A DNA stretch of 64,000 nucleotides from Gemmatimonadota bacterium (GTDB taxonomy: Bacteria; Gemmatimonadota; Gemmatimonadetes; Gemmatimonadales; GWC2-71-9): NCBI GenBank assembly GCA_039588295.1, contig JBDHAB010000007.1, forward strand, positions 1 to 64,000, read 5' to 3'. Below the pieces are notes generated by a model. The model had not been told where the DNA came from. It worked only from the letters and a program-made list of their open reading frames with translations, and searched no databases. Position 1 is the first letter of the stretch, and the number at the start of each line of letters is the position of its first letter. Shown here piece by piece: positions 1 through 64,000 of this stretch. Position numbers and translations under genes: made by a program.

Positions 1-205
1 GCTGGGCCTTGAGGACATCGGCGAGCCAATACCAGCTACCCGTGGATTCGACGACGGCGCGGTGGGGCCCCGAGAACTGTGCGAAGTAGCGTTGCAGCAG
101 GAGCGGGCTATTGGACACGCGTTGCTGTTTGACGACGTCCCCTTCGGGCCCGTACGTTGTGATGAACGAGTCGCGTTTGTGTTGATCAATGCCGGAGTAC
201 CACAT
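1..205 (-). CDS. IS110-family (DEDD) transposase/recombinase, N-terminal part; runs off the window
   Basis: Hand translation from ATG at 205: MWYSGIDQHKRDSFITTYGPEGDVVKQQRVSNSPLLLQRYFAQFSGPHRAVVESTGSWYWLADVLKAQ. GIDxHK and VVESTG-x-W match the first two acidic motifs of the IS110 RuvC-like domain. Not in the ORF track. Confidence 0.88.
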   Translation of the reverse strand, partial: MWYSGIDQHKRDSFITTYGPEGDVVKQQRVSNSPLLLQRYFAQFSGPHRAVVESTGSWYWLADVLKAQ

Positions 206-206
206 G

Positions 207-278
207 GAAGTGCCTTCTTGGAGTGACGGGGGCAGCCCTTCGTCTAGTCAACGAGACGTTACTCCTTGAGGGCACTTC
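207..278 (-). other. Long stem-loop in the IS110 non-coding end
   Basis: gaagtgccttcttggagtgacg (207-228) matches the reverse complement of 257-278 at 18/22 positions. An inner cgtct/agacg hairpin lies in the loop. The stem ends 1 nt before the transposase ATG. Confidence 0.7.
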
Positions 279-290
279 TTGGAAACATCA

Positions 291-419
291 CGCACCTGAA
301 GCTGCCGCGCGCTGCGTTGACGAAGTGATGACTGTGCCCCGCGCCAGCCTCCCGGCTCCGCGCTGCCTCTGCTTGCAGGGGCGACTCTGCGCTGCCAGGT
401 TAGGCGCTGATGGTTAGCC
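291..419 (+). repeat. attC-like recombination site, R'' end displaced by the IS110
   Basis: L'' gcacctgaagctg pairs with L' caggttaggcgc (10/12 after removing one extrahelical G). A 5-nt spacer follows, then core GTTAGCC (413-419), the exact reverse complement of GGCTAAC (713-719) closing the next cassette. Confidence 0.75.
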
Positions 420-439
420 AGACCTAACAAGGTAGTAAT

Positions 440-707
440 GTGACCGGAGCTGAAGCTGCTGTAGCTGCGGCGATCGCCCAAGCCATCAAAGCCTCGGGCG
501 CGATTGTCCGGGTGGAGCCGGAAGACTTCCTCCGCATTCTCGCCAGGCAGGATGCCCCACTCGTAGTCTGGGCGGGACTTTCGGAGTCGCTTTCAGTATC
601 TCACGGCGTACAAGGGGCTCGTTTTCTTCGCGAAGTCTGCGGCGCCGCTCTACTTGCCTGACAAGACGGAAACCATACAGGCCAAGAAGATCTTGATTCC
701 TTCATGA
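440..707 (+). pseudogene. Frameshifted cassette gene, small hypothetical protein
   Basis: One frame gives MTGAEAAVAAAIAQAIKASGAIVRVEPEDFLRILARQDAPLVVWAG. A shifted frame from ~579 gives FRSRFQYLTAYKGLVFFAKSAAPLYLPDKTETIQAKKILIPS*, whose stop (705-707) lies just before the R'' box at 713. Confidence 0.65.
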
Positions 708-712
708 TGGCC

Positions 713-719
713 GGCTAAC
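713..719 (+). repeat. Isolated attC R'' box (rest of site missing)
   Basis: GGCTAAC 5 nt after a stop codon, complementary to GTTAGCC at 413-419. The next ORF starts at 731. Confidence 0.6.
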
Positions 720-730
720 TGGAGCGAGCT

Positions 731-964
731 ATGGCTGAATCAGCCAAGAGAGTCCGTCAGATCATAGGGGTCGGTGCTGCGGTGTTGATCATTGTTGCCG
801 TTACCGACGTACTCGACGGCGCCTACGTGGACGGTCTGAGAACGACGGCGATCGCTGGGCTCTTTGGTCTCTTGGCCTCCGGGTCTTCCGCCAAGAGTGC
901 TGCACTGCGATGGCTGGCATACGCGCTCGCCCTTGCAGCGATAGTGCTCACGCTCTTAGGGTGA
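731..964 (+). CDS. Small membrane protein (cassette-like ORF)
   Basis: 77 aa, three hydrophobic segments, GGAG upstream. Confidence 0.55.
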   Translation: MAESAKRVRQIIGVGAAVLIIVAVTDVLDGAYVDGLRTTAIAGLFGLLASGSSAKSAALRWLAYALALAAIVLTLLG

Positions 965-1013
965 CGCTGCCACCTTGCGTGATCCTCGATGCGTGCGTCC
1001 TCTGGTGCCTCAG

Positions 1014-1117
1014 ACTGCCAGGCGCGAGCGATTTGAGGAACCCATGACTGTGCCCCGCGCCAGCCTCCTCCTACGCGCTGCCTCCTCTTGCCGCGGCGTG
1101 GCAGCGCGCGTAGCTAG
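1014..1117 (+). repeat. Degenerate second copy of the attC central region
   Basis: atgactgtgccccgcgccagcctcc is identical at 328-352 and 1044-1068, with flanking similarity (cgcgctgcctc, cttgc). R boxes not recognisable. Confidence 0.7.
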
Positions 1118-1193
1118 AGATACAAAGCGGACCTGTCGATCGCGAAGGGTGCACCTGGGGGCACCACACACTTAGTCGGTGGAGGGTAGCAGG

Positions 1194-1418
1194 ATGTCAC
1201 TCTACGAAAGCTTTGACGAGCGCGCGAGGCGGCTTGGCATCGTCGATACCAAGCTCGCACAAGGTGCCGCGATCTTCTCTGTGCTCATTCTTGTCAAGTT
1301 GGTACCTGAGATTATGAATCTCAGCGTCTGGTGGTTCGTGGTGCTAACAGTTGCTTGTGCCATCAAGCCCATGCTCACATTCTTCGGCGCTCGGGACGCT
1401 TCCGTGCGTACGCACTAG
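1194..1418 (+). CDS. Small membrane protein (cassette-like ORF)
   Basis: MSLYESFDERARRLGIVDTKLAQGAAIF..., two hydrophobic helices, GGAGG upstream, followed by an R'' box. Confidence 0.65.
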   Translation: MSLYESFDERARRLGIVDTKLAQGAAIFSVLILVKLVPEIMNLSVWWFVVLTVACAIKPMLTFFGARDASVRTH

Positions 1419-1443
1419 GCACGATAGGTGTGGACGAGAGGCC

Positions 1444-1465
1444 GCCTAACTCGCGCTAGGAGCTG
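1444..1465 (+). repeat. attC left half (R''-L'') truncated by an IS3-like end
   Basis: GCCTAAC (RYYYAAC) followed by tcgcgctaggagctg, resembling the L'' box at 292-304. Confidence 0.6.
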
Positions 1466-1470
1466 CGGGG

Positions 1471-1582
1471 GGAACCTCCCTCACTTTGGTAGACACTTTC
1501 ACCTAACCGGGGGGAGGTGTCGATGGCACGCGCAGGCCCGCGGAAAGTCCGGGCGTACAGCCGCGAGTTCAAGCTGACGGCG
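1471..1582 (+). mobile_element. IS3-family remnant: left terminal repeat and first ~20 codons of orfA
   Basis: ggaacctccctcactttggtagacact resembles IS3-family IRL. GGAGG RBS then MARAGPRKVRAYSREFKLTA, with the YSxEFK start of IS3 OrfA HTH proteins. Confidence 0.65.
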
Positions 1583-2146
1583 CAGGATATGATCGGCGGG
1601 CTCACCACGTACGCAGAGGACTTTCCTGCTCCCCCGGTTCCCGCGGCGGAGCTCCAGGCCGCGCTGGCCGCGTACGTCACTGCACGTGAAGGCGCGGTCG
1701 CCGGCTCGGCCGCCGCCGCGCAAGGCACGGCGGCTAAGGACGAAGCGCTCCAGAACCTCAGCGATCTCATGAAGGCCGACATCCGCTACGCCGAGAACAG
1801 CACCAAGTTCGACGACGGCAAGCTCCGGCTCATCGGCTGGGGTGGACGGAAATCGAAAACGTCACTGGAATCCCCGGGGCAGGTGCGTTCGCTGGAGATC
1901 CTCCGCGAGGGCGAGGGATGGATCCTGCTCGACTGGAAGCATCCGGTGGACGGTGGCAAGGTCTCCGCATACCGGATCCAGCGCCGCGAGCGGGCGGCAG
2001 GATCGTGGATGGACGCCGGCGTTGCCGTCGACGCGGAGGTGACTCTGAACAGCCAGCAGCGCGGCATCGACTTCGAATACCGCGTGATGGCCGTGAACAA
2101 GGCTGGCGAGGGCAAGCCCAGCAACATCGTGACGGCGGTGCTATGA
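1523..2146 (+). CDS. Fibronectin type III domain protein with IS3 OrfA-derived N-terminus
   Basis: C-terminal FN3 signature (LDWKHP...YRIQRR...YRVMAVNKAGEGKPS) preceded by a helical region. Confidence 0.75.
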   Translation: MARAGPRKVRAYSREFKLTAQDMIGGLTTYAEDFPAPPVPAAELQAALAAYVTAREGAVAGSAAAAQGTAAKDEALQNLSDLMKADIRYAENSTKFDDGKLRLIGWGGRKSKTSLESPGQVRSLEILREGEGWILLDWKHPVDGGKVSAYRIQRRERAAGSWMDAGVAVDAEVTLNSQQRGIDFEYRVMAVNKAGEGKPSNIVTAVL

Positions 2147-2463
2147 CGCGCCTCAATACTGAATACCAGAATGAGGGCGGCCATACGGCCGCCCTCCAAG
2201 TGGCGCGTGAGTCCACTGCGTCATCATGGGCCTTCACCTTGGAACCCGTCGCGGTGATCAACGGGACCATCACCATTTTGGAAGCGGCCATCGCCCTCGC
2301 CGTCGGCTTCGGACTCGACTGGTCGGCCGAACAGGTGGGCCTCGTGATGGCGGTCGTCGTCGCGGTCGGCAACCTGATCAAAACGATTTGGGCGCGCGGG
2401 CAGGTGACACCGGTGGCAGCGCCGCGGGATAATCAGGGGCGGGAGTTAATGGCGGCGGGCTAG
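2143..2463 (+). CDS. Small two-helix membrane protein, holin-like
   Basis: ATGA overlap with the upstream stop. EPVAV...ALAVGFGLDWSAEQVGLVMAVV...ARGQVTPV. Confidence 0.55.
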   Translation: MTRLNTEYQNEGGHTAALQVARESTASSWAFTLEPVAVINGTITILEAAIALAVGFGLDWSAEQVGLVMAVVVAVGNLIKTIWARGQVTPVAAPRDNQGRELMAAG

Positions 2464-2496
2464 ATCCTTGGGCCTACAACGTAGGCCACCGTGAGG

Positions 2497-3381
2497 CTAT
2501 TGCCAAGCCCAACCGGCGGCAGCTGCGGTCGACGCAGCTTGTTCTTCTATCCACGCCGTTACGCGCTGGTCCGGAAGTAAGCCTGTTCCATCCGCAACGT
2601 ACGACAAATCCTTCAACACCTCGTCGTAGTGCCCGAAGCCAAACAATCGAAAAGGAATGACAATGACCCGGCGACCGGCGTTGGTCTCGTCTTGGGCAAA
2701 CGCGCGGATCCGTTGCTCCGCCGGCTCGCGCTTGGCTGGCCAGTCCTCCCGGAGCGTTTCGACTCGGACAGCATGAAACCCAGCCTGGCGAAGCTGTTCG
2801 GAATGCCGGTCAATCTTGACCCACAGCAGATCGTTGGCCGGTTCGGAGAACATGCCGTGAGCCAGGATGAGAACAGATTCTGAAGCGGGATCGTTTGACA
2901 GCCGCTGAGCTCTTTCGGCGAGCACTGTGCCCACCCACTCGGCATCGACCAAGCCTTCATCACTGATTGCGAACTCGGCCGTATGTCTGATCGGTGGAAG
3001 CGTCGGTTCGCCCGCCTGGGCGGTTGGAGGGTCATCACGGAGACCCAGGAGATACTCAGTGCGGTGTCGGAACGAGGATCCTGAGATAAACAGGCGGACG
3101 ACTGCAACCCGCGACATGCCGGATCGCTCCAGGCTGTCAACCGCCGCCTGCAACGCATCTCGCTCGGCCATACCGAATGCGACGGTGACGGCTGTACGTC
3201 GGCGGATGGGCCGGACCGCCTCCTGGACCGCCTTGTTCCATTCAGGCTCACCGCCGTGGGCCATCACGAGGATACCCATGTCGTCGCTGAGTGGGACTGG
3301 CGGTTGGCTCTGCCGGATCTGGGTCGTACAACCCATCGTCGCAACCGTCAAGATCGCACCCTGAAAGATGCGTCGGATCAT
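2497..3381 (-). CDS. CbiX/SirB-like chelatase-fold protein, probable lipoprotein
   Basis: Two ILxxAHG motifs (ILVMAHGG, LILAHGM), VAFGM, VVRLFIS. MIRRIFQGAILTVATMGC resembles a lipoprotein signal. Start chosen by inspection. Confidence 0.75.
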   Translation of the reverse strand: MIRRIFQGAILTVATMGCTTQIRQSQPPVPLSDDMGILVMAHGGEPEWNKAVQEAVRPIRRRTAVTVAFGMAERDALQAAVDSLERSGMSRVAVVRLFISGSSFRHRTEYLLGLRDDPPTAQAGEPTLPPIRHTAEFAISDEGLVDAEWVGTVLAERAQRLSNDPASESVLILAHGMFSEPANDLLWVKIDRHSEQLRQAGFHAVRVETLREDWPAKREPAEQRIRAFAQDETNAGRRVIVIPFRLFGFGHYDEVLKDLSYVADGTGLLPDQRVTAWIEEQAASTAAAAGWAWQ

Positions 3382-3664
3382 AGGCAGTCTCGGCAGACGC
3401 ACGGTCTCGGAGAAAACAATAGCTGAGGGCATCATCCGTTCTTGTGATCGCGCACGGCGTGCGCAGACTAAGATCACCGGTTCGCCGGTGGTCGGCAAAG
3501 CTGGGTGATCGCGCGCGCTGACCAGTTCATATCACCCGTTTGCCCGGTCCAGGTTCCGCACTCAAGGGCGGCTATATCACAGCGCGTAGGCCGCTTGCGC
3601 TTGAGCGGCAGAATGGTGCGCACCGTGCGGGTCTCCCCACCAACAGATCATACCGGAGCCCTTC

Positions 3665-4405
3665 TTGAGTGGAAGCGTCCGTGGACCGACGCCGCGTGAG
3701 ATTGTCCAGGCCTCGCACTGCGGACATGCAGGTGCACGTACCGCACGGGCAAAAGCGTCCTCCCCAACCGCGGACTTTCTGCGGGGCGTGTGGCGGGAGA
3801 ACCCGGTATTCCGGCAGGTACTGGGACTGTGTCCGGCTCTGGCCGTCACCAACACCGTGGCGAACAGCCTTGCCATGGGCGTCGCCACGCTGTTCGTGCT
3901 CACCGGATCGAGTTTCCTGGTCTCGACGCTGCGACGTGCCATCCCCCATGAGGTACGGATTTCGAGCTACGTGCTGATCATCGCCACATTCGTCACCATC
4001 GCCGAGATGCTGATGGAGGCTGTGGTGCCCAAGGTGCACCATGCCCTCGGAGCCTTTGTCTACCTCATTGTCGTCAACTGTATGATCCTCAGTCGCCAGG
4101 AAGCCTTCGCCTTGAGGCAGCCGGTGGGGCGCGCAGTGCTCGATGCGCTGGGAACCGGTCTCGGCTTCCTGTTGGCGCTGCTCCTGATGGGCGGCATTCG
4201 AGAGGTCCTCGGTCAGGGCACGCTCTTGGGGGTGAGCCTCTTCGGTCCGTCCTATGAGCCTTGGGTGATGATGATCCTGCCGCCTGGCGGCTTCTTCACA
4301 ATCGGGTTCCTGCTGCTCGGTTTGGGATGGGTCGCGCAGCGACAGGCTGTCAGGAGGAAAGCGAAGGAACGGCTGATCTGGATGGCAGCGGGGAGCGCGG
4401 CGTAA
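3665..4405 (+). CDS. rnfE: Rnf/Rsx electron transport complex subunit E (start uncertain)
   Basis: ENPVFRQVLGLCPALAVT, LIVVNC, ILPPGGF motifs. Confidence 0.9.
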   Translation: MSGSVRGPTPREIVQASHCGHAGARTARAKASSPTADFLRGVWRENPVFRQVLGLCPALAVTNTVANSLAMGVATLFVLTGSSFLVSTLRRAIPHEVRISSYVLIIATFVTIAEMLMEAVVPKVHHALGAFVYLIVVNCMILSRQEAFALRQPVGRAVLDALGTGLGFLLALLLMGGIREVLGQGTLLGVSLFGPSYEPWVMMILPPGGFFTIGFLLLGLGWVAQRQAVRRKAKERLIWMAAGSAA

Positions 4406-4983
4406 TGGACGGGTTGGTGTGGATCTTCGTTTCCGCAATGGTGGTGAACAACTTCACGTTCTCCTACTTCCTCGGCCTGTGTCCCTTCATGGGGGTATCG
4501 GCGAGAGTCTCTACAGCAGTGCGGATGGGGGCCGCGGACACGTTCGTGCTGCTCGTGACCGCGGTGTGCGCCTGGGTGCTCAACACGTTGCTTCTCCCCT
4601 ACGCTCCATTCCTCCGGCTCATCTCCTTCATCGTCGTGATCGCGTCGGTGGTGCAGATCGTGGAGATGGTGATCAAGAAACTGAGCCCGCGCCTGTTTCG
4701 AGAATTGGGCGTGTTCCTCCCGCTCATCACCACGAACTGCGCGATCCTGTACCTCGCGATCTTTCAGACCAATCGCGGCTATGACTTTCTCGAGGGCATC
4801 TTCTTCGCCTTGGGAGCCGGAGCGGGCCTCACCCTCGCCTTGGTCCTCATGGCCGCCGTCCGAGAGCAGATCGAGTTCGCGAACGTCCCGCAGTTCGCGA
4901 AGGGCACGGCCGTTGTGTTCATCATCGCTGGGATTCTGTCGCTGGCGTTCATGGGATTCAGCGGACTGTTGAGCGCTGTATGA
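4405..4983 (+). CDS. rnfA: Rnf/Rsx electron transport complex subunit A
   Basis: VNNFTFSYFLGLCPFMGVS, LPLITTNC, AGILSLAFMGF. TAATG overlap with rnfE. Confidence 0.92.
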   Translation: MDGLVWIFVSAMVVNNFTFSYFLGLCPFMGVSARVSTAVRMGAADTFVLLVTAVCAWVLNTLLLPYAPFLRLISFIVVIASVVQIVEMVIKKLSPRLFRELGVFLPLITTNCAILYLAIFQTNRGYDFLEGIFFALGAGAGLTLALVLMAAVREQIEFANVPQFAKGTAVVFIIAGILSLAFMGFSGLLSAV

Positions 4984-5183
4984 CTGCCGTCTTGGGAGTG
5001 GCGATCCTGGCGGTGCTGTTCGGGCTGGCTGGGGCGTTGCGGCTGAAGCTGGGCCGGCGCACAGGGTGCCACGGTGACGCCGGACAACAAGACGGCGCTG
5101 CCTGCGGTGCCTGCCGGGCCTCGGGAGAGGAAGTCCCCGGCTGCGAAGCCGCTGGGGCAATTGCCCCGAAACCGCGGGCGTGA
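4980..5183 (+). CDS. Small membrane-anchored Cys-rich protein
   Basis: N-terminal TM helix, then GCHG...CGAC...GC. ATGA overlap with the rnfA stop. Confidence 0.6.
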   Translation: MTAVLGVAILAVLFGLAGALRLKLGRRTGCHGDAGQQDGAACGACRASGEEVPGCEAAGAIAPKPRA

Positions 5184-5317
5184 GCCCCGCGACGTCCAAG
5201 GTGGCCGGCCCCCTGGCTGATCCGTAAATGCTTTATGCGCAGAACGTTGGCTGACGCACACGCGCGAGGCACCACCCTTGCCACCCTTCCGTGTTCGTGC
5301 ACTTCGATGGAGGACCG

Positions 5318-5968
5318 GTGCTGACGGGACAAACCTACGACTACGGCCTCTGGGGGATGGTGGCGTTCAACGTCGCGATTTTCAGTGCGTTCGTGATAGG
5401 CTTGCTCCGCCCGCGGCGCAACGTGGAGTGGCGGTCGCTAGGCGTTTTCTCTGGATTCATCGTGGCGCTGTTCGCCGAGATGTATGGATTCCCCCTGACG
5501 ATCTATTTGCTGAGCAGTGCGCTGGGCTCGGAACTTGGAGGCGGGAGCCCGTTCGGGCACCTACAGGGGCATCTATTGGCGACCCTGTTTGGCCTGCCTG
5601 TCTGGGCAACGCTGGTGGTCTGCCAGATTGGGGCAATCCTCATGGCGTTCGGGCTGTGGATCATGTGGAAGGCATGGCGTCAGATCCATGGGGCAAACGG
5701 TGCGTTGGTGACGGATGGGGTATACGCGCGCGTGAGGCACCCACAGTACAGCGGTCTGTTCCTGATCACTGTTGGCATGCTCATCCAGTGGCCGACCGCT
5801 CTGACCCTGCTCATGTGGCCACTGCTGGGCTGGACCTACTACCGGTTGGCGATGCGTGAAGAGGCAGAGATGCTCGCGCAGTTCGGCAAGGCCTACGAGG
5901 CGTACCGTCGCCGAGTGCCCGCGTTCGTGCCGTCCCTCGGGCTCTGGTCAGCCGAGCAGGCGGCGTAG
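5318..5968 (+). CDS. Isoprenylcysteine carboxylmethyltransferase (ICMT/PEMT)-family membrane protein
   Basis: LVTDGVYARVRHPQYSG and EE...FG..YEAY motifs. ALFAEMYGFPLTIY is typical of the metal-island subfamily. GTG after GGAGG. Confidence 0.85.
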   Translation: MLTGQTYDYGLWGMVAFNVAIFSAFVIGLLRPRRNVEWRSLGVFSGFIVALFAEMYGFPLTIYLLSSALGSELGGGSPFGHLQGHLLATLFGLPVWATLVVCQIGAILMAFGLWIMWKAWRQIHGANGALVTDGVYARVRHPQYSGLFLITVGMLIQWPTALTLLMWPLLGWTYYRLAMREEAEMLAQFGKAYEAYRRRVPAFVPSLGLWSAEQAA

Positions 5969-5979
5969 GCCAAGGAGGT

Positions 5980-6174
5980 ATGGAGATGATCGACTGGTTA
6001 CGTGAGAACTGGTTTTGGCTGACGGTGGTGGTGCTGTTCTTCTGGATGCATGGGAAAATGCACGGCGGCCACGGCAGCCACGGGAGCCACGGCGGATGTG
6101 GTGGGCATCACAAGGGGCAGAGTCACGAGGATCGGGAACCTCCCGAAGGAGAAACACACCATGCTGGACATTAA
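5980..6174 (+). CDS. His-rich small membrane protein (DUF2933-like)
   Basis: One TM helix, then MHGKMHGGHGSHGSHGGCGGHH. AAGGAGG RBS. Confidence 0.75.
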   Translation: MEMIDWLRENWFWLTVVVLFFWMHGKMHGGHGSHGSHGGCGGHHKGQSHEDREPPEGETHHAGH

Positions 6175-6421
6175 GGTGGTTACGTGGTCCCTCGGCATTT
6201 TCGGGGCCGTCACCTTCGTCGTGTGCGTCTTGTATGGGCTGATCGCGCCCGAGTCGCTGCACATGTCGCGAGGCTTGGAAGTCGCGTTGCCGGGGTTCCG
6301 CTGGCTGACAGTCTTCGGATTTCTGCTCGGGCTAGTGGAGTCGTTCCTTTACGGGGTGTACGCGGGATTGGTGTTCGTTCCGATCTACAATGCAGTGTGG
6401 AAGCGCACCCGCCGGTCATGA
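6161..6421 (+). CDS. Small membrane protein (DUF5676-like)
   Basis: FVVCVLYGL...LH...LPGFRWLT..GFLLGLVESFLYG. AAGGAG RBS. Confidence 0.75.
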   Translation: MLDIKVVTWSLGIFGAVTFVVCVLYGLIAPESLHMSRGLEVALPGFRWLTVFGFLLGLVESFLYGVYAGLVFVPIYNAVWKRTRRS

Positions 6422-6494
6422 CGGCGTGCGGGTTGCGAAGAACTGAACCGGCCGGACCGATGGTTCGGTCATTCCGAGAGGTGGGTAGTGGCTG

Positions 6495-6659
6495 ATGATG
6501 TCTATTGGACATACGTGGTGGATGTTCGGTTTATGGGTCCTGGTCATTGGCGCGTGCGCGTGGCTGATATGGACCCATTGGGCGGTCGGGCTCGTGGATC
6601 GGCTTACAGAACATGATGTCGACGGCGAGATCGATGACCACGAGTACAGGGAGCGATAG
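6495..6659 (+). CDS. Small TM + SHOCT-like protein (54 aa, below the ORF-track cutoff)
   Basis: MMSIGHTWWMFGLWVLVIGACAWLIW...RLTEHDVDGEIDDHEYRER*. GEIDxxEY is the SHOCT signature. Confidence 0.55.
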   Translation: MMSIGHTWWMFGLWVLVIGACAWLIWTHWAVGLVDRLTEHDVDGEIDDHEYRER

Positions 6660-6704
6660 CCGTTCTCGAAAGCTACGATTCTTGAGGACTGAGGAACCCT
6701 GAGG

Positions 6705-7730
6705 ATGAACTCGAAACGCGGCCAGGCTCCGGGGGGGGTCTTGCGCTCGCTGGGCGAGCGCACGGCGTTGGATGCGCTGGACTACTCGGTGCCTGCCCGG
6801 GCTAACCGATTGGACTTCATGCTGGGCGGGTCGACGCTCGCGGCACTGGTGCTGCTGGGGCTCACAGGCATCGTGCTCACCCAGTTTTACAACCCATCGC
6901 CCGTGGGTGCGCACGAGTCGATTCGCTACGTCATCACGAGCGAACCGTTGGTGGCGCTGTTGCGCGACGTGCACGTGTGGGGGGCTACGGCTGCCCTCGT
7001 GTTAGTGTTCACCCACCTGGCAGCGGTGTTTTGGAGGCGTGGGTTTCGCCAGCCTCGCGAGGGGCTCTGGTGGAGCGGCGTTCTTCTGCTGGCGCTGCTG
7101 TTCGGACTCGCGTTCACGGGTTCGGTGCTGCGGGCTGACCAAGAGGCCGTCGAGGCTTTGGCACATGCGGTCGCTGGCGCTGACGCCGCCGGACCACTCG
7201 GGGCGCCGCTCAAGGCCGACTTCACACCGTCGAGCCCACTGCTCACGCGGATGTACGGGGCGCATGTGTCGGTGCTACCGCTTGCGCTGGTGACATTGCT
7301 CGCGTTGCATCTGTGGTTGATTCGCCACCTCGGTGTGAGTGCGACCGGTCACGTGCGTGTCGCGTTCCGCACGCACCTGCGTCTCTTGGGCGGAATCTCG
7401 CTGTTGGTGGTGGCCGCGGTGACGTTGGCTGCGATCGCCTCCCCTGGCTCACTTCTCGCACCGGGAGTGGAGGGCTTCGAGGTCACCAAGCCCCACTGGA
7501 CGTTCTTGTGGATCTACGCGGCCGAAAACCTGTTTGGGATGCGCGGCATGTTGGCCGCGCCCGCCGTGCTCTTTGGATTCATGGCCGTGGTCCCGTTGAC
7601 GGATCGGGAAGATGGAACGCTCGCCACGGCAACGCGTGCGTTGGGCGTGGTGCTCGGCGTCCTGATGATCGCAGCGATCGTCTACGCGGCGCTTGCCCCG
7701 GCCCAATCACACATCGGAGCGGGAATGTGA
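6705..7730 (+). CDS. Cytochrome b/b6-family membrane protein
   Basis: LTGIVLTQFY. Haem-ligand His pairs in RDVH...TH and AH...LH. PHWT at the PEWY position. Confidence 0.85.
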   Translation: MNSKRGQAPGGVLRSLGERTALDALDYSVPARANRLDFMLGGSTLAALVLLGLTGIVLTQFYNPSPVGAHESIRYVITSEPLVALLRDVHVWGATAALVLVFTHLAAVFWRRGFRQPREGLWWSGVLLLALLFGLAFTGSVLRADQEAVEALAHAVAGADAAGPLGAPLKADFTPSSPLLTRMYGAHVSVLPLALVTLLALHLWLIRHLGVSATGHVRVAFRTHLRLLGGISLLVVAAVTLAAIASPGSLLAPGVEGFEVTKPHWTFLWIYAAENLFGMRGMLAAPAVLFGFMAVVPLTDREDGTLATATRALGVVLGVLMIAAIVYAALAPAQSHIGAGM

Positions 7731-7761
7731 GTATGGCGAGACAAGAAAGGATGGGGGGAAT

Positions 7762-8301
7762 ATGACCCGTATGGCACTGTCGGTTGCCGGAATCGTCGTC
7801 GGCGTCCTCCTCAGCGCGACGTCAGCAGTGGCGCATGACAGAGGCGTACTGAGGCTTTCGACACGGGAGCTCGTGGTCGGCAACGCCGTCCGCGTGAATG
7901 GAGAGAAATTCTCACCGAGTGCGAACCTCGAGCTCGTCGTCGTTGGCACTCGCGGTCGGATCGCGGTGGGCAAGGTGACCACGGACTCCGCGGGTCGGTT
8001 CCAGACGGACCTGGACGTTCCCCAACACGTAGCGCCAGGTACCTATCGCCTGATCGCGGTCGCGGATGATGGAGATGAGGTCGCCACCGTTGACGTGACG
8101 GTGACGGTGTGGGAGTCCGATGCGATCCTCAGCGCGCCCGCGGACGGCCCGCCAACTCCCAGCGCCGAGCCGCCACAGCTCGAGCGGGCAGAGAGCCCCT
8201 GGGTGACCGGTGGCGCACTCGTGAGTGTTGTGGGCGCGCTGCTGCTCGGTCTGATCGCGTTGCGTCGACCGACGCGCCACGACCGCACCGTAGACGCTTA
8301 A
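7762..8301 (+). CDS. Exported Ig-like protein with C-terminal membrane anchor
   Basis: Signal peptide ending AVA-H (mature N-terminal His), beta-rich domain, Pro-rich linker, TM helix with basic tail. Confidence 0.7.
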   Translation: MTRMALSVAGIVVGVLLSATSAVAHDRGVLRLSTRELVVGNAVRVNGEKFSPSANLELVVVGTRGRIAVGKVTTDSAGRFQTDLDVPQHVAPGTYRLIAVADDGDEVATVDVTVTVWESDAILSAPADGPPTPSAEPPQLERAESPWVTGGALVSVVGALLLGLIALRRPTRHDRTVDA

Positions 8302-8319
8302 CAAGACCAAGGAGGACCA

Positions 8320-8787
8320 GTGCCGTTCAGATTCCTGTCAGCCGTGACGCTCTTCTTACCTGCGAGTTCGAATACTGCCGTGGCTCGAGCTCAGACCGAC
8401 GACGTGGAGACTGTTCGTGGGGTGGTCGAAGCGGTGGCGGCTTCGGCACAAGCCAAAGACCTGACCGGCCTGGACACCCTGTACGCCCCGGACCCTTGGG
8501 TCCGTATCATCGAGGGTGCTGGGGTGAACAACGGGTGGCGTGACTATCGAGATCACCACCTCGCGCCCGAATTGGCGGCGTTTGAGAACCTCCACTACCG
8601 GTTCTTCGACGTCGCGCCGCAGGTTCGAGGGATGGTTGCTTGGGCACCGTTTCGGTATGACCTGGCCGCTGACACTCCGACGGGACACGTCGAGGTCGAG
8701 GGTCGCGGCACGGCAGTGCTCGAGCGGCGGAATGGCCGCTGGCTTGTGGTCCACCTCCACACGTCCGGACGACGGAGTGGCCAGTGA
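8320..8787 (+). CDS. NTF2/SnoaL-like exported protein
   Basis: DLTGLDTLYA, YRDHHLAPEL, GTAVLERRNGRWLVVHLHTS. Confidence 0.8.
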   Translation: MPFRFLSAVTLFLPASSNTAVARAQTDDVETVRGVVEAVAASAQAKDLTGLDTLYAPDPWVRIIEGAGVNNGWRDYRDHHLAPELAAFENLHYRFFDVAPQVRGMVAWAPFRYDLAADTPTGHVEVEGRGTAVLERRNGRWLVVHLHTSGRRSGQ

Positions 8788-8887
8788 ACGCGATCCAATC
8801 ACGATCCATGCTGCGAAGTACGCGGCGAAAGCGGTCGGGTGTGCACCGTAGAGAAGCGGTGCCTCGAGCATTTCTTGGGAGGTCAAC

Positions 8888-11356
8888 ATGAGCGTCCTGC
8901 ATCGGCACCACGAGCACGGTGATCACTCGCCACCGGTTGAGGACGCCAGTGTGACGACCGATCCGGTATGCGGCATGACAGTTCCTCCCGATACGGAGCT
9001 TTGCCATGAGCATGCGGGCACTACGTACCTGTTTTGCAGTGCGCACTGCCTCGAGCGGTTCCTGGCAGACCCCGCGTCGTTCGTCGGCGATCGGGTCGGA
9101 GCGCCAACACCACCGGCCACTCCCGGCACGGTGTACACCTGCCCGATGGATCCTGAGGTGCGAGAGGACGCTCCGGGGAGCTGCCCGAAATGCGGCATGG
9201 CGCTGGAGCGCGAGATGAGCACGGCCGGTCTCACTCGCACGGAATTCGTCTGCCCGCTGCATCCCGAGATTGTCCGAGAGGAGGCAGGGTCCTGCCCGAT
9301 CTGCGGGATGGCGCTCGAGCCCAGGACTGTCACGGCGGAGGACGAAGAGAATCCGGAGCTCGTGGACATGCGCCGGCGGTTTTGGGTGAGTGCGGCGCTC
9401 ACGCTTCCGGTGCTCGCCATCGCGATGGGCCACTACCTCCCTGGAGGAAATCCACTGCTCCGTGTTGCATCGCCGCAGGGGCTGTCGTGGTTGGAGTTGC
9501 TGCTCGCGTCGCCGATCGTGCTCTGGGGTGGATGGCCGTTCTTCGTACGCGGATGGCGATCGGTGGTCACCCGGAACCTGAACATGTTCACCTTGATCGG
9601 ACTCGGAGTCGGCGTCGCCTATGTGTACAGTCTCGTGGCGAAGTTCTTCCCCGAGATCTTCCCAGGGTCGTTCAGGAATGAAGAGGGCCAGGTCGGGGTC
9701 TACTTCGAGGCCGCTGCGGTGATCGTGACACTCGTGCTGCTCGGTCAGGTGCTCGAGCTCAAGGCGCGCAGTCGCACCAGCGCGGCGATCAAGGGTCTCC
9801 TCGGCTTGACGCCGAAGACGGCCAGGCGCATCGCGCAAAACGGAACGGAAGAGGATGTCCCGCTCGACGCGGTGCAGCCAGGCGACCACTTGCGCGTTCG
9901 TCCGGGTGAGAAGGTCCCGGTGGATGGGGTCGTGCTCGAGGGGGTGAGTTCCGTTGACGAGGCGATGATCACGGGTGAGCCGATTCCGGTGGAGAAGACG
10001 GCCGGCGATCGGCTTATCGGTGCCACCGTCAACGGGACAGGCTCGCTAGTGATGCGTGCCGAGAGGGTCGGAGCGGAGACGCTCTTGTCGCAGATTGTCC
10101 GCATGGTCGCGGAGGCCCAGCGGAGCCGCGCGCCCATCCAGAAGCTCGCCGATGTCGTCGCCTCGTATTTCGTCCCCGCGGTCGTCGTCATCGCAGTTGC
10201 TACCTTCGTGATCTGGGCAGTGTTTGGTCCGGAGCCCGCGATGGCGTATGCACTGATCAATGCAGTGGCAGTGCTGATCATTGCCTGCCCCTGCGCGTTG
10301 GGGCTGGCGACTCCAATGTCGATCATGGTTGCGAGCGGCAAGGGCGCCACTATGGGGGTGCTGTTCAAGAATGCCGAGGCCATCGAGATCCTGCGCAAGG
10401 TGGACACGCTGGTGGTCGACAAGACAGGCACGATCACCTTGGGAAAACCAAAGCTCGTCGAGATCGTACCTGCTCCTGGGTGGAGCGACGTGGAGGTCCT
10501 CGCCTTCGCTGCGAGCCTCGAGCGTGGTAGTGAGCATCCCCTCGCGGCTGCCATTGTCGAGGGAGCGGAGGACCGCAACGTGCCAACGGCGAAGGCCGAG
10601 TCGTTCGACTCAGTGACGGGAAAAGGAGTGGTGGGGACGGTGACCGGCCGAGCTGTCGCGCTCGGCAACAGCAAGCTCATGCAAGAAGTTGGTGTTGCCG
10701 TTGAGACCATGACGGCCGAGGCCGAGCGCCAACGAGCGGACGGGCAGACGGTGATGTTCGTGGCCGTGGATGGGGGACTCGTCGGCCTGGTGGGAGTCGC
10801 GGACCCGGTGAAGGAAACGACACCACAGGCGATCGAGCATCTACGGGCGGCAGGAGTTCGCATCACGATGCTTACCGGTGACAGTCGTACCACGGCCCAA
10901 GCCGTGGCGCGCAAGCTCGGGATCGACGAAGTGATTGCTGAGGTTTTGCCTGACCAGAAAGCCGATGTCATCAAGGGTTTGCAACAGCAGGGGCGCGTGG
11001 TGGCGATGGCCGGCGACGGGATCAACGATGCGCCGGCCCTCGCACAAGCAGAAGTTGGGATTGCCATGGGGACGGGCACAGACGTCGCGATGGAGAGTGC
11101 CGGTATCACGCTGGTCCGGGGGGATCTGCGGGGCATCGTGCGGGCGCGTCGCTTGAGCCGAGCGACGATGCGGAATATTCGGCAGAATCTGTTCTTCGCG
11201 TTCGTGTACAACAGCTTGGGTGTGCCTATCGCGGCGGGGATTCTCTACCCGTTCTTTGGAATCTTGTTGAGTCCCATCATCGCGGCGGCCGCCATGAGTT
11301 TTAGTTCGGTGTCCGTGGTTGGCAACGCGCTTCGCCTCCGGCGGGCGCGAGTCTAG
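8888..11356 (+). CDS. copA: Cu(I)/Ag(I)-translocating P1B-type ATPase with YHS and heavy-metal-binding domains
   Basis: DPVCGM/FCS (YHS), YTCPM...CPKCGM repeats, TGE, CPC, DKTGT, HP, GDGIND, YN and MxxSS motifs. Confidence 0.95.
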
Positions 11357-11375
11357 TCCGAAGCTGGGAGGTTCG

Positions 11376-11843
11376 ATGCGAATCAAGCCGTGGATGAAAC
11401 CCGTGATCGGTGCCGCAGCCATCGTTCTCGCGATCGCGGCAGGCTCGTGGCTCAAAGCGCGCGATGCCTTGGCCGCAGACGTGACGGTCTATACCACTCC
11501 CACTTGCGGCTGCTGCACCAAGTGGGCCGAATATGTCCGCGCGAACGGATTCTCGGTGAAGACGGTGTTCAGGGACAATCTGACGCCGATCAAGCGGAAG
11601 TACGACGTGAGCCCGATGCTCGAGACCTGTCACACGGCGATCGTGGACGGGTACGTCGTGGAGGGGCACGTGCCGATTGACGTGATCAGGAAACTGCTCG
11701 AGGAGCGGCCGGACGCCAAGGGCATTGCGGTGCCGGGGATGCCAGTCGGCTCACCTGGAATGGAGCAAGGCACCGTGCGCGATCGCTATAACGTCGTCCT
11801 ATTCGATGGAATGGGAGGTATGACTGTTTACGCACGTCGGTGA
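11376..11843 (+). CDS. DUF411 (CopG-like) periplasmic metal-binding protein
   Basis: CGCC..W, CHT, EGHVP, AVPGMPVGSPGME. Confidence 0.9.
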   Translation: MRIKPWMKPVIGAAAIVLAIAAGSWLKARDALAADVTVYTTPTCGCCTKWAEYVRANGFSVKTVFRDNLTPIKRKYDVSPMLETCHTAIVDGYVVEGHVPIDVIRKLLEERPDAKGIAVPGMPVGSPGMEQGTVRDRYNVVLFDGMGGMTVYARR

Positions 11844-11874
11844 CGGCAGCTTCGGTCAATGGCAGCTCATACAC

Positions 11875-11907
11875 TTGCGGGTGCGCCGCCCCGGGGCGCA
11901 CCCGCAA
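11875..11907. terminator. Hairpin between convergent operons
   Basis: Perfect 13-bp inverted repeat ttgcgggtgcgcc / ggcgcacccgcaa, 7-nt loop. Confidence 0.7.
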
Positions 11908-11946
11908 TGTTGTGTGGCACTGCGCCTGGTGCGGGCCGTGCCGGGC

Positions 11947-12420
11947 TTATTGCACCACCCAATTCGACAAGACTCTCAGCGTGCGGTTCCCCCAAGCAGG
12001 ATCGTTCGTGGCCAGCTGGACGCGAAAGTCGTGCGGACCGTCCATGGCGGTCGTCATCATAAAGCGCATGGAGAGCGTGGTTTGCTGGCCAGGTTCCAAG
12101 ACCATCGACCCGATGGTCGGGATGGGCGGTCAGCACCCCGCGACCGCTTTCACCCAAGGAGCGTCGAGAAAGCGAAGTGCACCGTCTCCGGCATTCCTCA
12201 GGGTGAACGACGCCGTGACCCACTGCGCCACCGGGACGTCCCCTAGGTCAATCAAATCTCGGTCCACCTCGAGTTGCGGAGTGCCGCGCTCAGTGCTCGA
12301 AGTGTGGGTCTTCGTGCCTTCGGCGCAGGCGAGCACCGTCGCAGACATTGACGCGAGTGCGGCAGCCACCCACCACCGCCACCGCGTGCGGAACCGGAAT
12401 GACCAACCCGTATCCGTCAC
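11947..12420 (-). CDS. DUF1573-like Ig-fold lipoprotein, predicted selenoprotein (Cys-Sec)
   Basis: GTG start overlaps the upstream TGA. Lipobox VLAC, IDLGDV...FTLRNAGD..L, then AGC-TGA(12132-12130)-PPIPTIGSMVLEPGQQTTLSMRFMMTTAMDGPHDFRVQLATNDP...WVVQ-TAA. LEPGQ and TNDP complete the fold. Confidence 0.85.
12100..12118 (-). promoter_or_regulatory. Putative bacterial SECIS element
   Basis: mRNA GACCAUCG-GGU-CGAUGGUC, a perfect 8-bp stem starting exactly 11 nt after the UGA, with GU in the apical loop. Confidence 0.75.
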
Positions 12421-13451
12421 CGCGGTATACCCTCGATGTCGAAGTCGAACTGAAAGGTCCATAGGAAATCCACCAAGGCCCATGTCTCTTGGTCGGTGAA
12501 GATCGATCCCCAATATGGCATTCCTGTTCCCATGCCACCTCGCAGGATCTTGCCCTGCAGGAGGGCGGGGCGAGCCCCCAGCATGCGCCGAGGGTCCGTG
12601 AAGTCGGCCGGCTGCTCGAGATGGCTCCCAAACTCGAGTTCGGCTCGGTCGTAGCGTGTCGAGACGGTGCCGGATGCCAAGTGGCGAGCCATGACGCCGT
12701 CGCCAGCCCCCGACTCGCCGTGGCAGGCGGCGCAGTTGCGCGAGTAGAGCGCGCGTCCCGTTGCCAGCGCGTCACTCGTGGTGCCGCGTTGCCAGATGAC
12801 TGCGACGAGATCCCACAGATCGATCTCCGACAGGTGTCGGACCGCTGGGTCCTGCTCGAGTACCGTCAAGATGTCGAGCGGGCTCATTCGTCTGAGGGAA
12901 TCACCGTTCGAGTACCGGTCGGCGATCCCGACTCCGAGGGCTGCTCCTCGTGCAGCGGATGGCTTGCGGGCCAAACGGACCGTGGCGTCGGGCCGATTGT
13001 CGAGGTCGAGGCCGAGCTGCAGATACAGAGGCGGAGTTGGTGAAGGAGGAGTGAAGCCGGAATCGACTACGGTGATCGTGCCCCGCATCCGCCAGTGGTC
13101 CGGCCCGCACCAGCGCGTACAATAGAACGTGTAGGTGCCTGCCTCCTCAAAAACGAGGGTCACGTCGGTAACTTCGCCGGGCTTGACGTCTCGGGATGGT
13201 TCATCGAGACGTCCAACCGCAAAGCCGTGCACGACGTCGCGTGAGGTGAGACGGAGTTGCAGAGGCTCGCCAACACGGACGGCCACGTCGGCGGGCTCCC
13301 ATCCCCCTACCTCCGGCATGGACGCGTGGATCTCGGTTCGACTGCTGCTGCGAAACCAACGGGTGGCCACGAAGGTCAATGGAACCCCCAGGCCCAGTAC
13401 AACCACGGTGCCGCGCGCCGTCCACTCGGCGACTACCCGACGAGCAGCCAC
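12417..13451 (-). CDS. Membrane-anchored CuA-cupredoxin + c-type cytochrome fusion (start uncertain)
   Basis: N-terminal TM. DVVHGF...CTRWCGPDHWRM (H...CxxxCxxxHxxM). CAACHG with distal GMPYW. Confidence 0.85.
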   Translation of the reverse strand: MAARRVVAEWTARGTVVVLGLGVPLTFVATRWFRSSSRTEIHASMPEVGGWEPADVAVRVGEPLQLRLTSRDVVHGFAVGRLDEPSRDVKPGEVTDVTLVFEEAGTYTFYCTRWCGPDHWRMRGTITVVDSGFTPPSPTPPLYLQLGLDLDNRPDATVRLARKPSAARGAALGVGIADRYSNGDSLRRMSPLDILTVLEQDPAVRHLSEIDLWDLVAVIWQRGTTSDALATGRALYSRNCAACHGESGAGDGVMARHLASGTVSTRYDRAELEFGSHLEQPADFTDPRRMLGARPALLQGKILRGGMGTGMPYWGSIFTDQETWALVDFLWTFQFDFDIEGIPR

Positions 13452-14794
13452 AACAAGAGCCCCGTGACGACAAGGTGGAAAGCTGCTATGGGTGCGGTCC
13501 GTATGCCTGAGCGATAGGCACGATCTTCGGCGGCGAGGCGCCGGGTTGCGGCAGTCGCCCACCCGAGGCCCACCACCAGCACCCCCGCCTGGACGACGGG
13601 CGCCCAGGGCATGAAATACGGCGTCCAGCGAACGTCAACGGTCCCGAACAGGTCCCAGCCCCAGCCCATCGGGTCGGATAGGACCGGCCACAGGTAGGAA
13701 ATGTTCGCGAATGCGAAGGAGAGGCTGAACGCGATCCAGGCAGCGAGGCCCAGGGGTGTGAGGCCCGGCGCAAAGTGGTTCACTGTGTGCCGGATGGCGT
13801 GCCTCGAGCCCGATAGGACGTTGCCGGTCCAGACCGCAGCGACGAAGAGGCTGGGAATCAGCCCGAGGACCGCGAGCACGAATGCGAGCGCGTACCCCCA
13901 CCAGGCGGCCGAGCCGATGGAATAGGCAGCGCTCTTGAGCCAGCCCCAGGGGCCCAGAAAAACGGCTGAGTAGAGCAGGGCACTACCCAACATGATGAGC
14001 GCTTTGAAGGTCTCATCGAGCGTGCGCCTGCGGTGATCGAACAGGTCCACGCCCGGTGGTCGGACGCTGATGACGACGTTATCGAGCGGGCAAGTGCGAA
14101 GACATTCCATGCACAAGCCGCAATAGGTGTTCGTAGTCATGCTGGCCGGGAAGATGTTCCAAGGACACCCATAGCCCTCGGCGCTTCCCCGATAGCAGGA
14201 CTTCTCGGTGTGCGTGGTGCAGATCTCCGTGCTTCGGACCCGCAGCTCGACCGGCGAGATCTCAGAGTACAACCCGATGAAGCCGCCGACGGGACACACG
14301 TGGCGACAAAAGGCGCGCCGCTCGAAGACCAGACTCGTGCCGATCGCCAGCAACAGAATCGCTGCCAGCACAAGTGCTGTCACACGAGGTTGGGTGAGGA
14401 TCACAGCGCTGAAGAGCGCCATCAGCAGGAACGCACCGTTCTGCAGCCAGATGTTCCTGAGCGCCCGTGGCCAGCGTCGTTGGGGACGCTCCTGCCATCC
14501 GGGGCCCGGCCCCAGCACGGCACGGGTCTGGAGCCATTCGCCGGGCATGGGAATGGGGCAGATGCTGCACCAGCCCCGGCCAAGCAGCGGGACGGCCACG
14601 AGCATCAAGAGTGCCCACCAGGCGATCCACACGAAGATGATGCTGAAATTTCTGTTGCCGACGGGGGTCCCGAGTAGGCCCGAGAGAATCACGAACACGA
14701 ACCCGCCCAACGCCGCAGCGCGAGCCAATAGTTGCGGCCAACGACTCCGAAGCAGCCGCGTGACGAACCGTGAACGCGTGAGTTGCCAGCTCAC
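13433..14794 (-). CDS. Polytopic 4Fe-4S binding membrane protein (NapH/MauN/NosR-C-like)
   Basis: GRGWCSICP, FCRHVCPVG, GCPW, CGLCMECLRTCP, many TM helices. GTGA overlap with the upstream gene. Confidence 0.88.
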   Translation of the reverse strand: MSWQLTRSRFVTRLLRSRWPQLLARAAALGGFVFVILSGLLGTPVGNRNFSIIFVWIAWWALLMLVAVPLLGRGWCSICPIPMPGEWLQTRAVLGPGPGWQERPQRRWPRALRNIWLQNGAFLLMALFSAVILTQPRVTALVLAAILLLAIGTSLVFERRAFCRHVCPVGGFIGLYSEISPVELRVRSTEICTTHTEKSCYRGSAEGYGCPWNIFPASMTTNTYCGLCMECLRTCPLDNVVISVRPPGVDLFDHRRRTLDETFKALIMLGSALLYSAVFLGPWGWLKSAAYSIGSAAWWGYALAFVLAVLGLIPSLFVAAVWTGNVLSGSRHAIRHTVNHFAPGLTPLGLAAWIAFSLSFAFANISYLWPVLSDPMGWGWDLFGTVDVRWTPYFMPWAPVVQAGVLVVGLGWATAATRRLAAEDRAYRSGIRTAPIAAFHLVVTGLLLWLLVG

Positions 14795-15285
14795 CGTCGG
14801 CTCTCTGCGAAACCGACGGCGATCGCCAGCAGCGCCAGTGCGGACGCACGCCAGAGCAGCGTGTTTGAGCCGACATGCAGCCTGCCGATCATGAAGGGGT
14901 GGAGCGCTCCACAAGTGACCGAGCACCGAAACCGAAAGGTGCCGGCTCGGTCCGCGACGAACGTGAGCGTTTCGGTCTTGCCTGGCTCGGCTGTCACATC
15001 GATGCCGTACCCGTCGAGGTACAGGCCGTGCACCATGTCGGTGGCGATCAAATCGAGGGTTACACGGTCACCGCGATTGACTCTGATGACCGCCGGTGTG
15101 AAGGCAAAACTCGCCGCCTCGACGCTGACCTGCCGCTCGACGGGCTTCCGGAGCTGTGGGGGGACCGGTGCAGCGATGATGACGAGCGCAGCGAGGGCCC
15201 CAAGAACGTGTGTCCGATGCGTAGAAGCCGCACGGCGGAGCCACGTCGGCAGCGCTGCTGCCCGATCGTCACGCACCGGGGTCAT
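14791..15285 (-). CDS. Cupredoxin-domain protein with CuA motif and flanking hydrophobic helices
   Basis: FTPAVIRVNRGDRVTL, DMVHGL, FRCSVTCGALHPFM. Confidence 0.88.
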   Translation of the reverse strand: MTPVRDDRAAALPTWLRRAASTHRTHVLGALAALVIIAAPVPPQLRKPVERQVSVEAASFAFTPAVIRVNRGDRVTLDLIATDMVHGLYLDGYGIDVTAEPGKTETLTFVADRAGTFRFRCSVTCGALHPFMIGRLHVGSNTLLWRASALALLAIAVGFAESRR

Positions 15286-15294
15286 GCCACAGGC

Positions 15295-15761
15295 TCAGGG
15301 GGGCGCGACCGCCCCGGTCGGTGGGCCGTACCGCGAGTATCTGCTGTGGACGAACGACTGGATTTCGCTCAGTTGCGCTTGCTGCCGCATGAGCCGCATG
15401 ACGTCCTGTGCTATGTCGACGCAGATGGAACAACCCAGCGCGTGGCTGTCGAATTCGAGCGCCCCCTCTTCGGTGGGGGAGGCGAAGCAGCTCAAGTTTG
15501 AGGTGTGTCCCATCGTCCCGCACCCGCAGTAGCAAGGGATCTCCTGGAGGATCTCCGGGTTCGCCACGGCGAAGAGATACGCGTCGCGGACCGCAAGTGC
15601 CGCCGATTGAATCTCCACAGGTAGATGATCGGGGTCCGCCATCGCAATCGGCTCGTGCCGGTCCCCGTCGCCGCCAGCGCACGCCGTCACAAACGCGGCC
15701 AGGATCCGAAGAGGAGCGGAGCAGCTGACAATCGGTGATGACGTCGGTCCGCTATCCGCAT
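15295..15761 (-). CDS. PCYCGC-motif lipoprotein with an apparent 1-nt frameshift in the signal peptide
   Basis: IPCYCGC...HTSNLSCF...H..GCSIC. GGAGG-ATG at 15761 gives MRIADRRHHRLSAAPLLFG, joining ILAAFVTAC (lipobox) only if one base is added near 15706. Confidence 0.8.
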
Positions 15762-15976
15762 ATCGGCCTCCGAATGATGTTGAGACGTTGAGCACCCAAC
15801 GGTGACATGATGCACCCCGCACACAGGCTGCGCCGTCGGGGTGGTTCACGGGATCCACGTCACGGACGGTGCTGTTTCAGCGGCGGAAATGGGCGGGGGC
15901 CCGTCACTGGCTGGGGAGGAACCACCTGCCAAGTGTCTCGACCAGGACGAGGCCCACCACCCGCACTCCCGCTACC

Positions 15977-16603
15977 TCACTTTGAGCCGCCGTTGAATGT
16001 GTTGATGTACGCGAGGATGGCCTCGACTTCCTCGGAGGTCAGTCCAAAGTTGGGCATCATCGACGTTGAGCTATCGAACGTTGGATCGGCCATCTTGCGA
16101 CGCAAATAGGTCGGTCCCCTGCGTCCAACCACGCCGTTCAGTGAGGGGCCCACCTGTCCACCGGCGGATCCAACCACGTGACATCCGAGGCATGCCTTCT
16201 GATCGACTAAGTCCTTGCCGCGGGCTATCACCTCCGGATTGGTCGAGGCGGCGCCCTCAGGAACGGTCGATGGTACCCGCGCCTTCCGTTCTCCGGTCGG
16301 TAGCGGTACTGCTTGACCCGGATCGGTGTTCGTCGCCTGCAGAAAGGCAAGCACACTTCGGACTTGGCCACCGGTCATATTACCCCGAGTCCGCATGTGG
16401 TTCAGAATCGTGACCCAATCACGATCGGTGCGCTCCAGCGGTGATCGCGGATTGTGACAACGACCGCAGAGATCTCCGTAGGCGCGCGCACCGGCTGCGA
16501 CGGTCCCATCTTGGACTTGCGTCTGGGCAGAAGCCGGCACTGTGGCTGCCGTCGCGAAGGCGAGTGCGACAGCCCACAGCCATGCCTTGCTTGAGTTTGC
16601 CAT
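15977..16603 (-). CDS. Periplasmic dihaem c-type cytochrome
   Basis: Signal peptide (ASA-Q). CGRCH...HM and CLGCH...GPSL...MMP. Confidence 0.88.
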   Translation of the reverse strand: MANSSKAWLWAVALAFATAATVPASAQTQVQDGTVAAGARAYGDLCGRCHNPRSPLERTDRDWVTILNHMRTRGNMTGGQVRSVLAFLQATNTDPGQAVPLPTGERKARVPSTVPEGAASTNPEVIARGKDLVDQKACLGCHVVGSAGGQVGPSLNGVVGRRGPTYLRRKMADPTFDSSTSMMPNFGLTSEEVEAILAYINTFNGGSK

Positions 16604-16614
16604 CGTCTCCCCTC

Positions 16615-17718
16615 CTAGAATCCAAACGCGATGTGGATCACAGCGCGATCGTTGTCAATTTCGGTTCCCTGCTCGCGGTTGAGCTCGTAAGCGCCCATTA
16701 CTGCGATCGAAGGACTGAACCAATAGTCGAGGGCAACGGCGGCCTGCCACGCGCCCTCATCCTGGACCACGCCATCGAGCTCCGTGTCGAAGACCTGCGT
16801 CCACCGCACAATGGGCTCCCAGGCTCTCCACCGATACGCGAGCTGGGCGTAGTAGCCATGACGCTTCAGTACCTCGAATCCCGTGAGCGTTTCGACTTCC
16901 TGCCGAGTCTGGATGTACTCGCCGCGCAACTCGACGCTGGCGCGGCGCAACTCCGCCGCCACGTTCCAGCCAGTGAAGTCGAGCACGTTTTGCTCGTCAT
17001 AATCCCCGTTGAGGTATGAGATGTTCACTTCCGCCCAGGGGGGAAGTGCTATGTCGATCCGTCCCCCGAACAGCTTGTCCGTGTTGTTGTCACTCGACGA
17101 TGCCGGAATCTCCAATTCGGCAACGTCTCCCGGAGCACTGACCTCGCCAGCCGGTCCGTTGGTGGCGTAGCCTGTCACGCCGAGGTGCCACGGACCTGGC
17201 GTCACGGCACCACGCAGCATCACACCAACGTCCGACAGCACGGGAATGATCGGCTCCGCTCCGAATTCGGAGACGTGGTGGCCGTAGAGGGGTGGTGCCG
17301 TTGGGAACTTGTTGATCCAGGTGGGATGCAGGCGCTCCCCGAAGACCCCAAAAGGAAGCAGGAACTTCCCCCCCACAAGTGTCACGTTGTCGCTGAGCAG
17401 TACGTCGATCTGCGCATACTCAAGCCCTGTTTCGGTCACGCCTCCAGTCAACTCGAACTCGAATTCCGCCTCGAAGAGCACCTTGTCCTGGAACTGATAG
17501 AGGAATACGGGACTCACGCTGGCGGTGAACTCGTTTTGGTTCTCACCTTCCGGGCGAAACGCGTATCCCACCGTCCCGTAGCCAGAAAGCACGACGTTGT
17601 GCGTGGGAACGACGCGAGCGCCGAGAGCCTGTTGGGCGTGGGCGGATCGAGCGGTGAACAGCAGTGCCACCGCAGTCGCCCCCAGCAGCAGCCTTCCCTT
17701 AGATGAACTAGTGACCAT
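16615..17718 (-). CDS. Outer-membrane beta-barrel (porin-like) protein
   Basis: Signal peptide AHA-Q, alternating amphipathic strands, GKFLLPFG, C-terminal Phe. Confidence 0.8.
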   Translation of the reverse strand: MVTSSSKGRLLLGATAVALLFTARSAHAQQALGARVVPTHNVVLSGYGTVGYAFRPEGENQNEFTASVSPVFLYQFQDKVLFEAEFEFELTGGVTETGLEYAQIDVLLSDNVTLVGGKFLLPFGVFGERLHPTWINKFPTAPPLYGHHVSEFGAEPIIPVLSDVGVMLRGAVTPGPWHLGVTGYATNGPAGEVSAPGDVAELEIPASSSDNNTDKLFGGRIDIALPPWAEVNISYLNGDYDEQNVLDFTGWNVAAELRRASVELRGEYIQTRQEVETLTGFEVLKRHGYYAQLAYRWRAWEPIVRWTQVFDTELDGVVQDEGAWQAAVALDYWFSPSIAVMGAYELNREQGTEIDNDRAVIHIAFGF

Positions 17719-18481
17719 GTCCCGGTCCTCCGTGGTCGTCGCCGGTGTCGCCGGACTCCGTCATCACCGGGATATGGAATTCGCCTTCCTCGTGGTCGGC
17801 GCCAACCAGGATCTCGACGTGCAGCTCATAGACGCCGGCTGCGCCGAAGGCAAACTCGCCATCGTACTCTCCGATGTTCTCTTCCTGAACCGATAGCGCC
17901 GTTTCGCTGTCGTCAGGTGCATGGATGGCCATCTCGACGTCCAACCCGGTGACCAGATCCGCAGGCAGGCCGTCGGTCCCGACGTCGTACACGAGCACGC
18001 TCACATGGGCGGTTGTGTTCTCCAGGATGGGGGCAGACGCAATCTCGAGCTCGACCCAGTACGGCCCGACCAGGCGGTGCTGGTTATGAACCTCGATGTC
18101 GTGTTGACCGATTTCCGCCATGATGGCGTGTCCTTTGGGTATGCCGAGGAAGTGAAGGTGGTACTCGCCTTCTTCAAAGAACCGCACGTGGGCGGCGTAG
18201 CCGTGCTCGTCGGGCTCCATGTCGACGACCTCGGGATCACTGCCGCTTGCATGCTGGATCTGGAGTTGGCTGCGGTGCATCTCTATGGGGGCGCCGTTAT
18301 CCGAGATGTGAACGGCGATCTCCACGTCTTCGAAGGTCTCGACTCGCGCCACCGAGATCTCAAACTCCACGTCCGGATTGAGGTCGGACAGCGCCGTTGG
18401 ATTATCCCAGGTGGCGCACGCCCCTAGCCCGGCGGCCAAAACCAGGACCGCTACGCTCGATCCTCGTGGGCTCATGGTCAC
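17708..18481 (-). CDS. His/acidic-rich lipoprotein with two YtkA/FixH-like Ig repeats
   Basis: Lipobox LGAC. Repeated GxY...F...GxYxLH (GYAAHVRFFEEGEYHLH; GEYDGEFAFGAAGVYELH). C-terminal DDHGGPGHGH. Confidence 0.7.
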   Translation of the reverse strand: MTMSPRGSSVAVLVLAAGLGACATWDNPTALSDLNPDVEFEISVARVETFEDVEIAVHISDNGAPIEMHRSQLQIQHASGSDPEVVDMEPDEHGYAAHVRFFEEGEYHLHFLGIPKGHAIMAEIGQHDIEVHNQHRLVGPYWVELEIASAPILENTTAHVSVLVYDVGTDGLPADLVTGLDVEMAIHAPDDSETALSVQEENIGEYDGEFAFGAAGVYELHVEILVGADHEEGEFHIPVMTESGDTGDDHGGPGHGH

Positions 18482-18784
18482 GCTCTCCTTCCAATCGGGT
18501 TGGATACCAGGGTGGCCACTGCGCGACGATGGGTCGCTGGGCCATCTGCACCACAGGCTGCAACTTCGTGACCCGGTGCCATCATCACGTATCTCGAAGA
18601 AAGCGTGTCAGTTAGGGCAGCAGAGACAGCTTGGCGGCATCACGAGCGCGTGGTGGGTCACCCGGCGATAGGGCCAAATGCCCCAATCTGGGCCTACGGG
18701 GGGCGGTGCGAAACCGCCCCTGGCGCGTTTGCCGCCCACTGTCTTACAATCGAGATAGCTACCCACCTCCCGGAGGTCCTCCTG

Positions 18785-19222
18785 ATGGCTACGATCATGG
18801 ATATCCTCGGCCGAAAGGGGCCCGACGTCGTGACGATCGCGGCGGACGATGCCGTGCTGACGGCCGCGCGGCTGATGAACCAAAGCGGCATCGGCGGAGT
18901 CGTCGTCGTCGAAGACGAGGACGTTGTCGGCATCTTCACCGAACGTGACATCCTGCGACGAGTCGTGGCCGAGCGCCGCGATCCGGGTACCACGCTCATC
19001 CGCGATGTCATGACGTCGCCGGTCATCACATGTCGGCCCGAGGCCAAAGTCGAGGAGTGCACAGCGATCATCACGGAGAAACGTGTGCGACACATTCCCG
19101 TGGTGGACGACGGGGGACTCTGCGGCATCGTCACGAGTGGGGACATCCTCGCGCTTCAGGTCAAGGAGCAAGCGGACACGATCGAGTACCTGAACAGCTA
19201 CGTCTTCGATATTCGGGGCTGA
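18785..19222 (+). CDS. CBS-domain protein
   Basis: VGIFTERDIL, VMT, RHIPVV, GIVTSGD. Confidence 0.92.
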   Translation: MATIMDILGRKGPDVVTIAADDAVLTAARLMNQSGIGGVVVVEDEDVVGIFTERDILRRVVAERRDPGTTLIRDVMTSPVITCRPEAKVEECTAIITEKRVRHIPVVDDGGLCGIVTSGDILALQVKEQADTIEYLNSYVFDIRG

Positions 19223-19324
19223 CGCACATCCGGCCGCCGAGCCACACGGCGGCTGGCCCGATTCGAGTCGAGAGCCCGCAACGAGCGGGAATCCGTAACC
19301 GACCGCTGAGGACGAGGGAGCCAC

Positions 19325-20146
19325 ATGTCGAACATTCGCCGTGCTGCGGTCGCCGGCATGTTCTATCCGGGCCAGGCCGCCGAGCTCCACACCATGGTTC
19401 GGTCCATGCTGGACCAGGTGCCCAATCGGTCTGAGGCCCATGTCGCAGCGATCGTACCGCACGCTGGGCTGGTCTATTCGGGGCAATGCGCGGCGCACGT
19501 GTGGAAGCGGCTCCGCATTCCGGAGATTGTTGTCATTCTCGCTCCGAACCACACTGGCTTGCTCGACAACCCCGGCGGAGCGAGTGCGTGGGACGCCGGA
19601 GCCTTCGAGACACCCCTGGGCCGGGTCGCGATCGCCGAGGAGTTTCTTGAGGCGGTCGAGCAATCGTGCCCGCTCGTGCGTCACGATCCAGCCGCGCACC
19701 GCAGAGAACACGCGATCGAGGTAGAGCTTCCGTTTCTGCAGCTCCTCGCTCCCGGGGCAGCGATCGCTCCCGTCGTGCTCGCGTGGGATCGCTGGGAGCC
19801 AGCCAAGGAGTTGGCGACAGCGCTTGCGCAGGTCGTGGCGCAGTGGAGACAGGGCGTCCTGCTTGTCGCCTCGTCCGATATGACCCACTACGAGTCGGCG
19901 GATCGAGCCGCGCGGAAGGATCGACTCGCGCTTGCCGAAGTAGAACGAGTGGACGGACATGAGCTCCTCGATGTGTGCCACCGCGAGGACGTGACTATGT
20001 GCGGCCGCGGACCAGCAGCGGTCGTGCTAGAAGCCGCCCGCCAACTCGGTGCTGCGCGTGCAGAGGTCGTGGACTACCGGCACAGCGGAATGGTGACGGG
20101 CGACGACTCGGGCGTGGTGGCCTACGCTGGCGTCGTCATCGGGTAG
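19325..20146 (+). CDS. amrB: AmmeMemoRadiSam system protein B (MEMO1 family)
   Basis: RAAVAGMFYP, PHAGLVYSG, PNH, EHAIEVELPFLQ, ASSDMTHY, TMCG. Confidence 0.92.
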   Translation: MSNIRRAAVAGMFYPGQAAELHTMVRSMLDQVPNRSEAHVAAIVPHAGLVYSGQCAAHVWKRLRIPEIVVILAPNHTGLLDNPGGASAWDAGAFETPLGRVAIAEEFLEAVEQSCPLVRHDPAAHRREHAIEVELPFLQLLAPGAAIAPVVLAWDRWEPAKELATALAQVVAQWRQGVLLVASSDMTHYESADRAARKDRLALAEVERVDGHELLDVCHREDVTMCGRGPAAVVLEAARQLGAARAEVVDYRHSGMVTGDDSGVVAYAGVVIG

Positions 20147-20242
20147 CCGGCACCGCCAGGGCAGCGCGGTCCTACGTTAGGTTTCTGCCGTTCATTGCTG
20201 GATCATGCTCCGCGATCGCACCCCTAACCGCCTGAGAATCAC

Positions 20243-20611
20243 ATGAAAGATCCGACCCGACCCGGACTCGTGCTCCGACTAGAGGCCCTCGCTGTTCTTG
20301 CCCTGGCGCTGTTTCTGTATCGCGAGCTGGGAGTCAGCTGGTGGCTCTTCGCAGGGTTGTTCCTAGTCCCGGATCTCGCACTGCTGGTGTACCTGGTCGA
20401 CCGGCGAGTCGCCACAGTCGTCTACAACCTCGCGCATGCCTATGTTTGGCCTGCCGGTTTGTTTGCCGCCGGATTCGTCGCGGGGCGTGCGCCCCTGATG
20501 GGGATCGCACTCATCTGGGCGGCCCACATCGGGTTCGATCGCCTGCTGGGGTTCGGGCTCAAGTACCCGGACGGCTTTCGTGAGACGCACCTGCAGAGGG
20601 TGTTCGACTGA
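20243..20611 (+). CDS. DUF4260 membrane protein
   Basis: LRLE, PDL, YNLAH, AHIGFDRLLGFGLKY, THL. Confidence 0.88.
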   Translation: MKDPTRPGLVLRLEALAVLALALFLYRELGVSWWLFAGLFLVPDLALLVYLVDRRVATVVYNLAHAYVWPAGLFAAGFVAGRAPLMGIALIWAAHIGFDRLLGFGLKYPDGFRETHLQRVFD

Positions 20612-20692
20612 CCCCTCGTTCGAAACCGTCGTCCGCCTCCCGTTTGACGGTTGCGGGAGGCGGATCATGGATGCCACAGCACCGCTCTTACG

Positions 20693-22693
20693 CTACCGGC
20701 GCTCCCACACGTTGTTGGCGGGATCGACGTCTGGGAACACTTGCTCCGCATCGATCTCGACCTTCGTGACCGGTGACGCGGTGCTGACTACGACCTCCGC
20801 TGTGCGTACGCCTTCCAGCCAGGTGGTCACCGGGATCTCTACGCTCGTGCTACTGCCATCCGCGAGCGTCAGCGTGAGCCGGACCGGCATCGGAGCGAGC
20901 CCACGATCCTCGACGACGATCTTGGTGCCTCGCGCATCGAGTGTGACGTCCTTGACGGCCTGGTCGAGCGTCCACGTCTCGTAGTACCAGGACCGCCAGA
21001 ACCAGTCGAGGTTCTGACCGCTCACGCTGTTAAACGTGTTGAAGAAATCCCAGGGCTTGGGATGCTTGTAGGCCCAGTTGCGGATGTACGTCTGATACGC
21101 CTCCTGGAACGTCTCTTCGCCAAGGAGACCGTGGAGCGTCCAGAGCAACGTTGCCGGCTTGGTGTACGAGGCGGTTCCGTACGCCGCGCCGTTCGTATGG
21201 AAGTCGGACCACCGCATCATCTCGCCCTCGAGGTCCGTGCGAGAGATCTGCAGGTATCCTCGGTAATTGTCCAATTCCCAGCGGCGGCCCGGGAAGAACT
21301 CGTTCTCTGCCGCACTGGTATTGAACGACGTCGTGCCCTCGTCCATCCACGCACGGCGTCGCTCGTCGTTCCCCACGATCATCGGAACCCACATGTGCGC
21401 CAGCTCGTGCGCCGTCACGCCGTAGAGCGCCGTGTCGCCGGCCTGTGTGAACGACCCGATGAGGGTCATCATGGGGTACTCCATCCCGCCGCCCATGACG
21501 TCCTCACCCTCCACGGCGGTCATGTGAGGCCACGGGTACGGAAACCCGGTCCAGCGAGAGAGAAAGTCGATAGCGTGCTGCGCGTACCGCCATGCCTGTG
21601 TCCACCGTGGCGCCGTCTCGCGGTAGATCGCGTCGACTCGAGCGTACTCGGTTTGGCCGTCGCCGTTGCGATCACCGACCGGTGTACGAGCCGCGTCCCA
21701 CATCGACTCGCGGGAGATGCTGTACGCGACATCCCGCACGGAATCCGCAACGAAATGCCACGACAGGTATCCGTTGTCAGTGCGACGGGTAGCGGTTCCG
21801 GGTCCGAAGTCCGCGGTGGTCAGGATGTGGACGACGGTGTCGCTCGATTCGGCGCGACGCAGCCGGGCTGCGATCTCATCAGGTAACACTTGGTCGGTGT
21901 TTGCCAGACGGCCGGTCCCCATGGCGACCCAACCTTCGGGCACCTCGAGCGTCACATCGTACGAGCCGTAGCCCATGTAGAACTCGGCGCCACCGAGAAA
22001 CGGGTCACTCTGCCACCCGACCACGTCGTCCAGCACCGCCATCTGGGGATACCAGTACGCCAGGTAGAAGAAATTGTCGCGGCTCCAGCCCATGCGGCTC
22101 CCACCGCCGCGTTGCGGGATATCGAAGCCGAAGTCGACCTCCAGCACCGCCGAATCTCCCGACTGAAGGGCACGTGGTAGCCTGAGCTGTAAGGACGTGC
22201 CGAACACACGATACCCCCCACCGGTCATCCTCCCGCTGCCAAGCTCTTCGAGTTCCTCACCCTGAGCGACCAACCGTTTGACCTCCATCCCGCCTGTCAC
22301 TTCGGCAGGCCGATTTCGCACCGCGCCTTCAGCATGCACGTTCTGGAGGAGTTGGAGTACCACAAACGGCAACGGGCGTGGCGATCGGTTGTGGTAGACG
22401 AGCTGCACGGTGCCGTCGATCCGCTTGGCCGCCGCATCGAGGCGCGCGGAGATCCTATAGTCCGTCCATTGCTGCCAGTAGTTGGGGCCGGGCTCGCCCG
22501 TGCGCGTCCGAGTGCCGCGCTCGAGCGCGCGCTCAAAGCCGGCCGACACCTCGACGGGGTACGGAATCGGGCGTTGGTCCGAATGTACGGCGCTTCCTCG
22601 CTCCGCCGCAGCCAATTGTGCTACCGCGGCGTTCGGAACGAACAGCGCGGCGAGCACGACTACTAGTGCTGAGGCCGTGGTGGTTCGGTGCAT
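20693..22693 (-). CDS. M1 family zinc aminopeptidase, exported
   Basis: GGMEYP, HELAH...WMDEG, signal peptide. Confidence 0.92.
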   Translation of the reverse strand: MHRTTTASALVVVLAALFVPNAAVAQLAAAERGSAVHSDQRPIPYPVEVSAGFERALERGTRTRTGEPGPNYWQQWTDYRISARLDAAAKRIDGTVQLVYHNRSPRPLPFVVLQLLQNVHAEGAVRNRPAEVTGGMEVKRLVAQGEELEELGSGRMTGGGYRVFGTSLQLRLPRALQSGDSAVLEVDFGFDIPQRGGGSRMGWSRDNFFYLAYWYPQMAVLDDVVGWQSDPFLGGAEFYMGYGSYDVTLEVPEGWVAMGTGRLANTDQVLPDEIAARLRRAESSDTVVHILTTADFGPGTATRRTDNGYLSWHFVADSVRDVAYSISRESMWDAARTPVGDRNGDGQTEYARVDAIYRETAPRWTQAWRYAQHAIDFLSRWTGFPYPWPHMTAVEGEDVMGGGMEYPMMTLIGSFTQAGDTALYGVTAHELAHMWVPMIVGNDERRRAWMDEGTTSFNTSAAENEFFPGRRWELDNYRGYLQISRTDLEGEMMRWSDFHTNGAAYGTASYTKPATLLWTLHGLLGEETFQEAYQTYIRNWAYKHPKPWDFFNTFNSVSGQNLDWFWRSWYYETWTLDQAVKDVTLDARGTKIVVEDRGLAPMPVRLTLTLADGSSTSVEIPVTTWLEGVRTAEVVVSTASPVTKVEIDAEQVFPDVDPANNVWERR

Positions 22694-22797
22694 AGACGGT
22701 TGCCTCGATCAGTGGGTTCGGTTCGATGTGACTCCGCGTGGCACTCATGTACACTTGATGAGGGCCCAGGGTGCCTCACAGGCAGCGAGAAAGATAC

Positions 22798-24003
22798 ATG
22801 GGCACAGTGGAGCACGTTTCTGAGTGTGACGCCGACCTGAGAGCCGGGGGTGGCCGTCTAAAGGTAGCGGTGCTGGGTGTCGGTCGGGTCGGGTCGGCCA
22901 TCGTCGCCGATCTGATGAGCGACGGCACGTTTGAGGTGACTGCGGCGGATCAATCGGTCGCGGCGCTGCAGCATGTCTCGGGGCTCGGCGCGGTCCTTGC
23001 TAAGCGCGTCGATCTCCGCGAGCCCGATGCGGTGGCGGCAGTGGCCCGCGACTCCGATCTCGTGATCGGAGCGCTGCCGGCTCACCTGGGGTATCGCGCG
23101 CTCGAGACTGTCATTGATGCCGGTACGAACATCGTGGATATCTCGTTCTTCGAAGAGGATCCCATCCAGCTGGACGCGCTGGCCCGTCGCCGCGGCGTGG
23201 TTGCCGTGGTTGATGCCGGGGTCTCACCCGGTCTCAGTAATCTCATTCTGGGCCACATGCTGGCGGCCGCCGGTCACGTCGAGCGCTTCGTGTGCTACGT
23301 GGGTGGGCTTCCCGCGGATCGGAGCGGCTTGTTTCAGTACAAGGCCCCGTTCTCACCGATGGACGTCCTCGAGCTGTACACCCGTCCGGCTCGGCACCGC
23401 GCAGGTGGGGTGCTGCAAACCGCGCCTGCGTTGTCCGATCTCCAGGAGATCACGGTGCCTGAGGTAGGCACGCTCGAGGCGTTCCTCACGGATGGACTTC
23501 GCACGGCACTGCGGCTCGATGGCGTCACGGAGATGCGGGAAATGACCCTGCGGTACCCGGGGCATGCCGCGCAGATGCGACTCCTGCGAGAGACGGGACT
23601 GCTCGACGCGACGCCGGTCGAGGTGAATGGTGTGATGGTCTCGCCGCGCGCGCTCACGGCGCGGCTCCTGTTGCCTCTGTGGGAGTTTGCTCCTGAAGAG
23701 CCAGATCTGACCGTCCTGCGTGTGGACGTAGATGTGGAAGCCGGTGGCGTCCGCACCCGTCACCGTTTCGATCTCCTGGACCGCTACGACGCCCGCACCC
23801 AGACCAGCTCGATGGCGCGCACGACGGGCTACACCTGCACGGCCATCGCGCGCCTCATCGCGACCGGCCGGTACGACCAGCCCGGCATGTCGCCGCCCGA
23901 GGAGATCGGGCGGCGAGCCGATTGTTATGAGCGTACGATTGAGGACCTCGCGTCCCGCGGTGTGGTGCTGCGACGCTCCGCTGGTCCGGTCTCGATGGCC
24001 TAG
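22798..24003 (+). CDS. Saccharopine dehydrogenase / lysine 6-dehydrogenase family
   Basis: GVGRVG Rossmann motif, DAGVSPGLSN, VGGLP, TLRYPGH, SMARTTGY. Confidence 0.88.
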   Translation: MGTVEHVSECDADLRAGGGRLKVAVLGVGRVGSAIVADLMSDGTFEVTAADQSVAALQHVSGLGAVLAKRVDLREPDAVAAVARDSDLVIGALPAHLGYRALETVIDAGTNIVDISFFEEDPIQLDALARRRGVVAVVDAGVSPGLSNLILGHMLAAAGHVERFVCYVGGLPADRSGLFQYKAPFSPMDVLELYTRPARHRAGGVLQTAPALSDLQEITVPEVGTLEAFLTDGLRTALRLDGVTEMREMTLRYPGHAAQMRLLRETGLLDATPVEVNGVMVSPRALTARLLLPLWEFAPEEPDLTVLRVDVDVEAGGVRTRHRFDLLDRYDARTQTSSMARTTGYTCTAIARLIATGRYDQPGMSPPEEIGRRADCYERTIEDLASRGVVLRRSAGPVSMA

Positions 24004-24010
24004 CGCGTCG

Positions 24011-24442
24011 TTACATTCCCGGGCGTCGTCTTCGTCCCGTCATCAACTGCGGTTTGGGCAGACCGTCGAAGCGCCCGCGCTGCTCTTCGCTGAGGAGGGC
24101 GCGAATAGCCTGGTGATGCTCGTCGATCTGGGTCTGCATAGCCTGGAACTTCTCCCGCATCGCCATGAACTCCTCGCGCGCTTCTGGGCTCGGCGGGCCA
24201 GCTCCCATTTGCTCGCGCATCTTGGCGCGCTGCTCCGCAGCCTGCTTCATCAAGCCGTTCAGTTTCTCATAGTGCTCCATCACGGCGGGACCCTGGTCCG
24301 CCGTGAGACCCACGGCCTCGCTGAGCGAGTCTGCGGTGAGCCAGTGATCGGGAGGTGCCTGGCCGCGCGGACCCTGGGCCAGGACGGGGCTCGCCAGGAA
24401 CACTCCGAGGGCGAGGGCAGCGATCGTGATACGCATGGTCAA
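24011..24442 (-). CDS. Exported helical protein, Spy/CpxP-like
   Basis: Signal peptide, LTADQ and LSEEQ (LTxxQ) motifs, Met/Arg-rich helices. Confidence 0.65.
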   Translation of the reverse strand: MTMRITIAALALGVFLASPVLAQGPRGQAPPDHWLTADSLSEAVGLTADQGPAVMEHYEKLNGLMKQAAEQRAKMREQMGAGPPSPEAREEFMAMREKFQAMQTQIDEHHQAIRALLSEEQRGRFDGLPKPQLMTGRRRRPGM

Positions 24443-24575
24443 TCTCCGTTGGGTGCGATTCCGATTATCTTCTTCACCGGTCTATACGCCCGAACCCCAC
24501 AGAATGTTGGGCGTGGAGCCCCGGCGAGTGTCGGCGGTGGCCGTTTCGGGTCGGGCAACGACGTGTGAGGAGTGG

Positions 24576-25832
24576 ATGATACGGATCTGGCGTCGTATCA
24601 GGAACTTGGGCGGCGTGTTCGGTGTGGCTGTCATTGCCGCAGTGGTCGTGGCAGCGGCTGGGGAATGCGGCGTACGGCGGTCCGCACCGGCCCCGATGAT
24701 CCTTGTCAGTCTGGACGGATTTGGCTGGGACCTTCTCGACAAGGCACCAACGCCGGCGTTGGACCGGCTCGCCGCGCGTGGCGTTCGAGCCGAGAAACTC
24801 GTACCGATCTTTCCGACGAAGACGTTCCCCAACCACTACACGATCGTTACCGGGCTGTACGCGGAGCATCACGGCATCGTGGCGAACAACATGTACGATC
24901 CGGTGATGAATGCCCGGTTCAGCCTGGGGAACCGGGAAGCTGTTGCCGATGGGCGTTGGTGGGGTGGGGAGCCGATCTGGGTCACGGCCGAGCAGCAGGG
25001 GCTGCGTGCCGCTCCGCTGTTCTGGCCCGGCTCGGAGGCAGAAATCGAGGGTGTGCGGCCCAGCTTCTGGCAGGCCTACGACGGCTCCATCCCGAATGCG
25101 GAGCTTGTGAAGCAGGTTCTGGGCTGGCTCGATCTCCCGGCCGGGGAGCGTCCGTCGTTCATCACGCTCTACTTCAGCGATGTGGACGGGGCTGCGCACC
25201 GGTCCGGACCGGAGTCTGAGGCAACGAAACGGGCGATTCAGGCGGTGGACAATGCCGTGGCCCTGCTTATCGCGGGGCTACGGGATCGGGGAATGGTAGA
25301 CGACGTCAATGTCGTGGTGCTGTCCGATCACGGCATGGCGGCGACGTCGAGTGACCGTGTGATCTTCATCGATGACTACATCGACCTCTCGACGGTCGAC
25401 GTTATCGATTGGAATCCGGTGCTGGCCCTCAGGCCGGAGGCCGGTGAGGAGCAGACGGTGTATGCGGCGCTCGCCGATGCGCATCCGCATCTCAACGTCT
25501 ATCGCAAGCAAGACATTCCCGAACGCTTCCACTTCCGCGATCATGTCCGGATCCAACCGATCGTGGGGGTGGCGGATGAGGGCTGGTCCGTCTCGAGCCG
25601 CCCATTCGTCCGGGCGCGTCCAGATCGGCATCAGGGTGGCAATCACGGGTACGACAACCTCGCTCCGTCCATGGGCGCGTTGTTCATCGCGGCTGGCCCC
25701 GCGTTCCGAGACGGGGAGGTCGTGCCACCGCTTCAGAACATCCATCTCTATGAGATGTTTTGTGCGATCTTGGATCTTGACCCGGCGCCGAACGACGGCA
25801 GCCTGGATTCGGTCCGCGTGCTGCTGCGGTAG
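24576..25832 (+). CDS. Nucleotide pyrophosphatase/phosphodiesterase (alkaline phosphatase superfamily)
   Basis: SLDGF, PTKTFPNHYTIVTGLY, SDHGM, GNHGYDN. Confidence 0.92.
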   Translation: MIRIWRRIRNLGGVFGVAVIAAVVVAAAGECGVRRSAPAPMILVSLDGFGWDLLDKAPTPALDRLAARGVRAEKLVPIFPTKTFPNHYTIVTGLYAEHHGIVANNMYDPVMNARFSLGNREAVADGRWWGGEPIWVTAEQQGLRAAPLFWPGSEAEIEGVRPSFWQAYDGSIPNAELVKQVLGWLDLPAGERPSFITLYFSDVDGAAHRSGPESEATKRAIQAVDNAVALLIAGLRDRGMVDDVNVVVLSDHGMAATSSDRVIFIDDYIDLSTVDVIDWNPVLALRPEAGEEQTVYAALADAHPHLNVYRKQDIPERFHFRDHVRIQPIVGVADEGWSVSSRPFVRARPDRHQGGNHGYDNLAPSMGALFIAAGPAFRDGEVVPPLQNIHLYEMFCAILDLDPAPNDGSLDSVRVLLR

Positions 25833-25862
25833 ACGGTTGGGCGGGCAGAAACGGGTAGCGTA

Positions 25863-25883
25863 GGACAGAACGCTGTCCCTTTT
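25863..25883 (+). terminator. Probable intrinsic terminator
   Basis: ggacag-aacg-ctgtcc hairpin followed by ctttt, 30 nt after the stop. Confidence 0.5.
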
Positions 25884-25913
25884 CCCTTGCCCCTCATCCC
25901 TTATCTCTCCTTG

Positions 25914-26549
25914 CTACTTCTCCCTCACAATCGCCTGGATCTTCGTCAATAGCATGTCCACGGCAACCCGGTTGTGCCCACCTTCCGGAATGATCACGTG
26001 CGCATAGCGCTTGCTGGGCTCCACGAACTCGAGATGCATGGGCCGCACGGTCTCGAGATACTGCTGCACCACCGAGTTCAAACTCCGCCCCCGCTCATTG
26101 AGGTCGCGGTCGATGCGGCGGAGGATGCGAAGGTCGGCGTCCGTGTCGACAAACACGCGAATGTCCATCAAGTCACGCAGGTCCGGGTCTGCGAGGATGA
26201 GGATCCCCTCGACGATCACGGCGCTTCGCGGCAATGCAGTCGTCGTTTCCGCGGTCCGCGTGTGGAGTGTGAAGTCGTAGACCGGGACCTCGGCTGAGCG
26301 ACCTGACTTGAGCGCGACCAGGTGCTGAATGAGGAGTGGGGTCTCCAGGGCGTCTGGGTGGTCATAGTTGATGTGCACGCGCTGTTCAGGCGGCACCTGA
26401 CTCCGGTCGTAGTAGTAGGAATCGTGTTGAATGAAGCTCACGTCCTCGGGCCCGAGACTGTGGATGATCGCCTCGACAACGGTCGTCTTCCCGGAGCCGG
26501 ATCCGCCGGCCACACCGATGATGACGGGTGTCACGTGAGCATCTCCCAT
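25914..26549 (-). CDS. udk: Uridine kinase
   Basis: GVAGGSGSGKTT, DSYY, NYDHPDA, VEGIL, RRIDRD..ERGR, EPSKRYA. Confidence 0.95.
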   Translation of the reverse strand: MGDAHVTPVIIGVAGGSGSGKTTVVEAIIHSLGPEDVSFIQHDSYYYDRSQVPPEQRVHINYDHPDALETPLLIQHLVALKSGRSAEVPVYDFTLHTRTAETTTALPRSAVIVEGILILADPDLRDLMDIRVFVDTDADLRILRRIDRDLNERGRSLNSVVQQYLETVRPMHLEFVEPSKRYAHVIIPEGGHNRVAVDMLLTKIQAIVREK

Positions 26550-26807
26550 CGTGTGGAGTCGCGCCCGCTCAATGCTGCGTGCCGCGGCCTGCAACGTCAA
26601 GCGCGGAACGCGCCGCGGGCGGCGTATCGTCAGCGCCACGTCCCATAGCACCAAGAAGAGCGCTGCCGCGATGCTTTGCTGGGGGCCGCGGCAGGCCAAC
26701 TGTCCGTGCCCGGAGGTAGATCCGCGTGGGGACCTTCGCCACGGCGGTAGGCCCGTCCCACTGACGTATCTCGTTTTGTGATAATAGGTTATGGTCTTGA
26801 AGGGCTG

Positions 26808-28052
26808 CTACTCGTATCGCAGCGACTCGATCGGATCCACGGCGGCGGCCCGCCGCGCGGGTAGAATGCCGGCGGCCAGGCCGATCATCACCAAGATCGA
26901 CACGCAGATCAACGCGATGGGCCAGGAGAGGGTCGGGTTCGCGATGTACTGCATCGCCTGGTCCTCGTTCGGAATCGCGTTGATGAGCGCCACCACGGCA
27001 GCCGAGAAGCTCAGCCCGATAGCGCCCCCGGTGAGCGCGATAAGCACGGCCTCGAACACAAACTGCGCCATGATGTGGGGCTTGCGAGCGCCGACTGCGA
27101 GCTTGATGCCGATCTCGTGGGTGCGCTCTCTCACCACGACGTACATGATGTTCGCCACCCCGACGCCTGCGACCAGCAAGGTGAACACCCCGACCAGCCC
27201 CAAGAAGATCTGAATCCCCAGGCCAATCGTGTCGACCATCTTCTGGTCTTCGATGAAGTCCCACATCGGTAACGCACGGTCGTCGTCGGGTGCGAACCGG
27301 TACCGTCGCCCGAGCACGCGGAACAGCCCGCGCTTCACTTGCTCGGCCTCACTCACGTCGCGGGGACGGATGAGCAGATGGCTGACGAATCGATGTCCGT
27401 AGATCGTCCGCAGCGTCGATGCGGGGATGATCGCGCGATCCTCGTCGGGCCCGTTGTTGCTGGAGTCCTGAAACTTGGGCTGCATGACGCCGATCACGGT
27501 GAATGGGAGCCCGTCGAGCAGGACGGTTTCCCCGACCGGATCCACATCTCCGAAGAGCTGCTTGGCGATGGCGTTCCCGAGAAACAGCACGCGTCGCCGG
27601 CGGTCCATGTCGTCTTGGTTGAGGAATCTGCCCCCGGCTGCGGGGAACACGCGGCGCATTTCCAGGAACTCGGGAGCCACTCCCTCCATATAAGTCGTGG
27701 TCTTGTTGTCACCCCACTTGAGGCTCGTTCCCCATCGACCGTAGGATGGACTGCTCAACTCGATCTCGGGGATGGATCGCTTCAGGAGGAATAGGTCTGC
27801 CTCGCGCAGTCGAATCCGTCGACCGGTGGGAAGCCCTTCGAACTCCTTGCTCGTCGATCCTCCGTACACCATGAAGAGACGGTCGCCAGCATTCAGCAGC
27901 CCGGAGGAGATCGCGACCTTCAACCCTTCGCCGAACGACAGGAGGAGTACCACCGCGATCGTTCCCCAGGTGATGGCGAACATCGTGAGAAAGGTCCGTG
28001 TCTTCTGGGCCTTGAGATCGCCGATGAACTCCTCGAAGAGGATCTTCCACAT
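26808..28052 (-). CDS. MacB/FtsX-like ABC transporter permease
   Basis: GVANIMYVVVRERTHEIGIKLAVGA, PARRAAAVDPIESLRYE. Confidence 0.92.
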   Translation of the reverse strand: MWKILFEEFIGDLKAQKTRTFLTMFAITWGTIAVVLLLSFGEGLKVAISSGLLNAGDRLFMVYGGSTSKEFEGLPTGRRIRLREADLFLLKRSIPEIELSSPSYGRWGTSLKWGDNKTTTYMEGVAPEFLEMRRVFPAAGGRFLNQDDMDRRRRVLFLGNAIAKQLFGDVDPVGETVLLDGLPFTVIGVMQPKFQDSSNNGPDEDRAIIPASTLRTIYGHRFVSHLLIRPRDVSEAEQVKRGLFRVLGRRYRFAPDDDRALPMWDFIEDQKMVDTIGLGIQIFLGLVGVFTLLVAGVGVANIMYVVVRERTHEIGIKLAVGARKPHIMAQFVFEAVLIALTGGAIGLSFSAAVVALINAIPNEDQAMQYIANPTLSWPIALICVSILVMIGLAAGILPARRAAAVDPIESLRYE

Positions 28053-28054
28053 CG

Positions 28055-29287
28055 TCAGTACCGCAGACACTCAACGGGATCCAGGTTCGCCGCCTTGCGA
28101 GCCGGGAACAGGCCAGCCAGCAGTCCGATCGCGCCCAACAGCGAGAGGGTCACAATGCCGACGACCGGTGAAATCGTCGGTGTTCCCACAAACTCCTGCA
28201 TGGGCACGAAGCTCAGGAGCCACACGATCCCCCAGGATCCGCCGAATCCCAGGATGGCTCCGAGTCCCACGATCAGAAACGTCTCCCCGATGAACTGCAC
28301 CAAGATGTCCCGCCGCGTCGCTCCGACGGAGCGTCTGACGCCGATCTCCCGGGTGCGCTCCCGCACCACGATGTACATGATGTTCGCTACGCCGATTCCA
28401 CCGACGGTGAGTGTGAAGCTCCCGACTATCGCGAAAAAGATGTTGAACGCGAGAAACAAGTAACCGAATCGGACTTCCCACTCTGCGGTGTCCCATATCG
28501 ACAGTGCGTCCTCGTCGTTCGGGTCGAAGGTATGCCGCCGGCCCAACACCTCGTACACACGCTGCTCGACCGATTTGGTGAGGTCGGAGCTCTTGGTTCG
28601 GTACACGAAGTTGTTCGCGAATCGGTCACCGAAGATGGCTCGGTGCGTGGTGGCGGGGATGAAGACCCGGTCCTTGTCCCGACCGTTGTACGAGGAGTTC
28701 TGAGTTTTCGGTCGCATGACCCCGACGACCGTGAATGGTGTTTCGCCGACGAAGACCTGCTGCCCTACGGGAGTCTCGTCCGCAAACAGGAACTGCGCGA
28801 GCTCGTCGCCCAGCACAGCCACACGGCGCCGATCTGTGACATCCCGCTCGTTGATGAACCTCCCCCCGAGTTCCGGAATCACGTTCCGCATCAGCCCATA
28901 GACCGGGAGTATCCCCGTGATGTTAGGGTTGGCCGTTGCGGTCCCTCTGCGCACCGGGGTTTGGCGGTTGGTGTATTCGGGGCTGATCAGGACAATGTCG
29001 GAGATCTCCCGCGTAAGCAGCTCGGCGTCTTCAGGCCGGAGGCGGATGTAGCGCCCCTCGGGGAACCCGCGGTAGCTCACGGTGGTGCGGCCGCCGAAGA
29101 GAATGACGATGCGGTCGCCCAGCCCGTGGAATCGCTTGCGGGTCTGGCGCTCGAGGCCGACGCCGAACGCGAGCAACACCACAACGGCAATCGTGCCCCA
29201 CGCGATCCCCAGCACAGTGAGCGCAGTGCGGAGCCGCTGGTTGCGCAGGTCGGCGATGAATTCCCGGAGGAGACTCCGCAGCTGCAT
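28055..29287 (-). CDS. MacB/FtsX-like ABC transporter permease (paralog)
   Basis: GGIGVANIMYIVVRERTREIG, PARKAANLDPVECLRY. Confidence 0.92.
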   Translation of the reverse strand: MQLRSLLREFIADLRNQRLRTALTVLGIAWGTIAVVVLLAFGVGLERQTRKRFHGLGDRIVILFGGRTTVSYRGFPEGRYIRLRPEDAELLTREISDIVLISPEYTNRQTPVRRGTATANPNITGILPVYGLMRNVIPELGGRFINERDVTDRRRVAVLGDELAQFLFADETPVGQQVFVGETPFTVVGVMRPKTQNSSYNGRDKDRVFIPATTHRAIFGDRFANNFVYRTKSSDLTKSVEQRVYEVLGRRHTFDPNDEDALSIWDTAEWEVRFGYLFLAFNIFFAIVGSFTLTVGGIGVANIMYIVVRERTREIGVRRSVGATRRDILVQFIGETFLIVGLGAILGFGGSWGIVWLLSFVPMQEFVGTPTISPVVGIVTLSLLGAIGLLAGLFPARKAANLDPVECLRY

Positions 29288-29292
29288 CGGCC

Positions 29293-30390
29293 TCAGCTGA
29301 TCTCGCGCGGCGGCGGCTCTACGATCAACTCGCCCTCACGGAGACCTGCGATGATCTCGATGTTGATCGCGTCACTCAAGCCACGCTCGATGACCCGCTC
29401 CTCCGTGCTCCCGTCGGGGAGCAGCACGGTGACCCGCGCGGTGTCATCGGTGACGGTAATCAGCCGCTCGGGAATCGCGAGTACACTGTCGCGCCGTTCG
29501 ATGATCACGTCGGCGTTTGCCGAATACCCTGCCCGGAGGACACTCCCGTGGGTCGCGGTGAGCGTGATCTCCACCGGAAAGACGGTAGAGTTGTCCTCCG
29601 TGCGCGCTTTGAGTGAGATCCGCGTCAGCCGCCCCTCGACCGCTGCGTCGGGGAGCGCCCCAACCTTGATCTCCACCAGCATGCCTTCCTGCAGGCGACC
29701 GACGTCGATCTCGTCCACTGTGCCTCGGAACACCAGCCTGTTCATCTCGGCCATGGTGATGAGCACGGTGCCTTCCTGATACGTACTCAGCGGAACGACG
29801 GGATCGCCGACTTGGACCATCTGCTCGAGAATGAATCCCTTGATCGGCGATCGGATCACCGTCTCCAGCTCATCATCGGCGACGGTGAGTTTCCCCTCTT
29901 CCAGAAGCGACAGGCGCTCACGTGCCATCTGGAGCTGGATCTGCTGCTCCGCGTGTTGCTGCTCGGTGTCCTGGTAGTCACGGTCGGAGACGAGACCTTG
30001 TTCCTTGAGCGCCCGCTGTCGCTCGAGATCACGTCCGAGATTGTCGAGTTCGATCTGGCGCAACTCGAGCTGCCGCCTCGCATCCGCGAGCTCGAGCGGG
30101 GTGGGATTTGGCTTGATCTCGAGGAGGGGTGCACCGGCATTCACGAAGTCGCCTTCCTCGGCGAGCAGACGGCCGACGACACCCGAAATCTGGGATTTGA
30201 CACTGATCTCGATTTCCGGCTGGATGCGGCCAACGGCGAGTGCCTTGTCCACAATCGTCTGGCGCTCGACGGCAATGGTGGTGGTGTCTTCTCCCCGCCC
30301 GCTCCCGCGCGATGCGCTGACGGCGAGTGCGAGCCCGGCTATGACGACGACACCGAGGCTGACAACGACGATCTTCGTGCGACGCTTCAT
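29293..30390 (-). CDS. Efflux periplasmic adaptor (MacA/HlyD-type MFP)
   Basis: N-terminal anchor, lipoyl halves (SQISGVV...EGDFV; IRSPIKG), coiled-coil hairpin. Confidence 0.9.
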   Translation of the reverse strand: MKRRTKIVVVSLGVVVIAGLALAVSASRGSGRGEDTTTIAVERQTIVDKALAVGRIQPEIEISVKSQISGVVGRLLAEEGDFVNAGAPLLEIKPNPTPLELADARRQLELRQIELDNLGRDLERQRALKEQGLVSDRDYQDTEQQHAEQQIQLQMARERLSLLEEGKLTVADDELETVIRSPIKGFILEQMVQVGDPVVPLSTYQEGTVLITMAEMNRLVFRGTVDEIDVGRLQEGMLVEIKVGALPDAAVEGRLTRISLKARTEDNSTVFPVEITLTATHGSVLRAGYSANADVIIERRDSVLAIPERLITVTDDTARVTVLLPDGSTEERVIERGLSDAINIEIIAGLREGELIVEPPPREIS

Positions 30391-30526
30391 GATTGGAGTC
30401 CTTCACGGTGCGGGATCGACTGGGCGCGTCGAACGGTTGACGCGGCCGGCAAGATCACTACGGGGTCCTGGGGAACCCGGTTTCGGCGGGAGTGGACGCC
30501 GCGGCGTCGGACACTAGGTTCCGATC

Positions 30527-31030
30527 ATGCCGCGACCGGACGACCTTCTCATCGAAGCCGCGAGCCCGGACGACCTGGAGCCGGTCAAGCGCCTCGTGCG
30601 ACGGTCGGACTTGCCCCTCGAAGGGCTTGACGAGCTGGTCGCGACGTTGATCGTGGCCCGACAGCACGGGGCCGTGGTTGGCTGCGCGGCGCTTGAGCTC
30701 TTCGGACTGGCGGCATTGCTGCGCTCGGTGGCGGTCGACGAGGCCGCTCGCGGACACGGCGTCGGAATCGCGGTGACCGAGGCCGCACTCGCATCGGCGG
30801 GGAGCCATGGCTGTCAGCGGATCTACCTCTTGACCGAATCCGCCGAGCACTTCTTTTCGCGATTCGGCTTTCGTCGGATCTCCCGGTGGGATGTCGAGGC
30901 TGCCGTGCAGCAGTCGCTGGAGTTCACGACGCTCTGTCCTGAGAGCGCCGTGGTGATGTGCTGCGAAATAAACGAGGCCCCAGCGAACTCGCCGGGGCCC
31001 TCGAATCGGCCGCCCTCAACCGCTCGCTAG
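30527..31030 (+). CDS. GNAT N-acetyltransferase, ArsN2-like
   Basis: ALLRSVAV...RGHGVG, YLLTESAEHFF..FGF, EFTTLCPESAVVM. Confidence 0.85.
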   Translation: MPRPDDLLIEAASPDDLEPVKRLVRRSDLPLEGLDELVATLIVARQHGAVVGCAALELFGLAALLRSVAVDEAARGHGVGIAVTEAALASAGSHGCQRIYLLTESAEHFFSRFGFRRISRWDVEAAVQQSLEFTTLCPESAVVMCCEINEAPANSPGPSNRPPSTAR

Positions 31031-31299
31031 GCGCCTCGCCCCTGTGCCACCTGCCGCTCAACTCCGCCCTCGAAGTACTTGTGGTTCTTCTCGATGTACT
31101 CCTGCCACTCCTCGGGCACGTCCTCCTCGGGGAAGATGGCGCTCACCGGACACTCGGGCTCGCACGCACCGCAGTCGATGCATTCGTCCGGGTGGATGTA
31201 GAGCTGGTCTTCACCTTCGTATATGCAGTCTACCGGACAGACATCGACACACCCGCGATCCAACGTCCCGATGCACGGTTGGGCAATGATGTAGGTCAT
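31027..31299 (-). CDS. Dicluster (7Fe/8Fe-type) ferredoxin
   Basis: C...CVDVCPVDCI and CIDCGACEPECP. Confidence 0.93.
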   Translation of the reverse strand: MTYIIAQPCIGTLDRGCVDVCPVDCIYEGEDQLYIHPDECIDCGACEPECPVSAIFPEEDVPEEWQEYIEKNHKYFEGGVERQVAQGRGA

Positions 31300-31416
31300 A
31301 GCTTGTCGTCTCCACGAACGGTTACGTGCCGGTGACGGCTGGAATGTCTAACGCGGTTGACGGACATGTCAAGCGGCTTGCCGCCGTCCTTCAGCGGCAG
31401 TAATCATCCACCCGAC

Positions 31417-32340
31417 ATGAAGATCGCATCGCTCCTGGCCAGCGCCACCGAAATCGTCTACGCCCTGGGACTGGGTGACCAGCTCGTCGCCATCTCCCAT
31501 GAATGTGACTTTCCACCCGAGGCGATGGGGAAACCCCGAGTCAGCAGCCCGCGGTTCGATCCGGCCGAGATGTCGAGCGGCGAGATCGATCGGGCCGTGC
31601 GCGACGCGATGGCGCGGTTCGGCAGCGTGTACGCGCTCGACGCGGACGCGCTCCGGCAGCTGCGTCCTGACTTGATTGTCGCCCAAGCCGTCTGTGAGGT
31701 GTGCGCGGTGCCGACGTCGCTGGCCGAGCGCGCCGCGTCGCTCCTTGGCCCCGGGACCTCCGTAGTGTCCTTGGACTCGCATACGATTGAGGACATTCTG
31801 GAAGGCGTACGCGCGGTCGGGACCGCCGCCGGAGTCATCGAGCGCGCCAAGTCCCTGGTGGACGCCCTTCGCGCGCGTCTCGCGGCGGTGACGAATCGCG
31901 TACACGATGCTCCCAGGCCGACGGTCCTGGCGCTGGAATGGCTGGACCCGCCGTTCACTCCGGGACACTGGACACCCGAAATGGTGGCTATGGCGGGTGG
32001 TGAAGGACGGCTCATGGAAGTTGGTGTGCCCTCGAAGCAGCGGTCCTGGTCCGAGGTTTCGAACCTCGACCCGGACGTGTTGCTGCTCATGCCATGCGGA
32101 TACGGGCTGGCGGCGGCCCGGGCCGACGCGGATGTCCACGTGGATCAGCTCCGGCAGATTGCCCCACGAGCGATCGGTGCGGGTCGGGCGTTCGTCGTGG
32201 ATGGGTCGGCGTACTTCAATCGGTCGGGCCCACGCATGGTTGACGGGGTAGAGATTCTCGGTCGCCTACTTCATCCCGACCGGTTTCCCGAGGTAGAATT
32301 GGCAGGTCGTGCGCAGGTCTGGGACCCTGCTCCACGCTGA
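31417..32340 (+). CDS. BtuF-like cobalamin/iron-siderophore binding-fold protein
   Basis: IASLLASATEIVYALG, SHECDFP, CEVCAV, EWLDP, YFNRSGPR. No obvious signal peptide. Confidence 0.82.
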   Translation: MKIASLLASATEIVYALGLGDQLVAISHECDFPPEAMGKPRVSSPRFDPAEMSSGEIDRAVRDAMARFGSVYALDADALRQLRPDLIVAQAVCEVCAVPTSLAERAASLLGPGTSVVSLDSHTIEDILEGVRAVGTAAGVIERAKSLVDALRARLAAVTNRVHDAPRPTVLALEWLDPPFTPGHWTPEMVAMAGGEGRLMEVGVPSKQRSWSEVSNLDPDVLLLMPCGYGLAAARADADVHVDQLRQIAPRAIGAGRAFVVDGSAYFNRSGPRMVDGVEILGRLLHPDRFPEVELAGRAQVWDPAPR

Positions 32341-32429
32341 GCCGACACGCGCCGGCCGTGCAGGGCACGGGTGACGGGAGTACTGTCCCGATCGGTCGGC
32401 GTCATTCCCGAGTCGCGAGGTGATACCCC

Positions 32430-32852
32430 ATGCGGTATAGTCCGCTTCTTGTTCAGCCGATGAGGGAAGAACTCACACGGCTGGGGTTCGAGGAACTCAA
32501 GACACCTGATGAGGTGGACGCCGCCCTGGACGGTGCCGAGGGTACCGTCCTTCTGGTGGTCAACTCGGTATGCGGTTGCGCGGCCGGGAAGGCCCGCCCT
32601 GGCGTTGCCCGTGCGCTGGGCCACCGAACGGTGCCGAACCGTCTGGTGACGGTCTTCGCCGGCATGGAACTCGATGCCACCGAGCGCGCGCGCAGCTACT
32701 TCGAAGCGTACGGACCCTCATCGCCCCAGATCGTGCTGTTCAAGTCCGGCCAGCCGGTCCACATGCTGGAGCGAGGCGACATCGAGGGGCGGGAGGCGGT
32801 GGAGATTGCCGCCGATCTCACGGCGGCGTTTGACCGTCACTGCGGGCGCTGA
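32430..32852 (+). CDS. BrxA/BrxB family bacilliredoxin
   Basis: PMREELT..GF, VNSVCGCAAG.ARP, PSSP, IEG. Confidence 0.92.
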   Translation: MRYSPLLVQPMREELTRLGFEELKTPDEVDAALDGAEGTVLLVVNSVCGCAAGKARPGVARALGHRTVPNRLVTVFAGMELDATERARSYFEAYGPSSPQIVLFKSGQPVHMLERGDIEGREAVEIAADLTAAFDRHCGR

Positions 32853-32882
32853 TCCTCGCATGACGGCGCGGAGTCGCACGTC

Positions 32883-33602
32883 GTGATCCTGCTCGACCCC
32901 TACGCTCGTCCCGTGGTCGGTCACCGCGGTGCCTCGGGAGAGTGTCCCGAAAACACGCTCTTGGCGTTTGACCGCGCGCTCGAGGAGGGTGCGGACGCCT
33001 TGGAGCTGGACGTGCGGGCGTCGGCGGACGGTACGGCGGTCGTGATTCACGATCCAACCGTGGACCGGACGACGAGTGGGGCCGGCCCGGTCAGCGCGCA
33101 CACGCTCGCCGACCTGCGGGCGCTCGATGCGGGGCGGGGTCAGCGGATCCCCACGTTGGACGAGGTGCTCGAACGGTATCCCGATACCCCGCTGATTCTG
33201 GAGATCAAGGAATCGGAGGTGGCCGAAGCCGCCGCGCGGAGCCTCACCCGCCACGGTGCCATTGATCGTGTGCTGGTCGGCTCGTTCCTTCACGCGGCGC
33301 TCCGGCCCTTCCGCGCATCCATCTTTCATCGCTCGGCTTCGCGCCGTGAGACGGCGTCGTGCTGGGCGGCGTCGCGGCTCGGGATCTCGCTGCGGCTTCG
33401 GGCGATCGAGGCGTTCGCCGTTCCCGAACGCCACGGATCGCTCACGGTGGTCGATGATGCCTTCGTGCGATCGGCCCGCCGCCGCGGCCGGCCGGTGCAC
33501 GTCTGGACGGTCAACGAGCCCGGTGAGGCGAAGAGGCTGCGCTCGCTGGGCGTGGCCGGTATCATTACCAACTACCCCGCGCGCATGCGTGGGCTCACCT
33601 GA
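32883..33602 (+). CDS. Glycerophosphodiester phosphodiesterase
   Basis: GHRGA, PENT, ELDV, HD, EIK, WTVN, IITNYP. Confidence 0.92.
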   Translation: MILLDPYARPVVGHRGASGECPENTLLAFDRALEEGADALELDVRASADGTAVVIHDPTVDRTTSGAGPVSAHTLADLRALDAGRGQRIPTLDEVLERYPDTPLILEIKESEVAEAAARSLTRHGAIDRVLVGSFLHAALRPFRASIFHRSASRRETASCWAASRLGISLRLRAIEAFAVPERHGSLTVVDDAFVRSARRRGRPVHVWTVNEPGEAKRLRSLGVAGIITNYPARMRGLT

Positions 33603-33617
33603 ACTGATCGAGGGACC

Positions 33618-34913
33618 ATGGGCCGAGTACGCCTCCCACATCACGGAATTCGGGCAAGCGTCGTTGCGGTCATGCTCTGTGCGGCACCCGCAGCAGCGTT
33701 AGCCCAGCAGGGGCCGCGGTGCGCGCCGGACAACGCGGGACTCACCCTTCCACAGGGCTTTTGCGCATTGGTGGTCGCCGACGGGCTGGTTCGGGCCCGC
33801 CACCTTACGGTCGCCCCGAACGGCGACGTGTTTGTTGCTATCGGAGCGAGCCGGCAAGCATCCGGCGGGGTCGTCGCGCTTCGTGATACGACGGGTGACG
33901 GCGTGGCCGACGTGCAGGTGCGGTTCGGGTCGGGTGCGGGAGACGACGTCGAGTTTCGCGGTCGCTATCTCTACTACGCGACCAACAACAGCATACAGCG
34001 CTACCCCTGGCGTCAGGGCAAGCTCGAGCCCGATGGTCCCGCCGAGACCGTCGTGCGCGACCTCCCGGCAGTACGGAGCCACAGGGCCAAGAGCATGGCT
34101 TTCGCCACGGCCGGTGCGCTGTATGTAAACGTCGGTTCGCCGTCGAACGCGTGTCAGGTTGATGATCGCACCGCAGGAGCTCGGGGCAAAGATCCGTGCG
34201 ACGAGCTCGGGACGCGCGCGGGTATCTGGTTGTTCGACGCCGATCGGCTGGATCAGCGGCAGGCCGATGGCCGCCGGTACTCAACCGGCTTGCGCAACAC
34301 GGTGGCGCTCGCCACGCGCCCGCAGGACGGAATGCTCTACGGTGTGGTCCATGGCCGCGATCAACTCTCCGGACTTTGGCCCGATCGCTTCACAGACGCT
34401 CAGAGTGCCGAGAAGCCCGCCGAGGAGTTCGTGCGGATTCGTGAGGGCGACGATTTCGGGTGGCCGTATTGCTACTATGATCCCGAAACTCGGGAGAAGG
34501 TCCTGGCACCGGAATACGGTGGTGACGGCAAGATCGTGGGGCGATGTGAGGGAAAGTCGGACCCGTTGATTGGGTTCCCGGCCCACTGGGCGCCAAACGG
34601 GCTCCACTTCTACTCGGGCCCGCAGTTTCCGGAGCGCTTCCTGGGCGGGGCCTTTATTGCGTTCCATGGTTCGTGGAACCGCGCGCCGCTCCCACAGGGT
34701 GGTTACAAAGTTGTGTTTGTGCCATTCGCCGATGACGAGCCGAGTGGCGAGTGGGAGGTTTTTGCCGACGGGTTCGCCGGGGCCGACGTGAGCCCACGCG
34801 GTGCGGCACACCGCCCCGTGGGAATCGCCGAAGGACCGGACGGCTCGCTGTACGTGAGTGATGACGGCGGCGGGCGGATCTATCGCATTCTCGCTGTACC
34901 TCAAAGCCGCTGA
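33618..34913 (+). CDS. PQQ-dependent sugar/sorbosone dehydrogenase family beta-propeller
   Basis: Signal peptide, GLRN, FGWPYCY, AHWAPNG, HGSWNR, LYVSDD. Confidence 0.88.
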   Translation: MGRVRLPHHGIRASVVAVMLCAAPAAALAQQGPRCAPDNAGLTLPQGFCALVVADGLVRARHLTVAPNGDVFVAIGASRQASGGVVALRDTTGDGVADVQVRFGSGAGDDVEFRGRYLYYATNNSIQRYPWRQGKLEPDGPAETVVRDLPAVRSHRAKSMAFATAGALYVNVGSPSNACQVDDRTAGARGKDPCDELGTRAGIWLFDADRLDQRQADGRRYSTGLRNTVALATRPQDGMLYGVVHGRDQLSGLWPDRFTDAQSAEKPAEEFVRIREGDDFGWPYCYYDPETREKVLAPEYGGDGKIVGRCEGKSDPLIGFPAHWAPNGLHFYSGPQFPERFLGGAFIAFHGSWNRAPLPQGGYKVVFVPFADDEPSGEWEVFADGFAGADVSPRGAAHRPVGIAEGPDGSLYVSDDGGGRIYRILAVPQSR

Positions 34914-34922
34914 GGAGGGGAT

Positions 34923-35738
34923 ACGGAACTCCAGGACCTCGTCTTACTGGGAGTGATGGTGGTCGCCGTGGCGGCCCTCGTCGCTGTGCGCCGAGCGTTG
35001 CGCGCTCTGCCGATAGATCGTCTGGAACAACTGGCGCAAAAGGCCGAGCAGGTCATCGAGTCCAGCGGCCCGACCTCGGAGCTGGTGACCGCGTGGGCGC
35101 AGTTCGTACGCGATCACGTTACCGACGCCGTGAACGGTCTGAACAACCGTCTGAACGCGATTCACCATTGGTCGAGAGGGCTGCAGAGCGGCAAGTTGAA
35201 CGAGGAGCAGCAGAACGCGGTGGAGCGGATCGGGACGGAAGTCGAGCGGGCGACGAACATCACCAGTTCCCTGGTTCACCGAGTAACCGCGGATGCGCCG
35301 AATATCCCGCCTCCAGCCTGGCACGTTCTGCATGGCGAGGTGCCGAAACCGTCGAGCGTGCTCGTCGTGGACTCCGACGACAGCAACCGCGCGGTCGTCA
35401 CGATGCTGCTGCGGGGGCTGGGGCACGACGTGACACCGGTCGCGAATGGGCGGGAAGCGTGGGACTTTCTCGCGAGGCGGTCGGTCGACTGTATCCTGTG
35501 TGACGTACGGATGCCGGCCCTCGGCGGGCGAACGCTGTATGAGCAGGTCGAAGAGCAGATGCCACAACTTGCCAGGCGCTTCGTGTTCGTGACCGGTGAT
35601 TTCGCGCGACCGGAATCGTACGAGTTCTTGTTGCAGTCTGGACAACCGGTGGTGGGAAAGCCCTACGAGCTGGACACGCTGCTGTCTGCCATCGCTGCGG
35701 TCCTCTCCACCATGGGATCCGTTAGGCGCGACTCTTAG
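34923..35738 (+). CDS. Membrane-anchored response regulator with degenerate HisKA-like helices
   Basis: C-terminal REC (VVDSD, CDVRMP, TG, KP) and N-terminal TM. An in-frame ACG at 34923 follows AGGAGG; the alternative start is GTG 34953. Confidence 0.75.
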   Translation, partial: TELQDLVLLGVMVVAVAALVAVRRALRALPIDRLEQLAQKAEQVIESSGPTSELVTAWAQFVRDHVTDAVNGLNNRLNAIHHWSRGLQSGKLNEEQQNAVERIGTEVERATNITSSLVHRVTADAPNIPPPAWHVLHGEVPKPSSVLVVDSDDSNRAVVTMLLRGLGHDVTPVANGREAWDFLARRSVDCILCDVRMPALGGRTLYEQVEEQMPQLARRFVFVTGDFARPESYEFLLQSGQPVVGKPYELDTLLSAIAAVLSTMGSVRRDS

Positions 35739-35784
35739 CTACACAGTGGTTGAATGCGGCTGAGGGAGCTGCCGGACGTTCTGA

Positions 35785-36903
35785 TCAATCCATGAACACC
35801 CGGGTGACTGCGCGCCGCAATTCCCCCAGCGCGGCCCGTAACTCCGATTGTTCGTTGCCGTAGCCCAAGCGCAAGTGATGCGGCAGCCCGAAATGGTCCC
35901 CGGGGACGACGAGGATATCGTGCTCGGCACGGATCCGTTCCACGACCTCGAGTGCACCGAGAGGACTACGGTACCGGACGAGGCAAATGGCGCCGCACTC
36001 CGGTGTGTGCCAGTCGAATAGATCGCCAAAACCGGCGAGCCATTCTTCGAGCAACGGGAGGTTCTCATTGAGGATCGACCGAGTGCGATCGAGGATGCGT
36101 GTCCGTGCGCGAACGGCGAGCGTCGCCAGGTGGTCGGTTCCTGGACTGGGCCCGATCACCGTGTAGTCATGGCGCTGGAGCACCCGCTGCTTGAACTCGG
36201 GGGACGACACGATCCAGCCGATCCGCAGGCCTGGCAGACCGTAGGCCTTCGACAGGCCGTTCACGATGATCACTCGGTCGCCGGCTCCCCAGTGGGATCG
36301 GCTCTCTCGGCCGTCGAGTTCCGCGCCCTGATACACCTCGTCCGCCAACAGCCAGGCGCCAACGTCGCGTGTCCTGGTGACGATCGCCTCGCGCGCCGTA
36401 TCCGAGAGCACATGTCCGGTCGGATTGTTGGGATTTGTGACCACGACCAGCTTCGTCCCGGGACTGATGGCGCGCTCGACCTGATTGGGATCGGGCTCCC
36501 ACCCGAGCTGGGGTCGCAGCGGAATCTCCGAGACGGTCGCGCCGAAGTTCCGGACGAGACCATGCGTCTGCATGTACGTCGGTGTGACCACGGCAACATG
36601 GTCGCCCGGCTGCACCAGCGTCCAACATGTGATGAAGTTCGCCTCGGAGCTGCCAATGGTGACGGTCACGTCGTCAGGGCTGGCTCCCGCATAGAGGTCG
36701 GCGATGGCGCTCCGTAACTCGGTCGAGCCGTCGGAGTAGTTGTAGCCCATGGGCACCGCCATGAGCTCCGTGGTGCTGCCACCCGACAGGTTCACGAGCT
36801 CGGCGATGGACAACGGGTGCACGCCGCTTTCCGAGAGATTGAAGCGGACGCGCTTCTCCCAGGTGCTTTGCCACCGTTCGAGATCGAATGGGATGAACGT
36901 CAT
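35785..36903 (-). CDS. PLP-dependent aminotransferase class I/II
   Basis: NPNNPTG, DEVY, SKAYGLPGLRIGW. Confidence 0.92.
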   Translation of the reverse strand: MTFIPFDLERWQSTWEKRVRFNLSESGVHPLSIAELVNLSGGSTTELMAVPMGYNYSDGSTELRSAIADLYAGASPDDVTVTIGSSEANFITCWTLVQPGDHVAVVTPTYMQTHGLVRNFGATVSEIPLRPQLGWEPDPNQVERAISPGTKLVVVTNPNNPTGHVLSDTAREAIVTRTRDVGAWLLADEVYQGAELDGRESRSHWGAGDRVIIVNGLSKAYGLPGLRIGWIVSSPEFKQRVLQRHDYTVIGPSPGTDHLATLAVRARTRILDRTRSILNENLPLLEEWLAGFGDLFDWHTPECGAICLVRYRSPLGALEVVERIRAEHDILVVPGDHFGLPHHLRLGYGNEQSELRAALGELRRAVTRVFMD

Positions 36904-36920
36904 CACAGAGAAGATATACG

Positions 36921-36957
36921 ACTGCCTCCCCCGGGGAATCCGACCGGGGGAGGCAGT
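36921..36957. terminator. Strong intergenic hairpin
   Basis: Perfect 14-bp inverted repeat actgcctcccccgg / ccgggggaggcagt, 9-nt loop. No clear U-tract. Confidence 0.6.
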
Positions 36958-36982
36958 GCCGGCAGCATCGTGGCGTTGGCTG

Positions 36983-38053
36983 CTAGCCTTTGATGATCGT
37001 CACGTCACCGGAGCCGGTGTCGACGAGCAGCCTGGCCCCGCCATTGCCGATGACGCCCGTAACGTGTGTGCGGTCCCACTGTCGCATTTGCACCGGGAAA
37101 TCGACTTGGATGCCGCCGCTGCCCGTGTCGATCTCGAGCTCGGCTTCAAAGGTCTCCGGGACGGTCAGCGTTACGTCACCGGACCCCGTATCGATCTCGA
37201 TGTCTCGCGGGTCGCCGGTCAACACGAGGTCCACAGACCCGCTCCCGGTGTCGATGACAACGTCGCGGGCCGTTGCGCCGTCCACGTCCACATCACCCGA
37301 ACCGGTATCGATCTCCAGCGTCGCCACCGAAACGTTGTCGGCCGTCACCTCACCGGAGCCGGTATCGATGCGCAGCAGGTCGCCTCTGACTCCGTGGACA
37401 TCGACTTCTCCCGAACCGGTGTCGATATCGACGTCGCCTTCGGCGTCGCTCACGTCGACCTCGCCGGACCCGACGTCGATCACGAGCCGGCCGCTGGTTC
37501 CGGCTGTCGTGACCGGCGCGCTGTGCGTGTCGAGCCGCAGATCGCCGTTCACGTTCGACACCGACACCTCGCCGACGGCGAGGTACATCGCAAACGACTT
37601 GCCGGCTGGGACTCGCACCCGCAGGTCCGCAAATGCCTCGAGACCGTCGCCCGATCCCGAGATCCGGATGCGACGCCCCGCTTCGCGTCGTCTGCGGTCG
37701 TACTCGTCGCTGAAGGTTCCGTCGTCCCGCACTCGCAGCTCGGTGGAGCCATGGTCGTAGTCGCCGAACACGATGCGGTCACCCGGATAGACCACGCGAA
37801 GGGTCATCCAGTCACCGATCGGCCCCCGTTCGATCTGGAGCTGCTCGGCGTCGGGCCCACCGCGCCGGACCTCCACGACGACGTTCGACCCGCTGCCGGG
37901 CTCCACGGTCACGTCGCCGGCGAGGTTGTAGACCGCAACCCGACTCCCCGAGAGCTGGTACTGGTCTTGCTGCTGCAGTGGCTCACCGGGCCGGTGCAGG
38001 GTCCATGCCCCGCCGACCGCGATCATCGCAGCGAGCGCCAAGCTGGTTCTCAT
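36983..38053 (-). CDS. DUF4097 beta-strand repeat protein, exported
   Basis: Many IDTGSG(D/E)V repeats and an N-terminal signal. Confidence 0.88.
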   Translation of the reverse strand: MRTSLALAAMIAVGGAWTLHRPGEPLQQQDQYQLSGSRVAVYNLAGDVTVEPGSGSNVVVEVRRGGPDAEQLQIERGPIGDWMTLRVVYPGDRIVFGDYDHGSTELRVRDDGTFSDEYDRRRREAGRRIRISGSGDGLEAFADLRVRVPAGKSFAMYLAVGEVSVSNVNGDLRLDTHSAPVTTAGTSGRLVIDVGSGEVDVSDAEGDVDIDTGSGEVDVHGVRGDLLRIDTGSGEVTADNVSVATLEIDTGSGDVDVDGATARDVVIDTGSGSVDLVLTGDPRDIEIDTGSGDVTLTVPETFEAELEIDTGSGGIQVDFPVQMRQWDRTHVTGVIGNGGARLLVDTGSGDVTIIKG

Positions 38054-38191
38054 TTGCTCTCTCCGTAAGTGAAATGGCTTGCCGTGATGCCGAGCGGTTA
38101 GATACCGAACCCTACGGAAACGTTGAAACACCCGTTTCAGACGCCGGCGGTCGACCTGCCACGGCCGCGGTGGCCCCGGGGGGCGGCGCTG

Positions 38192-39136
38192 TCAGGGCGT
38201 CGCGGGGGGGATGGTGTGGGGGAGCGCGCCGGCCGCCGGTCTGCCTTCGACACGGTTGTCGTAGTAGCGGAGCGTCGGGTAGGCGAAGTCGATGTCGTCG
38301 CACTGGCTGAACGCTTCCAACACGTCCTCCCAGATCGCTTCCGACGAGCTCCGACGCTTTCGTGGCTCGCACAGGTACCGAATGGTGAGCAGGACACCGC
38401 TGTCGGCGACGCTGGTGTACACGATGGGGGTGAGGGCCGCATAGAAGATCATGAAGCGACGCGCGGTCTCCTTGATCCGCTGCTCGGCCGGCTTGGTGAG
38501 ATGCGCGGCATGCTTTTGCGCGATGGTGCCCATCAGCTCCTTTGCACGACGCCAATTGCTCTCGAACGTGACCAGCACCGGCAACTCGTTCCAGATATGC
38601 TGGAATCCCTTGCTGTAGTTCGCGAGGACCTCGGTGAGCACCGAGCCGTTGGGCACGTGAATCACGCGGCCGGTGCTTTGGTCGGCATCCACCCAGTTGC
38701 CGATCTCGAGCAGCGAGAACTGAAAGATCCGGATATCGATCACATCGCCGGCATGCGGACCGATCTGGATGCGATCGCCGACCTCGAACGGGCGGCGCCA
38801 GAGAATGAATGCCCACCCTGCCAAGTTGACGAGCAGATCCTTGAGCGCGATCGCAATACCAGCGGAAACCAGGCCGAGGAACGTCGCAATCGGACCGATG
38901 CCCTCGAACCAGAAGCGGCCGACGATCAGGATCCCGACCGGCACGACGATGTACGAGGTGGTCTTCTGCCAGCGGTAGCGAGCCCGCACGTCCTCCACTC
39001 GGCGCCAGACGATCGCCAAGACGATGCGGCGCAGCGCCCAGAGTACGAGAATCGCGACGAGGGACTGGGTAATCCGGTCCATGGTCGGGTCGCTTATCCC
39101 GAGCGTTTCCTGGAGCCAACCGATTCTTCGATCCAA
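38192..39136 (-). CDS. Small-conductance mechanosensitive channel (MscS family); start TTG 39136 or ATG 39082
   Basis: GLVSAGIAIALKD...N, RPFEVGDRIQIG..GDV.DI, VPN, FAYP. Confidence 0.9.
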   Translation of the reverse strand: MDRRIGWLQETLGISDPTMDRITQSLVAILVLWALRRIVLAIVWRRVEDVRARYRWQKTTSYIVVPVGILIVGRFWFEGIGPIATFLGLVSAGIAIALKDLLVNLAGWAFILWRRPFEVGDRIQIGPHAGDVIDIRIFQFSLLEIGNWVDADQSTGRVIHVPNGSVLTEVLANYSKGFQHIWNELPVLVTFESNWRRAKELMGTIAQKHAAHLTKPAEQRIKETARRFMIFYAALTPIVYTSVADSGVLLTIRYLCEPRKRRSSSEAIWEDVLEAFSQCDDIDFAYPTLRYYDNRVEGRPAAGALPHTIPPATP

Positions 39137-39741
39137 TGGTCCGGCGCATGCGGTTCCAGGATTTGGCGCGAAAAGGGTCCCCAGAGCACGGCGGCGGTCG
39201 CGACGCCCGCGGCCCGCCCTGCCGTGAGATCGTGGGGGGAGTCTCCGACGAACACGGTGTGCGTCGGATCGGCGTCCATCAAGGTGAGTGCCCGGGTCAC
39301 GGGCTCGGGGTCGGGCTTGTGACGCTGCACGTCGTCGGCGCACACGAGGGTCGCGAACAACCCATCGTAGCCACAATGCGTGAGTCCGCGCAGAGTGGCG
39401 GCGCGTGTCTTGCTCGTGACGATGCCCAGCGGTACGTCCCGCCGGCTCAGCTCCCGCACCGACTCCAACACACCAGGGTACTCGCGCACGAGAGCATCGT
39501 GATGGGCGAGATTGTGCTCGCGGTACGTCTGCACCATCGCGGCGATCTCCTCCCGGTCCTCGGTGAACTTGCGGAACTGTGTCCAGAGGGGCGTCCCCAG
39601 GCCGGCCAACCAGACGTCGTCGGGCGGGGTGGTGCCGCGATGCACCTCGAGGGTATGGCGATAGGAGCGGAGGATGAGCTCGACGGAATCGATCAGCGTG
39701 CCGTCGAGATCGAAGAGGACCGTAGTGGCGTCGCGTCGCAT
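39094..39741 (-). CDS. HAD-IA hydrolase (PpaX/phosphoglycolate phosphatase-like)
   Basis: FDLDGTLID, VTSK, KPDP, VGDSPHD. Confidence 0.9.
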   Translation of the reverse strand: MRRDATTVLFDLDGTLIDSVELILRSYRHTLEVHRGTTPPDDVWLAGLGTPLWTQFRKFTEDREEIAAMVQTYREHNLAHHDALVREYPGVLESVRELSRRDVPLGIVTSKTRAATLRGLTHCGYDGLFATLVCADDVQRHKPDPEPVTRALTLMDADPTHTVFVGDSPHDLTAGRAAGVATAAVLWGPFSRQILEPHAPDHWIEESVGSRKRSG

Positions 39742-39872
39742 GGGCGGCAATATAACCACCGCCTTCCGGTCGCCGCCCGGCGCGCCCCCCCCCGCACGGG
39801 ACGCCCTCCTCTGCTATCTTAAGTGCTTGGCCACTACCTGCTCACGAGTCCCTGGGGTCTTGAGAGATTGTC

Positions 39873-42551
39873 ATGAGGTCGCCTGAGGGTGTCCAACGAA
39901 GGTCGCTGACCATCGCCGGGTGCGTCGTGCTCGGCATCCTGGTCGGGAGCGCCGGGCACCTCGCCGCGCAGGAGGCAGCAGCCGCGCGGGTCAATGGCGA
40001 GGAGCCGGTCGTCGACGGCCGGTTGGAGGATCCGACCTGGCGGTACGCGATTCCCGTCGCCGACTTCTTGCAGCGCAACCCCGTCGAGGGTGCCGTCCCC
40101 AGCGAGTCGACGGAGGTGCGGTTCGCCTACACGGACCACGACCTGTACGTGGCCTTCCGCGGCTTCGACCGCCAACCCGACCGGGTGTACGGCCGTCTCG
40201 TGCGCCGCGATCAACGCGCCTCGTCCGACGACTTCAGCCTGTTTCTCGATTCCTATCACGACAAGCGAACGGCGTTCGAGTTTACCATCAACCCGTCCGG
40301 CGCGCGTCGGGATGTGCTCATTTACGACGACGGCTTTGGGCGGGACGATTCTTGGGATCCGGTCTTCGACTGGGCGACGCGACGAGACTCGCTCGGGTGG
40401 ACGGTGGAGATGCGGATCCCGTTCTCGCAGCTGCGTTTTTCGCGCCGGGATTCGCTGGTGTTCGGACTGCGGGTGCGGCGGAGCATCAACCGGCGGAATG
40501 AGGAGCTCAACTGGCCGTTCTTCCCGCGCGACCAGGCGGGCGAGGTCTCGCACTACGGCACGCTGGTGGGGCTCGTGGACGTGCCGCGGCCACAACGCCT
40601 CGAGCTGCTGCCGTACGTGGCCGGCAGCTCCAGCTTCGAGCCCTCGGAGGAGGGAAATCCGTTTGCCACGGGCCGCAACTCGAGCGGGCGCATCGGCGCC
40701 GATCTGAAGCTCGGCGTGACGAGTGGGCTCACGCTCGATCTCACGGCGAACCCCGATTTCGGACAAGTCGAAGCGGACGCCGCCGTCGTCAATCTTTCCG
40801 AATTCGAAAGCTTCTTCCCGGAGAAGCGTCCGTTCTTCGTCGAAGGAATAAACCTGTTCCAGTTCGGCCTCGCGCCGTCGGAGCGGCGCGGGTTTGGTGG
40901 CGGGGGAGGGCGCGGCGGCGAGGAAGGGCTGGTGTACACCCGCCGGATCGGCCGGGCACCGCAGGTCTCGGCGGATGACGACGAGGGATACGCGGAGGAG
41001 ATTGGTCAGACCACCATCCTGAGTGCCGCCAAGCTCAGCGGCCAAGTCGGCAGCGGGTGGTCGGTGGGACTCGCCCAGGCGGTGACCGCAAAGCAGCAGG
41101 CGGACATCGTCGACGCGGCTGGCGTCCCCGGTCAGTCGCCCGTCGAGCCGCTCACCAGCTACACGGTGTTGCGGGCTGAGCGCTCCCTGAGGAACGGCCG
41201 CCTCGCCTATGGCGCGATCGCCACGGGCACCGTGCGGCACCTGGATGAGTTGGCATTCGACGAGCTCCACTCGCGGGCGTTTACTGCCGGCCTCGATGTA
41301 GGCGGCCGCTTTGGGGGCGACGGCTATGAGTTCGCCCTCGCGCTCATGGGCTCGCGCGTCGAGGGATCCGAGGAAGCGATCCTGGAGACGCAGGAGCGCT
41401 CCGCCCGGTACTTCCAGCGGCCCGATCAGACCCACATGCGCGTCGATTCATCGCGGACGTCGCTCTCCGGGCTCGCGGCGTACGCGCGGCTCGCCAAGCC
41501 CGTTGGCTTCGTGACTTGGCGCGCGCAGGTTGCGTCGCGAAGTCCTGCCTTCGAGGTGAACGACCTGGGGTTCCAGCGGCAGGCGGACGTGCACGCACAG
41601 GAGGCGGAACTCGAGGTTCGGTGGCTCGAGCCGGGTCGCGTTTTTCGGGAGTTCTCGGTGGAGCTTCAGGAGCAAGCGAACTTCACGTACGGCTGGGAAC
41701 GCACTCAAACGACCCTCGAGTCCAGCGTGTCCGCAGAGTTTCTGAACTACTGGACGGTCGATGTGAACGTCGAACGCCGGTTCTCGGCCGACAACACCCG
41801 ACTGCTGCGTGGCGGGCCGGCCCTAGCGGAGCCGGGCGAATGGGAGCTCCGATTGAGCGGGAGGACCGACTTCCGACGCTCGTTGTGGGCACGGGCCGGG
41901 TTTAATCACAACGCCGAAGATGCGAGTGGGGCGAAGCGCTGGGGTGTGAATGGGCAAATGCGGTGGCGCCCTCCAGGGAGCTTCTCGTTCAGTCTCGAAG
42001 GGCGCGCGAGGTGGGGGGCAACGGATCGACAGTACGTCACGCAAGAGACACCGAACGACTCGACGTTCTATGTCCTGGGTCGCCTCAATCGCAAGGAAGC
42101 GTCCCTGACCTTGCGAGCCGATGTTGTGCTGTCCCCACATCTCTCCCTGGAGTTGTACGCCGAGCCGTTCGTGTCCGCGGGACGGTACGATGCACTGCGG
42201 TTGGCGGCGGACCCACGCGCCGATCGATACGCGGATCGCTTTGACCCGTTGGGTGGGGACCGAATCACCCGACCCGGCAACGAGGAGGATATCGCGGTCG
42301 ACGTGGACGTGGACGGCGTGGCGGATTTCTCTTTTTCGGAGCCGGACTTCCGCGTCGTGTCACTTCGAACCAACGCGGTCCTGCGTTGGGAGTTTCGGCC
42401 CGGCTCGACCCTGTTTCTCGTGTGGCAACAGAATCGTGGTGACGAGGTGCAGGATGCCACCCGTGGCCTGTCCGGTGGACTCGGCGACGCGTTCGGCGCA
42501 CCCGGCAGCCATGTGCTGGCCGTCAAGATCTCGTATTGGCTCGGCCTCTAG
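39873..42551 (+). CDS. CBM9-like + DUF5916 outer-membrane protein
   Basis: VDGRLED..W, WTVEMRIPFSQLRF, NPDFGQVEAD, EKRPFFVEG, LRWEFRPGSTLFLVW. Confidence 0.88.
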   Translation: MRSPEGVQRRSLTIAGCVVLGILVGSAGHLAAQEAAAARVNGEEPVVDGRLEDPTWRYAIPVADFLQRNPVEGAVPSESTEVRFAYTDHDLYVAFRGFDRQPDRVYGRLVRRDQRASSDDFSLFLDSYHDKRTAFEFTINPSGARRDVLIYDDGFGRDDSWDPVFDWATRRDSLGWTVEMRIPFSQLRFSRRDSLVFGLRVRRSINRRNEELNWPFFPRDQAGEVSHYGTLVGLVDVPRPQRLELLPYVAGSSSFEPSEEGNPFATGRNSSGRIGADLKLGVTSGLTLDLTANPDFGQVEADAAVVNLSEFESFFPEKRPFFVEGINLFQFGLAPSERRGFGGGGGRGGEEGLVYTRRIGRAPQVSADDDEGYAEEIGQTTILSAAKLSGQVGSGWSVGLAQAVTAKQQADIVDAAGVPGQSPVEPLTSYTVLRAERSLRNGRLAYGAIATGTVRHLDELAFDELHSRAFTAGLDVGGRFGGDGYEFALALMGSRVEGSEEAILETQERSARYFQRPDQTHMRVDSSRTSLSGLAAYARLAKPVGFVTWRAQVASRSPAFEVNDLGFQRQADVHAQEAELEVRWLEPGRVFREFSVELQEQANFTYGWERTQTTLESSVSAEFLNYWTVDVNVERRFSADNTRLLRGGPALAEPGEWELRLSGRTDFRRSLWARAGFNHNAEDASGAKRWGVNGQMRWRPPGSFSFSLEGRARWGATDRQYVTQETPNDSTFYVLGRLNRKEASLTLRADVVLSPHLSLELYAEPFVSAGRYDALRLAADPRADRYADRFDPLGGDRITRPGNEEDIAVDVDVDGVADFSFSEPDFRVVSLRTNAVLRWEFRPGSTLFLVWQQNRGDEVQDATRGLSGGLGDAFGAPGSHVLAVKISYWLGL

Positions 42552-42590
42552 CTCGCCGCAGGTAACGGACCCTCACTCCGAGGTCGGACA

Positions 42591-44318
42591 ATGAATCGGA
42601 GACGGCTGCTGTTCCCCGTGCTGCTCGGCGTGCTCCTCGTATGGTCGTCGGACCACGCCGCGGCTCAGAGTCCCTCCGCCGCGGGAGCACGGGAGCAACC
42701 GTTCGATGTGCTGATTGCCGGTGGCCGCGTGATGGACGGCACGGGCAACCCCTGGCGCTATGCGGACGTCGGCATCCGTGGGGATCGCATTGTGGCGGTG
42801 GGCCGACTCCGAGGCGCCGCTTCCACCCGGGTCATCGATGCCCGCGGCAAGATCGTCACACCTGGATTTGTCGACATCCATTCACATGCTGACGGTCCGA
42901 AGTACGGATCCCAAGGGTTGCGGGCCAGCGACGAACGCCGGCGCGCCGCGCCGAATCTGGTGATGCAGGGCATCACGACCGTGGTCGTCAACCAGGACGG
43001 CCGCTCGCCGCGCTCGATCGCCGAGCAGCGGCAAACACTCGAGCGCTTGGGGATCGGCGTCAATGCTGCGCTGCTCATCGGTCACGGATCCGTTCGTGGG
43101 GAAGTGATGGGAAGCGATTATCGCCGCCCCGCAACGCGCGGGGAAGTCGACAGCATGCGGGTGCTGGTGCGGCGAGGTTTAGCGGAAGGGGCGTGGGGTC
43201 TTTCGGCGGGACTCGAGTACGTACCTGGCCGGTGGAGCACGACGGATGAGGTCGTCGCGTTGGTGAAGGAAACGGTGCCGCAGCAGGGTGTCTACATCGC
43301 GCATGAGCGAAGCGAGGGCGCCGATCCGATGTGGTACTGGCCGAGTCAGCACGAAGGCCGGCCACCGTCGCTGGTCGATGCGGTCCGCGAGACGATCGAG
43401 ATCGGTGAGCGGACGGGTGCCACCGTGGTCGCATCGCACATCAAGGCCAAGGGTGCGCACTACTGGGGCGCGAGCCGAGTGGTGATCCGTCTCATTGACG
43501 AGGCGCGCCGCCGCGGCGTGTCGGTCTACGCCGATCAGTATCCCTACAACACGACCGGAAGTGATGGGAGCACGGTGCTGATCCCACGCTGGGTGTTCAG
43601 TCGCGAGCGCGCCGGAGAGCCGGAAGATTATGCCGCCGCTCTTCGGGATGCCTTGTCCGTGGATTCGCTCGCGTCCATGGTCCGTTTGGATGTCGCTCAC
43701 GAGATCCGGCGCCGCGGTGGACCTCAGCACGTGGTGGTCATGGAGTACCCGATCGCGGATTGGGTGGGGCAGACCGTGGGCGACCTCGCTGCGACCCGCG
43801 GTGTCTCCGCCGTTGATATGGCCATTGTGCTGCAACTGGAGGGAGACCCCCGGCAGGCGGGAGGTGGAGCGCTCAGAGGCTTCTCGCTTTCGGAATACGA
43901 CATCGAGCCGTACGCCAAACAGGAGTGGACCGCCACGGCGACGGACGGTTGGATCAGCCTGCCGGAGGATGGGCTCACGCACGCGCGGGTCTACGGAACG
44001 TTCCCACGGAAGATCAGGCGCTACGCGATCGAACGGGAGTTGATGACCATCGAGCAGGCAGTGCGATCCTCGACCTCGCTTCCAGCTGCGATCATGGGAT
44101 TCGCCGACCGGGGCGCGCTGGTCGAGGGCCATGCGGCCGACATCGTCGTCTTCGACCCCGAATCGATCGCGGACAACGCCACGTTCTTCGACCCGCATCG
44201 CTATCCAAGCGGAATGGAGTACGTGCTGGTGAACGGACGCTTCGTGGTGGATGGCGGCGAACCCACATGGGCCCTTCCTGGGCGAGTGCTCACGCACGAG
44301 GGCAGCTTGGGGCGGTAA
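42591..44318 (+). CDS. Amidohydrolase, N-acyl-D-amino-acid deacylase family
   Basis: PGFVDIHSH, SHIK, DQYPY, YGTFPR, ADIVVFDP. Confidence 0.9.
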   Translation: MNRRRLLFPVLLGVLLVWSSDHAAAQSPSAAGAREQPFDVLIAGGRVMDGTGNPWRYADVGIRGDRIVAVGRLRGAASTRVIDARGKIVTPGFVDIHSHADGPKYGSQGLRASDERRRAAPNLVMQGITTVVVNQDGRSPRSIAEQRQTLERLGIGVNAALLIGHGSVRGEVMGSDYRRPATRGEVDSMRVLVRRGLAEGAWGLSAGLEYVPGRWSTTDEVVALVKETVPQQGVYIAHERSEGADPMWYWPSQHEGRPPSLVDAVRETIEIGERTGATVVASHIKAKGAHYWGASRVVIRLIDEARRRGVSVYADQYPYNTTGSDGSTVLIPRWVFSRERAGEPEDYAAALRDALSVDSLASMVRLDVAHEIRRRGGPQHVVVMEYPIADWVGQTVGDLAATRGVSAVDMAIVLQLEGDPRQAGGGALRGFSLSEYDIEPYAKQEWTATATDGWISLPEDGLTHARVYGTFPRKIRRYAIERELMTIEQAVRSSTSLPAAIMGFADRGALVEGHAADIVVFDPESIADNATFFDPHRYPSGMEYVLVNGRFVVDGGEPTWALPGRVLTHEGSLGR

Positions 44319-44428
44319 CGCATGAGGACGGCCACCCCTGCGATGCTGTGCGTCGGTCGTGCAGATTCACAACCGGCGACGCGAGGACCGTCGCATTCTC
44401 TCTTTCTGGCTTCTCCCTTGCTCCCTCT

Positions 44429-46873
44429 CTAGAACCCTCCTTGCCCGATCGGCGTCCCCGGCGGTGCGGGGCGCGATGTGCTTCGCGAGGTACCGGGGTC
44501 GCGTCGGTTGAGAAAGCGTTCGATGTCCGACCACACGAGCGCCAGGTGGGCCTGCTCGGCCGGCTGCCGAGGCTCGGTCTGCTGGATCTGGTCGTACAAC
44601 CGCCGTAACCCCCACTCGGCAGCGGCGCGCGCTTCGACCGTCGCCGCTGCATTGCCTGCCAGATCGAGCAGCGCGTCGACGAAGGCGCGCTGGACCACAC
44701 GTCTGAGCGGTGTCCACCCTGGGCCGTCCTGGGCACCCCACGTGTTGTCGCTGACGCGCGCGATGACCTCCTGCGGCGTCGGCACGTTGGGATCTCTCGC
44801 ATTGAGCGCGATCAGTCGAGCGATGCGGCGGCGGTCCAACAGGTTCTCGAGGGTCATGGTGGCGAGGATCCGGGCTGCACCGATCTGATCGAACGCGGGA
44901 TAGGCGTCCGAGGCAAAGAACCATTGGTCGGTCGCCGTGCCGTAAGCGCGGGGGGCCATGAGCGCGAGCACCCGCTCGGGAATGGCCAGGGCAGTGGGTT
45001 CCAGGGCGTCTAGCACGAGTTCCAGCGCACGGCGCTGGCGTTCCGGCGGAATGATCTTTGTTGGGGGCAGGCCGTCTCCGCGGACGGCGTAGCGGAACTC
45101 CATGCCACCGATCGCTTTGATTGCCGCTTCCAGGGTGTACCGGTGATGCAGATACACGGGCACCAGTCGATAGTTGAGCCACACCATGGGTTCTCCGTCT
45201 TGGAGGGCGCGCTCGTCGAACTGCTCGAGGAGCACCCGTCGCACCTCCATTACCCGCGCGAGTTCCTCCACGGCGTCAGCGCCGTTAATCCACTGCGTCA
45301 CCTCGGGATATGATCCCGACGCGGCATTATCACCGTCGGTGTTGAACTTGATGCCACGTCGTAACGCCTCCTCCACGATGGCCCGAAGACCCGTTTCCCC
45401 ATCGTCAGGGAATTCCGTGTATGCGTACCGCACGGCAATGGAGTCGTAGGCCCCCGGCCCGTCGCGGTACGCGTCACTCAAATCGATGCTGCCGTCGGTG
45501 AGCTTGATGAGCGGCGCGGGATAGTCCATCACGGAGGCGCGGCCGTAACTCGCTGCGATGAAGTTGTGGGCGAGGCCCAGCGTGTGGCCGACCTCGTGCG
45601 CGGCGTGCTGGCGCCGCCGCGCCATGGCGAACTCCTCACCGCTCGCGCGCGGGTCGAGTGTCGCCAGCCAGTCGGTGATCTCGAATGCCGACGCTTCAGC
45701 GGAGGTCGGAAGCGTTCCCGCGTAGATGTTGAAGTCGGTGAGCGACCGATAGGAATCCATCCGCACCGCCGCTTTGATGATCTCCCCCGTACGCGGATCC
45801 ACAAAGCTCGGCCCGATGGAGAACCCGGGGTCACTGCGGTGGACCCACTGAATCACGTTGTAGCGTGCGTCCATCGGGTCCATGGTGTCCGGCATGTCCA
45901 CGACTCGGAAGGCGTTGGAGAACCCCGCCGCCTCGAACACGTCGCTCCACCACGCCGCGCCGTCGCGGAACGCGGATCGGTACGGCTCGGAAATGCCCGT
46001 GTCCAGGTAGTACACGATGGGTTCGATCGGTTCGGACTGCGGTGCCGCTGGATCCTTCTTTTGCAGGCGGTGACGCGCGACGTAGCGCACTCGGTAGCGC
46101 TGGTCCAAGGAGCGCGAGAAATCGTAGAACGACACCGCGGAGTTGCCGATTCGCGGGTCGGCGCGACGCGGGACGAATCCGTCATCGGGCAGCTTCACCA
46201 AGGAGTGGTGCTGGCGGAGGGTGATCGCGCGGCCGTCTGGCGCGTTGGCCCTCACGATGGGACCCGAACGGTCGGAGGTGAACGTGATGGACGCCTCCAC
46301 CTCGGTGTTGATCGGAAACGCCCTGGTTCTCGGGAGGTAGATGGCGCTCCGGACTCGACTCGGGGTGTAGGTCCCTTGCTCCGTGGCGCGAAGGCGCTGC
46401 GCCACCCCCATGTGGTCGGCCATGAAGTGCGAAGTGGCATCGACCAACACGCGACCGTCTTCCTCGGCCAGGATCTCGAAGGCGGCGATCGTGGAGACCA
46501 CGAACGACTCCTCGACGGACCGGCGCAGCGCGGCATTCTCCGAGTTCGCGGCGCGAAACCGCGGATTGGTCCAGACGAGAAACACCTGCGGGCCCACGCG
46601 CTCAAATCGTGCGATCGCCTCATCGCCGATCATCCCGCGATCGAGGCCCAGCGGTACACTGCCCATGCCGGTAGCGAGCGAGGTGAGATAGAGGAACGGT
46701 TCGTCGAGTCGCGGGATCTCGAGCAGGAGTGTGGCGTCATCCGCATTCCAATAGAGCGGGAAGTACCCGTCTCGCTTCTCAAGATCCTTGGTGTACTCGC
46801 GGATGGACTGCTGTGCCGCCAGGCTCGCGGGCAGGAGTGCGGCGATGATGAGGAGCGCGGCGTTGCGAAACAT
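44429..46873 (-). CDS. Zinc-dependent metalloprotease (DUF5117/DUF4953, EcxA-like)
   Basis: HEVGHTLGLAHNF, SVMDYP Met-turn, DPRTGEII, signal peptide. Confidence 0.9.
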   Translation of the reverse strand: MFRNAALLIIAALLPASLAAQQSIREYTKDLEKRDGYFPLYWNADDATLLLEIPRLDEPFLYLTSLATGMGSVPLGLDRGMIGDEAIARFERVGPQVFLVWTNPRFRAANSENAALRRSVEESFVVSTIAAFEILAEEDGRVLVDATSHFMADHMGVAQRLRATEQGTYTPSRVRSAIYLPRTRAFPINTEVEASITFTSDRSGPIVRANAPDGRAITLRQHHSLVKLPDDGFVPRRADPRIGNSAVSFYDFSRSLDQRYRVRYVARHRLQKKDPAAPQSEPIEPIVYYLDTGISEPYRSAFRDGAAWWSDVFEAAGFSNAFRVVDMPDTMDPMDARYNVIQWVHRSDPGFSIGPSFVDPRTGEIIKAAVRMDSYRSLTDFNIYAGTLPTSAEASAFEITDWLATLDPRASGEEFAMARRRQHAAHEVGHTLGLAHNFIAASYGRASVMDYPAPLIKLTDGSIDLSDAYRDGPGAYDSIAVRYAYTEFPDDGETGLRAIVEEALRRGIKFNTDGDNAASGSYPEVTQWINGADAVEELARVMEVRRVLLEQFDERALQDGEPMVWLNYRLVPVYLHHRYTLEAAIKAIGGMEFRYAVRGDGLPPTKIIPPERQRRALELVLDALEPTALAIPERVLALMAPRAYGTATDQWFFASDAYPAFDQIGAARILATMTLENLLDRRRIARLIALNARDPNVPTPQEVIARVSDNTWGAQDGPGWTPLRRVVQRAFVDALLDLAGNAAATVEARAAAEWGLRRLYDQIQQTEPRQPAEQAHLALVWSDIERFLNRRDPGTSRSTSRPAPPGTPIGQGGF

Positions 46874-47013
46874 GGGACCTCCGGAACTGATGAGCGCCAG
46901 AAAGGAATGGGCAAAGTTCGCACAGTGCTTGGGTCGCAGGAACCCGGCAGCGACGGTGGGCACGGGCTGACTCGCTAGATTAGGCAGGTCGCCGGTCGGA
47001 GGATCGCTCACTG

Positions 47014-47565
47014 ATGCATGGTTGGGTTGGCAGGGTGGCGGCGCTGCTGCTGGCGGGGGCTGTGATGGCCGTTCCACAGGACGTGGAGGCACAACGGCTC
47101 CGGGTAGGGGCGAACATTCGCGGGCCGGCCAGACCTGGCCCCGAACTGGGGATCCGAGGTGGCTACGGCTTCGATGCAGAAGCCGTGTCGCTAGGTGGCC
47201 AGCTCCGCCTTCCCATCGGGCCGTTCATCGAGATCGTGCCCAGCGGCGATTACTTCTTGGCCGGCGACCAAACGGCCTGGCAGGCCAACCTCGATCTGGC
47301 GGTGCGCACCGGGTTTCGGCAGGTCCTGTACGCCGGCGTCGGGGGGGCGCTCGCCCACAGGGCATTTGAGATCCAAGGGATCGCCATCTTTCCGGAAGAC
47401 ACCAAGCTCGGTCTCAATCTGTTCGCCGGCGCATCCATTCCACGATTCCTCCGCACACGGATCCGACCCTACATCGAGGCGCGGTGGACCTTCGTGAGTG
47501 ACTTCGACGCGCAGTTCGACCTCGTGCTCGGTGTGAACTACGTTCTGAACGAGGGCCAGCCCTGA
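47014..47565 (+). CDS. Small outer-membrane beta-barrel protein
   Basis: Signal peptide VEA-Q and about 8 amphipathic strands ending LGVNY. Confidence 0.7.
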   Translation: MHGWVGRVAALLLAGAVMAVPQDVEAQRLRVGANIRGPARPGPELGIRGGYGFDAEAVSLGGQLRLPIGPFIEIVPSGDYFLAGDQTAWQANLDLAVRTGFRQVLYAGVGGALAHRAFEIQGIAIFPEDTKLGLNLFAGASIPRFLRTRIRPYIEARWTFVSDFDAQFDLVLGVNYVLNEGQP

Positions 47566-47705
47566 GCCCACCGGCGTGGCGTGGGATGATTCCTGAAGCG
47601 TCGTCGCGCGAGGCCCCCCTCGAGCCACCGACGCACCGGGGCAGAAACGCCCAGGGCCGGCCGACTGACGCCGACCGGCCCCAACCAATCCACTGAGTTT
47701 GCCGC

Positions 47706-48200
47706 CTACTGGGGCGGGAGCAACACCTTGTCGATCACGTGGATCACGCCGTTCGACGCCAGCACGTCGGTCTGCGTCACGGTTGCGTCATTGATCTGGA
47801 CCCCGCTGGTCGCGTCGATCGTGACATCCATTCCCTGGAGCGTGGTCGCGCTGGTGAGGTTCACGACATCGGCTGCGAACACTTCGCCGGCCACGACGTG
47901 GTAGAGCAGGATGTCGGCCAATGCGGTCGGATCCTGCAGCAGTGCGTCGAGCGTTCCCGCCGGCAGGGCGGCAAACGCAGCGTCGGTAGGAGCAAACAGC
48001 GTGAACGGCCCGTCGTTCGCCAGCGTGGCGTCCAGGTTCGCCGCCTGGGCCGCAGCGATGAGCGTGTTGAAGGTGCCTGCCGTTGCGGCCGTCTCGACGA
48101 GATTCTGCAGCTCGGCCTCTTGGGCATCGTCGCATGCAGCGGTGGCAAGTGTGAGACCCAGGATGCCAGCAGTGGCGAGGCGCGTGGCGAAGTTGCGCAT
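47706..48200 (-). CDS. Fasciclin (FAS1) domain lipoprotein
   Basis: Lipobox [33 protein letters not shown]. Confidence 0.93.
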
Positions 48201-48266
48201 GTGACCCTCCGAGTTGTGCTAAGTGGTTGACCTGCAAATGGTTACCGATTTAGACCATCGAGCGAT

Positions 48267-48325
48267 TGTCTACTACATGTCCAAGACAATAAGTGCGAAT
48301 GAGCTTCCTGTCAATCGTTTGTCCA
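48267..48325 (-). promoter_or_regulatory. Sigma70 promoter of the fasciclin gene with 11-bp-phased TnnACA repeats
   Basis: TTGACA (48314-48309), 17 nt, TATTGT (48291-48286). TGGACA/TTGACA and TGGACA/TAGACA pairs, each 11 bp apart. Confidence 0.7.
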
Positions 48326-48424
48326 TATACGAATGCTACAACAACTGAACAGGGTGCATTTGCCAGGCGGGAATCTTCCGCTAGGTTGGGCGGCGGCAGT
48401 TCGTCGCTAGCTTGGAGTGAACTC

Positions 48425-49453
48425 GTGGATTCCCTGGTGCTGGTTCTTCTGCTTCTCCTTGCCGCCGCGATTGCGGCGGTCGCGGCCCTGGCGTTCCGGG
48501 GCGGCGCGTCTTCGCTGCAGGTCCAGCTCGGTGAGCTACGGTCCCGGCTGGATGATCTGGTGCGAGCGCAACAGGAGCTCCCGCGTGCGGTAGCGGAGGG
48601 AGCTGCGGAGCAGGCGCGGTCGCTTGCCGATGTGGGCGAGCGCCTTGGGCGGCTGGCGGAGGTCACAACTCGGCTCGAGGAGATGGGACGATCCGTCACC
48701 GCGGTCGAAGAACTGCTCAAGGTGCCGCGGCTCCGGGGGACGCTCGGGGAAGTGTGGTTGGAGGAACTGCTGCGCCAGGTGTTCCCGCCCAACCTCTACC
48801 GGATGCAGCACGGCTACCGATCGGGGGCGCGGGTGGACGCCGTGGTCAAGATTGGTGACCGGCTGGTACCGATCGATTCCAAATTCCCGTTGGAGGCGTG
48901 CCAACGGATGTTGGCGAGCGACGGCGCCAGGGCCGACCGGGAACGCCGGGCGTTCCGCCGATCACTGCGGGATCGCGTGGACGAGATCGCAGACAAGTAC
49001 ATCCGGCCCGAAGAAGGCACCTTCGATTTCGCCTTCATGTATGTGCCGGCGGAAGCCGTGTACTATGAGGCCGTGGTCCAGGAACAGGCTTCTGACGACA
49101 GTGAGAGCCTGGTGGCCTATGCGCTCCGACGCCACGTGATCCCGGTTTCGCCGCACACATTCTACGCCTACCTCGCGGCGGTGCTTCATGGCCTCCGGGG
49201 ACTCGAAGTGGAGCAGCGCGCGCGCGAGATCCAGTCGGAACTCGGCGGGCTGCACCAACAGATCGATCGATTTCAACGTGCTTACGAGCTGGTGGGGCGT
49301 CATCTGGAGCATGCGGCCAAGCAGTACGCGGAATCGGAGCGGCAGCTCGTGTCGGTTCGCGCGCGGTTGACGGCGCTGACGGCGGTTGGCGCCGACGCCG
49401 AGCTCGGCCCGCCGGCAGGCGTGTCCCCCGACCGACCATCGTCCAGCGGGTAG
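48425..49453 (+). CDS. rmuC: DNA recombination protein RmuC
   Basis: N-terminal TM, coiled coil, RGTLGEVWLE.LL, IDSKFP, KYI.P..T.DFA.M.VP.E. Confidence 0.9.
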   Translation: MDSLVLVLLLLLAAAIAAVAALAFRGGASSLQVQLGELRSRLDDLVRAQQELPRAVAEGAAEQARSLADVGERLGRLAEVTTRLEEMGRSVTAVEELLKVPRLRGTLGEVWLEELLRQVFPPNLYRMQHGYRSGARVDAVVKIGDRLVPIDSKFPLEACQRMLASDGARADRERRAFRRSLRDRVDEIADKYIRPEEGTFDFAFMYVPAEAVYYEAVVQEQASDDSESLVAYALRRHVIPVSPHTFYAYLAAVLHGLRGLEVEQRAREIQSELGGLHQQIDRFQRAYELVGRHLEHAAKQYAESERQLVSVRARLTALTAVGADAELGPPAGVSPDRPSSSG

Positions 49454-49522
49454 CGCCGCCCGCTGTGCGGGCCCGCCGCCCCACCACTCGCATGATACAC
49501 CGAAGCAGAGAAGGAACCTTTA

Positions 49523-50056
49523 ATGTCTCTTCACCTTGGGCTCACGGTCAGAACGCTAGTTGTACTCGCTGCGTGCAGTGCTGCGCCCGTTGCCGCGCAA
49601 ACGGAGCGGGGGGAATCTCCCTGCCGCGGGCAGGCGGTGTATCGACAGTTCGATTTTTGGGTGGGGGAGTGGGACGTGTTCGCTCCGGACGGCAAGGCGG
49701 CAGGCACCAACCGAATTGCGAAGTTGGCGAACGGGTGCCTCCTCCTCGAGAACTGGACGAGTGTCGCAGGCGGCACCGGGAAGAGCATCAACTACTACAA
49801 CCCCGCCAGGGGCAAGTGGGTGCAGACGTGGGTGGACGGGCACGGAGGCATCATCGAGGTGGAGGGGGTGTTCGCCGACGGCGTGATGCGTTTCGAGGGC
49901 GTGCACATCTACCCCGATGGCCGTCGCGAAGCCTACCGCATGAGTTTCACCCCGCACAACGATGGATCGGTCCGCCAGTTCATCGAGCAATCGAAGGATG
50001 ATGGGACGTCGTGGTACGTCTGGTTTGACGGGAAGTACGTGAGGCAGCGGCACTGA
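49523..50056 (+). CDS. Exported hypothetical beta-rich protein
   Basis: Signal peptide, C....YRQFDFWVGEWDV, W.QTWVD, S.DDG.SW...F.G.Y. Confidence 0.75.
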   Translation: MSLHLGLTVRTLVVLAACSAAPVAAQTERGESPCRGQAVYRQFDFWVGEWDVFAPDGKAAGTNRIAKLANGCLLLENWTSVAGGTGKSINYYNPARGKWVQTWVDGHGGIIEVEGVFADGVMRFEGVHIYPDGRREAYRMSFTPHNDGSVRQFIEQSKDDGTSWYVWFDGKYVRQRH

Positions 50057-50083
50057 CCATCTGAGCGAGGAGCCTGGAGTCTC

Positions 50084-51466
50084 ATGTCAACGCGGGCAAA
50101 GGCGGCCGAGGCCGCAGCACCTGGCGCGAGCACCGCGGAAGATCTCAATCCCTTCAGTGTTGCCTGTCGGCAGTTCGATCAGGCCGTGCGCTACATCCCC
50201 GAGCTCAAGGCCGGGCTGGTGGAGTTCTTGAAGCGACCGGACCGGGTCATCACGGTAGAATTCCCAATTCAGACGCAGAACGGCTCGGTGCGCAACTTCG
50301 TCGGCTTTCGGGTGCTCCACAACCGAGTTCGCGGACCAGGCAAGGGTGGGATTCGCTATCACCCCGACGTGTCGGCCGACGAGGTACGGGCGTTAGCGTC
50401 GTGGATGACCTGGAAGTGCGCCGTGATGGACATCCCGTTCGGGGGGGCGAAGGGTGGGGTCATCTGCAACCCGAAGCAGCTCACCAAGCCTGACCTCCGG
50501 ATGATCACGCGTCGATTCGTGGCCGAACTCGGTGACAACATCGGTCCTCACACGGACATCCCGGCGCCCGACGTCAACACCAGCGCGGAGACGATGGCGT
50601 GGATCTATGACACCTACCAGATGATGCATGCCGGTGAGAACTGCCTGCCGGTCGTGACCGGCAAGCCGGTGAACATCGGTGGGTCCCTGGGTCGACGGGA
50701 GGCAACGGCGCGTGGGTGTCTGTTTGCCACGCAGCGGGCGCTGGCCAGCGGGCTCGTCAAGGGACTCGACTCGGTGAACGGGGCGACGGTCGTGGTCCAG
50801 GGTTATGGGAACGCGGGTGCCATCGCGGCGCAGCTCTTTACGGAAGCTGGTGCCCGCGTCATCGCCGTGAGCGATTCGCAGGGTGGCATCCACGACTCCA
50901 ACGGACTCGACTGGGCCGCGGCACTCGAGCACAAGCGGTTGACGGGCTCGGTCGTGGGACTTCCGCATACCGAAGGTGTGAGCAACGAGGAGCTCCTGGC
51001 GCTCCCGTGTGATGTGCTGATTCCGGCCGCATTGGAGAACGTCATCCGCGGCGACAACGCCGCGGCTGTGAAGGCGCGGTTCGTCGTCGAGGCCGCCAAC
51101 GGCCCGACGACACCCGAGGCCGACAAGATCCTGGTGCAGAAGGGGATCCCTGTGCTCCCCGACATCCTGGCGAACGCGGGTGGGGTCACGGTGAGCTATT
51201 TCGAGTGGGTGCAGAACATCGAGAACGAGCAGTGGGATGAGGATGACGTCAACGGGAAACTGCTCGTCAAGATGAATCGCTCGACGGACGCCGTGATCGA
51301 CGAGAGGCGGAGGATCAACGAGTCGCTCGATCAACTCGAGAACGAGCGGCGGGACCGGGGACTCGGGGGAGAACCTCTGGACCCGGTGGACCTGCGAATG
51401 GCCGCCTATGTGCTGGCGATTCGGCGGGTGGGTGAGGTGACCTTGGAGCGCGGCATTTGGCCGTGA
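50084..51466 (+). CDS. Glu/Leu/Phe/Val dehydrogenase (probable catabolic glutamate dehydrogenase)
   Basis: GPGKGGIRYHP, MTWKC, GGAKGG, DIPAPD, QGYGNAG, EAANGP, ANAGGVTVSYFEW. Confidence 0.93.
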   Translation: MSTRAKAAEAAAPGASTAEDLNPFSVACRQFDQAVRYIPELKAGLVEFLKRPDRVITVEFPIQTQNGSVRNFVGFRVLHNRVRGPGKGGIRYHPDVSADEVRALASWMTWKCAVMDIPFGGAKGGVICNPKQLTKPDLRMITRRFVAELGDNIGPHTDIPAPDVNTSAETMAWIYDTYQMMHAGENCLPVVTGKPVNIGGSLGRREATARGCLFATQRALASGLVKGLDSVNGATVVVQGYGNAGAIAAQLFTEAGARVIAVSDSQGGIHDSNGLDWAAALEHKRLTGSVVGLPHTEGVSNEELLALPCDVLIPAALENVIRGDNAAAVKARFVVEAANGPTTPEADKILVQKGIPVLPDILANAGGVTVSYFEWVQNIENEQWDEDDVNGKLLVKMNRSTDAVIDERRRINESLDQLENERRDRGLGGEPLDPVDLRMAAYVLAIRRVGEVTLERGIWP

Positions 51467-51515
51467 TCCGAGTGTTGGATCCCAAAATGCGGTGTCAACC
51501 GTTGTGCACTACTGA

Positions 51516-52904
<1,389 letters not shown>

Positions 52905-53021
52905 TTATCCCCCGGCCCTCCCCCCGTGGGTTGACGGGAAGGCCAGTTAGGATTTCCCTGTAGCATACGGTTGGGGGGAGGCGACCTTCCCCCAGCTGCA
53001 TGCAGCCGTTGGGAGATCCGG

Positions 53022-56000
53022 ATGAGCCTGCCGACTCTGGAACTGCGGGAGCGAGAGGATCACGGAATCCGGCAGAGCCGGTTCCAGTACCTCATGTCCT
53101 ACCACGTGCAGGACATTCTGCTGGTCACTAGTCTCTACGATTCCTTCACCCTCGCGGAAGACGGCAATCTCGGCGAGCTCATCCTCACTGAGTTTCTCGA
53201 CCTCAACCTGCGACACACCCCAGAGCTCACCCATGTGGCGACTGGCGGTGAGGCGCTCGCGCTCGCCGTCGAGAAGCGCCAATATGACCTGATCATCTCG
53301 AGCCTCCACTTGGGCGACATGACCGTCGTGGAGCTGGCCCGCCGGGTCAAGGAGGTCGGTGTCGACGTCCCGGTCGTGCTGCTCGCCTACGATGCGCGTG
53401 AGCTCACGGATTTCATAGCGGGGAACGACGTCTCGGATCTGGAGTGCATCTTCCTTTGGCAAGGCGACGTCAAGATCCTGCTGGCCATCGTCAAGTACAT
53501 CGAGGACCGCCGCAATCTCGCCCACGATACCGGCAAGGCCGGCGTCCCGGCCATCGTCGTGGTGGAGGACAACGTCCGGTACTACTCGTCGTTTCTCCCG
53601 ATGATCTACGGCGAGCTGATGCAACATGCGCACAAGCTCATGCCGGAGGGCCTGAACCGGGCGCACAAGCTCATGCGGATTCGGGCCAGGCCGAAGATTC
53701 TCCTGTGCCAGACCTACGAGGAGGCATGGACGTTCATCTCCGAGTACCCGGACGAGATCCTGGGGTTGATCTCCGACATCGAGTTCCCGCGGGGAGGGGA
53801 CCTCGACCGGCGGGCCGGTGTCGAGTTGGCGAAGGAGGTCCGGGCCTTGCGCCACGACATCCCGATCATGCTGCAGTCGAGTTGGCCGGAGAATGAGAAG
53901 CTGGCGCGACGAACGGGAGCATCGTTTCTGCTCAAGAACTCGCCGGTGCTGCTGCAGCAGCTGCGCGACTTCATGGCCCATGGTTTCGGGTTCGGCGACT
54001 TCGTGTTTCGGCTTCCCGACGGCAGCGAGATTGGCCGGGCCCATGACCTCCAGAGCCTGATCGAGAAACTCCACGTGGTTCCAAGCGAGAGCATCGCGCT
54101 CCACGCTGCGGGGAACCATTTCTCGCGCTGGCTCAAGACCCGCACGGAGTTTGCCCTCGCTGAGCGAATCCGACCCAGAACACTGGCCGATTTCGGCGGC
54201 GTGGAAGAACTTCGCCAATACCTGATTCGTTCCATCGCGGAGTATCGACGCGAGCAAGGCCGCGGCGTGGTGGTCGACTTCGAGCGGGGACGCTTTGACA
54301 GCACGGTGCCGTTCACGCGCGTGGGGTCCGGTTCAATGGGCGGCAAAGCTCGGGGCCTCGCGTTCGTCAACTTCCTGCTCAAGGAACACAACGCGGCGTC
54401 GCGGTTCTCCGGCGTGCGGATTGCCGTCCCCTCCTCTCTCGTCCTCGGCACCGACCTCTTCGACGACTTCCTCGAGCGCAACCGACTGCGGGACTTCGCC
54501 ATGGAGTGCGAGGACGAGGGCGAGCTCAGGACGCGGTTCCTGGGTGGGCGGTTTGCACGCGGGCTCGAGCGGGACCTCTCGGTATTCCTCCGACACATGC
54601 GGTATCCCCTGGCGGTACGCTCTTCGAGCCTGCTCGAGGACAATCAGTATCAGCCGTTCGCGGGGGTGTACCAGACGTTCATGCTGCCCAACAACCACGG
54701 TGATCTCGACATCCGCCTGACGCAACTCATTGCCGCCATTCTCCGGGTGTACGCGTCGACGTTCTCGCAACACGCCAAGGCGTATCTGGATGCCACGCCG
54801 TATCGGCTGGAAGAAGAGAAGATGGCGGTCATCATCCAGCAGGTGGTGGGGGCAGAGCATAGGGGGTTGTTCTACCCCGACTTCGCCGGCGTCGCTCGAT
54901 CCCACAATTTCTACCCGACCGCGCCATTTACGTCCGGCGACGGCATCGCGGCCGTCGCCCTCGGTCTGGGCCGCACGGTCATGGCCGGCGAGCGGTGTCT
55001 TCGGTTCTGCCCCCGGTATCCTCGGCATGTCCTCCAGTTCTCCTCCGTGCAGGATTTCCTGAACCAATCGCAACGTGAGTACTGGGCGCTCGACCTGGGG
55101 CATGAAAGCGAGGGGTTTCACGACCCACTCGATGCCCGCATGGTTCGGCTCGGGCTGGAGCGAGCCGAGGGAGATGGGACCCTGCAAACCGTGGGGTCGA
55201 CGTATTCGCACGAGAACAACGCGGTCTACGACGGGCTGTCCCGACCCGGTGTGCGACTCGTGAGCTTCGCACCGATTCTCAAGCACGGAGCCTTCCCGCT
55301 CGCGGAGATCCTCGACTACCTCCTCGATATCGGCGAGCAGGGCACGAGCGCACCCGTGGAAATCGAGTTTGCGGTGAATTCCTCGACTTCGCCTGATGAG
55401 CCGAAGCAGTTTGGGTTCCTCCAGATGCGGCCGCTGGCGGTCTCCCGGGAACTCGAGGAACTCGAGATCGGCGACGTCCGCCGAGGGGATGTCGTGGTAG
55501 AGAGTCCGTGTGTCCTCGGTCACGGGAGGATCGACAACATCCGTGACGTGGTGGTCATCGATTATCACCGATTTGAGCGTTCAATGAGCCAAGAGGCGGC
55601 CAGCGTGGTCACGCAATTCAACGCCGACCTCAAGGCCAAGGGGATTCCCTATCTCCTGATCGGTGTCGGCCGATGGGGCTCGACCGATCCGTGGCTCGGG
55701 ATTCCGGTCACGTGGGACCAGATTGCGGGAGTCCGAGTGATCGTGGAGGCAGGGTTCAAGGATCTGCGGGTCACGCCGTCTCAGGGGACGCATTTCTTCC
55801 AGAATCTGACGTCGAACAACGTTGGGTACTTCACGGTAAACCAGGAGATCGGTGAAGGGCTCGTGGACTGGGACTGGCTCGCCGGGCGGCACGCCGTGAA
55901 GGAGACGCCCACCGTCCGCCACCTGCGGTTCGACGAACCGCTCGTGATCACCATGAATGGCAAGACCAACCGAGGCGTGATTCTCAAGCCGGGTGCCACC

Positions 56001-56039
56001 GCCGGCAACGCCCGTCCCGGCAGGGGCTCGCAGTACTAA
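53022..56039 (+). CDS. Receiver-like domains fused to a PEP-synthase/PPDK-type ATP-grasp domain
   Basis: REC-like VVVED and ISDIEFP. GGKARGL, AVRSSSLLED, FAGVY, LQMRP. C-terminal SQGTHFFQN. Confidence 0.85.
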   Translation: MSLPTLELREREDHGIRQSRFQYLMSYHVQDILLVTSLYDSFTLAEDGNLGELILTEFLDLNLRHTPELTHVATGGEALALAVEKRQYDLIISSLHLGDMTVVELARRVKEVGVDVPVVLLAYDARELTDFIAGNDVSDLECIFLWQGDVKILLAIVKYIEDRRNLAHDTGKAGVPAIVVVEDNVRYYSSFLPMIYGELMQHAHKLMPEGLNRAHKLMRIRARPKILLCQTYEEAWTFISEYPDEILGLISDIEFPRGGDLDRRAGVELAKEVRALRHDIPIMLQSSWPENEKLARRTGASFLLKNSPVLLQQLRDFMAHGFGFGDFVFRLPDGSEIGRAHDLQSLIEKLHVVPSESIALHAAGNHFSRWLKTRTEFALAERIRPRTLADFGGVEELRQYLIRSIAEYRREQGRGVVVDFERGRFDSTVPFTRVGSGSMGGKARGLAFVNFLLKEHNAASRFSGVRIAVPSSLVLGTDLFDDFLERNRLRDFAMECEDEGELRTRFLGGRFARGLERDLSVFLRHMRYPLAVRSSSLLEDNQYQPFAGVYQTFMLPNNHGDLDIRLTQLIAAILRVYASTFSQHAKAYLDATPYRLEEEKMAVIIQQVVGAEHRGLFYPDFAGVARSHNFYPTAPFTSGDGIAAVALGLGRTVMAGERCLRFCPRYPRHVLQFSSVQDFLNQSQREYWALDLGHESEGFHDPLDARMVRLGLERAEGDGTLQTVGSTYSHENNAVYDGLSRPGVRLVSFAPILKHGAFPLAEILDYLLDIGEQGTSAPVEIEFAVNSSTSPDEPKQFGFLQMRPLAVSRELEELEIGDVRRGDVVVESPCVLGHGRIDNIRDVVVIDYHRFERSMSQEAASVVTQFNADLKAKGIPYLLIGVGRWGSTDPWLGIPVTWDQIAGVRVIVEAGFKDLRVTPSQGTHFFQNLTSNNVGYFTVNQEIGEGLVDWDWLAGRHAVKETPTVRHLRFDEPLVITMNGKTNRGVILKPGATAGNARPGRGSQY

Positions 56040-56117
56040 TCGGGCGGCCGGCCTAGATGATGCGAGAGTGGCAGTGCAGGGCACCGCCACCCTCGATGGC
56101 ATCGCAACCGCCGATGC

Positions 56118-56812
56118 TCAGCGGTACTTGACCGAGCACCCGTACGGTTGGGTCGTAGGGGTACTCACCTCCTTGCCATTCATTGCTTCCTCGAGCGCCG
56201 CCACCAGGTAGTTGTGCGCCCCTTTGATGTCCGACAGCCGGGCGGTCGGACGATCGTCGATGGCCCCGTTGTAGAGCAGGACGCCCTCAGGATTGATCAC
56301 CACCATTTGAGGAGTGGTCCGCGCACCGTAGCGGCGCCCGACGGTTCCCTCAGGATCCAGCAGGACGGCGAGCGCCTTGCTTCCCCTGTCCGCGCTCAGC
56401 GCGTTCATCTCTTCGGGCGGGTGGTACCCTTGCTTTCCCGGAGCCGAGGACACGATGACCAGCCAGACGACGCCCTTTGCGCCGTAATCCCGCTGCAACG
56501 CCTGCATGTTGCCGCTCTTGTAGTGCTTACCGACGTAGGGACATTCGTAGTTCAGCCACTCGAGCACGATCCACTTGCCGCTGTAGTCAGCGAGGGAGTG
56601 CCTTGCTCCATAGGTGTCGGGAAGCACGAACCCGGGTGCGGGATTGCCGATCTCGGGGTCGGAGAGCTGGGCGTGCAGCGAGACCGGCGTCACTGCGATG
56701 ACACCCATCAGGCGCTCGGCGCAGCCAACAGCCAGGTCGCCATCACGAGCCATGAGGATCGTGGGGCCCGCGGACGCCCGGACGGTGCGGACTCGAACCG
56801 TCGGTGGATCAC
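56118..56812 (-). CDS. Redoxin/thioredoxin-like (AhpC/TSA) exported protein; 5' end probably frameshifted
   Basis: APGFVLPD, EWLNYECPYV, YGARTTP, YNGAID, GCSVKY. The ORF track starts it at 56753; a GTG at 56812 in another frame supplies a signal peptide. Confidence 0.8.
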
Positions 56813-57765
56813 TTGGGTGTCTGCAGCTTCTTCCGCAGATGCAGCAGCATGTCCGCCGTCATCGACTCCAAATCGTACGACGGCAGCCATCCCCACTCCT
56901 CCCTCGCGGCAGTGTCGTCGATCGAGTTCGGCCACGAATCGGCTAGCCGTTGTCGGATCGGGTCGACGTCGTACGCGATGGCAAACTGTGGGAGATGCTT
57001 CCGGATCTCCGCGGCGACCTGTTCGGGTGTGAAATTCATGGCGGTCACATTGAACGCGTTGCGATGGCGGAGGCGCGACGCGTCCGCTTCCATGACGTCG
57101 ATGGCTGCTTTGATCGCATCGGGCATGTACATCATGTCGAGACGGGTATCACCGCGGAGGAAACACGTGTAGCGCTCGTTACGGATGGCCTCGTAGAAGA
57201 TCTCCACCGCGTAGTCCGTGGTTCCTCCGCCGGGCGGCGTGACGTGCGAGATGATGCCGGGATAGCGGACCCCGCGCGTGTCGACCCCGAACCGCTGCTG
57301 GTAGTAGTCACACAGGAGCTCACCCGCGACCTTCGTGACCCCGTACATGCTCGTGGGTCGCTGGACCGTATCCTGGGGGGTGCGATCGACCGGCGTCGTT
57401 GGTCCGAACGCGCCGATGGAGCTCGGCACGAACACCGCGCAGCCGTGCTCCCTCGCCACCTGGAGCACCTTGTACAGCCCACCCATGTTCACGCTCCACG
57501 CGACATCCGGCTGCTGCTCCGCCACCGCGGAGAGCAGCGCCGCCAAGTGGTAGATGGTGTCGATCTGAAATCGGGTGACCGCGCGGTGGAGCTGCTCCTG
57601 CGACGTGCAGTCGAGTTGCACGAATGGTCCGTTGGCGTCACTGCCGCCGGCTGGAGAACGGATATCTGACGAAACGACGACCTCTGCCCCGTAGCGCGCT
57701 CGGAGCGTGGGGACGAGTTCCGATCCGATCTGGCCCAGCGACCCGGTAACGAGAATCCGCTGCAC
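56809..57765 (-). CDS. SDR-type L-threonine 3-dehydrogenase (NAD-dependent epimerase family)
   Basis: TGSLGQIG, LAALLSA, PSSIGAFG, MYGVTK, GGGTTDYA, MMYMPD, SWP. Confidence 0.9.
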   Translation of the reverse strand: MQRILVTGSLGQIGSELVPTLRARYGAEVVVSSDIRSPAGGSDANGPFVQLDCTSQEQLHRAVTRFQIDTIYHLAALLSAVAEQQPDVAWSVNMGGLYKVLQVAREHGCAVFVPSSIGAFGPTTPVDRTPQDTVQRPTSMYGVTKVAGELLCDYYQQRFGVDTRGVRYPGIISHVTPPGGGTTDYAVEIFYEAIRNERYTCFLRGDTRLDMMYMPDAIKAAIDVMEADASRLRHRNAFNVTAMNFTPEQVAAEIRKHLPQFAIAYDVDPIRQRLADSWPNSIDDTAAREEWGWLPSYDLESMTADMLLHLRKKLQTPK

Positions 57766-57839
57766 GACCCCTCCTGGAATGCCGTATGCCGTCGGCCTAT
57801 CGTACGCTGCGCTTGCACCCCGTACAAGAGCGCCGGTCG

Positions 57840-59138
57840 CTAGGGCAGGAGCTTTCGTTCCTTGGCGGCGCGCTCGAGTTCATCGTGGAACTGTGGGTCG
57901 GCGATGCGGATCAGTTCCTCCGCACGCTCCCGCAGGTTCTTCCCGAAAAGATTCGCCACTCCATGTTCGGTGACGAGGTAGTGCACGTCCGCTCGGCTGG
58001 TCACGACCCCTGCGCCGTGCTTGAGGAACGGCACGATTCGCGACATGGAGCCGCCTTTGGCCGTGGCCGGAAGCGCAATGATCGGCCGGCCGCCCTTCGA
58101 GTGAGCTGCTCCTCGAATGAAATCTACCTGGCCGCCGAACCCGGAAAAGATGTATGGACCGATGGAGTCCGAACACACCTGTCCCGTCAGATCGACCTCG
58201 ATAGCGGAGTTCACGGCCACCATGTTGTCGATCGTGCTCACGACCTCCGGATCGTTGACGTAGCTGACGGGGTGCGCCTCGATCAGCGGGTTGTTGTCCA
58301 GAAAATCGTAAAGCCGATCACTTCCGAGCGCGAAGGTGCATACAACCTTCCCCGGGTGCACCGTCTTCGCCGTCCCCGTCACTACCCCTCGCTCGATCGC
58401 GCGCATCGCGCCGTCGGAGATCATCTCCGTGTGAATGCCGAGCTCGAGGGCGCCTTCCATACTCTCGTACACCGAGTCCGGGATTCCGCCGATTCCCATT
58501 TGCACCGTTGCACCGGGGGGGATCAGGTCGAGCACGTGCCGGGCGATGGCCTGTTCCACCGCGGTCGCAGGCTTTGCTTCCAGCGTCGGGAGCGGCTCGG
58601 TATGCTCGACGATCGTATGCACGCGGCTGACGTGGAGGAACGAATCACCCAGGACGCGTGGCATTTTCTCGTTCACCTGGACGATCACGGTCTGCGCCTT
58701 TTGACATGCGGCGGTGGACGCGAGCACTTCGACGCCAAGACTCATGAAACCGTGCTCGTCGGGAGGGGAGACCTGGACCATCGCCACATCGAGCGGCACA
58801 ATCCCCTCGCGGAAGAGGCGGGGAATTTGATGAAGAAAAATGGGGACGTAGTCGGCACGCCCGTCGTTGACAGCCTGGCGATCCGCCGGCCCCACGAACA
58901 GCGAGTTGTGCCGGAAGTGTCGCTCCATTCCCGGCTCGGACAGCGGATCCTTGCCGAGCAGGAGGACGTGGTTCAACTGGATGTCTTCCAACTCGTCTCG
59001 GCAGCGGGCGAGCGCGCGGACGAGCTCCTGGGGAATCGCAGCGTTGCCACCGTAGTACACTCGGTCGCCGCTCTTGACCCGCTGCACCGCTTCGTCGGAG
59101 GTCGCGAGTTTCGACTTGTAGTCGTCGAGCCAGTTCAT
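57840..59138 (-). CDS. Acetyl-CoA hydrolase/transferase family (4-hydroxybutyrate CoA-transferase-like)
   Basis: QMGIGGIP, HTEM, NSAIEVDLTGQV, SGFGGQVDF, VTEHG. Confidence 0.92.
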   Translation of the reverse strand: MNWLDDYKSKLATSDEAVQRVKSGDRVYYGGNAAIPQELVRALARCRDELEDIQLNHVLLLGKDPLSEPGMERHFRHNSLFVGPADRQAVNDGRADYVPIFLHQIPRLFREGIVPLDVAMVQVSPPDEHGFMSLGVEVLASTAACQKAQTVIVQVNEKMPRVLGDSFLHVSRVHTIVEHTEPLPTLEAKPATAVEQAIARHVLDLIPPGATVQMGIGGIPDSVYESMEGALELGIHTEMISDGAMRAIERGVVTGTAKTVHPGKVVCTFALGSDRLYDFLDNNPLIEAHPVSYVNDPEVVSTIDNMVAVNSAIEVDLTGQVCSDSIGPYIFSGFGGQVDFIRGAAHSKGGRPIIALPATAKGGSMSRIVPFLKHGAGVVTSRADVHYLVTEHGVANLFGKNLRERAEELIRIADPQFHDELERAAKERKLLP

Positions 59139-59149
59139 GACCGGTGTCC

Positions 59150-60274
59150 TCAGCCCTGTTGTACGATCGCCTGAAGGGCAACGGCAGAGAGCCGTTGGGC
59201 TGCAGCTACCTGTTCGTTCACCACTCTGCCACCGTAGAGGTACACGCCGGCAGCCAGTCCCGGATTCTCGCGGAGCGCCCGGTCCACACCTTTTTCGGCC
59301 AACTCGCTCAACGGAGTGAGGACCACGTCAGAGAGCGCGCGGGACGCGGTCCGAGCCACGTTGGCGGTCATGTTCGGCACGCAGTAGTGCACCACATCGT
59401 GCACCACGAAGGTCGGTTGATCCAGCGTCGTGGGTCGGCTGGTTTCGACGCATCCTCCCTGATCGATCGAGAGATCGACGATCACACTCCCGGCGCGCAT
59501 CGAGCTCACCATGTCCTCCGTGATGAGAAACGGGGCGCGCGCTCCGGGAATCAGCACGGCGCCGATCACGACATCGGCGATCCTGGTGAACTGCTCGAGA
59601 CGCTCCGTTGACGCGACTTGCGTTACGATGTTGCCGGAGATCTGTCGGTTGAGGTTCCGGAGCTTCTGGAGGTCGGCATCGAGGACGATGACGTGGGCTC
59701 CAATGGCCAGCGCCCGACGTGCTGCGGTGCGACCGGCCATACCGGCGCCAAGGATGAGCACCGTGGGTGGAGCGATCCCGGGCACCGAGCCCATGAGGAT
59801 GCCTCGACCACCGGACTCGTTCTGGAGATAGTGCGCCGCCGTGTAGACGGCCATCTCCCCGGCCATCTCGCTGAAGGGCACGAGGATCGAGCGACGCCCT
59901 TCGACGTCTTCGATGAGCTCGTAACCGATGGCGGTCACCTTGAGCTCGCGCAGCTGCTGCACGATGGGTTGGGGTGCAACGGCCATGTGGAGAAAGCCGC
60001 CGATCACCGACCCCGGGCGGACTAACTCGAGCTCGTCGCTCGACACCAAGCCCACCCGGCAGACCAACTCAGGACGTTTGTGCGCCTCTTCGCTACTGTA
60101 CACGATTTGTGCGCCGGCCGCCTGGTACTCGTGATCTGGAAACCGCGCCGCCAGTCCCGCGCCCTTCTCGACGACAACGGTGTGGCCGCGACTGACGAAC
60201 CGCCGTACGGCCTGCGGGGTGAGCCCGACACGGTGCTCGTGCCGGTGGGTTTCCCGTGGTACACCGATGATCAT
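59150..60274 (-). CDS. ald: Alanine dehydrogenase-like protein
   Basis: IGVPRE...EHRV.LTP, SEMAG, GAVLIPGA.AP, IDQGGCVETS.PT, YCVPNM. The VKVKEP motif is altered. Confidence 0.8.
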   Translation of the reverse strand: MIIGVPRETHRHEHRVGLTPQAVRRFVSRGHTVVVEKGAGLAARFPDHEYQAAGAQIVYSSEEAHKRPELVCRVGLVSSDELELVRPGSVIGGFLHMAVAPQPIVQQLRELKVTAIGYELIEDVEGRRSILVPFSEMAGEMAVYTAAHYLQNESGGRGILMGSVPGIAPPTVLILGAGMAGRTAARRALAIGAHVIVLDADLQKLRNLNRQISGNIVTQVASTERLEQFTRIADVVIGAVLIPGARAPFLITEDMVSSMRAGSVIVDLSIDQGGCVETSRPTTLDQPTFVVHDVVHYCVPNMTANVARTASRALSDVVLTPLSELAEKGVDRALRENPGLAAGVYLYGGRVVNEQVAAAQRLSAVALQAIVQQG

Positions 60275-60640
60275 CGTCTCGCCTCCTTGACCGACGGGGT
60301 CCGGGATCATCTATGCCTGCGTGGGGCGCCGATGCAGCATCGATGAGCTACTTCGTTGGGAGGCTGCGGCGGGTCGGCCGTGGTGACCAGGTGCGCCGCC
60401 AGGGGCCACACCAGAGACCCCAGTCAGCAGTTGGCCTGAGCGCGCTCGATGCGGGGGGACGCCGGGTGCGGTAGGGAGTCGTGCCGTGGAGCCTGTCCCC
60501 ACACCTTGAAGGTTGCTCAGCCTCGGTTGAGGATCGCCGACTTGCCGGTGGCCGATATGCTGATGCTGCCTCACACCCACCCCCTGGACCGCTACCGCCC
60601 CGCCCGTGCCGCCCGCAGAGCGGCGCGGTCACGGTCCTGC

Positions 60641-62074
60641 TCACACCCCCGACGTGCTGCTCTCCTCCGTGAGCGACTTCTGACCCCACGCAAACGCTTC
60701 CTCGTTCAGCCCGAGCAGCGCGCAGTCCTGCTTGAGCGCCTCCCGCATGACGGCGACGAAGCTTTCGCGCGGGAACAACTCGGTGGCAGCCTGCAGCGCA
60801 CCGAGGGCAACGACGTTCTTGACCATCTTCTTCCCGAGCTCAACCGCGATCTGGGTGAACGGTACGCCATGCAGCGTGATGCCGGGTAGCGCCGGTACGT
60901 TCGCGATCACCGAACTGTCATAGAGGATCGTGCCGCCCGGTCGCACGTTCGGACCAAATTTTTCCAGACTCGGCGCGTTGAACACGACCAAGATATCCGG
61001 CTCCGGACATGCCGGTGAGAGCACCTCGTCGGTGGCGACACGCACATCGGCATAGGACGTCCCACCCCGGGATTCCGGACCGTAGCTCGGGATGTAGGTC
61101 GAGTCGAATCCCTCGTTGATGGCGGCGCGAGTCGTCAGCAGCGCGATCGTCTGTGCCCCATCTCCACCGGCACCGGCAAACTTGATCGCGATGTCTTCCT
61201 CATCGATATGAGAGGGAAACCCGGTTCCGAACCGACTCGGTGGCTCCGTCGTGCTCCCAATGACCGCTGCGACCTCATCCGGCTCGAAGCTGGGTCGTCC
61301 CAGATCAAACCACGGCTCGACCTCCACGTCCTTCTTCACGCCCAGCGGGAAGATGGGCACCATGCACTCTTTGACCCACTGCTCGGTCTCCAGTGGGGTC
61401 AGGCGTAGATGCGTCGGGCATTCCGACAGCACCTCGACAAAGGAGAGCCCGCGCCGCTCGACTTGGAGACGGACGGCCTTCTTGATCGCCTTCTTCGCAC
61501 GCACACGCTGCTTGTTGTCGAACAGCGCGACGCGCTCGACGTAGACTGGGCCGTCCATCTGGCCAACCATTTCGGCCATCTTGAGCGGCTCCCCGGTCAA
61601 GCGGTCGCGACCGGCCGGCGTCGTCGTCGTACGCTGTTCCCGCAGCGTGGTGGGGGCCATCTGCCCCCCGGTCATGCCGTAGATCGCATTGTTGATGAAG
61701 ATGAAGGTCATCGGGAGACCCATCTGCACCGCCTGGATGATCTCGGCGAGGCCGATCGCGGCCAGGTCCCCATCCCCTTGATAACTGACCACCACGGCGT
61801 CGGGGTTGGCCATCTTGTGGCCGATCGCGACGGCTGGAGCCCGTCCGTGCGCCGCCTGCGTGTTTCCGACATCGAGGTAGTAGTACATGAAGACCGCGCA
61901 CCCCACGGGCGAAACCGCAACGGTCCGGTCTTGTACATCCAATTCGGCGATCGACTCCGCCAGATACTTGTGTGCCAACCCGTGACCGCATCCGGCGCAG
62001 TAATGCGTGGTGAGCCCTTTGAGGCCTTGACCCTGCGCATGGCGCGCGAAGCGCTCGTAGAAGACGCTAGACAT
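60641..62074 (-). CDS. 2-oxoacid:ferredoxin oxidoreductase, fused beta (TPP) + gamma subunits
   Basis: YCAGCGH, VGC, HGRA, GDGD...NN.IYGMTGGQ..PT, then AGAGGDG, SYGPESRGG, N...LGA. Confidence 0.92.
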   Translation of the reverse strand: MSSVFYERFARHAQGQGLKGLTTHYCAGCGHGLAHKYLAESIAELDVQDRTVAVSPVGCAVFMYYYLDVGNTQAAHGRAPAVAIGHKMANPDAVVVSYQGDGDLAAIGLAEIIQAVQMGLPMTFIFINNAIYGMTGGQMAPTTLREQRTTTTPAGRDRLTGEPLKMAEMVGQMDGPVYVERVALFDNKQRVRAKKAIKKAVRLQVERRGLSFVEVLSECPTHLRLTPLETEQWVKECMVPIFPLGVKKDVEVEPWFDLGRPSFEPDEVAAVIGSTTEPPSRFGTGFPSHIDEEDIAIKFAGAGGDGAQTIALLTTRAAINEGFDSTYIPSYGPESRGGTSYADVRVATDEVLSPACPEPDILVVFNAPSLEKFGPNVRPGGTILYDSSVIANVPALPGITLHGVPFTQIAVELGKKMVKNVVALGALQAATELFPRESFVAVMREALKQDCALLGLNEEAFAWGQKSLTEESSTSGV

Positions 62075-63485
62075 GGCCGGCCTCCGCGAGGGCGGTGATT
62101 TTGTCCACGATTTCTTGCTGTGAGGGCAACACACCGCCCATCCGTCGGACGTGGTGAATCGGTGGCCCGTCCCTGACGTCGGCGTGGCTCAGCGCGAGCC
62201 GAAGCTCGTCTTCGAGTTGGCCGGCTCCAGCCTCGACGACGACGACGCCCCGCACTCCGTCCAGCAGGGGGAGCAGCCGGGTGATTGGGAATGGCCAGAG
62301 CGTGATCGGGCGGAACAATCCAGCCTTGATTCCCCCGTGTCGGAGCGCCCGTATGGCGCCTTTCGCCATCCGCGCCGGCGTGTTGCAGGCCACGACGATC
62401 CACTCGGCATCGTCGCAGTGGAACTCGTCCGCACGCTGTTCACGCTCAGTCATCCGCTCGTACTTTGCGTTCAGCTCGGCGTTCCGGGCCTCGAGCCGGG
62501 CTTCGTTGAGGTCAATCGACGAGTTCAACATCCCACGGTGAGCAGCGTCTCCGTACACCGCCCAACCCGGAAGTCCGGGCCGTGTGAGTTCTCGGGGGAG
62601 CGTGACGCGACCCGTCATCTGACCCATGTACCCGTCGCAGGCGAGGACCACGGGGTTGCGGTACTCGAACGCCAGGTCAAACGCGCGCATCGTCAAATCC
62701 AGCATCTCCTGGGGCGTGGATGGGGCAAAGACCAGTGCGTGCGTGTTGCCGTGGCCGAGCCCGCGGCACACCAGTTTGATGTCGCCCTGCTCGGGCGCGA
62801 TGTTGCCGAGCCCGGGACCGCCGCGCATGACGTTGATGAAGACACCCGGGATCTCGGCGCCGATCATGTAGGAAATCCCCTCTAACATGAGGCTGAACCC
62901 CGGGGACGACGTGAACGTCATGCATCGCATTCCGGCGCCCCCACAGCCATACATCATGTTGACCGTGGCGACTTCGCTGACCGCCTGCACGAATATGCCA
63001 TCGAGCTGCGGCAGCAGCTTGGCCATGAGTTCGGCGCCCTCGGTGGACGGGGTGATGGGGTAGCCGAAGAAGTGCCGGCAGCCCGCGAGCAGCGCGCCAA
63101 TGGCGGCTGCGTGGTTGCCCTTGAGCACCATGGGCTCGAGATGGGACAACGCGATGGTCGAATCGGGAACGGATTCCGGTTGGGTTCCGACGGTCTCGGT
63201 TCGATCGAAGTACGTGTACGGGTCAGACACCACCATGTCGATTCCGTCCAGCTCGGGCGGTGTTGCCATGAGGCCGTGCGGTTCGGGGCATGCCGAGATA
63301 CAGAGCCCGCACCCGTTGCACACCTCTAAGTCCACGGTAACCGGCGTGAAGCCGGTAACGGGATCGATTTCCGTCCCGAGCTCGATGCAGTGCTTAGGGC
63401 ACGCCTCGATGCACCTGCCGCACGCTTTGCAGAGGTGGGGAAAGAGGAACGGTTTTGGCCGGCTCTTGACCTTCGCAGTCACCAT
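62067..63485 (-). CDS. 2-oxoacid:ferredoxin oxidoreductase (Vor-like), fused delta ferredoxin + alpha subunit
   Basis: CKACGRCIEACP, CNGCGLCISACP, GYPITPS, SSPGFSLMLE, RGGPGLGNI. Confidence 0.92.
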   Translation of the reverse strand: MVTAKVKSRPKPFLFPHLCKACGRCIEACPKHCIELGTEIDPVTGFTPVTVDLEVCNGCGLCISACPEPHGLMATPPELDGIDMVVSDPYTYFDRTETVGTQPESVPDSTIALSHLEPMVLKGNHAAAIGALLAGCRHFFGYPITPSTEGAELMAKLLPQLDGIFVQAVSEVATVNMMYGCGGAGMRCMTFTSSPGFSLMLEGISYMIGAEIPGVFINVMRGGPGLGNIAPEQGDIKLVCRGLGHGNTHALVFAPSTPQEMLDLTMRAFDLAFEYRNPVVLACDGYMGQMTGRVTLPRELTRPGLPGWAVYGDAAHRGMLNSSIDLNEARLEARNAELNAKYERMTEREQRADEFHCDDAEWIVVACNTPARMAKGAIRALRHGGIKAGLFRPITLWPFPITRLLPLLDGVRGVVVVEAGAGQLEDELRLALSHADVRDGPPIHHVRRMGGVLPSQQEIVDKITALAEAGHV

Positions 63486-63489
63486 AGTA

Positions 63490-64000
63490 TCACGTTCCCT
63501 GTCTCAGGCACCGAAGTCGTCGTTCGCAGTACGTGCCGAAGATCCGCAGCGCGCGATCCGCCGTCCGGAATGTGGGTATGCCGTGCTGTTCGAGCAGCGT
63601 TGCCATCGGCACGTAGCGTGGCCCAGCGTCCACCACCGCAACCCAGGGCTTGGTGGTCGTCTGCGCGGTGGCAATCAGGCGACGCACCACCGATTGTGGA
63701 TCGTCAATATCCTCACCGTGTGTGGCATCTCGGGCGAGGGTGTTGAGCGCGCCGGTCAGTGGCACACACCCCACGATCCCAACGTCAACGTTCTCATCGC
63801 ACAACACAGTCGTCATCGCTTCCTCGTAGCCCGCGTCATCCATGATCGGGGTCAGATCGAGGGGGTTCCGCGCCTCCACGACGTCCTGAAGCCGTCTGCC
63901 TGTGAGCAGTGCGCCCAACCGTCGCACGGTGTCGCCAGTGAACGGTGCGAGCTGGAACGGACCGAGGTTGTCTGCCATGGTCACGCACTCAAACCCGGCA
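63490..64000 (-). CDS. Acetate-CoA ligase (ADP-forming) family, C-terminal part; runs off the window
   Basis: AGFECVTMAD, NPLDLT, L...GIPTF...DRA. Context next to the oxidoreductase genes. Confidence 0.8.
   Translation of the reverse strand, partial: AGFECVTMADNLGPFQLAPFTGDTVRRLGALLTGRRLQDVVEARNPLDLTPIMDDAGYEEAMTTVLCDENVDVGIVGCVPLTGALNTLARDATHGEDIDDPQSVVRRLIATAQTTTKPWVAVVDAGPRYVPMATLLEQHGIPTFRTADRALRIFGTYCERRLRCLRQGT

Follow-up and report, generated by a model that had tools for sequence, protein, structure and literature searches.

A Cys-Sec gene cut short at an in-frame UGA in a Gemmatimonadota bacterium and its tentative link to copper handling

Introduction

The locus raises the question of whether an in-frame TGA on the minus strand of a Gemmatimonadota contig ends a short gene or is decoded as selenocysteine (Sec) within a longer one and, if the latter, what the longer protein might do. 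The window, which is the whole stretch of DNA analyzed here, comprises 64,000 nucleotides. An initial annotation had proposed that standard gene callers would truncate this gene and that its full product would be a 157-aa exported lipoprotein with a vicinal Cys-Sec pair, a DUF1573-like Ig fold and a Met/His patch, possibly acting as a copper chaperone or a thiol/selenol reductant. The Cys-Sec gene is carried by the minus strand at 12420-11947, a strand that the initial annotation had left unstated. A plus-strand reading of the same interval was rejected owing to a TAG stop in that frame. The features of the gene and its downstream flank are as follows.

11947..12420, minus strand: gene for a predicted G-C-U-P-P Ig-fold selenoprotein precursor of 157 aa (translation with TGA as U, homolog copies, model pLDDT 88)
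12130..12135, minus strand: codons of the vicinal pair Cys96 (TGC) and Sec97 (TGA), the TGA itself being 12132-12130
12100..12118, minus strand: predicted bacterial SECIS hairpin, +12 to +30 after the UGA, read either as 8 bp with a GGU loop or as 7 bp with a GGGUC loop
11875..11907, strand unassigned: probable terminator, a hairpin of 13 pairs separating the convergent DUF411 gene from the selenoprotein gene (a pattern match only)

The GTG start codon overlaps the stop of the upstream gene as GTGA, and the selenoprotein gene ends in TAA. As the initial annotation had noted, the frame stays open past the TGA for 60 further codons, and translation with TGA as U gives KAVAGC-U97-PPIPTIGSMVLEPGQQ around Sec97. 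The anticipated truncation is found in public records, as both the NCBI and the JGI entries for this protein stop at Cys96, at 96 aa (P0002). The length of 157 aa holds for the precursor; the mature chain would be about 126 aa if the lipobox were cleaved at Cys32. A search of the locus for a sigma-70 promoter pattern gave no match.

Results

The UGA codon across homologs

Homologs were collected as 165 gene copies in 164 loci, comprising the window gene, three copies from the same genus, and scan loci, namely the 80 top-ranked of 103 from genomes and the 80 top-ranked of 166 from metagenomes. The genome scan with a single protein query returned no matches, whereas an alignment-based scan succeeded; one locus (L023, E 8e-4, no tblastn alignment) was removed ahead of all counts. 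At the position of the Sec codon, TGA is present in 117 of the 165 DNA copies, across several phyla, and Cys in 48, while Trp or any other residue occurs in none, and a Cys codon precedes this position in every copy. Given that one of the two scan seeds matched only Cys forms, the share of TGA copies is not inflated. Among 54 short protein matches in the representatives search, 48 read G-C-C and four end at G-C; the remaining two are fragments, one with G-C-W and one with G-C-R (P0146, P0130). Contigs from three DNA sequencing runs failed to span the TGA and thus favor neither reading.

The expectation that conservation would continue beyond the TGA was borne out by a signature of coding selection: compared with six relatives, most differences downstream of the TGA fall at third codon positions (22-33 of 58), with 5-11 at second positions. 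The genome of the window (96.3% complete) also encodes the full Sec machinery that the initial annotation had suggested looking for, with selA, selB, selC (tRNA-Sec) and selD all scoring over their cut-offs, and its own selD and fdhA each contain one in-frame TGA. Separately, another contig of this genome carries a tRNA array of 19 genes in about 16 kb (G000:C14:47647-63751), with several genes duplicated and one His gene with an ATG anticodon, which perhaps derives from a mobile element. Across the family, 51 of 54 genomes carrying a TGA copy yielded a selA match (in one case a fragment under the cut-off) versus 13 of 24 genomes with a Cys copy, a difference whose Fisher value of 6e-5 is overstated, as these MAGs are incomplete and related. 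Since neighboring genes terminate at ordinary TGA stops, UGA is not generally read as Trp here.

A reading of the TGA as a genuine stop, a nonsense mutation of recent origin or a Trp codon could draw on the G-C-W and G-C-R fragments and on the three TGA-copy genomes with no selA match. The wide occurrence of TGA in the family, the selection past it, the covariation of the SECIS described below, the complete Sec machinery and the ordinary use of UGA as a stop make this reading highly improbable. The UGA is almost certainly decoded as Sec, which is as well supported as sequence permits. None of the contrary outcomes named in the initial annotation (a non-Cys residue at this codon in homologs, loss of conservation after the TGA, or missing Sec machinery) occurred, and its overall interpretation stands with the qualifications given below.

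The SECIS hairpin

The hairpin originally described was confirmed at 12118-12100, with eight perfectly paired bp, a GGU loop and an 11-nt spacer after the UGA. Its folding energy is within chance relative to dinucleotide shuffles in four windows (z = -0.01 to -1.35). The consensus quoted in the available text of PMC13188914 comprises a loop of 3-9 nt, a stem of 4-16 bp, a G in the first two loop positions, a distance of 16-37 nt from the UGA and an MFE of at most -7.5 kcal/mol. By computation, the hairpin falls inside these bounds, with a loop of 3 or 5 nt opening with G, 7-8 bp, a spacing of 18-19 nt and -14.2 to -15.5 kcal/mol.

Seven Watson-Crick pairs at +12..18/+24..30 follow 17 of the genome's 115,573 TGA triplets, and of these only that of the selenoprotein gene adds GG at +19/+20, while 15 pass when G-U pairs are allowed, the genome's own fdhA included; these criteria were chosen post hoc, from the hairpins of the selenoprotein gene and fdhA. 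The SECIS registers of these two genes are the same. The hairpin of selD (G000:C1:343859-344788, minus strand) departs from this common register.

Covariation was assessed in 99 distinct TGA sequences and 39 distinct Cys sequences, counted, as are the codons below, as copies of related sequences rather than as independent events. All six core pairs are formed in 93 of the 99 TGA sequences versus three of the 39 Cys sequences. Two pairs are compensatory, namely +16:+26 (A-U in 82, G-C in 17) and +14:+28 (C-G in 77, U-A in 20). The I-G-S peptide of the TGA genes is written in frozen synonymous codons, with ATC in 76/76, GGT in 75/76 and TCG in 76/76, the single GGT exception being the window gene, which uses GGG; the corresponding values in Cys genes are 7/8, 4/8 and 4/8. 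Searching the DNA for another instance of the SECIS consensus pattern gave five matches versus three in the control. The two-state, compensated stem of the SECIS offers a clean model of how recoding constrains a coding sequence.

Distribution and switching between Sec and Cys

The named loci from the genome scan are mostly from Chloroflexota, and carriers of TGA copies include MAGs named Litorilinea aerophila (L090) and Anaerolinea thermophila (L065). In the phylum of the window the family is rare (4 of 301 genomes), and it occurs in two of eight same-genus genomes, a sparse spread that fits a mobile metal island. Loci in genomes of the same order reach 85-90% identity to loci of Gemmatimonas MAGs, so the window probably derives from Gemmatimonadales. 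On a quick tree built after masking the Sec codon and the SECIS codons, at least 11 changes of the U/C label are required, two of them forced by well-supported branches. One Cys (TGT) gene (L056:7168) is nested in a Sec-rich clade and retains the exact TGA-type SECIS sequence; because the hairpin has been kept inside such a clade, this gene is probably a recent reversion from Sec to Cys. Elsewhere, two tandem paralogs (L041:6419 and L041:7015), one Cys-Cys and one Cys-TGA, are sister rows on the same tree.

Fold, conserved residues and membrane anchor

Three features describe the predicted protein.

11950..12285, minus strand: PapD/ASH-type Ig-like domain, residues 46-157 (PF22544 over cut-off; structural match 2qsv)
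12031..12057, minus strand: Met122-x3-Met126-x3-His130, candidate Cu(I) ligands (putative metal binding)
12325..12420, minus strand: candidate signal peptide (Arg-rich n-region and hydrophobic stretch) with a lipobox-like V-L-A-Cys32, as read from the sequence

The DUF1573-like Ig fold was a fair description. The protein scores 34.5 bits against PF22544 (HYDIN/VesB-like Ig; cut-off 25.5) and 23.4 bits against DUF1573 itself (PF07610), under the cut-off of 26.1; PF07610 matches 44 of 49 family members at E<=0.01. The predicted structure (pLDDT 88) is an Ig sandwich of PapD/ASH type behind an N-terminal helix. Its best structural match is 2qsv, an uncharacterized Porphyromonas protein (Z 14.0, rmsd 2.7, 107 residues), followed by VesC and Hydin domains. 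The fold resembles domains of Hydin/VesB/DUF1573 type, and no copper chaperone is among the 50 structural matches listed.

All 144 distinct domains have Cys96, Cys/Sec97, Met122, Met126 and His130, and 143 have Trp154. In the proposed Met/His patch these two Met and one His are therefore invariant, but two His common in the family, His123 (121/144) and His135 (123/144), are replaced by Thr and Gln in the window protein. Judging by the strand order of the model, a single pole would hold the Cys-Sec loop, the Met/His loop and Trp154.

The putative lipoprotein anchor is mostly limited to this genus. Cys32, with Leu at -2, is retained in the three same-genus copies, but a lipobox-like Cys is detected by regular expression in only 7 of 161 copies, four of them in this genus, and most relatives seem, by eye, to carry a membrane helix at the N-terminus instead. 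When longer, fused forms were sought, 24 proteins were retrieved, none with G-C-x-P-P, which is weak evidence. One protein (P0050) has a cytochrome c tail joined to a domain of the selenoprotein family.

Gene neighborhood

The genes surrounding the selenoprotein gene are as follows.

12417..13562, minus strand: CuA-type cupredoxin fused to a c-type cytochrome (COX2, Cytochrom_C; His..CxxxCxxxHxxM and CxxCH conserved); the ORF limits are mechanical and the real start may be downstream
13433..14926, minus strand: membrane polyferredoxin with Fer4_5 (CxxxCP-type) motifs, NapH/NosR/CcoG-like (domain and motif matches)
14791..15285, minus strand: small stand-alone CuA-type cupredoxin (COX2, Cupredoxin_1; CuA ligand set conserved)
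15295..15858, minus strand: PCYCGC protein (PF13798), an OS_HP4/CYCXC relative, all-Cys here, and the tightest gene neighbor
15977..18481, minus strand: YtkA-like, porin-like and two-heme cytochrome c genes, co-oriented upstream (domain matches)
8888..11843, plus strand: CopA-like P1B-type ATPase (CPC motif, HMBD and YHS domains) and DUF411 protein, convergent (ORFs, domain matches)

Among 46 genome loci flanked on each side by no less than 4 kb, a PCYCGC gene is present at 40, a CuA protein gene at 36, the polyferredoxin at 28 and a P-type ATPase at 14. All four cluster genes occur together in 28 loci and none in five; a CuA gene is absent from 10, and the polyferredoxin is absent from 12 of the 40 PCYCGC-bearing loci. 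The CuA ligands are intact in both cupredoxins (at least 74 of 75-76 and at least 84 of 86 aligned matches), although the two CuA proteins cross-match. Neither a Sco nor a PCuAC family was found in 19 proteins scanned (17 recurring neighbor families and two window genes), and the scanned neighbors of 12417-15858 include no catalytic domain of oxidase subunit I or N2O reductase. A multicopper oxidase, DUF2085 and a two-component system recur near family loci, and a YtkA-like gene lies upstream in the window and in the genomes G002 and G008. Within 9-17 kb of DNA each, the three copies from the same genus lack CuA and PCYCGC genes; they adjoin an ATPase, SnoaL, DUF411 or the YtkA/porin/cytochrome cassette, which in G008 precedes the selenoprotein gene as it does here.

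Several further arrangements were observed. G008 has a single run ending in the selenoprotein gene (L212:6981-11550), made up of YtkA-like, porin-like, two-heme cytochrome c, cytochrome b, Ig-like exported protein and SnoaL genes; in the window, these genes are split into two opposed blocks at 15977-18481 (minus strand) and 6705-8787 (plus strand). Two Rnf/Nqr membrane subunits lie directly ahead of the copper island (window 3665-4983, plus strand). A DUF411 homolog in G002 (L021) has an in-frame stop that is not at a Cys and is probably a broken gene. At one locus (L032), where the Cys-Sec gene itself has TGA, the PCYCGC neighbor is of the UxxC type with TGA, the only such case among 77 PCYCGC copies. 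This neighbor lies about 280-720 bases past the family TGA, and its own TGA is at the first Cys of CxxC, with a hairpin behind it, so that two selenoprotein genes adjoin.

Discussion

Proposed function and competing explanations

The suggestion of a copper chaperone or thiol/selenol reductant is backed by gene context only, and the following sequence of steps is proposed on that footing. With very high confidence, on comparative genomics, the UGA is decoded as Sec by means of the in-frame SECIS, and the product is an Ig-fold protein that is exported, tethered to the membrane and equipped with a vicinal Cys96-Sec97 pair. As read from the strand order of the model, the Cys-Sec loop, Met122, Met126, His130 and Trp154 would group at a pole away from the anchor and form a soft-metal site. 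Judging by gene context, the bound metal would probably be copper. Together with the PCYCGC protein, the selenoprotein may act outside the cytoplasm both as a Cu(I) chaperone and as a thiol/selenol redox factor. It would accept Cu(I) from the exporting ATPase, load the two co-encoded CuA centers and keep them reduced. This role would be one filled elsewhere by Sco and PCuAC/CtaK, and one in which Cys can replace Sec.

We tentatively favor this reading, an exported Cu(I) chaperone or redox factor that loads CuA sites with the PCYCGC protein, at a probability of roughly 0.4, by analogy of ligand types and from the neighbors. It is consistent with the restriction of the codon to TGA or Cys, the keeping of the SECIS only in TGA genes and the skew of selA toward TGA genomes, as well as with the invariant Cys, Met and His residues; two Met, one His and a Trp are the Cu(I) ligand types of CusF (PMC7558416, available in part). 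The frequency of PCYCGC, CuA, polyferredoxin and ATPase genes, the intact CuA ligands, the lack of Sco or PCuAC among the proteins scanned and the upstream YtkA-like genes (PMC9145763, available in part) point the same way. Against it are the same-genus copies that stand apart from CuA and PCYCGC genes, the well-flanked loci with no CuA gene or with no cluster at all, the two His lost from the window protein, and a fold that resembles Hydin/VesB/DUF1573-type domains, with no copper chaperone among the structural matches listed.

A different view casts the selenoprotein as a broad scavenger or carrier of Cu(I), Ag(I) or Hg(II) in the envelope, detoxifying with the ATPase and the PCYCGC protein, and the CuA genes as frequent co-passengers rather than its clients. 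The same-genus copies beside an ATPase or a YtkA cassette lean toward it, as do the PCYCGC-bearing loci that lack the polyferredoxin, the recurring multicopper oxidase, DUF2085 and two-component genes, and the Cys-Sec motifs of SaoL and HgcA, which are tied to organometal chemistry (PMC13188914 and bioRxiv 10.1101/2022.07.06.499078, both available in part). However, CuA genes stand at 36 of the 46 loci and the ATPase at just 14, and we consider a scavenger rather unlikely.

The co-occurrence of all four neighbors in 28 of the 46 loci admits yet another explanation, in which a membrane conduit passes electrons from quinol via Fe-S and CuA to cytochrome c and the protein forms its outer end, with a redox or catalytic role. 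One example would be a cupric reductase of CcoG type in split form, with the selenoprotein standing for the periplasmic Ig domain of CcoG. CcoG is a two-cluster Fe-S membrane cupric reductase whose C-terminal Ig domain is absent from YccM-like homologues (PMC7558416, available in part). Nevertheless, the polyferredoxin is the least constant member of the cluster, its NCBIfam matches are weak ones to NapH/NosR with none to CcoG, and the FixG C-terminal Ig is not among the Pfam matches of 49 family members; we rate a conduit as unlikely.

Should the favored role as a CuA-loading chaperone hold, selenium may serve copper handling outside the cell membrane. The family is not rare, with 99 distinct TGA sequences among the loci taken, and it is cut in two in public records. 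Through CuA proteins and copper export, the cluster provides a lead to the function of two orphan families, the DUF1573-fold and PCYCGC selenoproteins. Moreover, the natural Cys-Cys and Cys-Sec pairs permit a direct test of what selenium contributes at an extracytoplasmic copper site.

Comparison with known selenoproteins and copper factors

A DUF1573 selenoprotein with the motif UGC and the OS_HP4/CYCXC selenoprotein have already been catalogued (PMC9312934 and PMC13188914, both available in part), and OS_HP2 was described from Olavius symbionts (PMC1976440, available in part). From the tables and the members of NF041425, we infer that OS_HP2 (NF041425) is the DUF1573 row (PF07610) of these reviews. 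The claim of a DUF1573-fold selenoprotein stands for the fold, while the UGC-motif proteins already known have a different motif. The comparison set comprised the 25 best NF041425 loci from 201 genomes, with UGC in 19, CGC in five and CAC in one. In the phylum sampled around G085, UGC-type OS_HP2 is common, with matches in 76 of 201 genomes (L185-L209), and many of its TGA-bearing matches fall under the NCBIfam cut-off.

OS_HP2 and the Cys-Sec family share a PapD/ASH-type Ig domain, Sec in the same loop, a SECIS directly downstream and Cys homologs. This likeness, with an hhalign value of 98% between the families and weak NF041425 matches to 41 of 49 members, could make the protein a divergent OS_HP2/DUF1573 (UGC) member with the thiol-redox job of that family, unrelated to copper. 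We regard this as quite improbable. Profile scores are 14-46 bits between the families versus 104-186 within them; the window protein reaches 12.8 bits against NF041425 (cut-off 100), outside curated membership, and a search of the window's genome with this model gave no match. The motifs are U-G-C and G-C-U-P-P, respectively, and Sec is shifted by one: Cys96 aligns with the Sec of OS_HP2, Sec97 with its Gly, and the family Pro with its second Cys. The two families further differ by a five-residue insert before the loop, by their SECIS sequences and in size, the open frames of OS_HP2 being mostly of 220-450 aa and the Cys-Sec proteins single-domain, with 150-185 aa. Unlike OS_HP2, the Cys-Sec family has the invariant M-x3-M-x3-H, a copper-cluster context and a mostly Chloroflexota distribution.

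OS_HP4/CYCXC (PCYCGC, PF13798, NF041379; UxxC) is encoded in the same cluster as the Cys-Sec protein but is unrelated to it in fold and motif, and is a neighbor. The window PCYCGC protein, all-Cys, scores 68.5 bits against an NCBIfam cut-off of 90; a PCYCGC lipoprotein is termed of unknown function in PMC13068155 (available in part). Other CU selenoproteins, namely SaoL, SaoC, HgcA, MbdU, KCU-star and the CopZ-family 2Fe-2S form 2 (PMC13188914, as far as its text was available), resemble ours in being vicinal Cys-Sec proteins, truncated by gene callers and metal-linked; they have different folds, and the Cys-Sec family has no NCBIfam match to any of them. The G-C-U-P-P family is absent from the table of 119 in the accessible part of PMC13188914 and from NCBIfam release 20, though other surveys may include it; nor was it found in the accessible parts of PMC1976440, PMC13326102, bioRxiv 10.1101/2022.07.06.499078 and PMC12013277. 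PMC13188914, in the part available, assigns selenoproteins that share one domain but differ in motif or in the position of Sec to separate subfamilies, and it is by this rule that the G-C-U-P-P family counts as absent from that table.

Like Sco, PCuAC and CtaK/YtkA, the Cys-Sec protein is membrane-tethered or periplasmic, has candidate Cys or Met/His ligands and is encoded near CuA proteins; CuA synthesis proteins as listed in PMC9145763 (available in part) include YtkA/CtaK. It differs from them in having no thioredoxin fold or CxxxC and no H(M)x10Mx21HxM (same source). The family has no sequence match to theirs in Pfam or NCBIfam, and solved PCuAC/Sco chaperones are not among the structural matches listed. 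The Cu(I) ligand types of CusF are two Met, one His and a Trp (PMC7558416, in the part available), and these residue types are invariant in the Cys-Sec family, where they would be grouped in space; CusF itself is an OB-like barrel without Cys-Sec, unlike the Ig-fold protein described here.

The mis-annotated selenoprotein is real, and the Cys-Sec family, found in a conserved copper cluster, is apparently an uncatalogued one on a known selenoprotein fold, separate from OS_HP2. A broader scenario, which we hold to be possible but doubtful, is that Sec was gained independently of OS_HP2, one codon over in the same loop and fold, giving an uncatalogued chaperone that relies on selenium to deliver copper for CuA assembly. 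Together with the PCYCGC (seleno)protein, it would provide Sco/PCuAC-independent copper loading of a Chloroflexota module for electron transfer through stand-alone CuA, which other phyla would have picked up sporadically.
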